A stretch of DNA of 64,000 bases from Erysipelotrichaceae bacterium (GCA_022780745.1 JALEVB010000018.1:2240-66239); one strand, 5' to 3'; positions 1 through 64,000 are shown, numbered from the stretch's first letter. A program made the numbers and translations. Notes: generated from the sequence alone by a model not told the origin.

Positions 1-895
1 CATCACTAGTCATATGATTAACACCACAGGCATTCTTATGTCCTCCCCCATGGTATTTAACTGCTACATCATTGATCGTTACAGTTTTAGATCTTAATGA
101 ACCATCATATATTATTGAATTATCACTTGCTCTTCTTTGATTGAATATAGCTACTACTTCCAATTCTTTAATACCATTTATTTCTTGTACAGTATTTCTA
201 GCCTGTGAACCAGTAAGATTATTTGCAGCTAGATCTTCTAGGGTAAATAATACATATCCAAATTTATCTATAATATTTAGTTTTGTTCTAGTTAATGTTC
301 TTAGATGATATTCATCGATACTAACATCAAACAATTCACGATTAATTGCTGGTATATCAATATCCTTATTAGCAAGATAAGCTGCTATTTCAAGTGTTTT
401 AGAGCTTGTAGAACTGGTTTTAAAACTAAGACTATCAGTTAATATACCACGATAAAAATTAACGGCACAAAGCTTAGAAATAACCGTATTGTCAATATCT
501 TTTAATAGTTCAACTAACAATTGACAACAGGCAGCACTAGAAGTATCAACAATATTATCATTACCATATTGATCTTCATTAGGATGATGATCGATCTTTA
601 AGATCTCTTTACAGCTAGTAATACGTTGATCATCTACACGAGCAAGATTAGCACAATCTACGGCAATAGCTAAAGATGAAGCAACTATTTCATCATTTGC
701 TTCATCCATTTGCTTATAGCATTCATAGTTACCAGTTTCTAGCCCCAAAGCATATACTTTTTTATTAGGAAAATTATCGATGATCCATTGTTTAAGACCA
801 AACTGTGAACCTAATGCATCACCATCAGGATTAGTATGTCTAAAGATACAAATTGAATCATAACGATCAAGATAACTAAGAATTAATTTTTTCAT
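1..895 (-). CDS. nrnA: DHH/DHHA1 phosphoesterase, NrnA-like (oligoribonuclease / pAp phosphatase); 3' end runs off the window
   Basis: Own translation of the minus strand from ATG 895-893: MKKLILSYLDRYDSICIFRHTNPDGDALGSQFG... It has DHH motifs DGDALGS and KIDHHPN, and the DHHA1 motif GGGH near nt 30-45. It is absent from the ORF track because it is truncated. Confidence 0.75.
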   Translation of the reverse strand, partial: MKKLILSYLDRYDSICIFRHTNPDGDALGSQFGLKQWIIDNFPNKKVYALGLETGNYECYKQMDEANDEIVASSLAIAVDCANLARVDDQRITSCKEILKIDHHPNEDQYGNDNIVDTSSAACCQLLVELLKDIDNTVISKLCAVNFYRGILTDSLSFKTSSTSSKTLEIAAYLANKDIDIPAINRELFDVSIDEYHLRTLTRTKLNIIDKFGYVLFTLEDLAANNLTGSQARNTVQEINGIKELEVVAIFNQRRASDNSIIYDGSLRSKTVTINDVAVKYHGGGHKNACGVNHMTSD

Positions 896-896
896 C

Positions 897-2093
897 TTAT
901 AAACCTAAAATTCTAACTGTATCTCTAGCAATAACAACTTCTTCATTAGTAGGAACGATCCAAACACTAACTTTAGAATCAGCAGTAGATACACAAGCTT
1001 CTTTAGCTCTAACATTATTAGCTTCATAATCGATATCCAAGCCTAAACCAGGTGTTAAAGCCTTTAAGATCTTAGCACGTAATTTAATATCATTTTCACC
1101 AACACCAGCAGTAAAGGCAATAGCATCTACACCACCCATTTGCATTACATAGCCACCAATAACATTAATTACACGATTTACATATAATTCCTGAGTAATA
1201 ATAGCTCTTTCATTACCATTTTCACATGCAGCTTCAACATCTCTAGCATCACTAGAAATACCACTAACACCTAACATACCAGATTTCTTATTTAAATATG
1301 TGTCCATTTCATCAGGAGTACAATTTAATTTTTTCATCATATAGAATACAACAGTTGGATCCAAGTCACCACTTCTAGTACCCATCATGATACCACCTAA
1401 TGGTGTTAAGCCCATTGAAGTATTAATACATTTACCATTTTTAACAGCTGTAATAGAAGCACCATTACCTAAGTGACAAGTAATAATATTTAGATCCTTA
1501 ACATCTTTATTCATTAATTGTGCACATCTTTGAGATACATATTGATGGCTTGTACCATGAGCACCATATCTTCTGATCTTATAATTTTCATACCATTCAT
1601 ATGGAACTGGGAATAAATAAGATTCAGGACCCATAGTCTGATGGAAAGCAGTATCAAATACAAACACATGACCAATATTTGGTAATGCTTCTTTAAAAGC
1701 ATTATAACAGATCAAGTGAGCAGGATTATGTAAAGGAGCTAACTCACATAATTCTTCAACCTTGCTAACAACATCTTCATCAACCTTAACAGAGCTATCA
1801 AAATAAGCACCACCTTGAACGATACGATGTCCTGCAGCATCAATTTCATCTAATGATGCAACGATATTATGTTTGATCAAAGCTTCTAATAATAAATTAA
1901 CAGCAACTTTGTGGTCTTTAATTGGTAAGTTTTGAACAAATTTTTCACCATTAACTTTAATAGTAAAAATACCCTCTTCCAATCCAATTCTTTCAGCTTG
2001 TCCACTAGTTAAAACATTTTCACTAGGCATATCAAACAATTGAAATTTTAAACTACTAGATCCAGCATTTACTGAAATAACTTTACTCATCAT
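897..2093 (-). CDS. ackA: acetate kinase
   Basis: 398 aa. The N-terminus VISVNAGSSSLKFQLF and HRIVQGG / GAHGTSH blocks are typical of acetate kinase. Confidence 0.95.
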   Translation of the reverse strand: MMSKVISVNAGSSSLKFQLFDMPSENVLTSGQAERIGLEEGIFTIKVNGEKFVQNLPIKDHKVAVNLLLEALIKHNIVASLDEIDAAGHRIVQGGAYFDSSVKVDEDVVSKVEELCELAPLHNPAHLICYNAFKEALPNIGHVFVFDTAFHQTMGPESYLFPVPYEWYENYKIRRYGAHGTSHQYVSQRCAQLMNKDVKDLNIITCHLGNGASITAVKNGKCINTSMGLTPLGGIMMGTRSGDLDPTVVFYMMKKLNCTPDEMDTYLNKKSGMLGVSGISSDARDVEAACENGNERAIITQELYVNRVINVIGGYVMQMGGVDAIAFTAGVGENDIKLRAKILKALTPGLGLDIDYEANNVRAKEACVSTADSKVSVWIVPTNEEVVIARDTVRILGL

Positions 2094-2421
2094 TTACCTC
2101 CCTATATTCAGTATTTATCAGTTTATCAACAATATCATTAATTATGTCAACATCATTTTTATTATACTCTTTTATTTGCCTATATAAAACCATTCTTTTT
2201 TGATGATTATCCGATAATTTTAATTTGTTTTCATAATCTAATAATATAGTTTCACATCTTTTGATCGTGTCAAATACTCCTGCTCGAGAAATATTTAAAT
2301 TTTCAGATATCTCTTGTAAAGAAAGATCTTCACGATAATAAAGATTACAAATATTTAACTGTTTATCAGTTAACAAGACATCATAAAAATCTAAAAGATC
2401 ATTGACTTCAAATTTATCCAT
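2083..2421 (-). CDS. ylxM: YlxM/UPF0122 small HTH protein (start moved to ATG at 2421)
   Basis: MDKFEVNDLLDFYDVLLTDKQ...YYREDLSLQEISENLNISRAGVFDTIKR is a sigma-70 region-4-like HTH. It sits directly after ftsY, as in B. subtilis. The longer ORF-track N-terminus is hydrophobic read-in. Confidence 0.8.
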   Translation of the reverse strand: MDKFEVNDLLDFYDVLLTDKQLNICNLYYREDLSLQEISENLNISRAGVFDTIKRCETILLDYENKLKLSDNHQKRMVLYRQIKEYNKNDVDIINDIVDKLINTEYREVNDE

Positions 2422-3382
2422 TTTTAATACCACTAGAAATACTATATAAATAAGCATCTAAATCAAATGGTCTAAGATCATCTTCTTTTTCCCCTAAACC
2501 GATATAAACAACAGGAATATGAAGTTTATGCTTAATAGCAATGATAATACCACCTTTAGCAGTACCATCCATCTTAGTTAAAATAATACCAGTAAGATCA
2601 CAAACATCATTAAATAACATAGCCTGACTTAAACCATTCTGACCAGTTGTAGCATCCAATAATAACCATACATTGTGAGGAGCTCCAGGTATTTCTCTAC
2701 CAACGACTTTATACATTTTTTCTAATTCATGCATCAAGCCTATCTTATTTTGTAATCTTCCTGCTGTATCACATAATAAGATATCGATATCATTTTCTTT
2801 GGCATAACGACATCCATCTACTAATGCAGCACTAGGATCACCATTTTCTCTACCCTTTACACAATGAACATTAAGTTTATCAGCCCATTTAACTAACTGA
2901 TCAATAGCTCCAGCTCTAAAGGTATCTGCAGCAACAACCGCTACTTTTTTACCTTCACTTTGATATTTCTTAACTAGCTTAGCACAAGTTGTAGTTTTAC
3001 CAGAACCATTAACACCTACCAATAAAATTACTGTCGGACCATTTTCATTATATTTTACAGGAATATCTTCATATTCATTATAGATTTCAGCCATGATCTC
3101 AAGTAGAAAATTAATAGCTGATTCAAAAGGAACTACCAGATACTCATTAGCTTTAGCTTTTAGTCTTTCACATATCAGATCAGCAGTTTCAATACCAATA
3201 TCACTTTCAAGCAAAACAATAGTCAGCTGTTCAAGAAATTCATCATTTACTTCCTTATAATGAAAAGACATTTCATTCAATTTACTGCCCAAACTATCAT
3301 GTGTTTTCTTGAAACCACTAAGATATATAGCTTTATCATCTTTTTTAATAAATTTACTCTTGATCTTATCAATAAAATCCAT
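2414..3382 (-). CDS. ftsY: signal recognition particle receptor FtsY
   Basis: SRP GTPase motifs GVNGSGKTTTCAKL, DTAGR and TKMDGTAKGG; follows smc. Confidence 0.95.
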   Translation of the reverse strand: MDFIDKIKSKFIKKDDKAIYLSGFKKTHDSLGSKLNEMSFHYKEVNDEFLEQLTIVLLESDIGIETADLICERLKAKANEYLVVPFESAINFLLEIMAEIYNEYEDIPVKYNENGPTVILLVGVNGSGKTTTCAKLVKKYQSEGKKVAVVAADTFRAGAIDQLVKWADKLNVHCVKGRENGDPSAALVDGCRYAKENDIDILLCDTAGRLQNKIGLMHELEKMYKVVGREIPGAPHNVWLLLDATTGQNGLSQAMLFNDVCDLTGIILTKMDGTAKGGIIIAIKHKLHIPVVYIGLGEKEDDLRPFDLDAYLYSISSGIKNG

Positions 3383-3385
3383 TAT

Positions 3386-6310
3386 CTAATTCTCCTTATC
3401 TTGCTTATCAGCCATCTTTATCGCATCATATAATTCTACCTTAAGCATTTGAGAAACACCTTGTTTTTGCATCGTAACCCCATATAAAACATCACATTGT
3501 TCCATAGTACCTGGACGATGTGTAACGACGATAAACTGTGTATGATCAGCAAATGTTTTTAGATATTTAGCAAATCTTTCTACATTAGCCTGATCTAGTG
3601 CTGCCTCCACCTCATCAAATATGATCAATGGTACAGGTTTTACCTTAAGTATTGAGAAAATTACACAAATGGCAATTAAAGCCTTTTCTCCACCAGAGAA
3701 TAATCTGATATTTTGAACTGCTTTTCCAGGAGGCTGGACATCAATATCAATACCAGTATTTAAGATATCTGAGCTATCTTCCAGTATTAGTTTTGCTTTT
3801 CCACCACCAAATAATTGTCTAAAGGTATCATTAAATTCATTATTTATGGCATTAAACATTTGCTTAAACTGTTTAGTCATTACCATATCCATCTCATCAA
3901 TAGCCTTTAATAATTTATCTTTAGAGTTATTTAGATCCTCTATTTGTTTATTCAAGAATTCATATCTGCTATTAACTTCTTCATATTCTTCAGGAGCATT
4001 CATATTAACATTACCAAGTGCTTCGATCTCCTGACGTAATATCATAACCTCTTCTCTAGCATTTTCAATATGTTCAATATTTAGATTTAATGCATATTCA
4101 TAAGTCATCTTATATTCACTAGAAAGTCTATTTAAGCTATTTTCTAGTTTAGTCTCACTTTTTGCCATTGATATCTTAATATCATTATTTAAATTAAGAG
4201 CTGCCTGTAAGTCTTTTCTAATCTGTTTTAGCTGCTGTTCCTTACGATCATTATCATTATATAGCTTCATACGATTTTCACGTTTAAGTTTGATAGATGT
4301 TGTAATATCATCTCTTTGACTATAAGCGCTATTTAAATTAGTAATAATATCATCAGAAAAACTAACATCTTCATTATTATTAGGATCTAATAATTCCAGA
4401 TCACTCTTAAGTTTTTCATATTTTGATCTTTTGACATCAACAATAGGTTCTAACTGAGCCAGTTGAATTCTTTTTTCCATTAATAAACTTTCAATGTCAG
4501 CTTTTTTATTCTTAGCATCATTTAAAGTCTTAAATGCTAGATCACTAGTTGCTTTAGCACTAACTAGTTTAGTATTGATATCATTGATTTCTTTATTTAA
4601 AGTAATAAGACTGGTACTATTTTTGATCTTACCACCGCTCATAGAACCACCCTTATAAATAACATCGCCATCTAAAGTAACGATCTTATAGTTATAATTT
4701 AATAGCTTATTAAGTTCATTACCATTTTCTAGTTTATCAACAACGATGATGTTATTTAATAAAAGATCTTTAACTGCATCATATATTGACTCATTTTCAA
4801 CGAAATCACTAGCTATACCTAAATAACCTTTGCTATTTTGACAAATGATCAAATGTTCTTTACTGATCCATTTTTTCTTGCAAACATTCAATGGTAAAAA
4901 GGTAGCTCTACCGCATTGATTTTTCTTTAAAAAATCAATAGCATTTCTAGCGCTTTTTTCATCTTTTGTAACGATATTATACATTGCCTGTCCTAAAGCA
5001 ATGCTGATTGCTTCTTCATAACCATCTTTAGCTTTGAAACACTTAGCTATTACTTCTAAAACACCATTTAGACTATTCTTATTCTCCATGATGTTTTTTA
5101 CACCTTGCTGATTATTAAAAGGTGATCTGCTCATATTTTCCAATACTTCTTTACGATTTGCTAATCGATGCAGATAATTCAAACATTCTTCATTCTTCTG
5201 ATAATATTCACTAATGTCAAAAGCTGTATTACTTAATTGGGTGCTTAAAAGTTCAATATCTTTCTTTAATAGATTTAAACGATTTAAACGATCATCATAT
5301 TCTATCTTTGCTTCACTTAATAGTTGTTTGATCTCAATGCTCTTTTGTTGTTTACTTCCAGTTTCGATGGCATATTTACGTTTCTCATCCAATTCTGTCT
5401 TTCTTTTCTCTAAGATCTGGATCTCATTAACAACATGCATCAGACTTTCCTGTAGATTATTAATATCTCTTTCTAAAGAATTAATAAGCTGTTTTTGATC
5501 AAGTATTTCATTTTCCTGGATCTGAATAGATGTCTGATACATTGTAATTTTGGTTTCAATATCAAAAAGATCTTTTTTTGCATTTTCGATATGTTCATTA
5601 ATTGTTTTGATATCGTCAACTAATACCGCAATTTCTATCTGTTGCAGTCTTTCTTTCTTTTCACGATATATTTTAGCTTTTTTAGCTTGTCTTTTTAATG
5701 GTGATACCTGTTTCTCTAGTTCGATGATAATATCATTGCAGCGATCAATATTATCTTTGGTACGCTGCAGTTTTGCTAAAGACTCCAGTTTTCTTTTCTT
5801 ATATTTTGCTACCCCAGCAGCTTCTTCAAAGATTGCTCTTCGATCTATTGGCTTAGCTTCTGCAAAACTAGTAATATTGCCTTGTGAGATCATACTTAAA
5901 GAATCTTTACCTAAACCGCTATCTAATATCAGATCGATTATATCCTTTAAACGTACAGGATTACGATTGATAAGATATTGAGCTTCTTGATTACGATAGA
6001 TCCTTCTAGTAACTTCAATTTCTTTTAAATCACTATTTAATGCATGATTATCATTATCAAAAACCAATGTTACCTCAGCCATATTAACCATTCTACGATC
6101 CTGGCTACCAGCAAAGATAACATCTGTCATACTTGTTCCTCTTAAACTTTTAGCAGATTGTTCTCCTAATACCCATCTTATTGCATCAGTAATATTACTT
6201 TTACCACAGCCATTTGGCCCTACTACACCAGTAATATTATGTTCAAAATTGATGACTACCTTATCTGCAAAAGACTTAAATCCCTGCATTTCTATTCTTT
6301 TTAAGAACAT
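3386..6310 (-). CDS. smc: chromosome condensation/segregation ATPase SMC
   Basis: 974 aa. Walker A GPNGCGKSN at the N-terminus, long coiled-coil middle, signature LFSGGEKAL and Walker B IIFDEVEAALD at the C-terminus. Confidence 0.95.
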   Translation of the reverse strand: MFLKRIEMQGFKSFADKVVINFEHNITGVVGPNGCGKSNITDAIRWVLGEQSAKSLRGTSMTDVIFAGSQDRRMVNMAEVTLVFDNDNHALNSDLKEIEVTRRIYRNQEAQYLINRNPVRLKDIIDLILDSGLGKDSLSMISQGNITSFAEAKPIDRRAIFEEAAGVAKYKKRKLESLAKLQRTKDNIDRCNDIIIELEKQVSPLKRQAKKAKIYREKKERLQQIEIAVLVDDIKTINEHIENAKKDLFDIETKITMYQTSIQIQENEILDQKQLINSLERDINNLQESLMHVVNEIQILEKRKTELDEKRKYAIETGSKQQKSIEIKQLLSEAKIEYDDRLNRLNLLKKDIELLSTQLSNTAFDISEYYQKNEECLNYLHRLANRKEVLENMSRSPFNNQQGVKNIMENKNSLNGVLEVIAKCFKAKDGYEEAISIALGQAMYNIVTKDEKSARNAIDFLKKNQCGRATFLPLNVCKKKWISKEHLIICQNSKGYLGIASDFVENESIYDAVKDLLLNNIIVVDKLENGNELNKLLNYNYKIVTLDGDVIYKGGSMSGGKIKNSTSLITLNKEINDINTKLVSAKATSDLAFKTLNDAKNKKADIESLLMEKRIQLAQLEPIVDVKRSKYEKLKSDLELLDPNNNEDVSFSDDIITNLNSAYSQRDDITTSIKLKRENRMKLYNDNDRKEQQLKQIRKDLQAALNLNNDIKISMAKSETKLENSLNRLSSEYKMTYEYALNLNIEHIENAREEVMILRQEIEALGNVNMNAPEEYEEVNSRYEFLNKQIEDLNNSKDKLLKAIDEMDMVMTKQFKQMFNAINNEFNDTFRQLFGGGKAKLILEDSSDILNTGIDIDVQPPGKAVQNIRLFSGGEKALIAICVIFSILKVKPVPLIIFDEVEAALDQANVERFAKYLKTFADHTQFIVVTHRPGTMEQCDVLYGVTMQKQGVSQMLKVELYDAIKMADKQDKEN

Positions 6311-6348
6311 TAATATTCTCCTTTAACAACAATAAATTATAACAAAAT

Positions 6349-6379
6349 AAAGCCTTATTATAAAGATAAATAAGGCTTT
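6349..6379 (-). terminator. intrinsic terminator after mscL
   Basis: 11-bp perfect stem aaagccttatt / aataaggcttt (6349-6359 with 6369-6379) and a 9-nt loop. On the minus strand it is followed by TTATTTTGTT. Confidence 0.6.
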
Positions 6380-6385
6380 AAGAAA

Positions 6386-6787
6386 CTATTTTTTATTTTC
6401 TAATAATTCAACTATTCTTTTTAAAGCAATTAATTCATCACTATCTTTTGGTGCTTCTTCCTTAACAGGTTCTTCTGGTTTTTTAAATTTAGCTATTATG
6501 CGAATTGCACAGAAGATACAAAAAGCGATGATCAGAAAATCAATAACATTTTGAATAAAATTTCCATAAGCTAAATAAGTAGAATTCTCACCATTTTCTA
6601 CTAATAAGATCTTTAATGATGAAAAATCAGCACTACAAATTAATAATGAAATAAGTGGCATAACGATATCATTAACTAATGATGTAACGATCTTGCCAAA
6701 GGCAGAACCTATCATCATACCAACGGCCATATCTACTACATTTCCTCTTGCGATAAATGTTTTAAAATCCTCTAAAAACTTTTTCAT
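6386..6787 (-). CDS. mscL: large-conductance mechanosensitive channel MscL (start at ATG 6787)
   Basis: MKKFLEDFKTFIARGNVVDMAVGMMIGSAFGKIV is a typical MscL N-terminus. GAGGAG RBS lies 7 nt upstream of this ATG. Confidence 0.9.
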   Translation of the reverse strand: MKKFLEDFKTFIARGNVVDMAVGMMIGSAFGKIVTSLVNDIVMPLISLLICSADFSSLKILLVENGENSTYLAYGNFIQNVIDFLIIAFCIFCAIRIIAKFKKPEEPVKEEAPKDSDELIALKRIVELLENKK

Positions 6788-8969
6788 AACTATTCTCCTC
6801 ATCTGTTAATTTAATAAAATAATTGGATACTAGATCACTTTTAAATTCTCTTGGAATAACATTATATAAATGCTTGATGTGCATATCATCCTCATATATC
6901 TTAATATGATTATTTTGAAAATCATTGAGTGTAACATCTTTATAACTGATATTTTTAAATGCTTTATCAAATAGAAAATCAGCTTTGATATGCATAAGAT
7001 CAATTTTGCCATAACTGCAAATCGCAACATTTGGCTTAAAGTTATGTCGCATCATATAAGCATATATGATCTTTTGAATCATATGTTCATCTAGCTCATT
7101 AGATAATATAACACAATATACTCCATAATGTAATAAAAACTCTAAAGCATAACTATTTGTTACATTCAATGTGGTATTCGCAATAAGTTCTGATTTGCAT
7201 TGCAATCCGCCAATTTCACTAATGATACTATATTTACGATCATGATATTCACTATTTTCATTTACGACATACTGCAGTACATTAAGATCTGAATATTTTT
7301 TTAATAATGAAGAAACATTAGTAAATAATAAATAGTTTTTATCTTTAAGTAATTGATATTGGCTTTCATTTTGAATCTGAACAAATATCTGTTTAGTATG
7401 ATATTCATTATTTGATAATGGTTTATACTCTTTTGCTTTGCGACTAGGATAAATATCAAGTCTTTTTTCATCTAATAAAGCTAAAGCTTTCTTTCTTAGA
7501 TCATTGATCGTTTTGATACTGATAAAGATTTCATCACATATGCCATCAATACTTTCAATTTTATATATCGTATCATTTATCTTACTTAACTGTGAAATGA
7601 TCCTGTCTTTATCAGTAGGTTTATTGATGGCTTGCTGACATAACATCTCGCTTGTTACTTCAATATGATAATTCTTGTGCTCAACTATTAGTTTTAATGG
7701 TTTATCAAGTTTTGCCTCAAAATACATTTTGATATTAAAACGTTTTTTATAAGTACCAAATTCATTTTTGATCTGATTATTTAAAATATAGTCAGTGGTT
7801 TTAACGACCATAGCATTATTTTCAACATAATCATTTACTTCTAAAGCAATGATAGAACCTTTATCTGCATGATTTACCAATAGGTTATTTAAATAGATAA
7901 AATTACAATTTAAGCCTATATCTTTCTTACCTACGATTCTTATACCATCATTTTGATTTAAATCTTTACTTAGTTTAATATATACCCTTTTATTGTGATA
8001 CTTAATAACTTTACCAATCTCAATTCCCATATGATTAGGTCGATATTGATTAAAGAAATCTTTGCCATTTTGATCAAAGATCAAACCAGATGTAAAGCCA
8101 CGATTAAATAAAACCTTTAGTTCTTCTAATTGTTTATCAGATAATTTATAAGCTTTATTATCATAATAAGCATCTACTGCTTCTTTGAATATACTTACTA
8201 CTTTTGCAACATATTCACTTCTTTTCATTCTTCCTTCTATTTTTAAACTGCAGATATTTAAATCTAATAATTTAGGAAGATCATTGATTATATTTAAATC
8301 TGATGTACTAAGCAGATATTTATTACTAGATAATAGTTTGTTATTTTGATCTTTGACCTCATATATCATTCGGCAGTTTTGAGCGCACATACCCTTATTG
8401 CCACTGCGATTTTTTAAACATGAACTCATTAAGCATTGTCCGCTATAACTAACGCACAAAGCTCCATAAGCAAATATTTCAATATCAATATTCTCTTTTT
8501 GACACTCTTCGATAACTGCTAAAGGTGTTTCTCTAGCTAAGACTACTCTCTTAATTCCTTTGTCTTTTAAAAACTTAATTCCAGAGCGATTATGTATATG
8601 CATTTGCGTAGATGCATGTAATTCTAGATCAGGATATTTTTGTGAAACAATATTTAGTAAACCTAGATCCTGGATGATTAATGCATCGACCTGATGTTCA
8701 TATAAATAATCTACTTGTTTAATGGCATTAGATATTTCATCTTCATTTAGCAATGTATTCATTGTGACATAGATCTTTACATTTCTAAGATGAGCATAAG
8801 CGATAGCTTCTTCATATTCTTCATATGAAAAGTTTTTGGCAAAAGCTCGTGCTCCAAAATTATTTAATCCAAGATATATGGCATCAGCTCCTGCATTGAT
8901 TGCTAATTTCAATGTTTCAAGATCACCAGCCGGAGCTAAGATCTCTACCCTATTCTTCTTTGAATTCAC
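6762..8969 (-). CDS. U32-family protein (peptidase U32 / RNA hydroxylation family), long form
   Basis: 735 aa. The N-terminus VEILAPAGDLETLKLAINAGADAIYLG and the E..G.MC..NCR block are typical of U32 proteins. The long C-terminal extension matches other long Bacillota U32 proteins. Confidence 0.8.
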   Translation of the reverse strand: MNSKKNRVEILAPAGDLETLKLAINAGADAIYLGLNNFGARAFAKNFSYEEYEEAIAYAHLRNVKIYVTMNTLLNEDEISNAIKQVDYLYEHQVDALIIQDLGLLNIVSQKYPDLELHASTQMHIHNRSGIKFLKDKGIKRVVLARETPLAVIEECQKENIDIEIFAYGALCVSYSGQCLMSSCLKNRSGNKGMCAQNCRMIYEVKDQNNKLLSSNKYLLSTSDLNIINDLPKLLDLNICSLKIEGRMKRSEYVAKVVSIFKEAVDAYYDNKAYKLSDKQLEELKVLFNRGFTSGLIFDQNGKDFFNQYRPNHMGIEIGKVIKYHNKRVYIKLSKDLNQNDGIRIVGKKDIGLNCNFIYLNNLLVNHADKGSIIALEVNDYVENNAMVVKTTDYILNNQIKNEFGTYKKRFNIKMYFEAKLDKPLKLIVEHKNYHIEVTSEMLCQQAINKPTDKDRIISQLSKINDTIYKIESIDGICDEIFISIKTINDLRKKALALLDEKRLDIYPSRKAKEYKPLSNNEYHTKQIFVQIQNESQYQLLKDKNYLLFTNVSSLLKKYSDLNVLQYVVNENSEYHDRKYSIISEIGGLQCKSELIANTTLNVTNSYALEFLLHYGVYCVILSNELDEHMIQKIIYAYMMRHNFKPNVAICSYGKIDLMHIKADFLFDKAFKNISYKDVTLNDFQNNHIKIYEDDMHIKHLYNVIPREFKSDLVSNYFIKLTDEENSYEKVFRGF

Positions 8970-10155
8970 TTGCCAATCCTCCCAGGCTGGTTTCTTTTAA
9001 TTCATAAGCTAATTTCTTGCCAGTATAATTCATCGTATGTACAACGGTATCAAAAGTAACTTTATTATCTTTGATCTTAGACATGTATTTGCTTAATACA
9101 ACTGCATCAAAAGCTCTTAATGTAGCAACCGCATTTCTTTCAATACATGGTATGATAACATATCCTCCCACGGGATCACATGTCAATCCCAAATGATGTT
9201 CAATACCTATTTCAGCTGCATATTCTATTTGTTTTAAACTTAATCCTTCAAGATAGGCAATAGCTGCACAACCCATAGCACATGCTGCACCTACTTCAGC
9301 TTGGCATCCACCCACAGCTCCAGAAATAGTGGCATTTTGTTTGATAAGATTGCCAAATATTCCTGCAACTGCTAAGGATCTAACTAATTTAGTTCTTGAA
9401 GTATGAAGATTTTTATAATAATAAGTCATAATAGCTGCTAAGATACCACATGCACCTAATGTAGGTGCTGTAACTACCTGATGTCCACTGGCATTTTCTT
9501 CATTAGCACTATATGCATAAGCCATCAATGTTAATTTCTGTTTTTCAATAGGATCTTCAATATTTAATGACTGGATATAAAGATCCTTAGCACTTTTTAA
9601 AACATGAAGTTTACCAGGAAGCTCTCCTGATTGATTTAAACCATTTTCAACACTCTTGATCATTGCATATAATACCTGATATAAATGATCTTCTAAATCA
9701 TCCTCATGCTGCTCTATATAGGTATATAGATCAATATTATGTTCATCTAAGTAATGCTTGATCTCATCTAAACTTTTTTCATCATATATTTCATCATTAT
9801 AATGAAGTTTCTTTTCTTTGATCTTAATAGATCCTCCACCAATAGAAAAGATCGTCCATTTCGCAACTAATTTATCATGTGAATTATACCCTTTAATATA
9901 AAAACCATTAGGAAATTCTTCTTCCCAATTTAATTTAAACTCAAGATCACATAAAGCTGGTTTTAAAGTATCAATAATGATCTTATCAGTCATATGACCT
10001 TTACCAGTAAGTGATAAAGATCCATATAGTTCTACTTCATAGCGTGATAATAAACCATATTCTTCAATAAATAATTTACATGCTCTTTCACAAGCCAAGG
10101 TATGTGAACTACTTGGACCTCTACCTATTTTATATAATTCTTTAATCGATTGCAT
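8950..10155 (-). CDS. sdaA: iron-sulfur L-serine dehydratase, single-chain type
   Basis: IGRGPSSSHT at the N-terminus, then TAPTLGACGI, GGCQAEVGAACAMG and GLTCDPVGGYVIIPCIERNA. These match the conserved blocks of E. coli SdaA as I recall them. Confidence 0.85.
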   Translation of the reverse strand: MQSIKELYKIGRGPSSSHTLACERACKLFIEEYGLLSRYEVELYGSLSLTGKGHMTDKIIIDTLKPALCDLEFKLNWEEEFPNGFYIKGYNSHDKLVAKWTIFSIGGGSIKIKEKKLHYNDEIYDEKSLDEIKHYLDEHNIDLYTYIEQHEDDLEDHLYQVLYAMIKSVENGLNQSGELPGKLHVLKSAKDLYIQSLNIEDPIEKQKLTLMAYAYSANEENASGHQVVTAPTLGACGILAAIMTYYYKNLHTSRTKLVRSLAVAGIFGNLIKQNATISGAVGGCQAEVGAACAMGCAAIAYLEGLSLKQIEYAAEIGIEHHLGLTCDPVGGYVIIPCIERNAVATLRAFDAVVLSKYMSKIKDNKVTFDTVVHTMNYTGKKLAYELKETSLGGLASEFKEE

Positions 10156-10158
10156 AAA

Positions 10159-11103
10159 CTACCTCATTATTTCTATCAATGCTTTTTCTAATCCAATATT
10201 ACGATCAATAGTACCATTTTTAAACCCCTGATCTAATTTAGCTAATTTAGCCAAAATAGCTAATATTCTCTTTGATTTTATGCCTTGTACATTCTTAAGG
10301 GTAATAGCTATCCGATATGGATGAGCTTTTAACTTATTAGTTATTTCTTTTTCACTATAGCCATATTCCATTAATACTCTTACCTGATACATAAAGCGAA
10401 ACTGATTAGCTAATATCAGATTGATTGCAATTGGTTCATTATTTAAAGCCTTTAAATCATTCCATTTCTTAAAAGCTTTTGAAAAGTTATTAGCAATTAT
10501 TGCATTAGTTAAACTAAAAACATCATCATCTAATGGTCTATCAATTAATTTATCAATGATCTTTTTTGTAATCTTACCATCATATAAAGCTAATTTTGCT
10601 ATTTCATTATGAAACAAAGTTAGATCATTACTAATTATAGATAATAAGTAATTGATGGTTTCATTATCGATATTACTTAAATTCTTTTTAATATATTCTT
10701 TTGCATAATTATTAAACTCTTTACTATCCATCTTATCAAAAGTAATATATCTAGCTAATTTATTAAACACTTTATTGATCTTTTTGCGTTTATCTATTTC
10801 AATATTGCCATAAAACACCAATTCACAATCACTATTACCATTATTGGCATAATCGATCAATTGCTGATATTCATTATCATTTAAATTGGTTTTAGCACTT
10901 AAAAATAAAGGATTCTCAACTAAAACGATCTTTTTATCAGCAAATAGATCTATCGTATTACATTCAGCAATAATGTCATATATCGTAACATTCTTATCCA
11001 TCATATCAAACTTGATAATACTGGCATCCTGATGATCATTTATGATCTCATCAATTTTTGATTTTACCAAGTATCCTTCATTACCACTTATTACATATAT
11101 CAT
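10159..11103 (-). CDS. holA: DNA polymerase III delta subunit
   Basis: 314 aa, N-terminus MIYVISGNEGYLV. It lies directly after comEC, the conserved comE-holA arrangement in Bacillota. Confidence 0.8.
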   Translation of the reverse strand: MIYVISGNEGYLVKSKIDEIINDHQDASIIKFDMMDKNVTIYDIIAECNTIDLFADKKIVLVENPLFLSAKTNLNDNEYQQLIDYANNGNSDCELVFYGNIEIDKRKKINKVFNKLARYITFDKMDSKEFNNYAKEYIKKNLSNIDNETINYLLSIISNDLTLFHNEIAKLALYDGKITKKIIDKLIDRPLDDDVFSLTNAIIANNFSKAFKKWNDLKALNNEPIAINLILANQFRFMYQVRVLMEYGYSEKEITNKLKAHPYRIAITLKNVQGIKSKRILAILAKLAKLDQGFKNGTIDRNIGLEKALIEIMR

Positions 11104-11109
11104 GACTTA

Positions 11110-12936
11110 TTACCTCTTTGGTATTATACCAATTTTTTTATTTGATGTAAGTATGATATCAAAAAATAAATTATTAATTATCATAATATCCCCATCTTCC
11201 TTGGTATTTAGATATGCCAGTTTATTATTATTGAGTCTTTTGATAATAATGGGTGATGGATGATTATAGCTGTTGATCCCACTGGATATGATAGATAATT
11301 TAGGTTTTGTGACATTAAGAAACTCAATCGAACTGCTGGTAATAGAGCCATGATGTCCCAATTTTAAATAATCAATATCTAGATCATCATATTCGCTAAT
11401 GATCTGTTTTTCTACATATACATCTGCATCCCCCATCAAAAGATGATCTTGATCATTAATATTGGTTAGAATAACTAGCGAGCTTTGATTTTTGTCTAAC
11501 GAAATGATGTTATTAAGGTCATAAAAACTATAATGATCGATCAAAGTATTGAAATGATAATCAATTATCCTATCTATGGTAAAATCTTTTTTTAAATCAT
11601 CGATATTACCACAATGATCTTCATCATAATGGGTTATAAACAAGATATCTATCTTATCGATCTGTAATGCATGAAGATAATTTTTTAGATAGATATAGGA
11701 ACTTTTTTTGCCGGTATCAATAAGATATACATGCTGATTAAAAATATCCTTGATAAGTATCGCATCTCCCTGATTAACATTAATATAATTAACACTGGCA
11801 AATGGATGTAATGATTTGCTTAATAATAGAATTAGATATATGCCTATTAATAGTTTTGGTCTATGATATAAAATAATAGTTATTAATATGCTTAATAAGC
11901 CTATAGGATTACCATAAAGCTTAAAACTATTGATCATAACAAAGATTTCATTGAGAAAGATATAAATACCATCTAGATTAAAAAACAAGCTAAAAAAGCT
12001 TAAAACAAAGCATAAACCAAGAATATAAACAAAATAACGATAACAAAATAACATTAGAATATTAATACTATTAAACAAAGCACCCTGAAGAAATAATAGA
12101 TATAAATAATTATAACTTTTATCATATTTAAATATTCTAATCAGACCTAATCCAACTGGTATCAAAAATTTTAAACTATAATTAACCCCTGGATAAAGAA
12201 TAAGACTTGCAATTATCAAAAATGACAAAGATACTTTTTCATCTTTAACTCTTAATTTAATTAAGCGTGAAAACAATAATCTAAAAGTAACATAATTAAA
12301 ATGATAAAATAAAGCAAAAAAGATAATAATAAATAACTCGATCTTTAGATATATCTCATCTTTAATATATGGCTTTAATATCATTCTAACAAGATATATA
12401 AATCCAATAAAGCTAAAACCACTATTAACAAAACCATTAAGGATATTATTATCATCATTGATATTAAAAACAAACTTTTTAATATAACTATTACTATATT
12501 TATATAATAAACTACGTAAAGAAAAATATTGTTTCTTAACAACAATATTTTTAGCATTTATCTGATAATGAATATTCTGTCGATGGTAATTAGAACCACT
12601 ATCAAAACTAAAAAAATGACTATTGCTTGGTATAAGATCATAATCATTACTAAAACTAATTACACTATCATAATTTAAATCTGTATCATGGTATATTATA
12701 ACTTTTTGAAACTGACAAATACCAATAGCATATCCTGGCTTAATATCAATGATATATGCTTCATTAACATCAGGATAATGATGAAAACATGGATGACTTA
12801 CTAATAATAGTATAACTAATAACGGCAATATTTTTTTCTTATTAAATTTTAATAATACAAAGATAACAAAAATACCTACAAAGAATAATTTACTAGCTAA
12901 ATAGCTATATAAAAGAATTAGTATCGTAATGATCAT
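11110..12936 (-). CDS. comEC: DNA internalization competence protein ComEC/Rec2
   Basis: 608 aa polytopic membrane protein. C-terminal metallo-beta-lactamase motifs ITHYDEDHCGN and LGHHGS. ATGA overlap with comEA. Confidence 0.85.
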   Translation of the reverse strand: MIITILILLYSYLASKLFFVGIFVIFVLLKFNKKKILPLLVILLLVSHPCFHHYPDVNEAYIIDIKPGYAIGICQFQKVIIYHDTDLNYDSVISFSNDYDLIPSNSHFFSFDSGSNYHRQNIHYQINAKNIVVKKQYFSLRSLLYKYSNSYIKKFVFNINDDNNILNGFVNSGFSFIGFIYLVRMILKPYIKDEIYLKIELFIIIFFALFYHFNYVTFRLLFSRLIKLRVKDEKVSLSFLIIASLILYPGVNYSLKFLIPVGLGLIRIFKYDKSYNYLYLLFLQGALFNSINILMLFCYRYFVYILGLCFVLSFFSLFFNLDGIYIFLNEIFVMINSFKLYGNPIGLLSILITIILYHRPKLLIGIYLILLLSKSLHPFASVNYINVNQGDAILIKDIFNQHVYLIDTGKKSSYIYLKNYLHALQIDKIDILFITHYDEDHCGNIDDLKKDFTIDRIIDYHFNTLIDHYSFYDLNNIISLDKNQSSLVILTNINDQDHLLMGDADVYVEKQIISEYDDLDIDYLKLGHHGSITSSSIEFLNVTKPKLSIISSGINSYNHPSPIIIKRLNNNKLAYLNTKEDGDIMIINNLFFDIILTSNKKIGIIPKR

Positions 12937-13400
12937 AAGCTAATATGATCTTTGATCTTATCAAACTTAGCCTGTTTGATACCAGGTATCAGCATTAGAT
13001 CTTCTATATTATTAAAAAAACCATGTTCATTGCGGTATTCAACAATTTTTAAAGCTGTTTTTTCACCAATACCATCCAGAGTTGATAATTGTTCTACTGT
13101 TGCACTATTGATCGATATCTTTACGATCTCACTTTTAGCAGGTACATATATTACATCGTTATCCTGTAAAATCATATTTAGATTAATACTGGATAAATCA
13201 CTATCTTCTAAAACAATAGCTTCATTTAAAACATCATTAACAACACTATATTTATTTAATTCAAATATGCCTGGATTTGCTACATTGCCTTTAACTTCAA
13301 CTTTTAGGGTTGCTTTTTCATATTGCTTTAAATCAATTATTTGTTTATCAATTATAAAAAAACTGCATAAAGTTACCAATATAATAAAAACTTTTAACAT
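12933..13400 (-). CDS. comEA: competence DNA receptor ComEA
   Basis: N-terminal TM helix, SLBB-like middle and C-terminal helix-hairpin-helix INSATVEQLSTLDGIGEKTALKIVEYR. Confidence 0.85.
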   Translation of the reverse strand: MLKVFIILVTLCSFFIIDKQIIDLKQYEKATLKVEVKGNVANPGIFELNKYSVVNDVLNEAIVLEDSDLSSINLNMILQDNDVIYVPAKSEIVKISINSATVEQLSTLDGIGEKTALKIVEYRNEHGFFNNIEDLMLIPGIKQAKFDKIKDHISL

Positions 13401-13454
13401 ATCTGACCCTTCTTTCTATAAGTCATATATGTTAAAAGTTTAAAAATTCCTATC

Positions 13455-13922
13455 TTATTTTACAGCAACAATTTTTACATCATATGGTTTATCAACATTG
13501 ACAGTAACTGTTTGACCAACTTTATGATCAATAATGGCTTCAGCTAATGGAGTTTCATTAGAAAGCTTACCATTTAGTGGATCAGCCTCAGTAGTACCAA
13601 CGATACTATATTCAAATTCTTTATTGATGTCCATAAATAATAAAGTAACAGTAGAACCAATTCTAACTACTTTACTTTTGGTTTTAGAAGTATCGATCAA
13701 TTCATAATTTGCAAGCATTACTTCCAAATCAGCAATTCTTGCTTCAACTTTAGCCTGACGATCTCTAGCAGCATCATAATCAGCATTTTCTGATAAGTCA
13801 CCTTGAGCTCTTGCAGCTTTTAATTCTTCTTTTACTTCATTACGTACAACATGTACTAAATTATTATATTCTTCCTGTAAGTCCTTTAAACCTTCCTCGG
13901 TTACATAAATTTTTTCTTCCAT
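13455..13922 (-). CDS. greA: transcription elongation factor GreA
   Basis: 155 aa with the GDLSENADYDAARD signature and a coiled-coil N-terminus. Confidence 0.95.
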   Translation of the reverse strand: MEEKIYVTEEGLKDLQEEYNNLVHVVRNEVKEELKAARAQGDLSENADYDAARDRQAKVEARIADLEVMLANYELIDTSKTKSKVVRIGSTVTLLFMDINKEFEYSIVGTTEADPLNGKLSNETPLAEAIIDHKVGQTVTVNVDKPYDVKIVAVK

Positions 13923-13954
13923 GTAATTCTCTCCTTACTTTTTAACATGTTAGA

Positions 13955-14584
13955 TTATATCACATGATAATTAATTATACTACCAATTTTCGTGCATAAC
14001 AAATCAATAGCGACCGTATTAGATTTACCTTCTGGAACGATAAGATCAGCATATTTTTTACTAGGTTCTACAAAGGTTTCATGCATGATCTTAACCGTTT
14101 TAGTATACTGTTCAATAACCGAATGAATAGTTCTGCCTCTTTCTTCAACATCTCTTGTAAGTCTTCGAATAAAGCGGATATCAGCATCTGTATCAACATA
14201 TACTTTAATATCTAACATCTTACGAATATTTTCATCTTCCAAGACAAATAAGCCTTCTAAAATAATTACATCACAAGGTTCAATTACTTCTGTGATACTA
14301 CTTCTTGTATGATTAACAAAATCATATACTGGCTTATTGATACTGTTTCGATTTAATAACATATTTAATTGTTCAATTAGAAAATCATTATCAAATGCTA
14401 ATGGATGATCATAATTAGTCTTAACTCTTTCTTCCATTGTTTTAGAAGACTGATCTTTATAATAATCATCCTGACGTATAATAACTACCGAATTAGTATC
14501 TTTATAAGTATCCTGAATGATCTTAGCAATCGAAGTTTTGCCAGAAGCACTACCTCCTGCAATTCCAATAATAATAGGTTTCAT
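13955..14584 (-). CDS. udk: uridine kinase
   Basis: P-loop [19 protein letters not shown] and NYDHPLAFD blocks. Confidence 0.95.
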
Positions 14585-14596
14585 AAGCTTATCCTC

Positions 14597-15685
14597 CTAT
14601 TTGAGATATTTATTAACATTAGCATTATGTTCATCTAAAGTCTTAGCATAGTAAACTGTACCATCTCCATAAACATCTGCCATAAAATAATAATATTCAT
14701 TATATTCAGGATTTAATACAGCATCAATGGCACTTTCTCCTGGATTTAGAATAGGTCCTGGAGGCAAACCATTATATTTATAAGTATTATATAAAGAATC
14801 ATAGTTAGGATTAACTTCACATTTGATCCAATCATCATCTTTTTCTATATCTAATGCATAACAAACAGTAACACTGCTTTGTAAAGGCATATTGATTGCT
14901 AAACGATTGTAAAATACTTGAGCAATCATTTTCATATCATCAACCTTACTTGCTTCATATTGTACAATTGAAGCCAAAGTATAGATCTCATGAATACTTA
15001 ATTCACTATTTTTCATCTGCTCTTTGTACTTATTATATACTTTCAAAGTCTGATTTAAAATAGTTTTAGTAACATCATAAGCATTGGTTTCTTTATAAAA
15101 CTCATAGGTATTTGGACTTAAATAACCCTCAAGCAGACATCTAGTCTCACCATTAAAGATCTCATCAGTAATAAAAGGATAATCCTGCTGTAAAGATCTC
15201 ACATAAGCTTCATCATTCCATAGAGCAATTAATTCATCATAGCTAACATTAGTGTTTTCACTAATTTTAGTTGCTATATGTTTAGCCCAGTCACCCTCAA
15301 TAAAAGTAATACTAACAGTATTAGTTAAAGCTGTTGTCGAAGAGTTCAAATAAGTAAGTATCTTATCTGTATCCCAGCTGTTATCTAAAATATAAGTACC
15401 CATTTTAATGTTGGTTAGATTATTTAATTTAGCATAAATAAGAGTGACCATTTTATTCTTTATAATATTCTCTTTTTCCAATCTATCAACGATATTATTT
15501 ACTGTATCACCTTGTTCAATAGTAAATACTATCTCATTACTATTGCTGGAAACAGCTTTTAAATTATTTTGATAATACATAAATGATATACCAAAAATAA
15601 TCACCAATAAAAACGCAACAAGAACTAATAAATTACCAATTTTCAGCTTTCTTTTTTTAATTTTCTTCTTCATCTTCAAAAGCAC
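14597..15685 (-). CDS. mltG: endolytic murein transglycosylase MltG (YceG-like); exact start uncertain
   Basis: Basic N-terminus plus one TM helix, and the conserved C-terminal block YNTYKYNGLPPGPILNPG. Follows DUF1292 as yrrL does in B. subtilis. Confidence 0.85.
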   Translation of the reverse strand: MLLKMKKKIKKRKLKIGNLLVLVAFLLVIIFGISFMYYQNNLKAVSSNSNEIVFTIEQGDTVNNIVDRLEKENIIKNKMVTLIYAKLNNLTNIKMGTYILDNSWDTDKILTYLNSSTTALTNTVSITFIEGDWAKHIATKISENTNVSYDELIALWNDEAYVRSLQQDYPFITDEIFNGETRCLLEGYLSPNTYEFYKETNAYDVTKTILNQTLKVYNKYKEQMKNSELSIHEIYTLASIVQYEASKVDDMKMIAQVFYNRLAINMPLQSSVTVCYALDIEKDDDWIKCEVNPNYDSLYNTYKYNGLPPGPILNPGESAIDAVLNPEYNEYYYFMADVYGDGTVYYAKTLDEHNANVNKYLK

Positions 15686-15902
15686 CTAATACTTCTTGAC
15701 ACATTGCAAATTCTTCTTCAGTAAGATCAGTATCTAGTTGACCATCTTCATTATATTTACCTGCATATACATTTTCATCTTCATCTTTAGGATTAAAGAA
15801 AATAACATAACTATTGTGATTATCATCATCAAAAGTAAACATTATCTCCATTTCTATTTCATTACCTTGTTCATCATAAACGATCATTTTATTATCTTCC
15901 AT
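15657..15902 (-). CDS. DUF1292 small acidic protein (YrzB-like)
   Basis: 81 aa acidic protein, IVYDEQGNEIEMEIMFTFDD...YVIFFNP. Conserved position between ruvX and mltG. Confidence 0.7.
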   Translation of the reverse strand: MEDNKMIVYDEQGNEIEMEIMFTFDDDNHNSYVIFFNPKDEDENVYAGKYNEDGQLDTDLTEEEFAMCQEVLGAFEDEEEN

Positions 15903-15935
15903 TGTATCCTCCTAAATAAAGGGCGAATAAACGCC

Positions 15936-16352
15936 CTAACATCCTCTATCTAAATATCCTTGTAAAATCTGTACCGCTGCCATCTGATCGATGACTTTCT
16001 TACGTTTTTTTCTAGAAACATCTGCAGATAATAATACTTTATTAGCTGCTACTGTGGTTAATCTTTCATCAACCATAACTACTTTTATATTTAAAGCATC
16101 TTCCAGTTTATCTTTAAATTCCAATGCAATCTGAGCTCTAATACCAATATCATTATTCATATGTTTAGGTAAACCCAAAACAATGGTATCTACATCTAAT
16201 TCTTTACATAGCTGTTTGATCCTATCAACTGCGATATCATTTTCCTCAGCAGGAAAGCGGATAGTTTCAACGCTTCTGGCAACAATTTTTAATGGATCAC
16301 TAACGGCAACACCACAAGTTACACTACCTAAATCTAAGCCTAATACTCGCAT
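15936..16352 (-). CDS. ruvX: Holliday junction resolvase-like / pre-16S rRNA nuclease RuvX (YqgF)
   Basis: MRVLGLDLGSVTCGVAVSD N-terminus and the VDERLTT block. Confidence 0.9.
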   Translation of the reverse strand: MRVLGLDLGSVTCGVAVSDPLKIVARSVETIRFPAEENDIAVDRIKQLCKELDVDTIVLGLPKHMNNDIGIRAQIALEFKDKLEDALNIKVVMVDERLTTVAANKVLLSADVSRKKRKKVIDQMAAVQILQGYLDRGC

Positions 16353-16609
16353 TATTTATTTCCTTCTAAATAGAAGCGTACCAATTCCTCAATTAATTCA
16401 TGTCTTTCAACTGATTGAATAATGCTACGAGCATTCTTATGACTAGAGATATATGCTGGATCATTGCTGATCAAATAGCCAGCTAACTGGTTAATCGCGT
16501 TATATCCTCTTTCTTCTAATGCTTCCTGTGTTAATTTTAATACCTGACGAATATTTTCTCTTCTGATTTCATCAGAACTGAAGCTCATAGTTTCTGTATT
16601 CTTATTCAT
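16352..16609 (-). CDS. ireB: IreB/UPF0297 family protein (YrzL-like)
   Basis: ALEERGYNAINQLAGYLISNDPAYISSHKNARSII..ERHELIEELVRFYL closely parallels B. subtilis YrzL as I recall it. Confidence 0.75.
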   Translation of the reverse strand: MNKNTETMSFSSDEIRRENIRQVLKLTQEALEERGYNAINQLAGYLISNDPAYISSHKNARSIIQSVERHELIEELVRFYLEGNK

Positions 16610-16672
16610 AGTATCACTTCCTTTTTTATTATTATACTTTCAAATGTAATAGTTTTCAAGATTGAGATATTA

Positions 16673-17203
16673 TTAGTCATCTTCAGTATAAACATCTATA
16701 AGTTTAATATCATATTCATCATGATCGATATGTTCGACAATTTGTTTAGAATATGCGATACCTATCGCAATATGCTGATAATTTTGAAGATATTTATCAT
16801 AATATCCTTTACCATAGCCAATACGATAGTTATTATGATCAAATACAATTCCTGGTACTATGACAAGATCTAAATCATTCACATCTATTTTCTGACAATA
16901 ATCTTTAGGTTCTAAAATATGAAAGCTGCCTTCTTTAAGATCATTAATACTATTAATAAGATAAAAGTCCATAGTATCTCCATTAACTCTTGGCAGCGCT
17001 AAAACTTTATCTTTTAGGCATATATTAATAAGTAGTGAAGTATCAACTTCACTACTTATATTAACATATAGACCAATGATGTTACTTTGCTTAAAATATT
17101 TGCTACTAATAACTTTCTGATTAATAACCAAACTTTTTTCAGCTTTATTATTTATATTATTTCTAATATCTTTATAAAGCTTTCGTAATTGATCTTTATT
17201 CAT
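16673..17203 (-). CDS. 5-formyltetrahydrofolate cyclo-ligase
   Basis: 176 aa; ILEP......DLVIVPGIVFD..NYRIGYGKGYYDKYL is the family signature. Confidence 0.8.
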   Translation of the reverse strand: MNKDQLRKLYKDIRNNINNKAEKSLVINQKVISSKYFKQSNIIGLYVNISSEVDTSLLINICLKDKVLALPRVNGDTMDFYLINSINDLKEGSFHILEPKDYCQKIDVNDLDLVIVPGIVFDHNNYRIGYGKGYYDKYLQNYQHIAIGIAYSKQIVEHIDHDEYDIKLIDVYTEDD

Positions 17204-19821
17204 TATTTTATTAAGTTTCTAATATCAGCTAATACTTCATCAACTTTAGTAATATCTTTACCACCAGATTGAGCTAGATCTGGTTTTCCTCCACCATTAC
17301 CATTTGATTTAACAGCAGCCATCTTAACGATATCACCAGCTTTATAACCAGCTTGAATAGCAGCTTTACTTAATGCACAAACATAAACTACTTTATCATT
17401 ATTAACATTGGCAATAAAGACAAAAGCATTTTCACATTTATTTCTTAATGCTTCAGCATAAGCTTTAACATTTTCAACATTTTCCATCTTTAAGATAATT
17501 GTATTTAAACCATTGATGTTAACAGCTTTACTAACAACTTCATCAGCTTCTAGCATCATCATCTTTTCTTTTTGTTTTGCAGCTTCTTTTTTCAATTGAT
17601 TATTTTCTTCAATTAATTGTGCGATTTTTTCTTCAAGATTTAAAGTAGATTTCTGCTTTAACATCTTCGCAACATTATTCAATCTAATCTCATTTTCTTT
17701 TAGATCCTGATATGAGCACATCTTAGTTTCACAAGTAATACGTCTTGTGCCACTACCGATACTTTCTTCAGAAACAATTTTAAATGATCCAAGCTGTGAA
17801 GTGTTAGTTACATGTGTACCACCGCAGAATTCAGTACTAGCTTTACCCATTTCAACAACTCTAACACTATCACCATATTTTTCATCAAATAATGCAATAG
17901 CGTTTTTCTTCATTGCTTCTTCGATTGGCAATACTTCTGTAACTACTTCAATTTCTTGATTTATGAATTCATTAACGATCTTTTCAACTTTATTTAGATC
18001 TTCTTCATTTACTTTTTCAAAATGTGTAAAGTCAAATCTTGCATATTCATCACATACATAAGAACCTGCCTGTGCAATATGATCACCTAATACTGTTATC
18101 AAAGCACTTTGTAATAAATGTAATGAAGAGTGATTAGCTTTGATCTTTAAACGTTTTTCTTCATCGATCTTACCATTTATCACATCATTAAGTTTTAATG
18201 TTCCTTCAATATGATCGATATGATGTAAATGCTGTTTATGTGGAGCCTTCTTAACATCAGTTACATCAGCTTTAAAGTTATCATTATAAATAATACCAGT
18301 ATCAGCAACCTGACCACCACTTTCAGCATAGAAACATGTATTATCAAGGATGATATCACCATTATCTTCTAATACATCTACTTTATGACCATCTTTGAAT
18401 AAGCCAATTACTTTAGCTGTACACTTTAGATCAGTATATCCAGTAAAGATACTTTCAGTTTCAAAGTCCATTAGATCTTTAGATTGACTAGCCATAGATT
18501 GAGAATCATCACGAGCATTTCTAGCACGTTCTTTTTGAAGATTCATCTGAGTTTCAAAACCAGCCATATCAACATGATATCCTGCATCTTGAGCTATTTC
18601 TTGGGTCAATTCTTTAGGGAAACCATATGTATCATATAATTTAAATACACTTTCACCATCGATTACTTTAGTATCAACATTTTTATCCATTACATCTTTT
18701 AATAGTTTTTCACCATTAGTTAATGTTGCATGGAAAGTCTCCTCTTCAGTTTTAACTAGTTTTTCAATCAAACTAACTTTATTTTGTAAATATGGATAGA
18801 AATCAATCATATTATCTGCAACAACTTTTACTAGCTTATACATAAAAGCACCAGAAATACCTAATTTAATACCATATCTAACAGCTCTTCTTAATACTCT
18901 TCTTAATACATAACCTCTACCTTCATTAGAGAAGTTAGCACCATCTGCCAAAGCGAAAGTAACAGTTCTGATGTGATCGGCAATAACACGATATGCCATC
19001 TTATATTCACCTTCGTATGGATATTTAGCCATAGCAGCCGTAGCATTAATGATAGGCAAGAATAAATCAGTATCAAAGTTGGTTTCACCATCCTGGATCA
19101 GAGCAACTAGTCTTTCTAGACCCATACCAGTATCAATATTTTTCTGAGGTAATTCTTTAAAATCTTTACGATCTACCCCTTCTTTAGCATCATATTGTGA
19201 AAATACAATATTCCATACTTCGATATATCGATCATTTTCCATTTCATCAAAGAATAGTTTTTCACCTAATCCTTCTGGATCATATTTAGGACCACGGTCA
19301 TAGAATATTTCAGAATCCGGACCACTTGGACCTTCACCTATCTGCCAGAAGTTATCATATGTTTTTAAAATATGACTTGGATCGATCTTATTGACTTCTG
19401 TCCAGATACGATATGCTTCTGTATCATCTGGATAAATCGTTACATACATGCGATCTTTATCAAAACCTATCCATTCAGGACTTGTTAAGAATTCCCAGGC
19501 AAATTTTAAAGCATCTTCTTTAAAATAATCACCAATTGAGAAATTACCTAACATTTCAAAGAAAGTATGATGTCTGGCTGTCTTGCCAACATTTTCAATA
19601 TCATTAGTTCTAATACTTTTTTGAGCATTAGTAATACGATTACATGCTGGTTTTTCACGACCATCAAAATATTTCTTTAATGCTGCAACACCAGCATTGA
19701 TCCATAATAATGTTGGATCATCATGAGGAACTAAACTAGCTCCTGGTTCAACCATATGGCCATGTTGCTTAAAATATTCCAAAAACATAGCTCTTACCTG
19801 ATTACCTGTTAATTGTTTCAT
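17203..19821 (-). CDS. alaS: alanine--tRNA ligase
   Basis: 872 aa. HHTFFEMLGNFSIGDYFK, the editing-domain HSSLHLL / CGGTHV zinc motifs and a C-terminal DHHA1-like GGGKPD. Confidence 0.97.
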   Translation of the reverse strand: MKQLTGNQVRAMFLEYFKQHGHMVEPGASLVPHDDPTLLWINAGVAALKKYFDGREKPACNRITNAQKSIRTNDIENVGKTARHHTFFEMLGNFSIGDYFKEDALKFAWEFLTSPEWIGFDKDRMYVTIYPDDTEAYRIWTEVNKIDPSHILKTYDNFWQIGEGPSGPDSEIFYDRGPKYDPEGLGEKLFFDEMENDRYIEVWNIVFSQYDAKEGVDRKDFKELPQKNIDTGMGLERLVALIQDGETNFDTDLFLPIINATAAMAKYPYEGEYKMAYRVIADHIRTVTFALADGANFSNEGRGYVLRRVLRRAVRYGIKLGISGAFMYKLVKVVADNMIDFYPYLQNKVSLIEKLVKTEEETFHATLTNGEKLLKDVMDKNVDTKVIDGESVFKLYDTYGFPKELTQEIAQDAGYHVDMAGFETQMNLQKERARNARDDSQSMASQSKDLMDFETESIFTGYTDLKCTAKVIGLFKDGHKVDVLEDNGDIILDNTCFYAESGGQVADTGIIYNDNFKADVTDVKKAPHKQHLHHIDHIEGTLKLNDVINGKIDEEKRLKIKANHSSLHLLQSALITVLGDHIAQAGSYVCDEYARFDFTHFEKVNEEDLNKVEKIVNEFINQEIEVVTEVLPIEEAMKKNAIALFDEKYGDSVRVVEMGKASTEFCGGTHVTNTSQLGSFKIVSEESIGSGTRRITCETKMCSYQDLKENEIRLNNVAKMLKQKSTLNLEEKIAQLIEENNQLKKEAAKQKEKMMMLEADEVVSKAVNINGLNTIILKMENVENVKAYAEALRNKCENAFVFIANVNNDKVVYVCALSKAAIQAGYKAGDIVKMAAVKSNGNGGGKPDLAQSGGKDITKVDEVLADIRNLIK

Positions 19822-19840
19822 TTTCTCCTCCTAAATAATT

Positions 19841-20099
19841 AAAAAGCGATGATTTTTGTTCACTAGGAACGAAATCATCGCGGTACCATCCTATTTCATA
19901 TCTATTATCAAGATATGCTCTTAATTACTTCGTAACGTGAAGTTAAACGTCGTTTTTTAAACGCTCTATAAAGTAGCTTCATATTCATGATATCAAAGAT
20001 TTTCATCAGCCATCTTCTTTCTAAAAGACTATCATCAATACTACTTATCTTTATTTCGATTTGACTAATTTATAATAACACAATTAAATAAATTCGCAA
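19841..20099 (-). promoter_or_regulatory. promoter plus T-box riboswitch (Ala specifier) controlling alaS
   Basis: All on the minus strand. Promoter: -35 TTGCGA (20099-20094), extended -10 TGtTATTAT. Specifier context GAA-GCU-A, with the GCU codon at plus-strand 19975-19977. T-box core GGATGGTACCGCG. Terminator stem gcgatgattt / aaatcatcgc (19846-19855 with 19872-19881) followed by TTTTT. Confidence 0.85.
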
Positions 20100-20106
20100 G
20101 TATTAA

Positions 20107-22251
20107 TCATTTATTAAATCTCGATATAAGCGTTGTTTGACGAATATGACGATCATTAGTAGTAACAGCCTTATTAAATACTTCTTTTTCACCGATAATG
20201 ATCAAAGAACTTTTAGCACGTGTTATAGCAGTATATATTAACTTTTTATGCATCATGATCATATGTTCTTTAAATACTGGAACAATAACGATAGGATATT
20301 CATTACCTTGCGATTTATGTATTGATATACAATAAGCATGCGTAATATTCTCTATATTATCATTAGTATATTCAACAAATATACCATCAAAATTAGCAAT
20401 TATATGATATTGACCATCAATTTCATCTGGTAAAACGATCTCTTCTATTATTCCAATATCACCATTATAAACATCATCATCGATCTGATTTTTAAGCTGT
20501 AGTATCTTATCATGCTCCCTAAAGATCTGATAACCATATCTGATCTCTTTTTTATTTATATCATAAGGATTATAAGCATTTTGTAAGGCATTATTTAAAT
20601 TATCGATACCACTTAATCCTTTATACATACTTGATAGAACCTGGATATCATTTAAGTCATAACCTTTATCTATAGCTTTATTAACAATATTTACTACGAT
20701 ATCCTTCACCTGAAATTTATTGCATTCAACAAATAATAAGCCATTATGATAATTTTGAAAATCAACATTATTATTGATAATATCATAAGCCAGATTAATA
20801 ATATCACTACCGATCTGCTGACGATAGATATGATCAAGTCTTATTACAGGACAAATATCAGCATTTATCAGATCATGCAATAAGGCACCACAGCTAACAG
20901 AAGGTAACTGATTTTCATCACCGATGATACATATTTTCTTTACATTGATACTAGCAGCTAATAAATTATAAAATAACCAGTTATCTACCATTGAAAACTC
21001 ATCAATGATCAATACATCTACATCTAACGGCTCTTTTTCATTCTTGCCAAAAGTGTTAGTCTCAAGATTCCATGCTAATAAGGAATGAATCGTACTGGCT
21101 TTAACATCACATATCATCGACATTCTTTTGCTTGCTCTGCCAGTTGGTGCAATACAGACTAAGGAATTAGATGGATATAGTTTTTTAAACATTTCACATA
21201 ACGCTTTAACAATAGTAGTCTTACCAGTACCAGGACCTCCAGTAATGATCATAAGATCATTTTTAAAGAATGTATGAATGGCCTCTAATTGTTTATCATT
21301 ATAGGTAATTTCTTGCTGCAGTTTATCTAAAGTGACATTATATATCGTTTTATCGTATGGATCTAATTGATAATATGGAAAACTTTCCAGAAATGATGCT
21401 ATCTTTGTTTCTGCTTTATATTGTGAGACATGATATATCCTGTCTTCTTCCTGTACCAAATGATAATCTAATAAACTTTTTTGTAATACATTATCAAAAT
21501 CATTACTATTAGTTTCTTTGATAAACTTTTCTTTTAAGACATCTAACATGACATAAGTATCTTTTGTATTCATGCATATCTGCATGCATAAAGACACTAA
21601 CAATGCTTCCAGTCTTCTTTCATCCTGCATATCAAAACCTAGATATGAAGCTAATTTATCACAGGTTTTAAAGCCAATACCATCACATTCATATACTAAA
21701 CGGTATGGATTTTCACTTACTTTCGCAATAGCATCCTTACCATAAGTCATATTTAAACGCATGATATTTCTTTGACTTAATCCATGAATACTAAAAAACT
21801 GAATAGTTTTTTCCATGATATCATCCATGTTTTCAAAGCCATTGACAATTGCCTGTTTCTTTTTAGCATTGATAGAAGCTACCTGATCTAAGATATCATA
21901 GTCGTCTTTGATCTTATCTATACAATCAATACCTAAGGTATCAACGATATCTTTAGCTATCTTTTTACCTATACCAGCAAACTGTGGTCCACTAAGGTAT
22001 TTAATAATACCATCATTATCATCTGGCATACATCTGGCATATGATGATACCTTAAACTGCATACCATACTTAGGATGTTCGATATATTCTCCTTGTAAGC
22101 TATATTTAAACTCTTTAGACAAAGAAGAAAGAATACCCGTAGCAATTATATGCTTCTCATTCAAAGTGTCCAATTTAAAAGAAATAACGGCATAACCATT
22201 ACTATCATTGGCAAAGATCGTATGTGCTAATTTACCAGTTATTTCCTTCAT
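20107..22251 (-). CDS. recD2: RecD2-type ATP-dependent DNA helicase (RecD/TraA family)
   Basis: 714 aa. Walker A ITGGPGTGKTT, Walker B LIIDEFSMV, HhH-containing N-terminal half. Lies downstream of mnmA as yrrC does in B. subtilis. Confidence 0.85.
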   Translation of the reverse strand: MKEITGKLAHTIFANDSNGYAVISFKLDTLNEKHIIATGILSSLSKEFKYSLQGEYIEHPKYGMQFKVSSYARCMPDDNDGIIKYLSGPQFAGIGKKIAKDIVDTLGIDCIDKIKDDYDILDQVASINAKKKQAIVNGFENMDDIMEKTIQFFSIHGLSQRNIMRLNMTYGKDAIAKVSENPYRLVYECDGIGFKTCDKLASYLGFDMQDERRLEALLVSLCMQICMNTKDTYVMLDVLKEKFIKETNSNDFDNVLQKSLLDYHLVQEEDRIYHVSQYKAETKIASFLESFPYYQLDPYDKTIYNVTLDKLQQEITYNDKQLEAIHTFFKNDLMIITGGPGTGKTTIVKALCEMFKKLYPSNSLVCIAPTGRASKRMSMICDVKASTIHSLLAWNLETNTFGKNEKEPLDVDVLIIDEFSMVDNWLFYNLLAASINVKKICIIGDENQLPSVSCGALLHDLINADICPVIRLDHIYRQQIGSDIINLAYDIINNNVDFQNYHNGLLFVECNKFQVKDIVVNIVNKAIDKGYDLNDIQVLSSMYKGLSGIDNLNNALQNAYNPYDINKKEIRYGYQIFREHDKILQLKNQIDDDVYNGDIGIIEEIVLPDEIDGQYHIIANFDGIFVEYTNDNIENITHAYCISIHKSQGNEYPIVIVPVFKEHMIMMHKKLIYTAITRAKSSLIIIGEKEVFNKAVTTNDRHIRQTTLISRFNK

Positions 22252-22928
22252 AATAACAATAGTACTCCTAATAAATTATTTAACATATGTAATAAAATAC
22301 AAGTTATAAAATTATCCTGCAGATAATATACACGACATATTATCATACCCATACCCATATAAGTTAACAAGTATAAACAATCCAAATAACTCTTCATTAA
22401 TATTGAATCATAAACATGTAACAAACCAAAACAGAAAGAACTGATCAAACAAGAAACAACAAAATGATCTCCTTTTTGTAGATTTCTAAAAATGCCTAAA
22501 CGAAATATACTCTCTTCAACTATTGGTCCAAAAAAGATACTAGCAAAAATAGTTGAATATTTCGCTAAACCTATGGCATCTTCTATAGCTTTTTGATTAT
22601 TGCTATTTAGAAGATCAAAGAAACTATATAAGATCATATTCATACTTATAACAAAGATCAGCATCAATAAATAGTTTTTAAATACCGCTAGTATATTTTT
22701 AGGTAAATTGTTAATGAATCTTTTACCATCACTAAACAATATATCCTTGATTATTATTACAGTAAATAATGTATAAGCTATATAAAATATCAGCAATACA
22801 AGATCTTTATTTAAGCTAAATTTATCAATCAGCCAATTTAAAAGAATAGGATATAAATATAAATATCCTATTAAGTAATTCATAATCAGTAATATAGCTT
22901 TTTTAATATCTAATCTTTTACTTTGCAT
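22248..22928 (-). CDS. CPBP (CAAX/Abi) family intramembrane metalloprotease
   Basis: Polytopic membrane protein with motifs EESIFRLGIF, FGLLHV and HMLNN. ATGA-type overlaps with mnmA and recD2. Confidence 0.75.
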   Translation of the reverse strand: MQSKRLDIKKAILLIMNYLIGYLYLYPILLNWLIDKFSLNKDLVLLIFYIAYTLFTVIIIKDILFSDGKRFINNLPKNILAVFKNYLLMLIFVISMNMILYSFFDLLNSNNQKAIEDAIGLAKYSTIFASIFFGPIVEESIFRLGIFRNLQKGDHFVVSCLISSFCFGLLHVYDSILMKSYLDCLYLLTYMGMGMIICRVYYLQDNFITCILLHMLNNLLGVLLLL

Positions 22929-24060
22929 TTAATTTCTCTTTGATAAATTCATCCATATCTACATTATTGCGATAAACCTTGTCAATAACTCCTCCACCTA
23001 AACATATATCATTTAAATAGAAAACAGCTTCCTGACCACAGGTAACAGCTTTGACCAATTGTGGATATGTCAATAATACCGTATTATCATTGATCTTTTT
23101 AATATGTACAGGATTATCTTTTTGACGATATCTAAATTTACAGCAAGCATCGATCTCATCTTCAATATCATACAACCAGTTAACATCAGTAACTAAACAG
23201 CTATCACTTTTTAGATAATTATTATCATCACCACTAGCAACATATAATTCATTTTTGATAACATCTTTACCAACAACAAACCAAGGGCCACCTTCTCCAC
23301 CAATATCTAGGCCTTTTCTTTGTCCAATGGTATAAAATAGAACTCCCTGATGCTGTTTTAATACTTTATGAGTTTCTATATCAATAATATTTCCACTTTT
23401 GGCTGGTAAATAATTCTGTAGAAATTTTCTAAAATCTCTTTCACCAATAAAACAAACCCCAGTACTATCTTTCTTTTTGGCTATTGTTAATTGCAGTTTA
23501 TCAGCTAAACGTCTAACCTCAGGCTTATCAATATCTCCTAAAGGAAATAATGTATAGTCTAAAGCTTCTTTCGATATCTGACATAAGAAATATGTCTGAT
23601 CTTTATTTAGATCACTAGCCTTAAGCATAACTGCTTTATTATTTATATATGCTTTTTTTGCATAATGTCCCGTTGCAATTTTATCAAAACCTTTTGCTTT
23701 AGCAAAATTTAAAAAACTATCAAATTTTATATATTTATTACATAAAATATCAGGATTAGGTGTTCTGCCACGATTATATTCTTTTAAAAATGTATCAAAT
23801 ACGTTATCCCAGTATTCTTTGACATAATCGACTCTTAATAGCTCTAAACCTAAACTTTTAGCAACACTTAATGCATCCATATAATCCTGTTCTTGTGGAC
23901 ATACATCATCATTGATCGTAGGATTGCCTAAAAAGTCATTATTAGCCATTGAATCCCAGTTACGCATAAAGCAACAGGTAACTTCATGTCCCTGTTCCTT
24001 AAGTAAATATGCTGCTATAGCTGAATCGACTCCACCTGATAAGCCAACTAAAATTTTCAT
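22918..24060 (-). CDS. mnmA: tRNA 2-thiouridine(34) synthase MnmA
   Basis: PP-loop VGLSGGVDSAIAAYLL, NPDILCNKYIKF and TGHYA blocks. Confidence 0.95.
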   Translation of the reverse strand: MKILVGLSGGVDSAIAAYLLKEQGHEVTCCFMRNWDSMANNDFLGNPTINDDVCPQEQDYMDALSVAKSLGLELLRVDYVKEYWDNVFDTFLKEYNRGRTPNPDILCNKYIKFDSFLNFAKAKGFDKIATGHYAKKAYINNKAVMLKASDLNKDQTYFLCQISKEALDYTLFPLGDIDKPEVRRLADKLQLTIAKKKDSTGVCFIGERDFRKFLQNYLPAKSGNIIDIETHKVLKQHQGVLFYTIGQRKGLDIGGEGGPWFVVGKDVIKNELYVASGDDNNYLKSDSCLVTDVNWLYDIEDEIDACCKFRYRQKDNPVHIKKINDNTVLLTYPQLVKAVTCGQEAVFYLNDICLGGGVIDKVYRNNVDMDEFIKEKLNAK

Positions 24061-24079
24061 AAGTATTTCTCCCTATAAA

Positions 24080-24104
24080 AAACTAAACATAAATTGTTTA
24101 GTTT
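24080..24104 (-). terminator. hairpin/terminator between spx-like gene and mnmA
   Basis: 10-bp stem aaactaaaca / tgtttagttt with a 5-nt loop, overlapping the spx stop codon. On the minus strand it is followed by a short U run, then the mnmA RBS. Confidence 0.45.
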
Positions 24105-24523
24105 CTAACTTTCTGACAACCTTCCCAATTAGGGCACTCTTTGTTGCATACATTACTTGCTAATTTTCTTAATTCATCTGGAATAAAAGCATCTATTTCT
24201 TCTTCGTCAAACCCTACTTGGAAATTCTTCTCATCTAATATTATTGGTCTTTTTAAAACACTTGGATTCTTTCTAACAAAATCAACTAATTGAGTAATTG
24301 ACATTGAATCCAAGTCAATTTTACTCTCTTGAATTATTTTTGATCTTTTTGAAATAATATCCTCTGTTCCATTTTCACTTCTTTGAAGCAAATGAGTAAT
24401 TTCTGTTTCATTTAGTAAGGTAGTAAAAATATTCTTCTCGATAAATTTTAAATCATGATCCTTTAGCCATTTTTTTACCTTTCGGCAACTTGCACAGCCA
24501 GGAGATGTATAAACTACGATCAT
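24098..24523 (-). CDS. spx: Spx/MgsR (ArsC-fold) family transcriptional regulator with a Cys-containing C-terminal extension
   Basis: MIVVYTSPGCASCRKVKKWLKDH with the CxxC redox motif, and LKRPIILDE. It is 141 aa, about 10 aa longer than classical Spx. Confidence 0.8.
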   Translation of the reverse strand: MIVVYTSPGCASCRKVKKWLKDHDLKFIEKNIFTTLLNETEITHLLQRSENGTEDIISKRSKIIQESKIDLDSMSITQLVDFVRKNPSVLKRPIILDEKNFQVGFDEEEIDAFIPDELRKLASNVCNKECPNWEGCQKVRN

Positions 24524-24570
24524 ATTTGTACCTCCTTATGACATCAATATTATAGCACGAAAATAATATC

Positions 24571-24838
24571 TTGCATTATTTAATATATTATGTTTAAATA
24601 ATCCTAAGAGCATTAAAACAAAAAATGAGTAGATAAAAAGTAAATAAATGACAGAAAGATAATAACTGATGAGAATTATCATTTACTTCTTATTGAATTG
24701 GGTTTTTGTAAAGCTTAAAATAGCATTAGTTATTTTCGGCTATAGACCGTTATCTATAAGATGATTCTTTTTAAAGATCAATTAGGGTGGTACCACGTAT
24801 TAATTACGTCCCTTGCAATGGTGCTTTTTTTATTTTAG
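24571..24838 (+). promoter_or_regulatory. promoter plus T-box riboswitch (Trp) controlling trpS
   Basis: -35 TTGCAT (24571-24576) and a candidate extended -10 TGtTTAAAT. UGG triplet at 24709-24711 in a GAA-containing loop. T-box core TTAGGGTGGTACCACG at 24782-24797, with an inner antiterminator helix ACGTA/TACGT. GGTACCA can alternatively pair with TGGTGC just before the T7 run at 24826-24832. Confidence 0.8.
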
Positions 24839-24855
24839 GAGGTATTATTAATTAT

Positions 24856-25842
24856 ATGAAAAGAATGGTTAGTGGCATTAAGCCTACTGGTCAGCTTCAT
24901 TTAGGAAGTTACCTTGGAGCATTAAAACATTTTGTTGAGTATCAGAATGAATATGATATGTATATATTCGTTGCTAACTTGCATTGTATTACTGTTTACC
25001 AAAAGCCAGAAGAATTAAAGAAAAATCTAATTGATTGTATAGCTTTATATATTGCCTGTGGTTTAGATCCAAAGCGCACAACTATATTTTTACAAAGCGA
25101 TGTTAAGGAACATGCCCAACTTGGCTGGATCATGAATTGTAATACTTATCTTGGTGAATTAAATCGTATGACGCAATTCAAAGATAAACAAGCTAAAGGT
25201 GAACAAGGATTAACTGGTGGTATTTATACCTATCCTTCTTTGATGAGTGCTGATATCTTGTTATATGATGCTGACTATGTACCTGTTGGTGATGATCAGA
25301 AACAGCATGTTGAATTATGTCGTGATGTTGCAATGCGCTTTAATAATCGTTATGGTGATACCTTTATCGTACCTGAACCATTAATTGCTAAAGTTGGAGC
25401 TAGAATCATGTCATTGAACGATCCAACCAAAAAGATGAGCAAATCAGATAATAATGATAAAGGATGTATCTACCTATTGGACGATCTAAAGAAAGTTAGA
25501 AAAAAGATCATGTCTGCTAAAACCGATGATGTTGCGAAAGTACAATATGATCCTATCAATCAACCTGGTATTGCTAATCTTATGCAGATAGCTAGTGCAT
25601 TTACTAATGAATCATTTGATGAACTAACTGCTAAATTTGATGGTAAAGGTTATGGTGATTTCAAAAAGTATGTTGCAGATATCGTATGTGCTGAATTAGA
25701 AGTCATTCAAAGTCGTTATCATGATATCGTTGATAGTGGTATGATCAATACTATTCTAGAAAATGGTGCAATCAAAGCAACTGCAATCGCTAAAGCTAAA
25801 CTAGATGAAGTTCAAAGAAAAATTGGAATTGAAGTAAAATAA
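24856..25842 (+). CDS. trpS: tryptophan--tRNA ligase (start moved to ATG 24856)
   Basis: MKRMVSGIKPTGQLHLGSYLGAL (HIGH-type motif) and KMSKS. AGGAGG RBS at 24837-24842. The ORF-track GTG start lies inside the T-box core. Confidence 0.95.
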   Translation: MKRMVSGIKPTGQLHLGSYLGALKHFVEYQNEYDMYIFVANLHCITVYQKPEELKKNLIDCIALYIACGLDPKRTTIFLQSDVKEHAQLGWIMNCNTYLGELNRMTQFKDKQAKGEQGLTGGIYTYPSLMSADILLYDADYVPVGDDQKQHVELCRDVAMRFNNRYGDTFIVPEPLIAKVGARIMSLNDPTKKMSKSDNNDKGCIYLLDDLKKVRKKIMSAKTDDVAKVQYDPINQPGIANLMQIASAFTNESFDELTAKFDGKGYGDFKKYVADIVCAELEVIQSRYHDIVDSGMINTILENGAIKATAIAKAKLDEVQRKIGIEVK

Positions 25843-25863
25843 AACAATTTATCTAAAAAATTT

Positions 25864-25896
25864 ATCCTCTCTATAACAACTGGTTATAGAGAGGAT
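25864..25896. terminator. intrinsic terminator after trpS, possibly bidirectional (also ends the yitT unit)
   Basis: 14-bp perfect stem atcctctctataac / gttatagagaggat with a 5-nt loop. ATTTTAT follows on the plus strand and an A run precedes it. Confidence 0.7.
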
Positions 25897-25943
25897 ATTT
25901 TATAGTTTAAGAGTAATATAATTAATTATTATCATTTTCTTCA

Positions 25944-26801
25944 TTAATCTAATGGTTTCTGATAATAATTACCAACGATCTGATCGCAGCTAGATACACT
26001 AATAAATACTTTAGGATCTACTTGTTTTATGGCCTCTACTACCCCTTTTAACTGATAAGTATTAATGGTCATAAATAATAGATTATTTTTATGATGTTTG
26101 AATTCACCTTCAGCATCGATCTTTGTAATACCATGACGAAACTGCTTAAATATGGCTTTTGATACTTCTTCAGGTTTTTCAGTAATAATAAATAAATTAG
26201 ATAGTTTATAACGTTTATGTAAAGTATTAATTACCTGTGTACTACAGAACTGAAAGATGATAGAATACAAAGCCTGATTCCATCCAAATAAAAATCCGGC
26301 AACTATTAAGATGATGGCATTTAAGCACATAACATAGTTCCATGTTGGCTTGTTATATTTCATACTAGCTACGATAGCAATAAAATCTGTACCGCCACTA
26401 CTAGCATTATTTCTTAATGCAATTCCTATTGCTAAACCATTCAAAATACCACCAAATACTGATATTAATAACATATCTGAAGTTAATGATATTGCAGGAA
26501 AGATATTAGTAAAAATTGAAGTCAGAGTAAACCATAGTATTGATAATGCCAGAAACTTTTTACCAATATATTTAAAAACAACAATAGTTAATAAAATATT
26601 TAAAGTAAAATAGATATAACCAAAACTAATATTAATATTTGTAAACTCAAACAAAATTCTAGAAATCAATCTAGATAACCCAGCAAATCCACCTGGAAAA
26701 AGGTTTCCACTTGAAACAAAAGTATTAAAGCCAATAGTATATATGATCGTAGCTATTGTAACCATCAATACTTTATTAATATCTTCTTTTTCAATCTTCA
26801 C
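25944..26801 (-). CDS. YitT-family membrane protein (DUF2179 C-terminal domain)
   Basis: 285 aa. Several TM helices with a GG..G motif, then a soluble C-terminal domain ITKIDAEGEF...V. Typical YitT/YpjC layout. Confidence 0.75.
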   Translation of the reverse strand: MKIEKEDINKVLMVTIATIIYTIGFNTFVSSGNLFPGGFAGLSRLISRILFEFTNINISFGYIYFTLNILLTIVVFKYIGKKFLALSILWFTLTSIFTNIFPAISLTSDMLLISVFGGILNGLAIGIALRNNASSGGTDFIAIVASMKYNKPTWNYVMCLNAIILIVAGFLFGWNQALYSIIFQFCSTQVINTLHKRYKLSNLFIITEKPEEVSKAIFKQFRHGITKIDAEGEFKHHKNNLLFMTINTYQLKGVVEAIKQVDPKVFISVSSCDQIVGNYYQKPLD

Positions 26802-27895
26802 ACATGCTCCCCCTTAAGATCTACATTAGATATTCTTTCAAATTTATTAATCATTTTATCAGTTGTAATACATAGAGACTGCATATCTTTATATAATTTA
26901 TCAAAATCTTTATATACATTCTGATATCGTTGATTAAAGCGATCAAATTCATCAGCTAGTTTGTCATATTCTATAGCTAATTCTTTCATTTTTTTGTCTC
27001 TTTTCTGTTCTAACATCAAAGATTTTAATGCAGTGATATAAGCCATTAAAGTTGTAGCTGACACGATATAAACATGGTTTTTATATGAATATTCAATTAC
27101 ATCATTAAATGTTGCATAGATATAAGCAAAAACAGCTTCAGCTGGAACAAACATATATGCAATATTCATCGTTTCATTACTAATGATATATTTTGAGGCA
27201 ATGGCCTTTATATGTTTTTGAACATCTTTTTTAAACTCATTCTGGTAGTATTTGACCATTTGTTCGTTATTTTCATGATCAAAGATATTATTATAGTTTT
27301 CTAAAGGAAATTTTGAATCTATTACTAATAACTGACCATTTATACTAATTACTGCATCAGCAATACTGCCATTACTTAGTTTATATTGCTTTGCAAACAT
27401 GTATTCATTATCACCAAAAACATTTTCTAATAAATTATATAGTTCCAGTTCACCATAAATACCGCGTGATTTTTTATCAGATAATACATTTTGTAATTTA
27501 TTGATATCTTTAGATATCTCTTTGATATTTTGTTGTGTCTCTTCAATTTTTGTTATCTGATTCATCATATTCATAAATGATTCATTAGTGTAACGATAAT
27601 TATAATTTAAACTATCAGTTACACTATTTTCGATCTTATCTAACCTATTAAAAGTATTTTCGTTAAGATAGTTTAGATCCTGTTTAATACTAGAAGCCAT
27701 CATATTTTGAAACTGTAATAAAGTATTTGCGATATCTTCTTTTAAATCATTGATTTGTGCTAAATTATCTTTTTGCCTATTATTTATCATATCCTTAATA
27801 AACATCTGCTGTTTAACATTATTCTGACTAATGATAAGCAAGATAATAACAAAACAAATAACAATAACTAATAATATCCAGATTATTTCCATCAT
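26798..27895 (-). CDS. rmuC: DNA recombination protein RmuC
   Basis: N-terminal TM helix and long coiled coil, then the nuclease-like block GIYGELELYNLLE...ADAVI...LVIDSKFPLENY. Confidence 0.8.
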   Translation of the reverse strand: MMEIIWILLVIVICFVIILLIISQNNVKQQMFIKDMINNRQKDNLAQINDLKEDIANTLLQFQNMMASSIKQDLNYLNENTFNRLDKIENSVTDSLNYNYRYTNESFMNMMNQITKIEETQQNIKEISKDINKLQNVLSDKKSRGIYGELELYNLLENVFGDNEYMFAKQYKLSNGSIADAVISINGQLLVIDSKFPLENYNNIFDHENNEQMVKYYQNEFKKDVQKHIKAIASKYIISNETMNIAYMFVPAEAVFAYIYATFNDVIEYSYKNHVYIVSATTLMAYITALKSLMLEQKRDKKMKELAIEYDKLADEFDRFNQRYQNVYKDFDKLYKDMQSLCITTDKMINKFERISNVDLKGEHV

Positions 27896-28377
27896 AGTCC
27901 TTCACCTAATAAATACTTTTGCTTATATAATAATTTCAAATACATGTTTACTCTATTCATTTGTTTATGCATAACATGATAACTTATATCAACTGTTTCA
28001 TTTTTGCCATTGATAAAAGTTATTTTTGTCTTATTATCAGCTTTTTTGATATCAAATATATTATGAAAATTAACATATATACATTCATCATTACTAATGC
28101 TTAATGAAGGAATAAGAATACAATTACTAGTTACATATATAGGACACTTTTGACTGATATTCAGAATACTCTTAAAAGCATCCATTCTTCCTTCAATGGT
28201 TGAACCATTCATAAGACACCACAATGAAATAACCTTAAATGGTTTATCATTATATTCAATAATTTTATCATTTAAGGTTTTTACATAAGTTATATTAAGT
28301 TTTTTATCATATCTAATGGTTACAACATTGTTCACAGGTATCACTATCCATGTCACATTGACAGCTGTTTTCATCAT
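27892..28377 (-). CDS. comK: ComK-family competence transcription factor (start placed at first ATG, 28377)
   Basis: KPFKVISLWCLMNGSTIEGRMDAF...ISQKCPIYV...ILIPSLS...CIYVNFHNI...KITFINGKNETVDISYHVMHKQMNR parallels S. aureus and B. subtilis ComK block for block. GGTGG lies 8 nt upstream of the ATG. Confidence 0.75.
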   Translation of the reverse strand: MMKTAVNVTWIVIPVNNVVTIRYDKKLNITYVKTLNDKIIEYNDKPFKVISLWCLMNGSTIEGRMDAFKSILNISQKCPIYVTSNCILIPSLSISNDECIYVNFHNIFDIKKADNKTKITFINGKNETVDISYHVMHKQMNRVNMYLKLLYKQKYLLGEGL

Positions 28378-28798
28378 TACAATTACCACCACAGCAGCCC
28401 TGTATATTTTCTAATGCTAATGTATCAATAGCGAAACATTCTATTTCTACTTTTGCCCCTTTTGGTAAGGCTTTAACTTCTACACAGCTTCTTGCTGGAT
28501 ATGGTTCACTAAAAAACTGGCCATATACTTCATTCATACGACTAAATTCTGATAGATCACTCATATAAATAGTTGTCTTAACAACATGTCTTGGCTCAAG
28601 AAACATTTCAGCTAATAAAGCTTCAATATTAGCTAATGACTGTTTAGTTTGTTCCTCAATGGTTTCAGGCATATTGCCTGAAGAAGCATCAATTGGTAAC
28701 TGACCAGAAATATATACAAAATCTCCTAACTTCATGGCACATGAATAAGGCCCAATAGCTTTAGGAGCATTACAGCTCGAAATTGCTTTTCTAAACAT
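28313..28798 (-). CDS. ridA: RidA/YjgF-family deaminase with a 37-aa cysteine-rich C-terminal tail
   Basis: APKAIGPYS, SGQLP and PARSCVEVKALPKGAKVEIE match the YabJ/RidA core, which normally ends there. The tail is TLALENIQGCCGGNCNDENSCQCDMDSDTCEQCCNH. Confidence 0.85.
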   Translation of the reverse strand: MFRKAISSCNAPKAIGPYSCAMKLGDFVYISGQLPIDASSGNMPETIEEQTKQSLANIEALLAEMFLEPRHVVKTTIYMSDLSEFSRMNEVYGQFFSEPYPARSCVEVKALPKGAKVEIECFAIDTLALENIQGCCGGNCNDENSCQCDMDSDTCEQCCNH

Positions 28799-28865
28799 AA
28801 AAAATATCCTCCATTTTTATAAATACATCTTATTACAATTTATAAGGAATTTTCAACCAATATGC

Positions 28866-29042
28866 TTATTCATATCCATCTTCTTCATCACTATCATCAC
28901 TAAAATTATAATACTCGTCTTCCATTAATTCGATCTTTTTAGCATGATGTATTGAAAAAATACTAAATGCATAATATATACAACCTATTAAGATAAGTAC
29001 TAGGGTTGCAAAGGATAAAAAATCATTCAAATTTTCAATCAT
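28866..29042 (-). CDS. possible 58-aa small membrane protein with acidic tail
   Basis: Own translation: MIENLNDFLSFATLVLILIGCIYYAFSIFSIHHAKKIELMEDEYYNFSDDSDEEDGYE. It is below the ORF-track cutoff and fills an otherwise empty 250-nt gap. I see no strong RBS. Confidence 0.3.
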   Translation of the reverse strand: MIENLNDFLSFATLVLILIGCIYYAFSIFSIHHAKKIELMEDEYYNFSDDSDEEDGYE

Positions 29043-29049
29043 AATTCAC

Positions 29050-29556
29050 CTATTTTTCTAACCAGTCTTCGCCTTTGATACATTCATGTTTACTTAAACC
29101 AGGATAATCTAGCTGTCTTAATACTTCATAAACACAAATAGCTACACAATTACTTAGATTTAGACTGCGCGCATTATAGACCATAGGTAAGCGAAAGCAA
29201 TGATCTAGATCTAAAGATAAAATACTTTTAGGAATACCTGTACTTTCTTTACCAAATATCAAATAAATATCGCCTTTGATCGTTGTATAATCAAATGATG
29301 AAGGTGGATTTTTACCATATCGAGTTATATAGATATATTGTCCAGGATTTTTAGTTTTAAAATCATCCCAGTTATGATAAATCGTATAATCACATAGGTC
29401 ACGATAATCCATTCCACTTCTTCTAAGATGCTTTTCATCTAATTTAAAACCCATTGGCTCTATTAAATGCAAGCGACAATTACTTGCCATACATGTACGC
29501 ATGATATTACCTGTATTTTGAGGTATTTCAGGTTCATATAAAACAACATTGATCAA
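29050..29556 (-). CDS. trmL: tRNA (cytidine/uridine(34)-2'-O)-methyltransferase TrmL (SpoU family)
   Basis: 168 aa. INVVLYEPEIPQNTGNIMRTC and SLNLSNCVAICVYE are typical SpoU/TrmL blocks. Confidence 0.85.
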   Translation of the reverse strand: MINVVLYEPEIPQNTGNIMRTCMASNCRLHLIEPMGFKLDEKHLRRSGMDYRDLCDYTIYHNWDDFKTKNPGQYIYITRYGKNPPSSFDYTTIKGDIYLIFGKESTGIPKSILSLDLDHCFRLPMVYNARSLNLSNCVAICVYEVLRQLDYPGLSKHECIKGEDWLEK

Positions 29557-30218
29557 CTCTTCTTCACTCCTTTATATAAGCCATAATAAGCTAATACTAA
29601 TATAAATATGATCGTAATGACAATAATAAATACTAAATCAAAAAAGAATCTTTCTGGAACGATCTGAATCAGAATATCTTTATTAGGATCTAAGAAAAAT
29701 AATTCATTAGTAAAAAAGATATAATGAAAATTGATCCAGAAACTATTAAAATCCATTAATGCATATAAACATAATGCAGTTATGATCGATAGAAAACCAA
29801 ATAAAGTCCTTTTAAACATCGTAAATAACAATACGATATCTAGATCATTAAAAATAAAGAATAAACATATGACAAAAACAACAAATAAAATATTGCGACA
29901 TAACATGGCATTACGATATAAATTTTTTACATCAACCATATGCAGTTTTTCTTTCTCATTAAAAACTTCTCTTTCACTACCTTTAATTATTGCTTTAACA
30001 TAAAGATCATCATTATCATCTTTAATATATCCCAATAAAACATCTTTAGTATTATCCAGATCTTCTTCACTAATACCAATGGTATCATAGGTATCATTTT
30101 GTTTAAATTCCTGTTTATAGAATAGATCATTAAATGCCCAGAAATCAATTGACGATAAAACAGTAATGATAATAAAACAAATAGTAGATAAAATATAGAT
30201 AAATTTATTCTTTAGCAT
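29553..30218 (-). CDS. TIGR01906/DUF1461-type integral membrane protein (Lit-like)
   Basis: N-terminal TM helix, extracellular segment with FNEKEKLHMVDVKNL, then three or four TM helices. The family assignment is from memory of this motif. Confidence 0.5.
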   Translation of the reverse strand: MLKNKFIYILSTICFIIITVLSSIDFWAFNDLFYKQEFKQNDTYDTIGISEEDLDNTKDVLLGYIKDDNDDLYVKAIIKGSEREVFNEKEKLHMVDVKNLYRNAMLCRNILFVVFVICLFFIFNDLDIVLLFTMFKRTLFGFLSIITALCLYALMDFNSFWINFHYIFFTNELFFLDPNKDILIQIVPERFFFDLVFIIVITIIFILVLAYYGLYKGVKKS

Positions 30219-30789
30219 CTAAATACTCCAATAATTTCATTAAAGCAATATGACGATGACTAACCTGATTTTTTAAATCTAATGGTACATTGGCTAGAGT
30301 CGTCTTAAAAGGTTCATAATAAAAAATTGGATCATAGCCAAAGCCGTTGCTACCAGTCATTTCATAAGCAATACTGCCTTCTAAAATACCAGTAAAGACA
30401 TGATTTTCGCCACTTGGATAGCAGATAGCTATAGAACATACATAACGACAATCTCTATTAGTTTCATTTTTTAATTTTAATAAGATCTGAGAATTTTTAT
30501 AATCATATGATGTATCATGTCCTAAATAACGTGCAGAATAAATACCAGGTTCCTTATTCAAAGCATCGATTTCTAATCCACTGTCATCACTGATTGCTAC
30601 GATATTAAACCTTTTGGCAATCGTACTAGCTTTAATGATCGCATTTTCTTCAAATGTTTGTCCATTTTCTTCAATTTCAATTTCTTCATCAAGATCATTT
30701 AATGATTTAATACTATAACCTTTTGGTTCTAGCATATCTTTAAATTCTTTTACTTTATTTTTATTAGAAGTTGCAATAAATATTTCCAT
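30205..30789 (-). CDS. rdgB: non-canonical purine NTP pyrophosphatase RdgB/HAM1 (start at ATG 30789)
   Basis: IFIATSNKNKVKEF, SDDSGLEIDAL, FGYDPIF and SHR blocks. GAGG RBS upstream of the internal ATG. Confidence 0.9.
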   Translation of the reverse strand: MEIFIATSNKNKVKEFKDMLEPKGYSIKSLNDLDEEIEIEENGQTFEENAIIKASTIAKRFNIVAISDDSGLEIDALNKEPGIYSARYLGHDTSYDYKNSQILLKLKNETNRDCRYVCSIAICYPSGENHVFTGILEGSIAYEMTGSNGFGYDPIFYYEPFKTTLANVPLDLKNQVSHRHIALMKLLEYLDAKE

Positions 30790-30900
30790 CTTTTCATTCC
30801 TCAAATAAAATTCGATAAAATTATATCACAAATACATAAAACACTAGCACTTATTATCAAATTAGAGTAAAATTAAATAGCATTTTGAAAGGAAATAGAT

Positions 30901-32358
30901 ATGACAAAAGTAAGAACAAGATTTGCTCCTAGTCCTACCGGATATATGCATATTGGTAATCTAAGAACTGCTTTATATGAATATCTAGTAGCAAAAAAAG
31001 AACCTGATGGTGTTTTTATGTTAAGAATCGAAGATACTGACCAGGGTCGTCTAGTTGAAGGAGCAACCGATATTATTTATGAAACATTAAAACAATGTGG
31101 TCTAAAACATGATGAAGGACCAGATGTTGGTGGTGATTATGGACCATATGTTCAATCTGAACGTATGAAATCAGGTATTTATAAAGAATATGCTTTTAAA
31201 TTAATTGAGCTTGGTGGTGCTCATATTTGTTTCTGTGATGAAGAAACAATTGATAATCAAAGAAAAATTGCTGAAGCTCGTGGTGAATCATTCAAATATG
31301 ATGATCCTTGTAAAAATCTGTCTAAAGAAGAAGTACAAAGAAGAATCGATGCTGGTGAACCTTATGTAATCAGACAGAATATTCCATTAACTGGTACTAC
31401 TACATTCCATGATGAAGTATATGGTGATATTACTGTTGAAAATAGTACATTGGATGAATCTATCCTATTAAAATCTGATGGTTTCCCTACTTATAACTTT
31501 GCTAATATCATTGATGACCACACAATGAATATTACGCATGTTGTTCGTGGTAATGAATATTTATCAAGTACTCCTAAATATAATCTTATTTACGAAGCAT
31601 TTGGTTGGAATATTCCTACATATATCCATTGTCCTCCAGTAATGAAAGATGAACATCATAAGTTATCTAAACGTAATGGTGATGCTAGCTTCCAGGATCT
31701 GGTTGCTAAAGGTTATTTGCCTGAAGCTATTATAAATTATATTGCTTTATTGGGATGGTCTCCTGAAACTGATCAAGAGATCTATACTTTAGATGAGCTT
31801 AAACAGGCATTCAATGTTAAACGTATTGGTACAAGTGGTGCTATCTTTGATATTGAAAAACTAACATGGATGAATGGTATGTATCTAAGAAAAATGGATA
31901 TAGATACTTATTACAAGCTTGTAGAGCCTCATATTGCTAAGGCTGTTAAAGGTAACTATGATCATTTAAGTATTGCTAAGATCTTACAACAAAGAGCAAA
32001 TACATTGAATGAAATTGATGAAATGTTAGATTTCATTGATACTTATTTACCATTTAATATTGATCTTTATACAAATAAAAAGATGAAGACTAATCCTGAA
32101 ATTGCTCTTAATTCATTAAAAGCAGCCTATGATACACTAAGTGATCTTGAAGACTGGTCTGAAGAATCATTACATGATACATTAATGAATCTAGTCACAG
32201 TTTTACAAATCAAAAATGGTCAGTTATTATACCCTATTCGTGTAGCCTTGACTAATAAACAGTTTACACCTGGTGGTGCTATTGAAATTGGTCATATTTT
32301 ACAAAAAGATGAATCATTGAGAAGAATTAAAGAATCAATCATTAATTTAGAAAAATAG
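30901..32358 (+). CDS. gltX: glutamate--tRNA ligase
   Basis: RFAPSPTGYMHIGNLRTAL (HIGH) and KLSKR (KMSKS). Confidence 0.95.
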   Translation: MTKVRTRFAPSPTGYMHIGNLRTALYEYLVAKKEPDGVFMLRIEDTDQGRLVEGATDIIYETLKQCGLKHDEGPDVGGDYGPYVQSERMKSGIYKEYAFKLIELGGAHICFCDEETIDNQRKIAEARGESFKYDDPCKNLSKEEVQRRIDAGEPYVIRQNIPLTGTTTFHDEVYGDITVENSTLDESILLKSDGFPTYNFANIIDDHTMNITHVVRGNEYLSSTPKYNLIYEAFGWNIPTYIHCPPVMKDEHHKLSKRNGDASFQDLVAKGYLPEAIINYIALLGWSPETDQEIYTLDELKQAFNVKRIGTSGAIFDIEKLTWMNGMYLRKMDIDTYYKLVEPHIAKAVKGNYDHLSIAKILQQRANTLNEIDEMLDFIDTYLPFNIDLYTNKKMKTNPEIALNSLKAAYDTLSDLEDWSEESLHDTLMNLVTVLQIKNGQLLYPIRVALTNKQFTPGGAIEIGHILQKDESLRRIKESIINLEK

Positions 32359-32366
32359 GAAACAAT

Positions 32367-33602
32367 ATGGAACTTAGAATAATTGAAGATATCGCAGTAT
32401 ACGATAAATTTGTTCTAAATAGTCCCTATGTTCATTACACAAAAACCAGTATGTGGGCTAATACCAAAAAAATGGAACATTATAAAGCCCATTATATTGG
32501 TTTTTATATTAATAATGAATTAGTAGGATGTGCATTAGGTTTAGAAAATCATTTTTATCTTCATAAATATTTATATATACCTAATGGTATGTGTATTAAT
32601 TACAATGACATAAAATTATTGCAAGATTGTCTTAAACTATTGATCGAATATGCCAGAAAACTAAATGTATGCTTCTTAAGGATCGATCCTAATGTTATTA
32701 GATGTTCAAGAGATATTGATGGTAATAAGATCACTGGCGGTATCGATAATGAAATCGTTACTGATACATTTAAAGCCATGGGATTTAGACATAAAGGCTA
32801 TAATTTTGCATATGATGGCAGCTGGTATAATCGCTATACCCTAGCTATTGATATTTCTAAAGATATACAGGAAATCAAAAAGCATTTCAATAAGCAAAGG
32901 ATCACTGCTTTGAATCGTCATAATGTAATTGGAGTTTCATGTCATGTGGGAAATGAAAATGATATAAATGATCTAATGCTATTTGAAAAGCAATTAGCTG
33001 CTATTCAAGGATTTAAACCACATAGTTATGAATTCTTTAAGAATATTCTTGATAATTTTAAAGATCATGCCAGATTATATGTTGTAACATTAAATATCGA
33101 TAAAATGATCGAAGGAATTACTAATGAATTAAATAGTAAAAAATATGCTAAAGATCTAGAAGCAAGAAAAGCAAAAGAAAATGAATTAGCAAAAGCATAT
33201 GAACTTAAGAAGAAGTATCCAGATAATATTGTTAAATTAGCCTGTGGTTTATTTGTATATTATGGCTATAAATCATTTGATCTGTATACTTATAATCATA
33301 AAGACTTTAATTATTTAAAACCGGTAGATAACCTGCATTATTTTGCAATAAGTGATCTTAAAGATCATAAAGTTACTTATTATGATATGTGCGGCTTTAG
33401 TGGCTTAACTAATAAAGATGATCCACACTATGGTCTATATAGTTATAAGAAATCATTTGGATCACAATTTATCGAACATATTGGTGAATTTGATTACGTC
33501 TATGATGATAGACAATACCTATTATTCAAAAAATGTAAATCATTGAATTACCATTATCATCATTTCTTGAATAATATCATATACAAAAAAGATAAATCAT
33601 AA
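32367..33602 (+). CDS. FemAB-family peptidoglycan aminoacyltransferase (FemX/MurM-like)
   Basis: 411 aa with two GNAT-like lobes and the coiled-coil insert ...KYAKDLEARKAKENELAKAYELKKK..., the hallmark FemA architecture. Confidence 0.75.
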   Translation: MELRIIEDIAVYDKFVLNSPYVHYTKTSMWANTKKMEHYKAHYIGFYINNELVGCALGLENHFYLHKYLYIPNGMCINYNDIKLLQDCLKLLIEYARKLNVCFLRIDPNVIRCSRDIDGNKITGGIDNEIVTDTFKAMGFRHKGYNFAYDGSWYNRYTLAIDISKDIQEIKKHFNKQRITALNRHNVIGVSCHVGNENDINDLMLFEKQLAAIQGFKPHSYEFFKNILDNFKDHARLYVVTLNIDKMIEGITNELNSKKYAKDLEARKAKENELAKAYELKKKYPDNIVKLACGLFVYYGYKSFDLYTYNHKDFNYLKPVDNLHYFAISDLKDHKVTYYDMCGFSGLTNKDDPHYGLYSYKKSFGSQFIEHIGEFDYVYDDRQYLLFKKCKSLNYHYHHFLNNIIYKKDKS

Positions 33603-33624
33603 TAAGCTGATTTATCTTTTTTTT
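33587..33624 (+). terminator. intrinsic terminator of the gltX-femX unit
   Basis: 13-bp perfect stem aaaagataaatca / tgatttatctttt (33587-33599 with 33608-33620). The loop contains the femX stop codon. TTTT follows. Confidence 0.75.
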
Positions 33625-33806
33625 CGATTTAAAAATGGAATATTACTATTTAATCTGATCATAAAATATATAGCACAAACGATCATTAGTATTGATACGA
33701 TATACTCAAAAATATCTCTTTGTCCAATATCATATACAAATATCTTTATTAGCGCAGCTATGATCAAGACTATAAATATTAAACTAAATTTCTTTTTTAT
33801 CTTCAT
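33612..33806 (-). CDS. possible 64-aa two-TM membrane protein
   Basis: Two hydrophobic segments with basic ends. No clear RBS. Its 3' end overlaps the femX terminator arm. Confidence 0.3.
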   Translation of the reverse strand: MKIKKKFSLIFIVLIIAALIKIFVYDIGQRDIFEYIVSILMIVCAIYFMIRLNSNIPFLNRKKR

Positions 33807-33819
33807 ATGCTTATACTTT

Positions 33820-33844
33820 TAAAAAAAGCTACTATATTGTAGCT
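33820..33844 (-). terminator. intrinsic terminator after tRNA-Glu
   Basis: Stem agctac / gtagct (33827-33832 with 33839-33844). On the minus strand it is followed by a T7 run (plus-strand A run 33820-33826). Confidence 0.5.
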
Positions 33845-33859
33845 AATAATTATCTCAAA

Positions 33860-33936
33860 TGGTGATTCGTACGGGATTCGAACCCGTGAATGTTGCCTTG
33901 AGAGGGCAATGTGTTAAGCCGCTTCACCAACGAACC
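33860..33936 (-). tRNA. tRNA-Glu (anticodon CUC)
   Basis: Reverse complement: GGTTCGTTGGTGAAGCGGCTTAACACATTGCCCTCTCAAGGCAACATTCACGGGTTCGAATCCCGTACGAATCACCA. 7-bp acceptor stem, anticodon stem TTGCC/GGCAA with loop CTCTCAA, T-arm ACGGG-TTCGAAT-CCCGT, encoded CCA. The backbone is very like B. subtilis tRNA-Glu. Confidence 0.9.
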
Positions 33937-33964
33937 ATTTAAAGAAGATATTATCTTCTTTATT

Positions 33965-34321
33965 TTATGCAGCTAATGCATTCTTAGCAGTTTCTACTAA
34001 TGTAGCAAATGTAGCTTCATCGTGAATAGCGATTTCACTTAACATTTTTCTGTTTACATTAATATTAGCTAATTTTAAACCATGCATTAATTTAGAATAG
34101 CTCATATCATGCATTCTAGCAGCAGCATTGATACGTGCGATCCATAATTTACGCATTTCACGTTTAGTTTGCTTACGTCCGATATATGAATATCTTAATG
34201 AACGCATTACTTGTTCATGGGCTGTTCTGTATAATAAATGTTTTGAACCAAAATAACCCTTAGCTTGTTTTAAAACTCTTTTACGTCTATTACGTGTAGG
34301 TGTTGATCCTTTAACTCTCAT
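33965..34321 (-). CDS. rplT: 50S ribosomal protein L20
   Basis: [25 protein letters not shown]..., 118 aa. Confidence 0.97.
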
Positions 34322-34337
34322 CTGTTATACCTCCCTA

Positions 34338-34532
34338 TTAACCTTGTAGCAATTGTGAAATTCTCTTCATATCACTCTTGCTAACAGTTGTTGATTTTCT
34401 TAATTGTACTTTTTGTTTATGAGTCTTGTTTGCTGCAAAGTGAGAAACATATGCATGTTGTCTCTTTAATTTGCCTGTACCAGTTTTCTTAACTCTTTTT
34501 GCTAATGTCTTTTTTGTTTTCATCTTTGGCAT
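34338..34532 (-). CDS. rpmI: 50S ribosomal protein L35
   Basis: [24 protein letters not shown]..., 64 aa. Confidence 0.97.
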
Positions 34533-34544
34533 ATTAATTTCCTC

Positions 34545-35078
34545 CTATTTATTTCTTTTTGGTGATATTACTACGGACATTGTATTACCTTCTAAAGCAG
34601 GAGCTTTATCGATTTGTGCAATGTCACTCATAGCTTCAATAAACTCATTCATGACTTGTTTGCCTACATCTATTCTTGTAATCATACGTCCTCTAAAACG
34701 CATATCTACTTTAACTTTCATACCTGCTTCAGACCATTTTCTAGCTTGCTTAAGCTTAGTATCAAAGTCATGTGTATCAATAACTGGTGATAAACGTAAA
34801 GGTTTAACTTCAGTTACATGTTGATTCTTTTTAGCTTCTTTAGCTTTCTTTTGAGCTTCAAAGCGATACTTACCATAATCTAATATTTTACAAACAGGTG
34901 GCTGTGCATTAGGAGCAACACATAATAAGTCCATATCATATTCACTGGCCTTTTCTAATGCTTCTCTTCTAAACATTTTACCTAATTGTTCTCCTGTAGG
35001 AGAAATTACTAGTACTTCTTTAAAGCGGATGTTTTCGTTGACTAATTCTTCAGTCATGTTTCGTTTAGTGATAATCAT
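34545..35078 (-). CDS. infC: translation initiation factor IF-3 (true start codon uncertain; ATG/ATT/ATC in frame)
   Basis: LVNENIRFKEVLVISPTGEQLG...KPLRLSPVIDTHDFDTKLKQARKW; heads the infC-rpmI-rplT operon. Confidence 0.95.
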   Translation of the reverse strand: MIITKRNMTEELVNENIRFKEVLVISPTGEQLGKMFRREALEKASEYDMDLLCVAPNAQPPVCKILDYGKYRFEAQKKAKEAKKNQHVTEVKPLRLSPVIDTHDFDTKLKQARKWSEAGMKVKVDMRFRGRMITRIDVGKQVMNEFIEAMSDIAQIDKAPALEGNTMSVVISPKRNK

Positions 35079-35096
35079 TCACCTCCATATTTAATT

Positions 35097-35253
35097 AAAA
35101 AAGCAGGAGCGAAATGCACCTGCAAAATAACTACTTAAAAACGATTGTAGCATAATACCCATATCCTAAAGGTTATCGGGTGAGAAGAGGTGCTTCTACT
35201 TTCCACATATTTAATTACTTGATAATAATACTAAATTAATATATATTTGTCAA
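35097..35253 (-). promoter_or_regulatory. promoter plus L20-leader-like attenuator of the infC-rpmI-rplT operon
   Basis: On the minus strand: -35 TTGACA (35253-35248), 17-nt spacer, -10 TATTAT (35230-35225). A structured leader follows. The GCAGG...CCTGC hairpin (35103-35123) is followed by U6 (35097-35102), just before the infC RBS GGAGG. Confidence 0.5.
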
Positions 35254-35259
35254 CTATTT

Positions 35260-35577
35260 TTAATAGCTAAAACCAAGAACATCAACAGTAATCGTTTTAG
35301 CCTTGATATTTGTCATATCCAAGATGTTATCAAAGATCTTCTTTTGAAGATTTTCACATACTGTTTTAACGTTGCTATCATTTTTTACAATAACACCAAC
35401 AGTAATTTCCAAACGATTCTTAATTACTTTAATTTCTATATGATCATCTTTTTCTGGTTTTACAACACCTTCGATCTCATCCAATGAAATATTGACAATA
35501 CTTGAAAAAACAGACTTATTAAGAGCAATTTTTCCAATCTCATTACTATCTTTTAATAATACATATTCTTCAGTCAT
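35260..35577 (-). CDS. Asp23/Gls24 (DUF322) family stress protein
   Basis: 105 aa. GKIALNKSVFSSIVNISLDEIEGVV... and VDVLGFSY are typical of the family. Confidence 0.8.
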   Translation of the reverse strand: MTEEYVLLKDSNEIGKIALNKSVFSSIVNISLDEIEGVVKPEKDDHIEIKVIKNRLEITVGVIVKNDSNVKTVCENLQKKIFDNILDMTNIKAKTITVDVLGFSY

Positions 35578-35611
35578 AATTTATACCTCGCATTTATTAT
35601 AGCAATTAATT

Positions 35612-36976
35612 CTAGAAAATGGAACTCATTTTCCTTTGAAGTATCTCTTTGATAAAATCTTTATCTTTTTCAAACTGTTCTAGACTGCTATACTCTTTTT
35701 CCAATGTTTCAACAAATTCTTTAAACATGATCATGATCTTATAAAGATTATCTTCATGAATAATATTTATCTTACCATTATTGACCATACATATAGCTAA
35801 TTGTTCCAACAAGAAATTTTGTGCTTTAGTTTTATCTTCATATTTACTAAATTTATTCTTAAACCAGGTTGGCTGAATGATCAGATTCTTTATAACATTG
35901 ATAAATTGCGTAAAATCCTGGATATTATCTGATGCCTGTATAGCAAATAACATCACGAAAAATACATGCCATTCATAGTCGATATTCATGATACTTTCGA
36001 AATATCTGCCTAATGTATTACAAAATGGATCTTCATTTTGATATGGTCTTTCTAGTTTTAATGTTTGTGTAAATGTTAAATCAGATATTCTTAAGAAATT
36101 TAAATGTTCAAAATAATCGACCATTTTGACCTGTGGATTTTCACTATTGATAAAATCATTGATATAAATATACTGACTAAGGATAGATGAACATTTCTTG
36201 AAATCGATATTAAAGCCTATTTCTTCATTTAACTTGATCATAAGCAGATCATTTATCGTCTTAGCAACAAATATTTTAAAATTATGTTCATCCATGCCTA
36301 TATCTTCATTGCTATGATTATTATCTAGTATCTGCTTATAAACGATTTCTAGTTGTCTATCGACAACATCAAGACTGTCTCTTATCGTTCCTAACAGATT
36401 TTTCATAAACCCATCATAAGCAACAAAATTGGTATTTTTATATACGACCTGGTGTTCTACTTCACTCCAGAATCCATGAACCAATGATTTGATCTGTAAT
36501 TCAAAATTAATATGTTTATCATTAAATGTATAATAACCATCTAAACGATAGATGGTAAAGCCATTACGTTGCAGCTGAGGCTGTGGCATTCTTAAATTAA
36601 GAAAGACATTCTCATTGGCTAAACAGCGATAATAATTGCCATGATAATGTTTAAAGATCTTAAACAGTTTATTATAAATTCTTGCTTCATCTGATATAAA
36701 ACGACATTCAATACTTAAGCCTATTAGATCATGAAGATTAGCTAAAGCTTCAGTACTAGTCTTATAATCTAAATAAAACTTATTTCTTATTAGTTTTTCT
36801 TTTAAAGAATCTTTATTTTTAATACGTGAAGATATTTTTAAAACCGATTCATCATTTTTAGTTAAAGCTTCATTTAATATACGTTTCAAATTATTTTCTA
36901 CATATTCATAAGTTGCATGATTTAATTCAAATTCTTCAATAGTTTTATTTATAAATTCAAATAAGGCTAATTGCAT
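35612..36976 (-). CDS. RelA/SpoT-synthetase-domain (RSH, SAS-like) protein with about 240-aa uncharacterised C-terminal half
   Basis: N-terminal half carries the synthetase-fold blocks SRIKNKDSLKEKL, LHDLIGLSIECRF and ELQIKSLVHGFWSEVEHQVVYK (compare E.QIRT...W...EH...YK in RelQ/RelP). AAGAGG RBS 8 nt upstream of the ATG. Confidence 0.65.
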   Translation of the reverse strand: MQLALFEFINKTIEEFELNHATYEYVENNLKRILNEALTKNDESVLKISSRIKNKDSLKEKLIRNKFYLDYKTSTEALANLHDLIGLSIECRFISDEARIYNKLFKIFKHYHGNYYRCLANENVFLNLRMPQPQLQRNGFTIYRLDGYYTFNDKHINFELQIKSLVHGFWSEVEHQVVYKNTNFVAYDGFMKNLLGTIRDSLDVVDRQLEIVYKQILDNNHSNEDIGMDEHNFKIFVAKTINDLLMIKLNEEIGFNIDFKKCSSILSQYIYINDFINSENPQVKMVDYFEHLNFLRISDLTFTQTLKLERPYQNEDPFCNTLGRYFESIMNIDYEWHVFFVMLFAIQASDNIQDFTQFINVIKNLIIQPTWFKNKFSKYEDKTKAQNFLLEQLAICMVNNGKINIIHEDNLYKIMIMFKEFVETLEKEYSSLEQFEKDKDFIKEILQRKMSSIF

Positions 36977-36990
36977 TATAAAACCTCTTT

Positions 36991-38322
36991 CTAAAGTAGT
37001 CTTAATCCCTTAGGGTATTTATTCTTAATAATGTTATTATCCCCTTTGCCATAACCGATAATGATATTCTTATAACTTAATCCGACATATCCCTTATAGC
37101 CAGATATTGATAAAGTATTCCCTTGATAAAATGATATAACTTCATCTGATGTTAATTCAATATATTTTTTTAAATTGTTACTTTGAATATTTTTAAAGCC
37201 AACACTGGTATAAAAATGCTGATGTGGTTCGAAACGTTTTTTTATCATTTCTCCTAATAATACCTGATTACGTATGATATGTAATTTTTTTAAATCATAA
37301 AAAGGATTATTCCCACCATAGACCTTATCATTTTTCTGATAAAGATATTTTGGCATATCTTTATAATTATCTTTAATAAAATCATAAGCATTACTATCGA
37401 TCTTACTATTTAAGATATTTAATTTAACAGTTTTAGTTTCATGATGTTTGATCATCTTAGCCATGAAATGTCCTTCTGTATCATGAAAAGGCATTAAGCG
37501 GCGACATTTTGTAGTATCGATAGTTGTTTTGAAACCAGGCATACCCCAATCAACATCGATCTTAACTAATTCTATATCAGGATGATTTAAAACAAATTCT
37601 TCAATGACTTTTTCATTTTCTATAATATTTAAAGTACATGTCGAATAGACCAAAGTACCATTATCTTTTAAACATTTATATGCTTCTTCTAGTATTTTGA
37701 TCTGACGATGATGACAACTGTTAACATGTTCCATACTCCAGTCTAATATAGCTTCATCATTCTTTCTAAACATTCCTTCTCCAGAACATGGCGCATCTAC
37801 TAAGATCTTATCAAAAAAACCATATAAGGTATTTGCAATGTTAGCTGGTTCATCATTTAAAATAATACAGTTATTAATGCCCCATCTTTCTATATTGCTT
37901 AATAACTTAATAGCTCTATTATTTTCTATTTCATTAGCTACTAATAATCCCGTATTATTTAATCTTTGTGCTATTTGAGTAGCTTTACCACCTGGTGCAC
38001 TACACATATCTAATACAGTATCATTTTCTTTGATATCCAAAAGATCAACAACACTGGCAGCACTAACTTCCTGCAGATACATTAATCCCATTTTATGCAT
38101 TATTGTATTACCATAACTTTTATCATCTAGTAATAAATAGGCATTTTTAGCATATACTGATGGGCTTTTTTGAATATCAAAAAAATTAAAGAAATCTTCA
38201 TCACTTATCTTTAAGCTATTAATACGAAATCCTTTATGAAAAGGTTTTTTTAAGCTTTCTAAGAACTCTTCATAACGATCAGGTATAAGTTGTTTGATCA
38301 TCATTAAAAACTCGTTATTCAT
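36991..38322 (-). CDS. rsmF: RsmB/RsmF (NOL1/NOP2/Sun) family RNA m5C methyltransferase
   Basis: SAM-binding VLDMCSAPGGKATQIA, catalytic blocks ILVDAPCSGEGMFRK and LVYSTCT, and a C-terminal PUA-like extension. Confidence 0.8.
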   Translation of the reverse strand: MNNEFLMMIKQLIPDRYEEFLESLKKPFHKGFRINSLKISDEDFFNFFDIQKSPSVYAKNAYLLLDDKSYGNTIMHKMGLMYLQEVSAASVVDLLDIKENDTVLDMCSAPGGKATQIAQRLNNTGLLVANEIENNRAIKLLSNIERWGINNCIILNDEPANIANTLYGFFDKILVDAPCSGEGMFRKNDEAILDWSMEHVNSCHHRQIKILEEAYKCLKDNGTLVYSTCTLNIIENEKVIEEFVLNHPDIELVKIDVDWGMPGFKTTIDTTKCRRLMPFHDTEGHFMAKMIKHHETKTVKLNILNSKIDSNAYDFIKDNYKDMPKYLYQKNDKVYGGNNPFYDLKKLHIIRNQVLLGEMIKKRFEPHQHFYTSVGFKNIQSNNLKKYIELTSDEVISFYQGNTLSISGYKGYVGLSYKNIIIGYGKGDNNIIKNKYPKGLRLL

Positions 38323-39241
38323 GTTCTTTTAAACTCTTTCTAACATTTTGAACATCCTGTTCTAGCTGTAAAGCAAGATTACTTTTATTACTAAAACATT
38401 TTTCATCTCTTAAGTAATGATCAAATTCCAAAATAATAGTTTCATCATATATTTCAGCTTTAAAATCTAGGATATGAGCTTCAATAGATAAAGCATCACT
38501 ATGATTAAATGTCGGATTATGACCAATATTGATCATTGTTTTATACCAGATATTTCTAACATTGATATATCCTGCATATACTCCACTTTTTAACATAATA
38601 AACTCATCATCTACTTTAATATTAGCAGTAGGAAAACCAATAGTACGACCTTGTTTGTGACCATGGATAACTTTACCAAAAACCTGATAACGATAATCCA
38701 ATAAACGATTAGCCATCTCAATATTTCCTTCTTCTATTAATTTAGTTATTCTAGTAGTAGATATTTTTTCATTATCCTCACTAACACAATCAACCATGAT
38801 AGTATTCATAAATCTATTATGTTTTAAACTATCAATATTGCCCTTTCCGCAATATCCATAATGAAAATCAAAACCACAGATCAAGCTATGGATATTTAAG
38901 GGTTTTAATACTTTCAATTCAAAATCATCAGGCTCTAAATCAGCCATTTCCTTTGTAAATTGTAATATAATAATATTCTTTATTCCTAACTTAGCTGCTA
39001 AATTGATCCTTTGTTTCATCGTTTGAATATGTTTAACATTCTTTAAACCTTTGATCGTTACCCAAGGATCAGGTTCAAAAGTAATTAAACTAGGTTCTAA
39101 ATTCTGTTTATTTGCCTCTTCGATCGTCGTCGCAATTAATTTCTTATGACCTAAATGTAAACCATCAAAATAACCAATACAGGCAACGATTGGTTTTTTG
39201 GCAATATATGGTTTATCTAAACTAAATTGAATAATACGCAT
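38315..39241 (-). CDS. ribF: bifunctional riboflavin kinase / FMN adenylyltransferase (start at ATG 39241)
   Basis: ACIGYFDGLHLGHKKL and GRTIGFPTANI blocks. The ATG lies 1 nt after the truB stop. Confidence 0.9.
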   Translation of the reverse strand: MRIIQFSLDKPYIAKKPIVACIGYFDGLHLGHKKLIATTIEEANKQNLEPSLITFEPDPWVTIKGLKNVKHIQTMKQRINLAAKLGIKNIIILQFTKEMADLEPDDFELKVLKPLNIHSLICGFDFHYGYCGKGNIDSLKHNRFMNTIMVDCVSEDNEKISTTRITKLIEEGNIEMANRLLDYRYQVFGKVIHGHKQGRTIGFPTANIKVDDEFIMLKSGVYAGYINVRNIWYKTMINIGHNPTFNHSDALSIEAHILDFKAEIYDETIILEFDHYLRDEKCFSNKSNLALQLEQDVQNVRKSLKEHE

Positions 39242-39242
39242 C

Positions 39243-40091
39243 TTAAAACAACCCTCTTTTACATTTATAAATACTATCACTTACTTTTTCATAAGCAGCT
39301 AAAACCATATCATTATTAACTAGGATAATAATATCATCACTAGCATTGATATTGATTCTTTTACCATTTTTAATATCATTGACCATATTATCATCAACAT
39401 TGATCATAGGATAATTATTATTTATAACTTCATATGGTTTTATATCATCTATGTGTTCAGATACTTCATCAATACTTATTGCTTTATCAAGACTTAGATC
39501 CTGGATCTTTGTTCTTACTAAAGAAGTCATACAGCCATAATTATCACATTTTGAAGCGATATCTTCACATAAAGATCTTATATATGTTCCACTAGAAACA
39601 ACCACTCTAAAGCTAAATTCATCTTCATGATATGTTAATAATTCAATATCATATATTTCAATATTTCTAGCTTCTCTAGCAACTTCGATATTTTCTCTAG
39701 CTAATTCATATAGTTTTTTACCATTTTTCTTAATAGCCGAATACATAGGAGGAATCTGTTGCTGTTTACCTAAAAATGATTTTAATAAGGTTTTTAAATC
39801 ATTCTCATCTATTTTATTAACTTCTTTGGTATCTATAGTATTGCCCCAGATGTCTAAAGTATCAGTTTTAATACCAAATTTCATAGACGCAATATATTCT
39901 TTTTTATCATGATCACAATATGGCAATAACTTGGTATACTTGCCACATAAGACAATTAATAAACCAGTAGCGTTAGGATCTAAGGTTCCAGTATGTCCTA
40001 CACTTCTTTCATGTAAACTTTTTTTAATACGATGACATACATCAAAAGATGTCATACCTTCTGGTTTATTTATCAAAAAAATTGCATCCAT
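39243..40091 (-). CDS. truB: tRNA pseudouridine(55) synthase TruB (start at ATG 40091)
   Basis: INKPEGMTSFDV and GHTGTLDPNATGLL (catalytic Asp). GAGGT RBS upstream. Confidence 0.92.
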   Translation of the reverse strand: MDAIFLINKPEGMTSFDVCHRIKKSLHERSVGHTGTLDPNATGLLIVLCGKYTKLLPYCDHDKKEYIASMKFGIKTDTLDIWGNTIDTKEVNKIDENDLKTLLKSFLGKQQQIPPMYSAIKKNGKKLYELARENIEVAREARNIEIYDIELLTYHEDEFSFRVVVSSGTYIRSLCEDIASKCDNYGCMTSLVRTKIQDLSLDKAISIDEVSEHIDDIKPYEVINNNYPMINVDDNMVNDIKNGKRININASDDIIILVNNDMVLAAYEKVSDSIYKCKRGLF

Positions 40092-40165
40092 TTTATCAAC
40101 CTCATGTGTAATCATTATACTATATTTTATGTTATAATACGAAAAATAAGAAGGAGCAATTTTTT

Positions 40166-40924
40166 ATGTCAGTTAAAAAATTAATTGGATTGATTAGAAA
40201 AGCTGATAAAGCATATAAACTTATAGATGAAAACGATCGTATAGCTATTGGCGTTAGTGGCGGTAAAGATAGTATGTTACTACTTTATTGCATGCGTAAA
40301 TATCAGGATGTTGCTGCCAGATTTGACAATAAACATTTTGAAATCGTTGGTATCCATTTAGAAATGGGGTTTTCAAATATGAATTTCGATGAAGTTGTAG
40401 CTTTCTGTAAAAAAGAAAGTATTGAATATTATGATATTCCAACTAGAATGTATGATATTTTAAAGCTAAATAATAACGAGGATGATACATTAAAATGTTC
40501 ATTATGTTCTAAATTTAAAAAAGGAGCTGTAATAAAAGAAGCTAAAAGACTTCACTGTAACAAAACAGCATTTGCTCATCATGCAGATGATGCAATTGAA
40601 ACATTATTATTAAATATGATATATGGAGGCAAAATTGCTACTTTCGCTCCTAAAATGTATTTAACTGATTCGGATATGACTTTTATTAGGCCATTTGTTT
40701 ATTGCCATGAAGATATTATTTCTCAAACAGCATCAAGTATAAATCTACCTATTGTTAAAAGTACTTGTCCTAACGATGGCTTTACCAAAAGACAGGATAT
40801 TAAAGAATTAGTAAATCAGATATATAGTACTTATCCAAGTGCTCGTAATAACTTATTATTATCTTTACATAATCTATCACAACTAGATCTATGGGAAGAA
40901 CAGATAAAAAATGAAGATAAATAA
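40166..40924 (+). CDS. PP-loop ATPase of the TtcA/TtuA-like tRNA thiolation family
   Basis: AIGVSGGKDSMLLL PP-loop plus CSLCSKF (CxxC) and a second Cys block STCPNDG. AAGGAG RBS. Confidence 0.75.
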   Translation: MSVKKLIGLIRKADKAYKLIDENDRIAIGVSGGKDSMLLLYCMRKYQDVAARFDNKHFEIVGIHLEMGFSNMNFDEVVAFCKKESIEYYDIPTRMYDILKLNNNEDDTLKCSLCSKFKKGAVIKEAKRLHCNKTAFAHHADDAIETLLLNMIYGGKIATFAPKMYLTDSDMTFIRPFVYCHEDIISQTASSINLPIVKSTCPNDGFTKRQDIKELVNQIYSTYPSARNNLLLSLHNLSQLDLWEEQIKNEDK

Positions 40925-40935
40925 GCTTTTTAATA

Positions 40936-41192
40936 TTGACAAATAGTTTTATTGCTTATATAGTTAAGGACATAAAATAAATTATAGAGGTAGCGATGTA
41001 AATTAGTACTTATTTGTAGTTGGCAAACGTTTGAAAAATAAGGAAAGGTAATCATCGCCGAACATCTTTATCTGGCAGGTTAAAGATGTGGGGTTATAAG
41101 TAATACTTATAACACTCCTACATATTCTTTATGTAGAGGCGCTATTATATACGAATAGTTCACCGTATGTAATAGACATGCGGTTTATTTTA
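40936..41192 (+). promoter_or_regulatory. promoter plus lysine riboswitch (L-box) with terminator
   Basis: -35 TTGACA (40936-40941), 17-nt spacer, -10 TATAGT (40959-40964). L-box blocks by eye: AGAGGTAGCG, AGTAC, GGAAAGG, CATCGCCGAA, TCTGGCAGG, the P5-like hairpin CTACAT-attcttt-ATGTAG followed by AGGCGCTAT. Terminator accgtatg/catgcggt (41162-41184) followed by TTATTTTA. Confidence 0.7.
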
Positions 41193-41215
41193 TGTAAAAG
41201 GAAAGAGGAAAAAAA

Positions 41216-42034
41216 ATGAAAAAATTATTATGTTTATTGCTTGCAATGATGCTTGTTGGATGTTCATCATCTACAAGTGAAGGTTCAACTACTACAGAAA
41301 CTACTAAAGATACTTTTACTGTAGGTATGGAATGTGACTATGCTCCATTTAACTGGACACAAGTTGAAGATAGTGAAACTGCTGTTAAGATTTCTGATGT
41401 TGATTATTGTGATGGTTATGATGTTGTTATGGCAACAAGAATCGCTAATGAATTAGGGTTAGAATTACAAGTTAAGAAAGTGTCTTGGGATAACTTGATT
41501 CCTTCTATCAATAATGGTGATATTGATGCCATCATTGCTGGTATGACTGATACTGAAGAAAGACGTCAAGAAGTTGACTTTACTGATCCTTATTATGCTT
41601 CTCAAATGGTAGTTATTGTTAAGGCAGATAGTGATCTAGTAAATATTAGTGATATTCAGGAATTATCAGGTAAAAAAGTTATGGGTCAATTGGCTACTTT
41701 ATATGATGATGTAATTGATCAGATCGATGGTGTTATTCATATGACTCCACAAGATGCATACCCTCGTATGGTATTAGCATTAAATGAAGGTGAAGTAGAC
41801 GCTATTACTGCTGAAATGCCTGTTGCTCAAGGTGTAGTAGCTGCTAATGAAGGTTTAGCAATTGTTACATTTGAAGAAGGTCATGGCTTTGTTGCTGATA
41901 CTACTGTTTCAATTGCTTTAGCTAAAAATTCAGAATTAAAAGATCAGATCAATGATATTTTAAGTAATATCTCTCAAGATGAAAGAAACCAGATCATGCT
42001 TGATGCTACTGATCGTCAGCCTGCTACAAACTAA
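41216..42034 (+). CDS. amino-acid ABC transporter substrate-binding lipoprotein
   Basis: Signal peptide with lipobox LLAMMLVGC. Family-3 SBP blocks FTVGMECDYAPFNW, IDAIIAGMTDTEERR and VDFTDPYY. Confidence 0.85.
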   Translation: MKKLLCLLLAMMLVGCSSSTSEGSTTTETTKDTFTVGMECDYAPFNWTQVEDSETAVKISDVDYCDGYDVVMATRIANELGLELQVKKVSWDNLIPSINNGDIDAIIAGMTDTEERRQEVDFTDPYYASQMVVIVKADSDLVNISDIQELSGKKVMGQLATLYDDVIDQIDGVIHMTPQDAYPRMVLALNEGEVDAITAEMPVAQGVVAANEGLAIVTFEEGHGFVADTTVSIALAKNSELKDQINDILSNISQDERNQIMLDATDRQPATN

Positions 42035-42810
42035 TGGAATTTCTTACAAATTGTCTTAATATTGTTTTAAGATATTATCCAAGTTTTATTCTTGGTATTA
42101 AAACAACATTATTAATAGCATTTACAGGAACTATTATTGGCTTGATCCTAGGTTTGCTGGTTGGTGGGATCAAAGCTATTAAGCTAGATAAAACTGCTGG
42201 TACCTTTAGTATAATTATTAAAAAAGTTTATGATATTATAGCTACTATTTATATTGAAGTATTTAGAGGAACTCCAATGATGGTTCAGGCAGTATTCTTA
42301 TATTATGCTTTACGCCCTATTTTTCATTGGACATATGTTGTAGCTGCAATATTTGTTATTAGTGTTAACACTGGGGCTTATATGGCTGAAATCGTTAGAA
42401 GTGGTATTCAATCTATTGATATTGGACAAACAGAGGCTGCTAGAAGTTTAGGTATGTCTAATTTCCAGACTATGATAAATATTATTCTACCTCAAGCCAT
42501 CAAGAATGCTTTTCCAGCTATAGGAAATGAGTTTATTGTTAATATCAAAGACAGCTCTGTTTTAATGATCATTTCTATTACTGAATTAATGTTTGAAGCA
42601 AAATCAATTGCTGGTAGTACTTATAAATTTACTGAAACATATTTCGTTACTGCATGTATTTATTTGTTCTTAACATCAATTACTAGCTTTATCTTACATT
42701 TGATTGAAAATAAAATGAATCATTCCAGAACTACTATTCCGCAATCATCAACTAATGCTGATGCATTAAAAATAGCAAAGGAGAAAAACTATGAGCCACC
42801 AGTTGATTAA
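42034..42810 (+). CDS. amino-acid ABC transporter permease (His/Glu/Gln/Arg/opine family)
   Basis: Polar amino-acid permease signature [22 protein letters not shown] (EAA loop) and multiple TM helices. Confidence 0.9.
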
Positions 42811-43525
42811 AATTAATAATGTTCATAAGAACTTTGGCCATCTTCAGGTATTAAAAGGTGTCAGCTTCAACGTTGATAAAAATGATGTAGTATGTTTGAT
42901 CGGTGCAAGTGGTTCTGGTAAATCAACAATGCTAAGATGTATCAACCTATTGGAGGTTGCTGATAGTGGCGAAATTATAGTTGATAATGAAGATATCCTT
43001 AAGATCAAAGATATTAATCACTATCGTCAAAAGGTTGGCATGGTATTTCAGCAGTTTAATTTATTTAACAATATGACAGTATTAAAAAACTGTATGATAG
43101 CTCAGGAAAAAGTATTAAAAATATCAAAAGAGAAAGCCAAGGAAAAAGCATTATATTTCTTAAATAAAGTTGGTATGCTTGATTTTGCTTATGCCAATGC
43201 CAGTACTTTATCTGGTGGTCAAAAACAAAGAGTTGCCATTGCTCGTGCATTATGTATGGATCCTGAAATATTATTATTTGATGAACCGACAAGTGCCCTT
43301 GATCCTGAAATGGTTGGAGAAGTTCTAGATGTAATGAAAAATCTTGCTAAAGAAGGATTAACAATGGTTATTGTCACTCATGAAATGAGTTTTGCTAAAG
43401 AAGTTAGTAATAAAGTAGTATTTATGGCTGATGGCATTATTGAGGAACAAGGTACACCTGATCAGATATTTAATCATCCTCAAAAAGAAAAGACTAAAGC
43501 ATTTTTGGCTAGAGTTATTAGATAA
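42791..43525 (+). CDS. amino-acid ABC transporter ATP-binding protein
   Basis: Walker [10 protein letters not shown], signature LSGGQKQR, Walker [12 protein letters not shown]. GlnQ/HisP-like length. Confidence 0.95.
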
Positions 43526-43544
43526 CATAAGCTATAATTACTTT

Positions 43545-44369
43545 ATGAAAATCAAAAGAATATACATTGAGATAACCAATAACTGCAATTTACATTGCAG
43601 TTTTTGTGTACCAAATTCAAGAAATAAAAAATATATGAGTATTGATGAATTTGAACATATTATTAAACAAATCAAAGACATCAGCTCATATATTTATTTA
43701 CATGTACAAGGTGAACCTTTACTACACCCCTATTTTGATCAGATATTAACCATTTGTGATAATTATGATATGCATGTTCAATTAGTAACTAATGGTACTT
43801 TCATTGATAAACATATGAATATTTATCAGCATCCTTCTTTAAGAAAGATAAGTTTTTCTTTGCATTCTATCGACTATCAGTTAATAGATCCTGATATATA
43901 TATTAACAATATTCTATCTTTTGTTAAATCTGCTAGTAAGAATTGTTTTATTGAATTACGTTTTTGGACTATTGATAATATATCTTATAAGATGCAAAAA
44001 ATCATTGATCTTTTAAAACGTGATCATCATTTTGAATTAACTTCTAAAAAACTAAGTTACAAATTATCAGATAATCTTTATATTTACTTTCAAAACAGCT
44101 TTACTTGGCCTATAAATGCTCACAATCATCATATTAATGGTTTCTGCTATGCTGCTAATAATATGTTAGCTATATTGGTTAATGGTGATGTATCGATATG
44201 CTGTTTAGATAGTGATGGCAAGATCAATATTGGAAATATTTTTGAAACTGATATCAAAAAGATCTTAACTAGTCAGCATTATAAAGATATTATTAGCGCA
44301 TTTAATCAAAATAAATGTATTGAAAGCTTATGCCAGCAGTGTACATATCGTGATCGTTTTAATAAATAA
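43545..44369 (+). CDS. small radical SAM protein with SPASM/twitch-type C-terminal Cys motif (start at ATG 43545)
   Basis: CNLHCSFC (CX3CX2C) at aa 13-20. C-terminal C-X12-G-X4-C (FCYAANNMLAILVNGDVSICC) followed by CIESLCQQC. The ORF-track N-terminal extension overlaps the ABC ATPase gene. Confidence 0.8.
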   Translation: MKIKRIYIEITNNCNLHCSFCVPNSRNKKYMSIDEFEHIIKQIKDISSYIYLHVQGEPLLHPYFDQILTICDNYDMHVQLVTNGTFIDKHMNIYQHPSLRKISFSLHSIDYQLIDPDIYINNILSFVKSASKNCFIELRFWTIDNISYKMQKIIDLLKRDHHFELTSKKLSYKLSDNLYIYFQNSFTWPINAHNHHINGFCYAANNMLAILVNGDVSICCLDSDGKINIGNIFETDIKKILTSQHYKDIISAFNQNKCIESLCQQCTYRDRFNK

Positions 44370-44613
44370 GTAATGTAGTTCCTTCACTTAAATATAGATC
44401 TTTAACTTTTTTGTTTAATTCAATAAATCTATTAGTATATTTTTCATATACTAATAGATTATTGCTGGAATTATAAGTATTACTGATTTCATCTTTGACC
44501 ATGATCAGTATTAATTCGATATTAGCTAATAATGTTCTATTAATATCTAGATTACAATCATAACATTTATTAGCCATAACTATTTCTATTGAACAATTCA
44601 AATCATTCTTCAA
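44359..44613 (-). CDS. hypothetical 84-codon ORF coupled to essC (TTG start; first ATG at 44577)
   Basis: It is the only open frame in the 234 nt between essC and the radical SAM gene, which is unusual for DNA this rich in stop triplets. The TTG start overlaps the essC TGA. It contains CYDC and a perfect 15-bp hairpin lies inside it. Confidence 0.4.
   Translation of the reverse strand: MKNDLNCSIEIVMANKCYDCNLDINRTLLANIELILIMVKDEISNTYNSSNNLLVYEKYTNRFIELNKKVKDLYLSEGTTLLIY
44426..44460. repeat. perfect 15-bp inverted repeat (hairpin, 5-nt loop) at the convergent operon junction
   Basis: aatctattagtatat-ttttc-atatactaatagatt. On the minus strand the hairpin is followed by TTTATTGAATT. Confidence 0.85.
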
Positions 44614-47600
44614 TTATTCTTATCCTTTCTATTCTACCTTTGTTATATACGATTGCTTCATTTTCAAGCAAGTCATTTTTTAGATGATAATTAATAATAT
44701 ACTGCTGATTAAAACCATCACCTACATAAACCATATATTCATATGTTTTCTGATCATGTTTTTTTAGATAATTATTGAGTTCAACTAGATAAATATCTGC
44801 TTTAGTTTCAATATCATTAATACTGATAGTTTTAAATTTATTTAATATTTTGGCTAAATTTTCTAGTACATATAAGTATTTGCTAATAATTAGAACTGGA
44901 AAACTATTTAGGCAGTAAGCTTCATAGGTTTTATAACTTATTCCTATATTCATGATTCTTTCATCAAAAATGACTTTATTTATCGTTGGAATGATCTTAG
45001 CAGTTATTCCCTGATAGATATGGTTAGCTATGCATTGTTTTATCATATCTTTAGTTACATCAATAATATAGAATGATAATAAATGTTTATCATAATAAAT
45101 ACCATAGTGGATATCCGCTATACTATTCTTTACTTCTATCGTATTAAAGATATTGATAAGTTCATTGTATTGTGAAATACCATATGCAATTTTTTTAGTA
45201 AAAAGATTCTGAAATTTTATATTAATAGTACTAGGTTTATAGGCAAAACATATAAAATGTAACTGATAGTGTTCGTAATTCAAGATCATTTCATATAGAT
45301 CAGCTAATAAAGGTTCATAGTCACTAAAGAATAGATTAAAGTTATTTATGACTAGATAATTATGTTTTTTATGATCAATAAATCGAAATAAATTGGTTAT
45401 TTTTTCTTTATCATTGACGATATTGATAAAACTTATATTCTGATATTCTTTATCTAAATCATCGTTAAGATCAATAATATAAATATCATCCTGATATGGA
45501 TCACAAATTTTCAGTAAATTATAAATATACATATTCATAAAACTTTTAATATATTGATTATTATGACAATATACAAGTAATGGTTCATTATGATATAGAT
45601 AGTAATTTTGATTTAGATAATAATCATCTACTATACCTAGCAGTATTCCTTTATTGCGATAATATATCACGTTTTGACTATTATCTATTTTATCGATCCA
45701 TAGTTTTTCGTTTAGATCACTGGTTTGACATATCCTAGCTAATAAAGCATCGATTTGTTTGATTTCATTCTCTTTTTCAAAACACAATTGATCTTTTACC
45801 TCTTTCATTTCATCTAAGATCTCTACACGATTTTTATTCTTTATTTTATCAATGCTGCTAAAACCATAGGCACATATTCCTTTTGTCAATTCCTGGTCAC
45901 AATATAGATAAAAACTGCCAGCTTTTTTTAAATGGCAAGCCATATCATTACCTATCAGTTCCTGTGAATCATTTTTATTTTGTACTTTTAAGCAGATCCG
46001 AAAATGAGTATTACTCATGATATTATCATCTACATTGCCACTGGCTTTCTGGGTTGATAAGATCAGATGGATGCCTAAGCTTCTGCCAATGCGGGAAATT
46101 GATATCAAATCATTTATAAAGTCAGGATACTGATTCTTTAATTGTGCAAATTCATCGACAATAATGATCAGATGAGATAAATATGGTATATGCATATTTT
46201 CATTATATAACCTTTGATATTTATCAATATTCATCTCACTTTCATTAGTTAGATATAACATCTGGTTAAATAATTCTTGTCTTTTGATACATTCATTATT
46301 GAGATTAACTAAGCAGCGATCGATCATATTAGCATCTAGATTTGATATACAGCCATATAAATGAGGAAGATGATAGTTATTATTGTCAAAAGTTTTTATT
46401 AGTCCTGCACCCTTAAAATCAATAATAATAAACTTTAGATCTTTTGGGTCATATTTAATACTTAACAGAATAATTAAACTAATAATAAATTGGGATTTAC
46501 CACTTCCTGTAGATCCCACGATTATACCATGAGGACCATTAGCTTTTTCACTAAGATCTAAACTAATAGGTTCATTATTGAGCTGATAGCCAATAATTAC
46601 CTTCAAATCGTGATAACTATGATTTTTATGATAATTACTTAGGATATCAATTTCTTTGATATCACTAATATTTAAGACATCAAATAATGTTACCTGGGAT
46701 AAAACTTTAGTGGTTTGTATGTTATTTAGTCTTAAATATAATTTCTCTAGATCAACTTTTTCATATTTAAAATCAAAGTTAATTATTCGATTTTCCTTAT
46801 CAATGATTTGTTTATCATTGATCAAAATATCGTTATCATTTAGCACATCACTTAAATAATAATTAATGAATATTCCCTTTTTATTAACATTTTTAGCTAG
46901 TTTCAAATTCTGACTAATGAAAATAATATCTTCTTTGATTTCTAGTTCATTAAATCTTTTAACCTGATCGATATTAGTTAATATCAGTCTAATATTGTGA
47001 TAATTACAATGAGGTATGAGTCTGATATAAGTATTTGACTGGTAATATGCTTTATCAATGATAAAACATAGTTTTAGATCCTGATAATTGAAGTAAGTAG
47101 TTAATTGCAAAATGATATATTCTAGAATATTTTTATTATTAATAGCTATATTATGATATTTTTTTAAATCTAGCGTATATATTGAATCATGATATCTTAT
47201 GGATGCGATAAAGTCTTGATAGATTTGATATGCTTCATCATTTATATCAATATCTAGTTCATTATATTTTATATTAGTTGTTATATTGCTTATACCTAAT
47301 GCAATAGTTAAATAGTCAATATTGTCTTTATTTTTACTATATAAAATATTATTTAATTCTAGGCTTTTATCATATAGTTCTCTAAAGCCTAAAAAACGTT
47401 CATTTATGCTTGATTTTAATGTTATAAGATATTTATCCACTTCTATCTTTAACATTGCTAATTTAGCCTTAAAATCCTCTATCCTTTCATTTTGTTTATT
47501 ATGATACTTTTTAACCTCATACCTTCTTTGTAATGGAATAACCAGGATACTAGAAAGGATCATAGTACAAGGCATAATAAGCATAGGAATTACTTCAATG

Positions 47601-48301
47601 ATCTTTCTTTGATTTAATAATGCATTATAAGTCATTATGATACCATTGACCAAAGAAGCACTAGCCATAAGAACTGATGGAATAATAACATATTTTAAAG
47701 GCATAGGATCAAAGTTAACTAAAGGCTTAACATTAGGTATTTTTATTGTTAAAGCTTCACAATAATTAAAAGCTCTAAACTTACATACATAATATAACGG
47801 CTTAATAACATCACTAATAATTTCATGTTTAATATTTTCAACTTTAACCAAAGAAACTAAAATATTCAAACATTGATTGACCATAATAAAATCATTATGA
47901 ATAACCATTCTTAAATTAATTAGACATATAACTTCATCATTAGCATAATGATAAACTTTATTAAATCTTAAATCATTGATCGTATGTAAATTAGTATCAA
48001 TAATCAAGGTTTTCTCATCTAAAGAACTGTCCTGAACCCATATATCATTATCAATATTATTACCGATAGTAATAACACTTTTAACATCATATTTCTGATA
48101 ATTATTATACCCATCTAAATATTTACTAAAAATAACATGATACTGATCATAATCAAAGTTATTACAAGATTTAAATTCATGATCATTGATCATTAAAATA
48201 TCAGCTTTAAAACAAATTATTAAATTTTCAAAATAGCACCTTTGACCATCATTCAATAAAGTAATACAGGCATCTTTATGATATATATAGGCTAACTGCA
48301 T
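44603..48301 (-). CDS. essC: T7SSb FtsK/SpoIIIE-family ATPase EssC/YukB, short form
   Basis: N-terminal FHA-like region (VITIGNNIDNDIWVQD) and two TM helices. Blocks nearly identical to S. aureus EssC D1: EKANGPHGIIVGSTGSGKSQ, IIIVDEFAQLK, SRIGRSLGIHLILSTQKASG. Confidence 0.9.
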   Translation of the reverse strand: MQLAYIYHKDACITLLNDGQRCYFENLIICFKADILMINDHEFKSCNNFDYDQYHVIFSKYLDGYNNYQKYDVKSVITIGNNIDNDIWVQDSSLDEKTLIIDTNLHTINDLRFNKVYHYANDEVICLINLRMVIHNDFIMVNQCLNILVSLVKVENIKHEIISDVIKPLYYVCKFRAFNYCEALTIKIPNVKPLVNFDPMPLKYVIIPSVLMASASLVNGIIMTYNALLNQRKIIEVIPMLIMPCTMILSSILVIPLQRRYEVKKYHNKQNERIEDFKAKLAMLKIEVDKYLITLKSSINERFLGFRELYDKSLELNNILYSKNKDNIDYLTIALGISNITTNIKYNELDIDINDEAYQIYQDFIASIRYHDSIYTLDLKKYHNIAINNKNILEYIILQLTTYFNYQDLKLCFIIDKAYYQSNTYIRLIPHCNYHNIRLILTNIDQVKRFNELEIKEDIIFISQNLKLAKNVNKKGIFINYYLSDVLNDNDILINDKQIIDKENRIINFDFKYEKVDLEKLYLRLNNIQTTKVLSQVTLFDVLNISDIKEIDILSNYHKNHSYHDLKVIIGYQLNNEPISLDLSEKANGPHGIIVGSTGSGKSQFIISLIILLSIKYDPKDLKFIIIDFKGAGLIKTFDNNNYHLPHLYGCISNLDANMIDRCLVNLNNECIKRQELFNQMLYLTNESEMNIDKYQRLYNENMHIPYLSHLIIIVDEFAQLKNQYPDFINDLISISRIGRSLGIHLILSTQKASGNVDDNIMSNTHFRICLKVQNKNDSQELIGNDMACHLKKAGSFYLYCDQELTKGICAYGFSSIDKIKNKNRVEILDEMKEVKDQLCFEKENEIKQIDALLARICQTSDLNEKLWIDKIDNSQNVIYYRNKGILLGIVDDYYLNQNYYLYHNEPLLVYCHNNQYIKSFMNMYIYNLLKICDPYQDDIYIIDLNDDLDKEYQNISFINIVNDKEKITNLFRFIDHKKHNYLVINNFNLFFSDYEPLLADLYEMILNYEHYQLHFICFAYKPSTINIKFQNLFTKKIAYGISQYNELINIFNTIEVKNSIADIHYGIYYDKHLLSFYIIDVTKDMIKQCIANHIYQGITAKIIPTINKVIFDERIMNIGISYKTYEAYCLNSFPVLIISKYLYVLENLAKILNKFKTISINDIETKADIYLVELNNYLKKHDQKTYEYMVYVGDGFNQQYIINYHLKNDLLENEAIVYNKGRIERIRIIEE

Positions 48302-50289
48302 CAGCTATCACTTATTAGAATATGACATTTAATGACATATTTATCATCTTTAGTTTTGATCTCAATGATCGAATTACCCTTTTTTAAGCCAGTAATAACA
48401 TTTTTATCAACTTTAACATTATCATTATTACTTGTAAATATCAGATCATCAATGCTCATATTGGCAGGTAAGGCTTTAATTTTAATAGTAACGCTATCAC
48501 CTGCTTTCACTAATAAAGAATAATCTTCAATGATGATATTATCAACATTGATAATTTGATCTGTATTACTAATAGTATTATTATATCTGGTACATTTATC
48601 TACAAAATGAAAATTCTCCAAATGACTCTTACCCTTTAATAAAGAAGAATTATTTCTTGTTAATATATTAAGTTTTTTAGTTAGCCCCATTTTTGCTAAT
48701 AAAGTCTTACTGCTATTAATACCAACATCTAAAATATTATAGACATCTATATCTCCACATACATAAACATGATCATTTTGAGATGATAATTCATCTAGAA
48801 AATCTAATTCCATATCTGTATTGATCATAGTATGCTGATTATTATCATCATATAAATGAACAGTCGTATTGATCAATCCCTTGATACCACCATCAGCATA
48901 AATATCCATTAGTTCGATATTATTTAATTTTAAACCTAGAATACTCTTAGCAACTAGGGAAGTATTAGCCTTGATCACAAAATCGCTCTTGAAATCATTA
49001 TCATTAATAGTACGCATATTTCCATTACGATACTCCAATCCTATATCATGATCCCCACTCAAGGATAACTCTATTCTTCCCGATGCATAAACTACTAATT
49101 GTACTTTAATAGTAATAAACAGATTTGATGTATTAGGTATCGGTACATTGATCGTAGCTATGGTAAATATCGTATCAATAACATCCTGTTTTTCTTTAAA
49201 TAACCTTTTTGCAGAAAGTAAAAAATCATTTGCATCCATATCTTTAAAATCAGCATATAAAGTTTTTGATATGCCATTTTTTATTCCTGCTGAGACTAAA
49301 GTATTAAAGTCAAATTTTAAATATGCTGCTTCTAATTGATGATCATTGATCTTAATATCATAACTAGGTTTAACATTATATAACTTATAACTGATATAAG
49401 CTTCGTTACCATTAACATTTCTCGAGGCATTTACAACGATACTAGAAGTATTTAATGTTAACTTAATATCAAATTCCTTATATTTAAAACTCTTGCTTTT
49501 TACATAAGAATTTAATGTAATGGGATTATTGTATGCACTATAAAATACTAGATCATTATCATCATTACTTTCATCTTCTATATAAGCATCTTGAAAGCTG
49601 ATTTCATCAGAAAAACTAATATCAAGATCTTCAAATACATCATTAGTCTTTTCTATTTCATAGATGTTATTATCTTTATTAGTTATCTGATAATAATTAT
49701 TGTTTATGCTAATAATATCATTAACAGATAATTCTTCTTCAGTTTGCATCTTATTTTCATCAATTAACACTACATCTTGAATATCTTTGATATTCTCATC
49801 CATCTTTACTTCATATTTATTTTCAAATTCTTTATTATTTATTAATAATACGATTTCATCAAGAGTATTTAATGCTTTGTCTTTTGCTATCAATGCTTCT
49901 TTATCTAATTTATCTATATATCCTAATTTATAACAAGTATCAAAATCTTCTTCAATTTCTCTTATTCTAAAAATTGTTTTACAGAAATACTCATTATTTA
50001 ATGATTTGTCTAGCTGTAGTTTCTCATCTTTATCTATTATGCCCCACTCAACTAAAGTCTGGACAATATCAAAATAATATGATGAAGTATCTAATTCATT
50101 AAAATATGGTATTTTATTATCACTAGCAATAAGTGACATTTTATCAAAGATCGCATCATAAAACTGAGCATTACTTATGGTTGTAATACTCTTATTACAA
50201 CCATAAGTAGTTATTAATAACGAAATGATAGAAATCCTAAATATTAGTTTGCGAAGCATTAGTATTAATCGTTTGTTCCAATGAATCAT
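48301..50289 (-). CDS. putative lipoprotein with C-terminal Big_2 (bacterial Ig-like) domain; alternative start at 50259
   Basis: N-terminus MLRKLIFRISIISLLITTYGC is signal-peptide-like with an imperfect lipobox. The C-terminal about 80 aa, VKAGDSVTIKIKALPANMSIDDLIFTSNNDNVKVDKNVITGLKKGNSIIEIKT, fit the Big_2 pattern. The middle is beta-rich and unassigned. Confidence 0.7.
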   Translation of the reverse strand: MIHWNKRLILMLRKLIFRISIISLLITTYGCNKSITTISNAQFYDAIFDKMSLIASDNKIPYFNELDTSSYYFDIVQTLVEWGIIDKDEKLQLDKSLNNEYFCKTIFRIREIEEDFDTCYKLGYIDKLDKEALIAKDKALNTLDEIVLLINNKEFENKYEVKMDENIKDIQDVVLIDENKMQTEEELSVNDIISINNNYYQITNKDNNIYEIEKTNDVFEDLDISFSDEISFQDAYIEDESNDDNDLVFYSAYNNPITLNSYVKSKSFKYKEFDIKLTLNTSSIVVNASRNVNGNEAYISYKLYNVKPSYDIKINDHQLEAAYLKFDFNTLVSAGIKNGISKTLYADFKDMDANDFLLSAKRLFKEKQDVIDTIFTIATINVPIPNTSNLFITIKVQLVVYASGRIELSLSGDHDIGLEYRNGNMRTINDNDFKSDFVIKANTSLVAKSILGLKLNNIELMDIYADGGIKGLINTTVHLYDDNNQHTMINTDMELDFLDELSSQNDHVYVCGDIDVYNILDVGINSSKTLLAKMGLTKKLNILTRNNSSLLKGKSHLENFHFVDKCTRYNNTISNTDQIINVDNIIIEDYSLLVKAGDSVTIKIKALPANMSIDDLIFTSNNDNVKVDKNVITGLKKGNSIIEIKTKDDKYVIKCHILISDS

Positions 50290-50536
50290 AGCTATTTACC
50301 GTCATATCAAGGAATTTTACATAGTTATTGATAGTTTCCTTCTGAATCTCAAAACGATTGCTAAACTGATTAAAACGATCTCTAATAGTATTAGCACTAT
50401 CTGATACCCAAGATACATTTAATCCATTCATCTGATTTTTCATATCATTCAATAGATCATAGATTTTGATATTTAAGCTCTCGATCTGTTTTTGACAGTT
50501 AACTACTTCTTGTAAAGAAATTTTAATCCCGTTCAT
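50237..50536 (-). CDS. WXG100-like small helical protein, degenerate motif (EsxB-like partner)
   Basis: 99 aa with a predicted helix-turn-helix hairpin layout. W43-V-S replaces WXG. Y83-D-S-L-E87 lies near the C-terminus. GGAGG RBS 7 nt upstream. Confidence 0.6.
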   Translation of the reverse strand: MNGIKISLQEVVNCQKQIESLNIKIYDLLNDMKNQMNGLNVSWVSDSANTIRDRFNQFSNRFEIQKETINNYVKFLDMTVNSYDSLEQTINTNASQTNI

Positions 50537-50546
50537 CTTATACCTC

Positions 50547-50840
50547 CTATAAAGCAGTAACGCTCTGTGTTAATTCATCCTGCAGATTAGTATATGCTTT
50601 AGCACTAGCTCTTAGAAATTCGATATATTGCCATATTAGAATATACATCTGATTAAAATCATCTTCATAAGCACTAATTGCATTACTAAAAGCCATATTA
50701 TCCTTTCCCTGCCATGAACTCTTCAATAGATCAACCTCATCAAAAAGCTGATTATAGCTTTGTTTATAACTAATAACCATCTCTTCCATTTTATTGGCTA
50801 CCTGTTCAACATTAGCCATCTCAACACTAATAGATCTCAT
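50547..50840 (-). CDS. esxA: WXG100 family T7SS substrate (EsxA-like)
   Basis: 97 aa. W43-Q-G45 (SSWQGK; W codon at 50712-50714) sits at the centre of a helical hairpin-type sequence. AGGAGG RBS. Confidence 0.8.
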   Translation of the reverse strand: MRSISVEMANVEQVANKMEEMVISYKQSYNQLFDEVDLLKSSWQGKDNMAFSNAISAYEDDFNQMYILIWQYIEFLRASAKAYTNLQDELTQSVTAL

Positions 50841-50889
50841 ATATTTTCCTCCTTCGCTATATATTTATGCTACAAAAGTAAAATATCCT

Positions 50890-50917
50890 AAAAAAATCCT
50901 GGCATATCTGCCAGGAT
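50890..50917 (-). terminator. intrinsic terminator after rbfA (insulates the T7SS operon)
   Basis: 9-bp stem atcctggca / tgccaggat (50896-50904 with 50909-50917) and a 4-nt loop. On the minus strand it is followed by a T6-7 run. Confidence 0.8.
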
Positions 50918-50935
50918 CTATATCAGAGCACTTAA

Positions 50936-51295
50936 TTACTCTTCTTCTTTTTTCTCACTATTGATTTGTTGTAAAATAGCATCTAATTTACGAGCTTTTT
51001 CATATGATTCATCTAATTTAAAATTGATTTCAGGAACTCTTCTAGTCTTAAGTCTTTTACTTAATTCACTTCTAATATAACCTTTAGCCTTATTTAAAGT
51101 CTTAATTCCCTTCTCATTTCTTTCCTTTTTACCTAAAAAAGTAACATAAACAGTAGCATAACTATGGTCATTTGAAACATCTACATCAGTAATTGTTACA
51201 AAACCAACTGAAGGATCTTTAACAGAAAACTGAATAATATCAGTAACTTCTCTTAAGATGATCTGATTTAATCTTTCTTGTTTGATCGTAGCCAT
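50936..51295 (-). CDS. rbfA: ribosome-binding factor A
   Basis: RLNQIILREVTDII...VTITDVDVSNDHSYATVYV, 119 aa, after infB. Confidence 0.95.
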   Translation of the reverse strand: MATIKQERLNQIILREVTDIIQFSVKDPSVGFVTITDVDVSNDHSYATVYVTFLGKKERNEKGIKTLNKAKGYIRSELSKRLKTRRVPEINFKLDESYEKARKLDAILQQINSEKKEEE

Positions 51296-51298
51296 ATT

Positions 51299-53131
51299 TT
51301 ATACCGCTTCAACTAACTGATCCTGATATGCTTCAATAATATCTTTTTCTTTAATATCATTATAATTTTCAATTGTTATACCACATTCAAAGCCACTAGT
51401 AACTTCTTTAGCATCATTTTGGAATCTCTTCAATGAACCAAGTTTTCCATCATATACAACGATACCATCTCGTATTAATCTTACCTTACAATCTCTTACA
51501 ACTTTACCATCAGTTACCATACAACCAGCAATAGTTCCAACTTTACTTACCTTAAATGTTTGTCTAACTTCTAGCTGACCAATAATAACTTCTTCATAAA
51601 CAGGTGCTAACATACCCTTCATAGCCAATTCCATTTCTTCTACTGCTTTATAGATAATATTATGTAGACGAATAGAAACGCCTTCTTCTTCAGCTTTCTT
51701 ACGAACATTAGCATCTGGTCTAACATTAAAGCCAATAATAATAGCCTTTGAAGCACTAGCTAACATAACATCAGATTCACTAATAGCACCAGCTACACTT
51801 CTAATAACATTAACTTTAACACCTTCAACTTCGATCTTTTCCAAGCTAGACTTAACAGCTTCAGCACTACCTTGAACATCAGCCTTAACAATAACTGGAA
51901 TCTCTTGAATGCTACCAGCTTCGATCTGAGCAGCAAGATCATCAAGATTCATTGCACTAGTAGCTTTTCTTTCCTGATCGATCTTTGCTTGTTTACGCTT
52001 ATCTGCGATCGCCCTAGCTTCTTTTTCATTATCAAAGGCTTTAAAGATATCTCCAGCTTCTGGAACATCATTTAAACCAATAACTTCAACTGGCATACTA
52101 GGACCAGCCTGTTTGATCTCAGATCCCATATCATTAGTCATTTTTCTAACACGACCGAAACATGAACCAACAACAATAGGCTGACCTTGTTTCAAAGTAC
52201 CATTTTGAACTAATAAAGTACAAACAGGACCTCTACCTTTATCAAGTCTTGCTTCAATAACTGTACCTGTAGCTAAACGATTTGGATTAGCTTTTAATTC
52301 TCTAACTTCTGATACAACAAGAATGGTTTCAAGAATATCTTTGATACCCTGTCCTTTTTTAGCACTACATTGAACAAAGATCGTATCGCCACCCCATTCT
52401 TCAGGCATAACATTTAAATCAGCCATTTCAGACATTACACGATCAGGATTAGCTTCAGGCTTATCCATTTTATTAACTGCAACGATAATAGGTACATCAG
52501 CAGCTTTAGCATGGTCAATAGCTTCTTTAGTCTGAGGCATAACACCATCATCAGCTGCAACAACGATAATAGCTACATCGGTAACCTTAGCACCTCTAGC
52601 ACGCATAGCTGTAAATGCTTCATGTCCTGGAGTATCTAGAAAAGTAACTGCACGTCCATTGACTTTGACCTGGTATGCACCGATATGCTGAGTGATACCA
52701 CCAAACTCGCCTTCAACGACTTTAGTTTTTCTAATTGTATCCAATAATGTTGTTTTACCATGGTCAACATGTCCCATAATAGTAACAATAGGAGGTCTTT
52801 CTTTTAATGATGCAGGATCATCAATGAAATCATCTTCTAAACTGTTTTCATCTTTAGGTTCTTCCTTAGTTGCTTCAATATTAAATTCTAAGCAAACTAA
52901 TTCAACAGTTTCATCATCTAAGACACTGTTAATAGTCACCATTTTACCTAACATGAATAATATCTTAATAATTTCAGAAGAATTTCTATTACATAATTTC
53001 GCTAGTTCAGCAACACTTATACCATCAGTATATGTAATAGCTTTGACCTGTTGTTCATTTTTGTTATAAAAATTACCCTTACGATTATTATTGTTATTCT
53101 TTTTATTAACTGGTTTCTTATTTTTTGCCAT
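51299..53131 (-). CDS. infB: translation initiation factor IF-2 (short N-terminal region)
   Basis: G-domain [24 protein letters not shown]; 610 aa. Confidence 0.97.
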
Positions 53132-53432
53132 CCTCTATACCTCCTTTTTCTTTCAAACTTTTTGCAAAACCTTTATCATTAATACTTATCAGTTTGACGA
53201 TCTTTTTATTAAGCAATTTGCTAACAAAAGTACTATCATCAATTTCTAAATATTTCACATTATAAAACTCACATTTCTCTAAAACTCTCTTTAAAGATTT
53301 ATCACTAATATCATTAGTAAATAATACTAAACTTGACTGTTTATTTTTAATAGCTTCTAAAGCTTTTTCTCCAAACTGTATCTTATTAGCTTTATAAGCT
53401 AGAGATAATAACTGATAAAATGCTTTATCCAT
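53118..53432 (-). CDS. ylxQ: L7Ae-family RNA-binding protein YlxQ
   Basis: 104 aa, [21 protein letters not shown], in the conserved position between ylxR and infB. Confidence 0.8.
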
Positions 53433-53682
53433 TAATTACCTTTAGGATCTCTTCATAAACTTCATCACTAATACTGATTTCTAAAGACTTTTCTAAAGAC
53501 TTCTTCTTTTTAGCTATAGCTAATGCTTCAGCATCCTTTTTAAGATAAGCACCTCTACCATTTAAACGACCAGTAAGATCAACTTTGATTTGATCATCTG
53601 GCGTTTTTACTATTCTTAAAAGTTCTTTCTTAGGAAGCTGTTCATTAGTAGCTACACATCTTCTTAAAGGAATCTTCTTCAT
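53425..53682 (-). CDS. ylxR: YlxR (DUF448) RNA-binding protein
   Basis: IPLRRCVATNEQLPKKELLRIV...GRGAYL is the DUF448 signature. Confidence 0.85.
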   Translation of the reverse strand: MKKIPLRRCVATNEQLPKKELLRIVKTPDDQIKVDLTGRLNGRGAYLKKDAEALAIAKKKKSLEKSLEISISDEVYEEILKVING

Positions 53683-55283
53683 TAATCCTCGTTATAGTAA
53701 TCTTCATATTCATCATAATCAACATCATACTGATCCATTTCAGCTTCTTCATTCAAACGAATTTCTTCTAATTCTTCTTCTGAATAAACTGGTCGATTAT
53801 CATATTCAATATCTAGATTACTAATAATATCTTTAGCACGAAGTTTACGATCACTATCATCTTTCTTCTTTTTACGTTTAGTATCATTTTTCTCAGTTTT
53901 CTTAGAAGTATCAGCTAATTTTTCAAACTTGCTTACATATTCATCAGCTTTCTTTTCTAATTTAACTTTTCTCTTTTTAACTACTTGAGTTTCTTTTTCT
54001 GCTTCAGCCTTTACTTCAGCTTTATCTTCAACTTCTTCTACTACTTTTTCTAAAGGTAAAGCAGTTTCTTCTACTACAGGCTCATTTACTTCTTCAACAG
54101 TTTCATTAGTATTTTCAACTACTTCTTCAACCTGATCTACAACAGGTTCTTCTTCAACTACTTCTTCGATCTTTTCTTCAGCTTTTACTACTTTTTTATT
54201 AGCAGCATCAATTAAAGCCTGTTGATACTTAGCATATTCTTCTTCAGTTAAGTCAGACTCTTTCTTGATATCGATCTTCTTTTGAATAAGTTTAACAGCT
54301 AATTTAGCATTTTTACCTTGTTTACCGATTGCTAAAGACTGTTGATCATCATTAACAACTACAAGCACACTCTTACCATCATCATTTAAAATAACGGCCT
54401 TAACAATAGCAGGTGATAAAGCATTAGAAACTAAATATTTTAGATCATCATTCCATTCAAAAATATCAATCTTTTCACCATGGATCTCTGAAATGATCTC
54501 CTGAACACGCGTTCCTCTAGGTCCAATACAAGCACCAATCGCATCAACATTTGGATCATGAGAAATAACTGCAATCTTACATCTTTCTCCAGGATCTCTG
54601 GCAATAGCTTTAATTTCAACGATACCGTTATAGATTTCAGGAACTTCTTTTTCAAATAAACGCTTAACTAATAAAGCGTCACTTCTGCTGACTGTAACTT
54701 GAGATTTCTTAGTTTCTTTATTAACATCAGTAATTACAACTCTGATCTTTTCACCTTCTCTAAGCACTTCATTTTTCATCTGTTGACTTAAAGGTAAGAT
54801 AGCAATAGTTTTACCTAAATTAACTAAAGTAAACTTCTTTTCTACAGTCTCAACGATACCTAGTACCATCTCATCTTTCTTATCGATATATTCATCATAT
54901 ACAGCACTCTTTTCAGCTTCTCTGATCTTTTGTTTTACGACACTTTTTGCTAAAGTAGCAGCTGCACGTGAAAAATTATCAATATTAACCTTTCTTTCAA
55001 CTATAGAACCAATTTCTGCATCTTTATCAAGCTGTTTAGCTTCTTCTAATGTCATCTCTAATTCATCATCTTCTACATCAGAAACAACGTTATATTGCTG
55101 ATAAACACTAATAACACCTTTATCATTAATATCAACTCTAACCATGATATCAGGTAATTCAACATGTTTACGATAAGCTTTTTCCATTGCTTCTTTCAAT
55201 GATTCTACAATTACTTCATGTGAAATTTTACGGTCATCTTCAATTAAAGCCATAGCTTCAACTAATTTCTTAAACTTGTCCAT
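53682..55283 (-). CDS. nusA: transcription termination/antitermination factor NusA with long charged C-terminal tail
   Basis: N-terminal domain, S1 and KH blocks (AVISHDPNVDAIGACIGPRGTRVQ, LAIGKQGKNAKLA), then about 190 aa of E/K/V-rich low complexity. Confidence 0.95.
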   Translation of the reverse strand: MDKFKKLVEAMALIEDDRKISHEVIVESLKEAMEKAYRKHVELPDIMVRVDINDKGVISVYQQYNVVSDVEDDELEMTLEEAKQLDKDAEIGSIVERKVNIDNFSRAAATLAKSVVKQKIREAEKSAVYDEYIDKKDEMVLGIVETVEKKFTLVNLGKTIAILPLSQQMKNEVLREGEKIRVVITDVNKETKKSQVTVSRSDALLVKRLFEKEVPEIYNGIVEIKAIARDPGERCKIAVISHDPNVDAIGACIGPRGTRVQEIISEIHGEKIDIFEWNDDLKYLVSNALSPAIVKAVILNDDGKSVLVVVNDDQQSLAIGKQGKNAKLAVKLIQKKIDIKKESDLTEEEYAKYQQALIDAANKKVVKAEEKIEEVVEEEPVVDQVEEVVENTNETVEEVNEPVVEETALPLEKVVEEVEDKAEVKAEAEKETQVVKKRKVKLEKKADEYVSKFEKLADTSKKTEKNDTKRKKKKDDSDRKLRAKDIISNLDIEYDNRPVYSEEELEEIRLNEEAEMDQYDVDYDEYEDYYNED

Positions 55284-55293
55284 CTTATTTCTC

Positions 55294-55761
55294 CTATATT
55301 TTTACTGCAAGTCGGGCATATGTAATTTCTTTGATTTCAACTTCGACCTTTTTAGTCAAAGCCTTATCGCGATAAGCAATCACCAGATTATTATCATTAG
55401 CTTCTAATAGATCACCTGTGATTTCTAACATTTTCTTAACAGGATGAGCTAAACGTATAAATATATGTTTTCCTGTTAACTTCTTAAATTCACTAAAATC
55501 TTTGATTTCTCTTTCAGCACCAGGGCTGCATACTTCCAAGAAATATTCGCTAGATATAACATCATGTTCATCTAATACTTTTGATAATTGTTCACTGACA
55601 ATAGCACAAGTATCAATATCCATTGAATAATCTTCATTCATAATGCTAACCTGTAAGATCCTCATCTTATTTTCATTAACAAATTTCAAATCATAAAGGA
55701 TAACATTATTAGCAGCTAATACATCCTGAAATAGATCTTTAATTAATGCTAAATTTTCCAT
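55294..55761 (-). CDS. rimP: ribosome maturation factor RimP (start at ATG 55761)
   Basis: YDLKFVNEN....LQV and LEVCSPGAEREIK blocks; precedes nusA. Confidence 0.9.
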   Translation of the reverse strand: MENLALIKDLFQDVLAANNVILYDLKFVNENKMRILQVSIMNEDYSMDIDTCAIVSEQLSKVLDEHDVISSEYFLEVCSPGAEREIKDFSEFKKLTGKHIFIRLAHPVKKMLEITGDLLEANDNNLVIAYRDKALTKKVEVEIKEITYARLAVKI

Positions 55762-55781
55762 ATTCCTCCTAAGCAATAATT

Positions 55782-55804
55782 AAGGAGTGCTTTTAGCACT
55801 CCTT
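55782..55804 (-). terminator. hairpin after polC (weak terminator)
   Basis: 10-bp stem aaggagtgct / agcactcctt with a 3-nt loop. Only a weak T-rich tract (AATTATT) follows on the minus strand. Confidence 0.4.
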
Positions 55805-55857
55805 TTAACTACGTCATAAATATATGATATTTTCTGACAAAAATCAAGCTTTTTTAA

Positions 55858-58800
55858 CTAAAATAATGACATTTGATTTTCTTCCTGCATACCGTTTAAA
55901 CAACCAAGTATTTCAAGTTTTCTAACTAATGTATTAGATAACTGTGTACGTTTTATCAGATCTTCTTTGCTTAAGAATTCACCTTTTTCTCTAGCTTCTT
56001 CAATACTTTTAGCAACGTTAGCTCCTAATCCATCAATAGTAACAAAAGGTGGAATAATAACTTTAGGATTATCTTTCTCAAAAGTAAACTGGGTAGCTTT
56101 AGATTTATAGATATCAATATTAGCAATACTATAACCTCGAGCATACATCTCTAAACATACTTCTAAAGTATCATATAAAGATCTTTCTTTATTTGTAGCA
56201 GGATTTTCGCAATAAGCACTCATTCTTTCCTGAATATCATTCATACGATTAACAATAGCACTTACTCCTTTTGTCATCGTTTCAATTTCATATGCATCAC
56301 ATCTTAAACTCAAAAACTGAACATAGAATATATGAGGCAAATGTACTTTATACCAGGCAATTCTAACTGCCATGATAACATAAGCTACCGCATGGGCTTT
56401 AGGGAACATATATTTGATTTTTTTACAGCTATCGATATACCAGTCATAAACATTATGTTCACTCATGGTCTTTTCCCATTCAGGTTTTAAACCCTTGCCT
56501 TTTCTTACTGATTCCATGATTGTAAAAGCTACGATAGGTTCTACACCCTTACTTATCAAATAAGTCATGATATCATCACGACATCCAATAACTTCATTGA
56601 TAGGAACTCCATTTTGAACTAACACCTGAGCATTTCCTGCCCATACATCCGTACCATGAGTCAAACCAGAAATAATGACCAGATCACCAAAGGTTTTAGG
56701 ACGTGTTTCTTCTAATACTCTTCTAGTTATCTTAGTACCAAATTCCGGTAAACCTAAGGCACCAGTTTCTTCATGATATATCTTGCTATCAGCTTTTAAA
56801 GCTTCACATGAAGAGAATAAGCTCATTGTTTCTTTATCATTCATAGGTATATCATGAGGATCGATACCACTTAAGTTCTGTAATAAACGCATTGCTGTTG
56901 GATCAACGTGACCTAGTAAATCAAACTTCAAGACATTATCATGAATATCATGGAAATCGAAGTGGGTCGTCTTCCACTCACTGTTTTCATCATTGGCAGG
57001 ATATTGCACAGCAGTAAAATCACTAGCTTCTTTATCTTGCGGTATAACTATGATTCCGCCTGGATGCTGACCAGTAGTTCTTTTAACACCTTCACAGCCT
57101 GCAGCTAAGTAATCTTTAGTTACTTTACGCATATTTTCAATTCCCATTTCTTCAGCATAGCCACTAACATAACCATATGCAGTCTTATTTGCAACTGTAC
57201 CAATAGTACCAGCTCTAAAGACATGATCTTCACCAAATACTTCTTTAGTAAACGCATGAGCCTTAGCCTGATATTCATTAGAGAAGTTTAAATCAATATC
57301 TGGTACTTTATCACCATTAAATCCTAAAAAGGTTTCAAATGGGATATTTTGACCATTTCCACGCATTACTTTCTTACATTTTGGGCAAGGTTTATCAGGA
57401 AGATCAAAACCAGAAGCAACACTTTCATCATCTATAAACTCATAATAATGACAAACCGGACAAACATAATGCGGTTTTAAAGGATTTACCTCAGTAATTC
57501 CCGACATGGTTGCAACAAAGCTAGAACCAACAGAACCTCTTGATCCAACCAAATAACCATCTTTATTACTCTTTTTAACAAGCAGATGCGAAATATAATA
57601 AACTACCGCATAACCATTAGTAATAATACTATGTAATTCTTTTTCCAGTCTGGCACTAACTATTTCAGGTAATGGATCACCATAGATCTTATGTGCTGTT
57701 TCATAACAAACAGCAGATAATTTATCACTAGATCCCTCAATAATAGGTGGATATGTACCACTAGGAACCGGTTGAGTATATTCAACCATATCATATACTT
57801 TATTAGTATTAGTAACGACCATATCATAGATCAGATTAGGATCATCCAGCCAGCTAAAAGCATCCAACATTTGTCTTGTCGTTAAAAAATGCTGATCTGG
57901 ATTCTTTGATTTTCTTCTAACTTGAGCATTATAAATATATAATGGATGTCTTACCCCACCTACTCCTTGAGTAGCAATATAGATATCTCTAAATTTTTTA
58001 TCAGCTGGTGTTAGATAATGAACATCTCCTGTTGCAACGATTATTTTATTTTGGCGTTTAGCTTCATTAATAATTCTTCTTAAGATATCCTTTAAGCGTT
58101 GTTCATCCTGAACACTATGCATATTTAATAATGGCAAGTAATTCTGTAAAGGCTGTATTTCAATATAATCATAAAAACTAATAGCCTTAGCTAACATTTC
58201 ATCATTACTATTAGCACCATGTTCAAATACTTCACCATTATAACAAGCTGATCCAATTAGTAAGTTTTCACGATGCTTAATAATTTCTGATCTGAATATT
58301 CTTGGTTCAGACAAGAATTCTTCACCGCTTTTACCATTTGCTTTACCAAATACCGCTAATGTCTTGGTATTACTTGTTGTAACCAGCTGATAAATATCTT
58401 TAATACCATGCTGATTTTTAGCCATTACAACAACATGACTTTTTCTAACTTTAGCAAATGATTTAGATGATTGTAGTTTTTGCAGATCATTTATCGTTTT
58501 AGCTTCTAGTTTTTTAGCATCTTTGATCATGCATAAAAATACTTCAGCTAAGACCTCAGCATCATAATCAGCACGATGGGCTACTTCTTCATCATAACTG
58601 ATACGATATAGTCTAGCTATATTACCTAAACGATAAGCTCTTCGATCAGAATGAATAGCACGTGCAAAATCTAAAGTATCAATAACAACATTGGTTAAAG
58701 GTTTTCTACCAATACGTTTTAATTCTTCATTCAAGAAACCAAAGTCAAATGTTGCATTATGAGCAACTAAGACTCCATCTTGTATCCATGATAAGATATC

Positions 58801-60168
58801 ATCGATCACATCCTTAAATGGTAAAGCATCTTTGACCATCAGATCAGTAATATTTGTTTTTTCCTGGATAAAATCTGGTATCGATACTGGAGGTTTGATA
58901 AATAACTGCTTACGATCAACAATGGTATTATTAACGATTTTAACAGCACCAAATTCAATGATATGATCAAAATAACAGCTTAATCCTGTTGTCTCTAAGT
59001 CAAACGCAATATAAGTTACATCATCGATCATGTTGTCATTGCCATTTTTTACGATCATTAGCTTTTCATCGACCATATTCATTTCACAGCCATATAATAC
59101 TTTAAAAGGTTCATCTAAACCTTTAGATAAAGCTTTAGCCTGATTATGAGCCTTAGCAAAAGCCTGTACTCCAGCATGATCACAAATACAAATACCTTTA
59201 TGTCCTAAATTAAATGCAAAACTTACCAGATCCTTAACATCAGTAACTCCATCCATTTCTGACATAGTTGTATGTGCATGCAATTCAATACGTTTATTTT
59301 CTTCTTTGTCTTCGATTTTTACTTCTTCGACCTTTTCAATAGCTCTAGGATTACATACCAGATCCTTGGCATAATTATCATATACAATTGAACCATAGAC
59401 TAAGATACTATCTCCATTACTAACTTCATGAAGAATTTCTTTAGTCATGATTTTATTCTCATATCTTTTAATAATGATCGCATCTTCATCATCATGAACC
59501 ATCATTGTCTGAATAATATTACCCTTTTTACTAACTACTTCTTCTAAAGAAAAGATTTTAGCTTTAAACTTAATAAAATCCATAGGACCTTCAATATTGC
59601 TTAAAGATATCATCTGATAATCATCCATCTTTGGTTTACGATAAGTATTTTTAGCTACCACTGGTGTAACTTTCTTATTACTTTCTGTTTTATCAACGAT
59701 AACATCATTAATTGCTGCATTGATCTCTTTAGTAATATTTTCAATCTTTATCTTATGAAAGCCAGCTTTATCAAATAAAGCAGTTAAAACTGATAAACAA
59801 TTATCAGCTAATTGTTTATCAGCATCATTATAAAAACATAATTTGATCTCATCTTTTTCTAATGAAGGCATAGCCTTCTTATAAACTGATAATTCATTCT
59901 TATTAGCAAAATAATTTAAATATTTATGAAACTTTTGAATATCATTATCATTGCTCAAAGATCTGACAATAATATCAACATTAGTATGACAGCTATTTTT
60001 TAAACCATCAAAAAGCTTTTGATATGACTCAAAAGCTAAAGGTACATTATCTTCTAATATCAATTCTAAAGTATCTTTTTTAGCATAAAACTTTAAAGAT
60101 ATAACTTTAGCACTATCATTATTGATATCAATATTGATCTTTTTCAAAACTTCACATAATAAACTCAT
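55858..60168 (-). CDS. polC: DNA polymerase III PolC-type alpha subunit
   Basis: 1436 aa. PHP domain (ELHAHTTMS), inserted DEDDh exonuclease (FDLETTG...HNATFDFGFL...HRADYDA), zinc-finger block CPVCHYYEF...CPKCKK, and polymerase core. Confidence 0.97.
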   Translation of the reverse strand: MSLLCEVLKKINIDINNDSAKVISLKFYAKKDTLELILEDNVPLAFESYQKLFDGLKNSCHTNVDIIVRSLSNDNDIQKFHKYLNYFANKNELSVYKKAMPSLEKDEIKLCFYNDADKQLADNCLSVLTALFDKAGFHKIKIENITKEINAAINDVIVDKTESNKKVTPVVAKNTYRKPKMDDYQMISLSNIEGPMDFIKFKAKIFSLEEVVSKKGNIIQTMMVHDDEDAIIIKRYENKIMTKEILHEVSNGDSILVYGSIVYDNYAKDLVCNPRAIEKVEEVKIEDKEENKRIELHAHTTMSEMDGVTDVKDLVSFAFNLGHKGICICDHAGVQAFAKAHNQAKALSKGLDEPFKVLYGCEMNMVDEKLMIVKNGNDNMIDDVTYIAFDLETTGLSCYFDHIIEFGAVKIVNNTIVDRKQLFIKPPVSIPDFIQEKTNITDLMVKDALPFKDVIDDILSWIQDGVLVAHNATFDFGFLNEELKRIGRKPLTNVVIDTLDFARAIHSDRRAYRLGNIARLYRISYDEEVAHRADYDAEVLAEVFLCMIKDAKKLEAKTINDLQKLQSSKSFAKVRKSHVVVMAKNQHGIKDIYQLVTTSNTKTLAVFGKANGKSGEEFLSEPRIFRSEIIKHRENLLIGSACYNGEVFEHGANSNDEMLAKAISFYDYIEIQPLQNYLPLLNMHSVQDEQRLKDILRRIINEAKRQNKIIVATGDVHYLTPADKKFRDIYIATQGVGGVRHPLYIYNAQVRRKSKNPDQHFLTTRQMLDAFSWLDDPNLIYDMVVTNTNKVYDMVEYTQPVPSGTYPPIIEGSSDKLSAVCYETAHKIYGDPLPEIVSARLEKELHSIITNGYAVVYYISHLLVKKSNKDGYLVGSRGSVGSSFVATMSGITEVNPLKPHYVCPVCHYYEFIDDESVASGFDLPDKPCPKCKKVMRGNGQNIPFETFLGFNGDKVPDIDLNFSNEYQAKAHAFTKEVFGEDHVFRAGTIGTVANKTAYGYVSGYAEEMGIENMRKVTKDYLAAGCEGVKRTTGQHPGGIIVIPQDKEASDFTAVQYPANDENSEWKTTHFDFHDIHDNVLKFDLLGHVDPTAMRLLQNLSGIDPHDIPMNDKETMSLFSSCEALKADSKIYHEETGALGLPEFGTKITRRVLEETRPKTFGDLVIISGLTHGTDVWAGNAQVLVQNGVPINEVIGCRDDIMTYLISKGVEPIVAFTIMESVRKGKGLKPEWEKTMSEHNVYDWYIDSCKKIKYMFPKAHAVAYVIMAVRIAWYKVHLPHIFYVQFLSLRCDAYEIETMTKGVSAIVNRMNDIQERMSAYCENPATNKERSLYDTLEVCLEMYARGYSIANIDIYKSKATQFTFEKDNPKVIIPPFVTIDGLGANVAKSIEEAREKGEFLSKEDLIKRTQLSNTLVRKLEILGCLNGMQEENQMSLF

Positions 60169-60196
60169 AATAGTTAACTCCAGTTTATATATATTA

Positions 60197-60802
60197 TCAT
60201 AGAATCATTTTATTTAGCACAATTTTTATTTCATTAAAAAGTTTTTGATGACCTGTTTCATTGGGATGCAAGCCATCATATAGATCTATATTATCAAGTA
60301 GATCATATACTTTTAGATATGTAATATTCATCTTATTACAGCAATCATTTATCACACGATCATATGCCATGATCTTAGCATTTTTATATGCTTTATGTTT
60401 ATTAAAACTAACCGGATCACAGCGTTTTTCATCAACTTTTGTAAGTCCTACATATAATATCTTATCCGTATATTTTTTAGCAATATTAATTAACTTTTTG
60501 ATATTATCTTCAAATTGTTCAATGCTATAACGATCTATATGATCGACAAGCTGTGAATCATTGATACCTGCAGATAATACAATGATCATATCATCAGATC
60601 TTCTAAAACTTATTTCATTTTCGATTCTATTTATAAGATCAAAACTGGTATTACCTGGTATACCTAAATTGTAGGTACAAATAGTATGATCTTGATCATT
60701 TATATAATAGTTTTTAAGACGTTCACACCATCCTAAATGCTTGTAATCATATAAACCATATACTATAGAATCGCCAAATACTAATATATTAATATCTTTC
60801 AT
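60197..60802 (-). CDS. SGNH/GDSL-family hydrolase
   Basis: ILVFGDSIVYG (block I GDS), GINDS (block III), DGLHPN (block V DxxH). Confidence 0.8.
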   Translation of the reverse strand: MKDINILVFGDSIVYGLYDYKHLGWCERLKNYYINDQDHTICTYNLGIPGNTSFDLINRIENEISFRRSDDMIIVLSAGINDSQLVDHIDRYSIEQFEDNIKKLINIAKKYTDKILYVGLTKVDEKRCDPVSFNKHKAYKNAKIMAYDRVINDCCNKMNITYLKVYDLLDNIDLYDGLHPNETGHQKLFNEIKIVLNKMIL

Positions 60803-60808
60803 AAAGAT

Positions 60809-62080
60809 CTAGATAACACGATATCCACCAACTGGACGGATATTAAACACAAAGCATGATCCACTTCCAAATATATTTTCCATATTTTCTTTATAGATAT
60901 CTAACATTTCATTTGGTACAAAAGCCTGAATAGTTCCAGCTAAACCTCCTCCATGAACTCGATAAGCACCATGGTTTGCTAATAATTGTTCAGATATACA
61001 TAAAGCTACGCTCAATTGCTGATGTTCGATATTCTTTAATGAATAAACATTTTGTAAGTACATATAGCTAGAATATCCTGAAGCAATTACTAGTTTTTTA
61101 AAACTATCCATATCTTCATTTTTTAAAGCCTTAGCTTCATCAATTACACGATCTGTTTCATTTAAAAAATGTATTGCACGTAAGATACAGCGATCACTCA
61201 CAACATTTCTTAATTTAGCAATATTATTCAATACTTCTTCTTTACTAACTTTTGATAAAACATCTTTGCCAAAATAATTCGCAACTTTTTTCATTTCTAA
61301 AGGCATTAATGCATACTCATCGCTTAGATCAGTATGATCACCTTTGGTATCAACGATACATAATTTATAACCGCTTTGATTAAAATCAAAATCTATTTTT
61401 TCAACATAAGGCTTATCTTGATCCTTAAAATCAATATAAACAAATCCACCAACACTACAAGCCATCTGATCCATCAAACCACATGGTTTCATAAAATAAT
61501 TATTTTCAGCAAACTGTCCAATCTTAGCTATCGTTACACTATCAGCTTTTCCATCATTATATAAATGATTTAAAACATTACCAATCAAAACCTCAAAAGC
61601 AGCACTGCTACTAATACCAGAACCCTTTAAAACGTTACTATGGCTATAAACCTTAAAGCCACCAATATTATATCCATTTTGTTTAAATCCTGCTAAAGTG
61701 CCTCTAATAAGGCTAGCAGTAGTAAATTTTTCATCTTCATGAACATCCAGATCACTACAATAAACAGCAGGACAATCAAAACCATCAGCATAATATTCAC
61801 ACTTATCATCCTGCCTAATAACTACTGCAATGATATCCATATTAACACTGGCACATAAAACTCTTCCTAACTGATGATCAGTATGATTACCACCAATTTC
61901 ACTTCTTCCAGGTGCACTAATGATCATAGCTTCTACATCATTAAATCTTTCTAAAGCATTAACTAATAAAGCACGATAACGCTTTATATTCTCGTCTTTC
62001 TTATCAGCACCATAAAGATAAACTAATTTCTCATCTAACTCATTATTATCTAATCTATTAATTATTTCACTAATCTTCAT
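60809..62080 (-). CDS. galK: galactokinase-family GHMP sugar kinase
   Basis: SAPGRSEIGGNHTDH (galactokinase signature variant), GHMP motif GSGISSSAAFEV, 423 aa. Paired with an aldose 1-epimerase. Confidence 0.7.
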   Translation of the reverse strand: MKISEIINRLDNNELDEKLVYLYGADKKDENIKRYRALLVNALERFNDVEAMIISAPGRSEIGGNHTDHQLGRVLCASVNMDIIAVVIRQDDKCEYYADGFDCPAVYCSDLDVHEDEKFTTASLIRGTLAGFKQNGYNIGGFKVYSHSNVLKGSGISSSAAFEVLIGNVLNHLYNDGKADSVTIAKIGQFAENNYFMKPCGLMDQMACSVGGFVYIDFKDQDKPYVEKIDFDFNQSGYKLCIVDTKGDHTDLSDEYALMPLEMKKVANYFGKDVLSKVSKEEVLNNIAKLRNVVSDRCILRAIHFLNETDRVIDEAKALKNEDMDSFKKLVIASGYSSYMYLQNVYSLKNIEHQQLSVALCISEQLLANHGAYRVHGGGLAGTIQAFVPNEMLDIYKENMENIFGSGSCFVFNIRPVGGYRVI

Positions 62081-63080
62081 CTTTGATCTCCCTCACTAAA
62101 TATCTAGTAACATGTCTAAATACTTCATTCTTTCTTAAGATAGGCTTAACATGATCAGTTGTATTGATTGCATTAGGATAATATTGCGTTTCAAAACAGA
62201 TACTGCTTCTAAATGGATAATTATTACCATTTTTACCATTAGAAGTACCATCTAAAAAATTACCACTATATACATGCATACCATCTAGATCACTATAAAT
62301 ATCTAAAGCCAGTTTTCCATTATCATAAGTACCAAATTTTCTAAAACCTTCACCATCAATGATAAAATGATGATCATAGCCATGTGCATTTAAAATCTGA
62401 ATATGATCACTATCAATATCCTTACCAATTAATTTACGCTTACGAAAATCAAACGGAGTATTATCAACATCCAAAGTATCATTTAAGGTGCAGCCATCAC
62501 TATCGATCATACCTATCTTACTAGCATTGATCATCAAATAATCATTTAAAACAGTCTTACTATCACAGCCATTGATATTAAAGAAAGCATGATTACATAT
62601 ATTACATAAAGTATCTTTATCACTTGTTGCTTCATAAGCAAACTGTAAACCATTAGCTAATAAAGTATAAACAACCTTTACTTGAAGATTACCACTAAAG
62701 CCCTCTTCCATATCTTTGCTAAGATAGGTACATATTATCTGATTATCATTGACACTAACATCCCATTTTTTAGTATCAAAACCCTCTTTACCACCATGCA
62801 AACAGTTACCAGCATTATTTTGATATAAATAATAATCCGTTCCATTTAAAACAAAATGTCCATCTTTGATCCTATTACAAACTCTGCCAATCGTAGCATT
62901 CATATATTTGACATCATTGATATAACCATCAACATTATCAAAACCCATAACAATATCAATATCATGATATTTATAATTAAAAAGAGTTGCTCCATAATCA
63001 CTAACACTTATTTCAAAATCATCATTACTAATAGTATATAAGTGATATTGAATATTATCGATACATTCTAAATTCTTCAT
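62070..63080 (-). CDS. galM: aldose 1-epimerase (galactose mutarotase)
   Basis: GRVCNRI, CLHGG..GFD...W, NHAFFN and ICFETQ blocks are typical of the family. Confidence 0.85.
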   Translation of the reverse strand: MKNLECIDNIQYHLYTISNDDFEISVSDYGATLFNYKYHDIDIVMGFDNVDGYINDVKYMNATIGRVCNRIKDGHFVLNGTDYYLYQNNAGNCLHGGKEGFDTKKWDVSVNDNQIICTYLSKDMEEGFSGNLQVKVVYTLLANGLQFAYEATSDKDTLCNICNHAFFNINGCDSKTVLNDYLMINASKIGMIDSDGCTLNDTLDVDNTPFDFRKRKLIGKDIDSDHIQILNAHGYDHHFIIDGEGFRKFGTYDNGKLALDIYSDLDGMHVYSGNFLDGTSNGKNGNNYPFRSSICFETQYYPNAINTTDHVKPILRKNEVFRHVTRYLVREIKDED

Positions 63081-63760
63081 TATTTCACCATTTTCTCAAA
63101 AGCATTTTTAGCAGCTTCCTGCTCAGCCCTCTTTTTACTATTTCCTTTTCCAACACCTAAAACAATACCATCAAGTACTACCTGCATAACAAATATAGGA
63201 TTATTAGAAGGTCCGCTATTACTAATAAGTTCATAATTAACATTCTTTCTAATATCACTTTGAACATATTCCTGAAGCTTAGTCTTATAATCGATCTGTA
63301 ATTCACCTGTATTAGGATTATATAAGCGTGGCAATAATACTTCACTTAATATATTATCTATAGGTTTCATACCCTGATCTAAATATAAAGCACCAAGAAA
63401 TGCTTCAAACATATCAGAGACAATAGAATCACGATTACGACCACCACTCTTCTCTTCACCCATACCTAACAATAAAAACTCATTAAGCTTTAATTCTTTA
63501 GCATACATACTAAGTGCCTTCTCACATACTAATTGAGCTCGTAAAGTCGTCATCTGCCCTTCTTTTAAAATAGGCTCCCTTTTAAATAATTTCTCAGAAC
63601 ACCAAAGCTCTAATACTGCATCTCCCATAAACTCCAGACGTTCATTATCATGATTTTTACGATGTTCATTAGCATATGATGTATGCATAAAAGCCTGTTT
63701 GATCAGCTCCTTGTTATTGACTTTGATCCCCCTATTATCTAACCATTCTATAATATCCAT
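63080..63760 (-). CDS. rnc: ribonuclease III
   Basis: Signature NERLEFMGDAVLEL and a C-terminal dsRBD with GKGNSKKRAEQEAAKNA. Confidence 0.95.
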   Translation of the reverse strand: MDIIEWLDNRGIKVNNKELIKQAFMHTSYANEHRKNHDNERLEFMGDAVLELWCSEKLFKREPILKEGQMTTLRAQLVCEKALSMYAKELKLNEFLLLGMGEEKSGGRNRDSIVSDMFEAFLGALYLDQGMKPIDNILSEVLLPRLYNPNTGELQIDYKTKLQEYVQSDIRKNVNYELISNSGPSNNPIFVMQVVLDGIVLGVGKGNSKKRAEQEAAKNAFEKMVK

Positions 63761-63772
63761 ATATAAAACCTC

Positions 63773-64000
63773 CTAATCTATGAAGAATTGACCATTAGCA
63801 TTCTTGTTTGCAATCAATTGCTTCATCTTATCATATTTGTTATCCTGACTATTCAATATATAAACAGCATCCTTTTTTGCCTGTTCAATAATTTTCGTAT
63901 CAGTATAAATATTACCAAGAATAAAACCAGAAATACCACTTTGTCTTGTTCCTAATATATCTCCAGGTCCTCTTAATAATAAATCTTGTTTACTTATTTC
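63773..64000 (-). CDS. recG: ATP-dependent DNA helicase RecG, C-terminal 75 aa (5' part outside the window)
   Basis: Own translation of the minus strand: EISKQDLLLRGPGDILGTRQSGISGFILGNIYTD...NGQFFID, stop TAG at 63775-63773. RGPGD.LGTRQSG is the conserved RecG C-terminal motif. Confidence 0.8.
   Translation of the reverse strand, partial: EISKQDLLLRGPGDILGTRQSGISGFILGNIYTDTKIIEQAKKDAVYILNSQDNKYDKMKQLIANKNANGQFFID

What the first reader, a model, noticed from the sequence alone, without database searches (positions are those of the whole stretch)
44359..50917. Stripped-down T7SSb-like operon with no EsaA/EssA/EssB/EsaB: two WXG100-type genes, a Big_2 lipoprotein, a short EssC and one small ORF
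SEEN: five minus-strand ORFs are packed head to tail.
- An EsxA-like gene (50840-50547, AGGAGG RBS, W-Q-G).
- A second 99-aa helical ORF (50536-50237). Its GGAGG RBS overlaps the first gene's stop codon.
- A 652-662-aa putative lipoprotein whose start overlaps the second esx-like gene by 23-53 nt.
- A 1232-aa EssC/YukB-type ATPase whose ATG shares a base with the lipoprotein TGA (TGATG, 48303-48299).
- An 84-codon ORF whose TTG start overlaps the essC stop.
The unit is insulated upstream by the rbfA terminator (50890-50917).
ESTABLISHED: the Bacillota T7SSb machines characterised so far (S. aureus Ess, B. subtilis Yuk/Yue) combine EssC with EsaA/YueB, EssA, EssB/YukC and the ubiquitin-like EsaB/YukD. 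They usually carry LXG-type toxin/immunity cargo nearby. I recognise none of those here.
INFERENCE: either the missing parts are encoded elsewhere, or this is a reduced T7SS architecture. In the second case the lipoprotein, and perhaps the 84-aa ORF, would be lineage-specific machine or cargo components.
Basis: partly seen in the sequence, partly recalled or inferred. Interest (0 to 1): 0.8.

Follow-up and report, generated by a model that had tools for sequence, protein, structure and literature searches.

The report
Minimal five-gene type VII secretion cassette
This is a real, strictly conserved five-gene type VII protein-secretion operon of uncultured gut, oral and rumen Erysipelotrichaceae; it keeps the three universal parts of such systems (a WXG100 pair, a membrane ATPase, a ubiquitin-like protein) and adds one lineage-specific surface lipoprotein, an arrangement I could not find among the published variants.

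Summary

- **Main correction.** The 84-aa ORF is not an orphan. It folds confidently (pLDDT 88) as a ubiquitin-like beta-grasp, matching the ubiquitin-like domains of mycobacterial EccD. It is therefore the EsaB/YukD-type (TsxB) component, and "no EsaB" is wrong.
- **Conservation.** The cassette esx1-esx2-lipoprotein-essC-ubl is syntenic in every one of about 50 related loci with enough DNA, in several different flanking contexts.
- **Lipoprotein.** It has a conserved lipobox cysteine, an SLH-like N-terminal domain, an unmatched beta-rich core and a C-terminal Big_2 domain.
- **EssC.** It is closest to T7SSb YukB/EssC. Only ATPase domain D1 keeps Walker A/B; D2 and D3 are shortened and have lost their P-loops.
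- **WXG100 pair.** Esx1 carries WxG and Esx2 an invariant YxxxE, like an EsxA/EsxB heterodimer.
- **Missing parts.** No EssB, EsaA, EssA or LXG gene lies in the window or any flank. The whole genome could not be scanned.

Garrett, Higginson and Palmer (2024) already described T7SSc-j with this same A/B/C core. This is best read as a further, undescribed variant of a known kind.

The parts
50890..50917 (-). Intrinsic terminator of the upstream nusA-infB-rbfA operon, which insulates the cassette; the 95-nt spacer that follows holds the AGGAGG ribosome-binding site of esx1
   Evidence: Hairpin plus U7 read; -20.3 kcal/mol, z = -4.97, 0 of 200 shuffles fold as well
50547..50840 (-). esx1 (TsxA1-like): WXG100 protein carrying the W-x-G motif (WQG)
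   Evidence: Pfam WXG100 E = 2.9e-7, 31.1 bits against a 27.3 cut-off. PDB hit 4lws, E = 7e-5. WxG present in 31 of 36 homologues
50237..50536 (-). esx2 (TsxA2-like): WXG100 paralogue with W-x-S instead of WxG and an invariant C-terminal YxxxE (YDSLE)
   Evidence: NCBIfam NF035934 'pore-forming ESAT-6 family', 115.8 bits against a 100 cut-off. Pfam WXG100 scores 26.9 bits, just under the 27.3 cut-off. YxxxD/E present in 38 of 38 homologues. About 16% identical to esx1
48301..50289 (-). Lineage-specific lipoprotein (662 aa), the candidate extracytoplasmic machine component
   Evidence: Found in every cassette. No Pfam or NCBIfam family covers the whole protein. AF2 model with mean pLDDT 74.7
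50197..50289 (-). Lipoprotein signal peptide and lipobox (residues 1-31, Cys31)
   Evidence: One hydrophobic segment at residues 7-27. Cys31 is nearly invariant, and homologues carry SC, GC or AC lipoboxes
49840..50172 (-). SLH-like helical domain of the lipoprotein (residues about 40-150)
   Evidence: Foldseek matches to SLH domains 6bt4, 3pyw and 6cwl with probability 1.00 and TM-score relative to the target of 0.51-0.58. One family member hits Pfam SLH at E = 0.003
48601..49818 (-). Beta-rich core of the lipoprotein (residues about 158-563), with strands up to 23 residues long and no structural match
   Evidence: Secondary structure of the model. No convincing PDB or viral match outside the SLH and Big_2 domains. 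Holds most of the invariant residues
48310..48546 (-). C-terminal Big_2 Ig-like domain of the lipoprotein (residues about 582-660)
   Evidence: Pfam Big_2 in 8 of 12 family members, best E = 8.5e-12. Foldseek matches 2l04 and 7quz
47693..48301 (-). EssC N-terminal cytoplasmic region (residues 1-203), probably FHA-like
   Evidence: The family profile's best PDB hit is the EssC FHA domains 5fwh at E = 0.022, followed by the Ki-67 and Rv1747 FHA domains. Weak evidence
47528..47692 (-). Two EssC transmembrane helices (residues 204-224 and 234-258)
   Evidence: Hydropathy scan. The region aligns to the transmembrane region of YukB 9qks
46667..47527 (-). EssC membrane-proximal DUF-type (degenerate NTPase-like) domain
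   Evidence: Residues 216-433 align to YukB residues 264-485. Weak internal similarity to D1 (hhalign E = 0.0012)
45887..46666 (-). EssC ATPase domain D1, the only one with intact Walker A (GSTGSGKS, residues 596-603) and Walker B (VDEF)
   Evidence: Pfam FtsK_SpoIIIE E = 5.5e-23. YukB 9qks 1.2e-65. Only one Walker A in the protein. Both motifs invariant in 30 homologues
44606..45886 (-). EssC C-terminal 427 residues: shortened, P-loop-less D2- and D3-like domains
   Evidence: The family profile hits the Geobacillus EssC D2-D3 structure 4lya at E = 4.5e-5, covering the start of D2. Domain-start motifs are kept but GKS/T is lost. No Pfam hit
44359..44613 (-). Ubiquitin-like EsaB/YukD-type (TsxB) protein, 84 aa, with no C-terminal Gly-Gly
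   Evidence: AF2 pLDDT 87.9. 93 Foldseek hits at E <= 1e-3; all 50 listed are ubiquitin-fold proteins, including EccD1 4kv2 and EccD5 7b9f. A 71-86-aa ORF overlaps the essC stop in nearly every related locus with downstream DNA

Best explanation
A self-contained, minimal type VII secretion system of an Erysipelotrichaceae lineage, made of five co-translated genes.

- The EssC-type ATPase (TsxC) is inferred to oligomerise in the membrane through its two transmembrane helices and to form the export channel. Transport would be powered by its single competent ATPase domain, D1. The degenerate D2 and D3 domains would serve as docking or regulatory modules.
- The 84-aa ubiquitin-like protein (TsxB) is inferred to bind and stabilise the ATPase, as YukD does for YukB.
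- Esx1 and Esx2 are inferred to form a WXG100 heterodimer with a composite export signal (WxG on Esx1, YxxxE on the Esx2 tail). They would be the main, and possibly the only, locally encoded substrates.
- The lipoprotein is exported by Sec and lipidated. It would sit on the outer face of the membrane, hold the cell wall through its SLH-like domain and project a beta-rich stalk with an Ig-like tip. It would take the extracytoplasmic role that EsaA, EssA and EssB play in T7SSb and that TsxI plays in T7SSd, e and j: a conduit, scaffold or docking site across the wall.

Shown here: gene content, folds, motifs, synteny and purifying selection. Inferred: every protein-protein contact, heterodimer formation, the lipoprotein's role, and independence from EssB, EsaA and EssA.
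For: - Family and fold assignments: WXG100; EssC closest to T7SSb YukB (1.2e-65) and to TIGR03928; ubiquitin fold for the small ORF; lipobox, SLH-like domain and Big_2 for the lipoprotein.
- Strict synteny esx1-esx2-lipoprotein-essC-ubl in 41 GTDB species loci plus metagenome loci. Flanks differ between clades: rbfA, DUF1846, a glycoside-hydrolase/MFS block, a peptidase C1 gene.
- Overlapping stops and starts imply translational coupling.
- D1 Walker A and B are invariant while D2 and D3 have lost their P-loops.
- YxxxE in 38 of 38 Esx2 homologues and WxG in 31 of 36 Esx1 homologues.
- Purifying selection within the species: 37-39 synonymous against 11-13 nonsynonymous differences, with no disruptions.
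- No EssB, EsaA, EssA or LXG family among the precomputed Pfam hits for the rest of the window, and none among the Pfam hits for ten of the most widely shared flank gene clusters.
- Precedent: T7SSc-j share the A/B/C core, and several lack all T7SSb-specific membrane parts (PMC11217815). YukD is a structural assembly factor for YukB (PMC12637312 abstract).
Against: - The whole genome was not scanned, so essB, esaA or essA could lie elsewhere.
- The YukD assignment rests on a predicted fold. By sequence only 1 of 26 homologues touches Pfam YukD (E = 0.054), and ubiquitin folds are common.
- The FHA assignment is weak (E = 0.022).
- D3 is inferred from motif patterns and insignificant hhalign scores.
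- The lipoprotein could be a co-regulated surface protein rather than a machine part. Its core fold has no match.
- No experimental data exist for any member.
Confidence: 0.7

Rival explanations
1. A split standard T7SSb. The locus holds only part of the machine, and EssB/YukC, EsaA/YueB and EssA are encoded elsewhere in the chromosome and assemble with this EssC.
For: The EssC is closest to T7SSb EssC/YukB and probably keeps FHA-like N-terminal domains, which in T7SSb bind the EssB pseudokinase. The genome outside the 64-kb window was not examined.
Against:
- Here about 50 loci in several contexts never show them within 10 kb.
- The EssC scores 352 bits against a 778-bit equivalog cut-off.
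- The system has a WXG100 pair rather than a single EsxA.
- A dedicated lipoprotein is wedged between esx2 and essC.
- Published non-b subtypes lack these genes genome-wide (PMC11217815).
Confidence: 0.12
2. The lipoprotein is not a machine part. It would be a co-expressed surface adhesin or wall-binding protein, or an extracellular receptor or anchor for the secreted Esx dimer. The true machine would then be only EssC plus the ubiquitin-like protein.
For: SLH-like plus Big_2 architecture is typical of surface or S-layer and adhesin proteins. It uses Sec rather than T7 for export. It is the fastest-evolving large gene of the set, 26-43% identical across genomes where esx1 stays 43-73% identical.
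Against: It is linked to this EssC in every locus examined, and its position between esx2 and essC with overlapping reading frames is invariant. No full-length family member was seen outside the cassette. The core domain holds many invariant residues.
Confidence: 0.15
3. A decaying remnant of a T7SS that no longer secretes. The short EssC with dead D2 and D3 domains would be a relic.
For: D2 and D3 lack P-loops and the protein is about 250 aa shorter than S. aureus EssC (the S. aureus length of 1479 aa is taken from PMC11217815). The cassette GC is 25.7% against 29.7% for the rest of the window.
Against: The genes are intact in about 50 genomes spanning 22-40% EssC identity. D1 motifs are invariant. 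Within-species substitutions are mostly synonymous. The same degenerate pattern is shared by all members, so it is an ancestral design and not recent decay.
Confidence: 0.03

Closest known systems
T7SSb (S. aureus Ess, B. subtilis Yuk/Yue)
   Same: Bacillota host. The EssC-type ATPase is closest to YukB/EssC by sequence, with two transmembrane helices and probably FHA-like N-terminal domains. It has a discrete roughly 80-aa ubiquitin-like partner without a Gly-Gly tail and a WXG100 substrate encoded first in the operon.
   Different: No EssB/YukC, EsaA/YueB or EssA in the locus. Two non-identical WXG100 genes instead of one homodimeric EsxA. EssC is about 250 aa shorter, with P-loop-less D2 and D3. 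It has an extra SLH-like/Big_2 lipoprotein. No LXG toxin or immunity genes nearby. The gene order differs, with the ubl gene after essC.
T7SSg of Acetivibrio and Paenibacillus (Garrett, Higginson and Palmer 2024, PMC11217815)
   Same: The same count and logic of parts: TsgA1 and TsgA2 (a WXG100 pair), TsgB (ubiquitin-like), TsgC (ATPase), plus one system-specific extra protein.
   Different: The extra protein there is TsgL, a DUF5050 beta-propeller. Here it is a lipoprotein with SLH-like, long-strand beta and Big_2 domains, with no DUF5050 hit. TsgC lacks FHA domains. T7SSg always sits beside Tad pilus genes, whereas here the flanks are housekeeping genes. The host family also differs.
TsdI, TseI and TsjI of T7SSd, e and j
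   Same: A Sec-exported protein with Ig-like domains, encoded in the T7 cluster and proposed to span the envelope like EsaA. This is the same proposed role as the lipoprotein here.
   Different: TsxI is about 1650 aa with many Ig-like domains and a C-terminal transmembrane anchor. Here the protein is 662 aa, N-terminally lipid-anchored, with one Big_2 and an SLH-like domain. Those systems also carry kinase, phosphatase and FHA components that are absent here.
T7SSa (ESX) EsxA/EsxB heterodimer and the EccD ubiquitin-like domain
   Same: A pair of paralogous WXG100 genes, with WxG on one and YxxxD/E on the other. The small protein's model superposes on the ubiquitin-like domains of EccD1 and EccD5. 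Esx1's best solved relative is an actinobacterial Esx protein, 4lws.
   Different: No EccB, EccD, EccE or MycP. The ubiquitin-like module is a free protein. The ATPase is of the T7SSb type.

Membership tests
Type VII secretion systems in the broad sense (TsxA/TsxB/TsxC core of Garrett et al. 2024) | Membrane-bound FtsK/SpoIIIE-type EccC/EssC ATPase | tested here: met
   Pfam FtsK_SpoIIIE 5.5e-23; TIGR03928 4.6e-105; YukB 9qks 1.2e-65; two transmembrane helices
Type VII secretion systems in the broad sense (TsxA/TsxB/TsxC core of Garrett et al. 2024) | WXG100-family protein encoded with the ATPase | tested here: met
   esx1 passes the Pfam WXG100 cut-off. esx2 passes the NCBIfam NF035934 cut-off
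Type VII secretion systems in the broad sense (TsxA/TsxB/TsxC core of Garrett et al. 2024) | Small ubiquitin-like EsaB/YukD-type protein lacking a C-terminal Gly-Gly | tested here: met
   The fold is ubiquitin-like and the protein ends in LLIY. Sequence-level membership of Pfam YukD was not reached: 1 of 26 homologues at E = 0.054
Type VII secretion systems in the broad sense (TsxA/TsxB/TsxC core of Garrett et al. 2024) | ATPase-dependent secretion of the WXG100 proteins | not testable with these tools
   Needs a secretome comparison of wild type against an essC mutant
T7SSb (Ess/Yuk) | EssB/YukC pseudokinase membrane protein | tested here: not met
   Absent from the cassette, the 64-kb window and the 10-kb flanks of related loci. 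The rest of the genome was not scanned
T7SSb (Ess/Yuk) | EsaA/YueB polytopic protein and EssA | tested here: not met
   Same evidence as for EssB. The cassette is gap-free, so there is no room for unannotated genes
T7SSb (Ess/Yuk) | EssC reaching the T7_EssCb_Firm equivalog score, with FHA domains and four NTPase-like domains | tested here: inconclusive
   352.5 bits against a 778.4-bit cut-off. FHA similarity is weak. D2 is recognisable at its start, and D3 is inferred only from motif patterns and insignificant hhalign scores
T7SSb (Ess/Yuk) | A single core EsxA (homodimer) | tested here: not met
   Two paralogues about 16% identical to each other, both conserved in all loci
T7SSg | TsgL DUF5050 beta-propeller component | tested here: not met
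   No DUF5050 hit for the lipoprotein or for 11 homologues. The model has long-strand sheets, not propeller blades
T7SSg | ATPase without FHA domains; adjacent Tad pilus genes | tested here: not met
   A 203-residue N-terminal cytoplasmic region with FHA-like hits. The flanks hold rbfA, infB and a radical SAM gene, with no Tad genes
T7SSd, e and j | Membrane Ser/Thr kinase TsxD, TsxI with a C-terminal transmembrane anchor, and (in e and j) phosphatase and FHA proteins | tested here: not met
   None occur in the cassette or its flanks. The lipoprotein has only an N-terminal hydrophobic segment
Bacterial lipoproteins | Signal peptide ending in a lipobox with an invariant Cys | tested here: met
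   Hydrophobic segment at residues 7-27, then ...TYGC31. The Cys is nearly invariant, and homologues carry SC, GC or AC lipoboxes. The window's own -3/-2 residues (T, Y) are atypical
SLH-domain proteins | Three SLH repeats forming a three-pronged helical domain that binds pyruvylated wall polymer | tested here: inconclusive
   Fold match with probability 1.0 and TM-score relative to the target of 0.51-0.58. Only 1 of 12 members hits Pfam SLH, weakly. Binding is untestable here

The most novel reading that the evidence does not exclude
An eleventh, so far unnamed T7SS subtype confined to the Solobacterium/Bulleidia-related branch of Erysipelotrichaceae. It would work with only three machine proteins: an EssC with a single live ATPase domain, a ubiquitin-like clamp, and a Sec-exported SLH-like/Big_2 lipoprotein. 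The lipoprotein alone would replace EssB, EsaA and EssA as the extracytoplasmic part. The system would export just a WXG100 heterodimer. That would make it one of the simplest natural T7SS and a good minimal model for the translocation mechanism.
Probability: 0.55. Interest if true: 0.6.

Novelty: new variant of a known kind. Interest (0 to 1): 0.5.

Why it matters
T7SS mechanism is still unclear, partly because the model machines are large and carry phylum-specific parts. This would help in several ways:
- It is a five-gene system with one active ATPase domain, one accessory cytoplasmic protein and one lipid-anchored outer component. Found in small-genome commensals, it would be a compact system for reconstitution and structure work.
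- It extends the published T7SSa-j catalogue to Erysipelotrichaceae, which are common in human gut, mouth and rumen. The exact 84-aa product is on 276 contigs, and a Solobacterium homologue is on 546.
- It gives a function to three 'hypothetical protein' families.
- If the Esx pair is the only cargo, the system would bear on what WXG100 proteins do on their own.

Tried and rejected
- **Sequence searches for the small ORF.** Pfam, NCBIfam and PDB sequence searches gave nothing significant. The MntR hit (E = 0.019) rests on a shared YEKY string and was rejected as chance. Only the structure prediction resolved the fold.
- **Word-indexed homology search for the lipoprotein.** It suggested a tiny family of 15 proteins. 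The exhaustive profile search showed well over 100 full-length 50%-identity clusters, so 'very rare' was dropped. Most of the 40,903 hits are Big_2-only repeat proteins and say nothing about the family.
- **Internal profile-profile comparison of EssC domains.** hhalign gave only weak scores (E = 0.0012 to 0.18). They are consistent with degenerate NTPase-like domains but are not evidence on their own.
- **Foldseek of the lipoprotein against viral structures.** It matched only the Big_2 domain. Low-probability PDB matches of the core to outer-membrane barrels and ushers (probability 0.01-0.03) were disregarded.
- **Promoter scan.** It found fewer sites than shuffles give (63 against a mean of 67). 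No promoter could be assigned in the 95-nt spacer.
- **Apparently truncated lipoprotein gene in one metagenome scaffold (L048).** It coincides with a break in the alignment, where 221 nt of the window correspond to 100 nt of a scaffolded record. I treated it as an assembly gap, not a natural disruption.
- **Literature.** No paper on T7SS in Erysipelotrichaceae, Solobacterium or Bulleidia, none naming T7SSk or T7SSl, and none explaining the NCBIfam name 'pore-forming ESAT-6 family'.
- **Not possible.** A phylogeny against Garrett et al.'s TsxC set (no reference sequences at hand).

Full report
**1. Observation**

| Gene | Coordinates | Length |
|---|---|---|
| esx1 | 50547-50840 | 97 aa |
| esx2 | 50237-50536 | 99 aa |
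| lipoprotein | 48301-50289 | 662 aa (652 aa from the second ATG) |
| essC | 44603-48301 | 1232 aa |
| small ORF | 44359-44613 | 84 aa, TTG start |

The sequence shows the following:
- AGGAGG lies 8 nt before the esx1 ATG.
- TAGGAGG straddles the esx1 stop and serves esx2.
- esx2 and the lipoprotein gene overlap by 53 nt (23 nt from the second ATG).
- TGATG joins the lipoprotein gene and essC.
- essC and the small ORF overlap by 11 nt.

The hairpin after rbfA (stem AUCCUGGCA/UGCCAGGAU followed by U7) folds at -20.3 kcal/mol, with z = -5.

The cassette has 25.7% G+C against 29.7% for the rest of the window.

Two other alleles of the same species from gut metagenomes are 99.2% identical over 6650 nt and have no indels. 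They carry 37-39 synonymous and 11-13 nonsynonymous differences. All five genes are therefore under purifying selection.

**2. What the proteins are**

*The WXG100 pair.*
- Esx1 passes the Pfam WXG100 cut-off. Its closest solved relative is an actinobacterial Esx protein (4lws, E = 7e-5).
- Esx2 is just under the Pfam cut-off but passes NCBIfam NF035934, 'pore-forming ESAT-6 family' (115.8 bits against 100).
- The two are only about 16% identical.
- Across related loci, Esx1 keeps W-x-G in 31 of 36 homologues. Esx2 usually has W-x-S but keeps Y-x-x-x-E (YDSLE) in 38 of 38.
- WxG on one partner and YxxxD/E on the other is the arrangement of the composite signal of mycobacterial EsxA/EsxB. That comparison rests on established knowledge. 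Heterodimer formation here is an inference.

*EssC.*
- It has two transmembrane helices (residues 204-224 and 234-258) and a single Walker A (GSTGSGKS at residue 596).
- It is closest to B. subtilis YukB (9qks, 1.2e-65). The alignment covers the transmembrane/DUF region and D1.
- It is closest to the T7SSb EssC model TIGR03928, but at 352 bits against a cut-off of 778.
- In 30 homologues, the Walker A and Walker B motifs (VDEF) of D1 are invariant.
- A profile of the last 427 residues finds the Geobacillus EssC D2-D3 structure (4lya, E = 4.5e-5) over the start of D2. The alignment shows D2- and D3-type domain starts whose P-loops are gone.
- The protein is short because D2 and D3 are compacted and non-catalytic. 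No domain is simply missing. The D3 part of this statement is inference.
- A profile of the N-terminal 203 residues gives weak hits. The best is the EssC FHA pair (5fwh, E = 0.022), followed by other FHA domains.

*The small ORF.*
- Sequence methods fail on it.
- A 71-86-aa ORF overlaps the essC stop in nearly every related locus that has downstream DNA. The alignment shows a beta-beta-alpha-beta-beta pattern.
- AlphaFold2 gives a confident model (pLDDT 87.9).
- Foldseek returns 93 hits at E <= 1e-3, and all 50 listed are ubiquitin-fold proteins. They include the ubiquitin-like domains of M. tuberculosis EccD1 (4kv2) and of ESX-5 EccD5 (7b9f, 7b9s).
- The protein ends in LLIY, without Gly-Gly.
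- It is therefore the EsaB/YukD-type (TsxB) component.

*The lipoprotein.*
- It has one N-terminal hydrophobic segment followed by a nearly invariant Cys31 within a lipobox.
- The AF2 model (pLDDT 74.7) has four parts: an SLH-like helical domain (residues about 40-150; Foldseek 6bt4, 3pyw and 6cwl, probability 1.0); a small beta domain; a large beta-rich core with very long strands and no structural match; and a C-terminal Big_2 domain.
- Because it carries a Sec/lipoprotein signal, it is not T7 cargo.

**3. Conservation and context**

- The word-indexed search found 15 homologues of the lipoprotein. The exhaustive profile search found well over 100 full-length 50%-identity clusters, plus thousands of irrelevant Big_2-only proteins.
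- A scan of one genome per GTDB species gave 41 loci. Almost all are labelled Erysipelotrichaceae (Solobacterium, Bulleidia, Galactobacillus, 'Ca. Colivicinus'). A few sit in MAGs with implausible labels.
- Every locus with enough DNA has the order esx1-esx2-lipoprotein-essC, and nearly every one with downstream DNA also has the small ORF. EssC lengths are 1176-1304 aa.
- The same order holds for metagenome loci of close relatives and for two of the more distant family members.
- The flanks differ between clades: rbfA; DUF1846 and peptidase M3; a glycoside-hydrolase/MFS block; a peptidase C1 gene.
- Clustering all flank ORFs found no further conserved T7-type gene.
- The only recurrent neighbour is an approximately 890-aa glucosaminidase/Big_3 protein directly after the small ORF in 12 loci. 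It is absent from the window.
- The rest of the 64-kb window is housekeeping: smc, ftsY, alaS, recD2, mnmA, infC, relA, truB, ribF, infB, nusA, polC and others. It has no YukC/EssB, EssA, EsaA or LXG family hit.
- The window's species is an uncultured Erysipelotrichaceae bacterium. The exact 84-aa protein occurs on 276 contigs, including NCBI MAGs. A neighbouring window protein lies in GCA_029226545.1.

**4. Mechanism**

The best-supported reading is an autonomous minimal T7SS.
- EssC forms the membrane channel and motor, with D1 as the only active ATPase.
- The ubiquitin-like protein stabilises EssC. YukD does this for YukB in the B. subtilis cryo-EM structure (PMC12637312 abstract).
- Esx1 and Esx2 are exported as a heterodimer.
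- The lipoprotein provides the extracytoplasmic, wall-spanning or wall-anchored part.

Gene content, folds, motifs, synteny and selection are shown. All contacts and the lipoprotein's role are inferred.

**5. Comparison with what is known**

Garrett, Higginson and Palmer (2024, PMC11217815) defined T7SSc-j. They showed that TsxA (WXG100), TsxB (ubiquitin-like) and TsxC (ATPase) are the near-universal core, and that system-specific parts vary. T7SSd and T7SSg have only five components.

The present cassette fits that core, but its fifth component and its host match none of the ten subtypes:
- It is not T7SSb: no EssB, EsaA or EssA locally, two Esx genes, and a sub-threshold EssC score.
- It is not T7SSg: no DUF5050 propeller, no Tad neighbours, and an N-terminal FHA-like region is present.
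- It is not T7SSd, e or j: no kinase, phosphatase or TsxI.

Neither that paper's text nor its held supplements mention Erysipelotrichaceae, Solobacterium or Bulleidia. No later paper in the library names a further subtype or describes this one.

**6. Verdict**

The system is reduced, and the lipoprotein is lineage-specific and tightly linked to this EssC. EsaB, however, is present, and reduced T7SS variants are already an established concept.
- The finding is a new variant of a known kind and is of moderate interest.
- The main open point is whether essB, esaA or essA exist elsewhere in these genomes. I could not test that here.

Noticed in passing
window 43431-44369 (+): A radical SAM/SPASM gene (called as 274 aa in public records) converges on the cassette, and its 3' end overlaps the 3' end of the ubiquitin-like gene by 11 nt. 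There is no terminator between the two convergent genes. A homologous radical SAM/SPASM gene sits in the same position in at least 6 related loci (for example L030:5421-6278).
   Followed up: partly
L034:6609-9359 and 11 other related loci (not in the window): In 12 loci a protein of about 890 aa, with a peptidoglycan glucosaminidase domain and Big_3, lies directly after the ubiquitin-like gene on the same strand. It may be a wall-opening partner, by analogy with the S. aureus EssH hydrolase. That analogy is from memory and was not tested.
   Followed up: partly
window 40166-50840: The cassette lies between rbfA and truB-ribF, together with a radical SAM gene, an amino-acid ABC transporter and a PP-loop ATPase (ATP_bind_3). 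These flanking genes are normally adjacent in Bacillota (my own knowledge). The ABC transporter-truB-ribF side is also kept in the L003 clade, where the upstream side is different. The cassette is 4 points lower in G+C (25.7%) than the rest of the window.
   Followed up: partly
L011, L036, L010, L016, L019 (genome contigs records): Contigs carrying this Erysipelotrichaceae-type cassette are filed in MAGs labelled Methanomethylophilaceae archaeon, Tannerellaceae, Lachnospiraceae, Oscillospiraceae and Acutalibacteraceae (all 'cleanbin' assemblies). These are most likely binning or labelling errors rather than horizontal transfer.
   Followed up: no
window 50237-50289: The N-terminus of the lipoprotein (MIHWKQRL...) is conserved even among homologues only 30% identical. 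It is encoded in the stretch that also encodes the invariant YDSLE..TI tail of Esx2 in another frame. The conservation may therefore reflect the Esx2 signal rather than the lipoprotein, and it leaves the true lipoprotein start (50289 or 50259) open.
   Followed up: no
L048:4498-5375: In one metagenome scaffold of the same species the lipoprotein gene is called as only 312 aa. The alignment breaks where 221 nt of the window correspond to 100 nt of the scaffold, which is probably an assembly gap.
   Followed up: partly
window 50890-50917: The consensus terminator scanner missed the clear rbfA terminator that RNA folding confirms. Negative results from that scanner should not be trusted in this AT-rich DNA.
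   Followed up: yes
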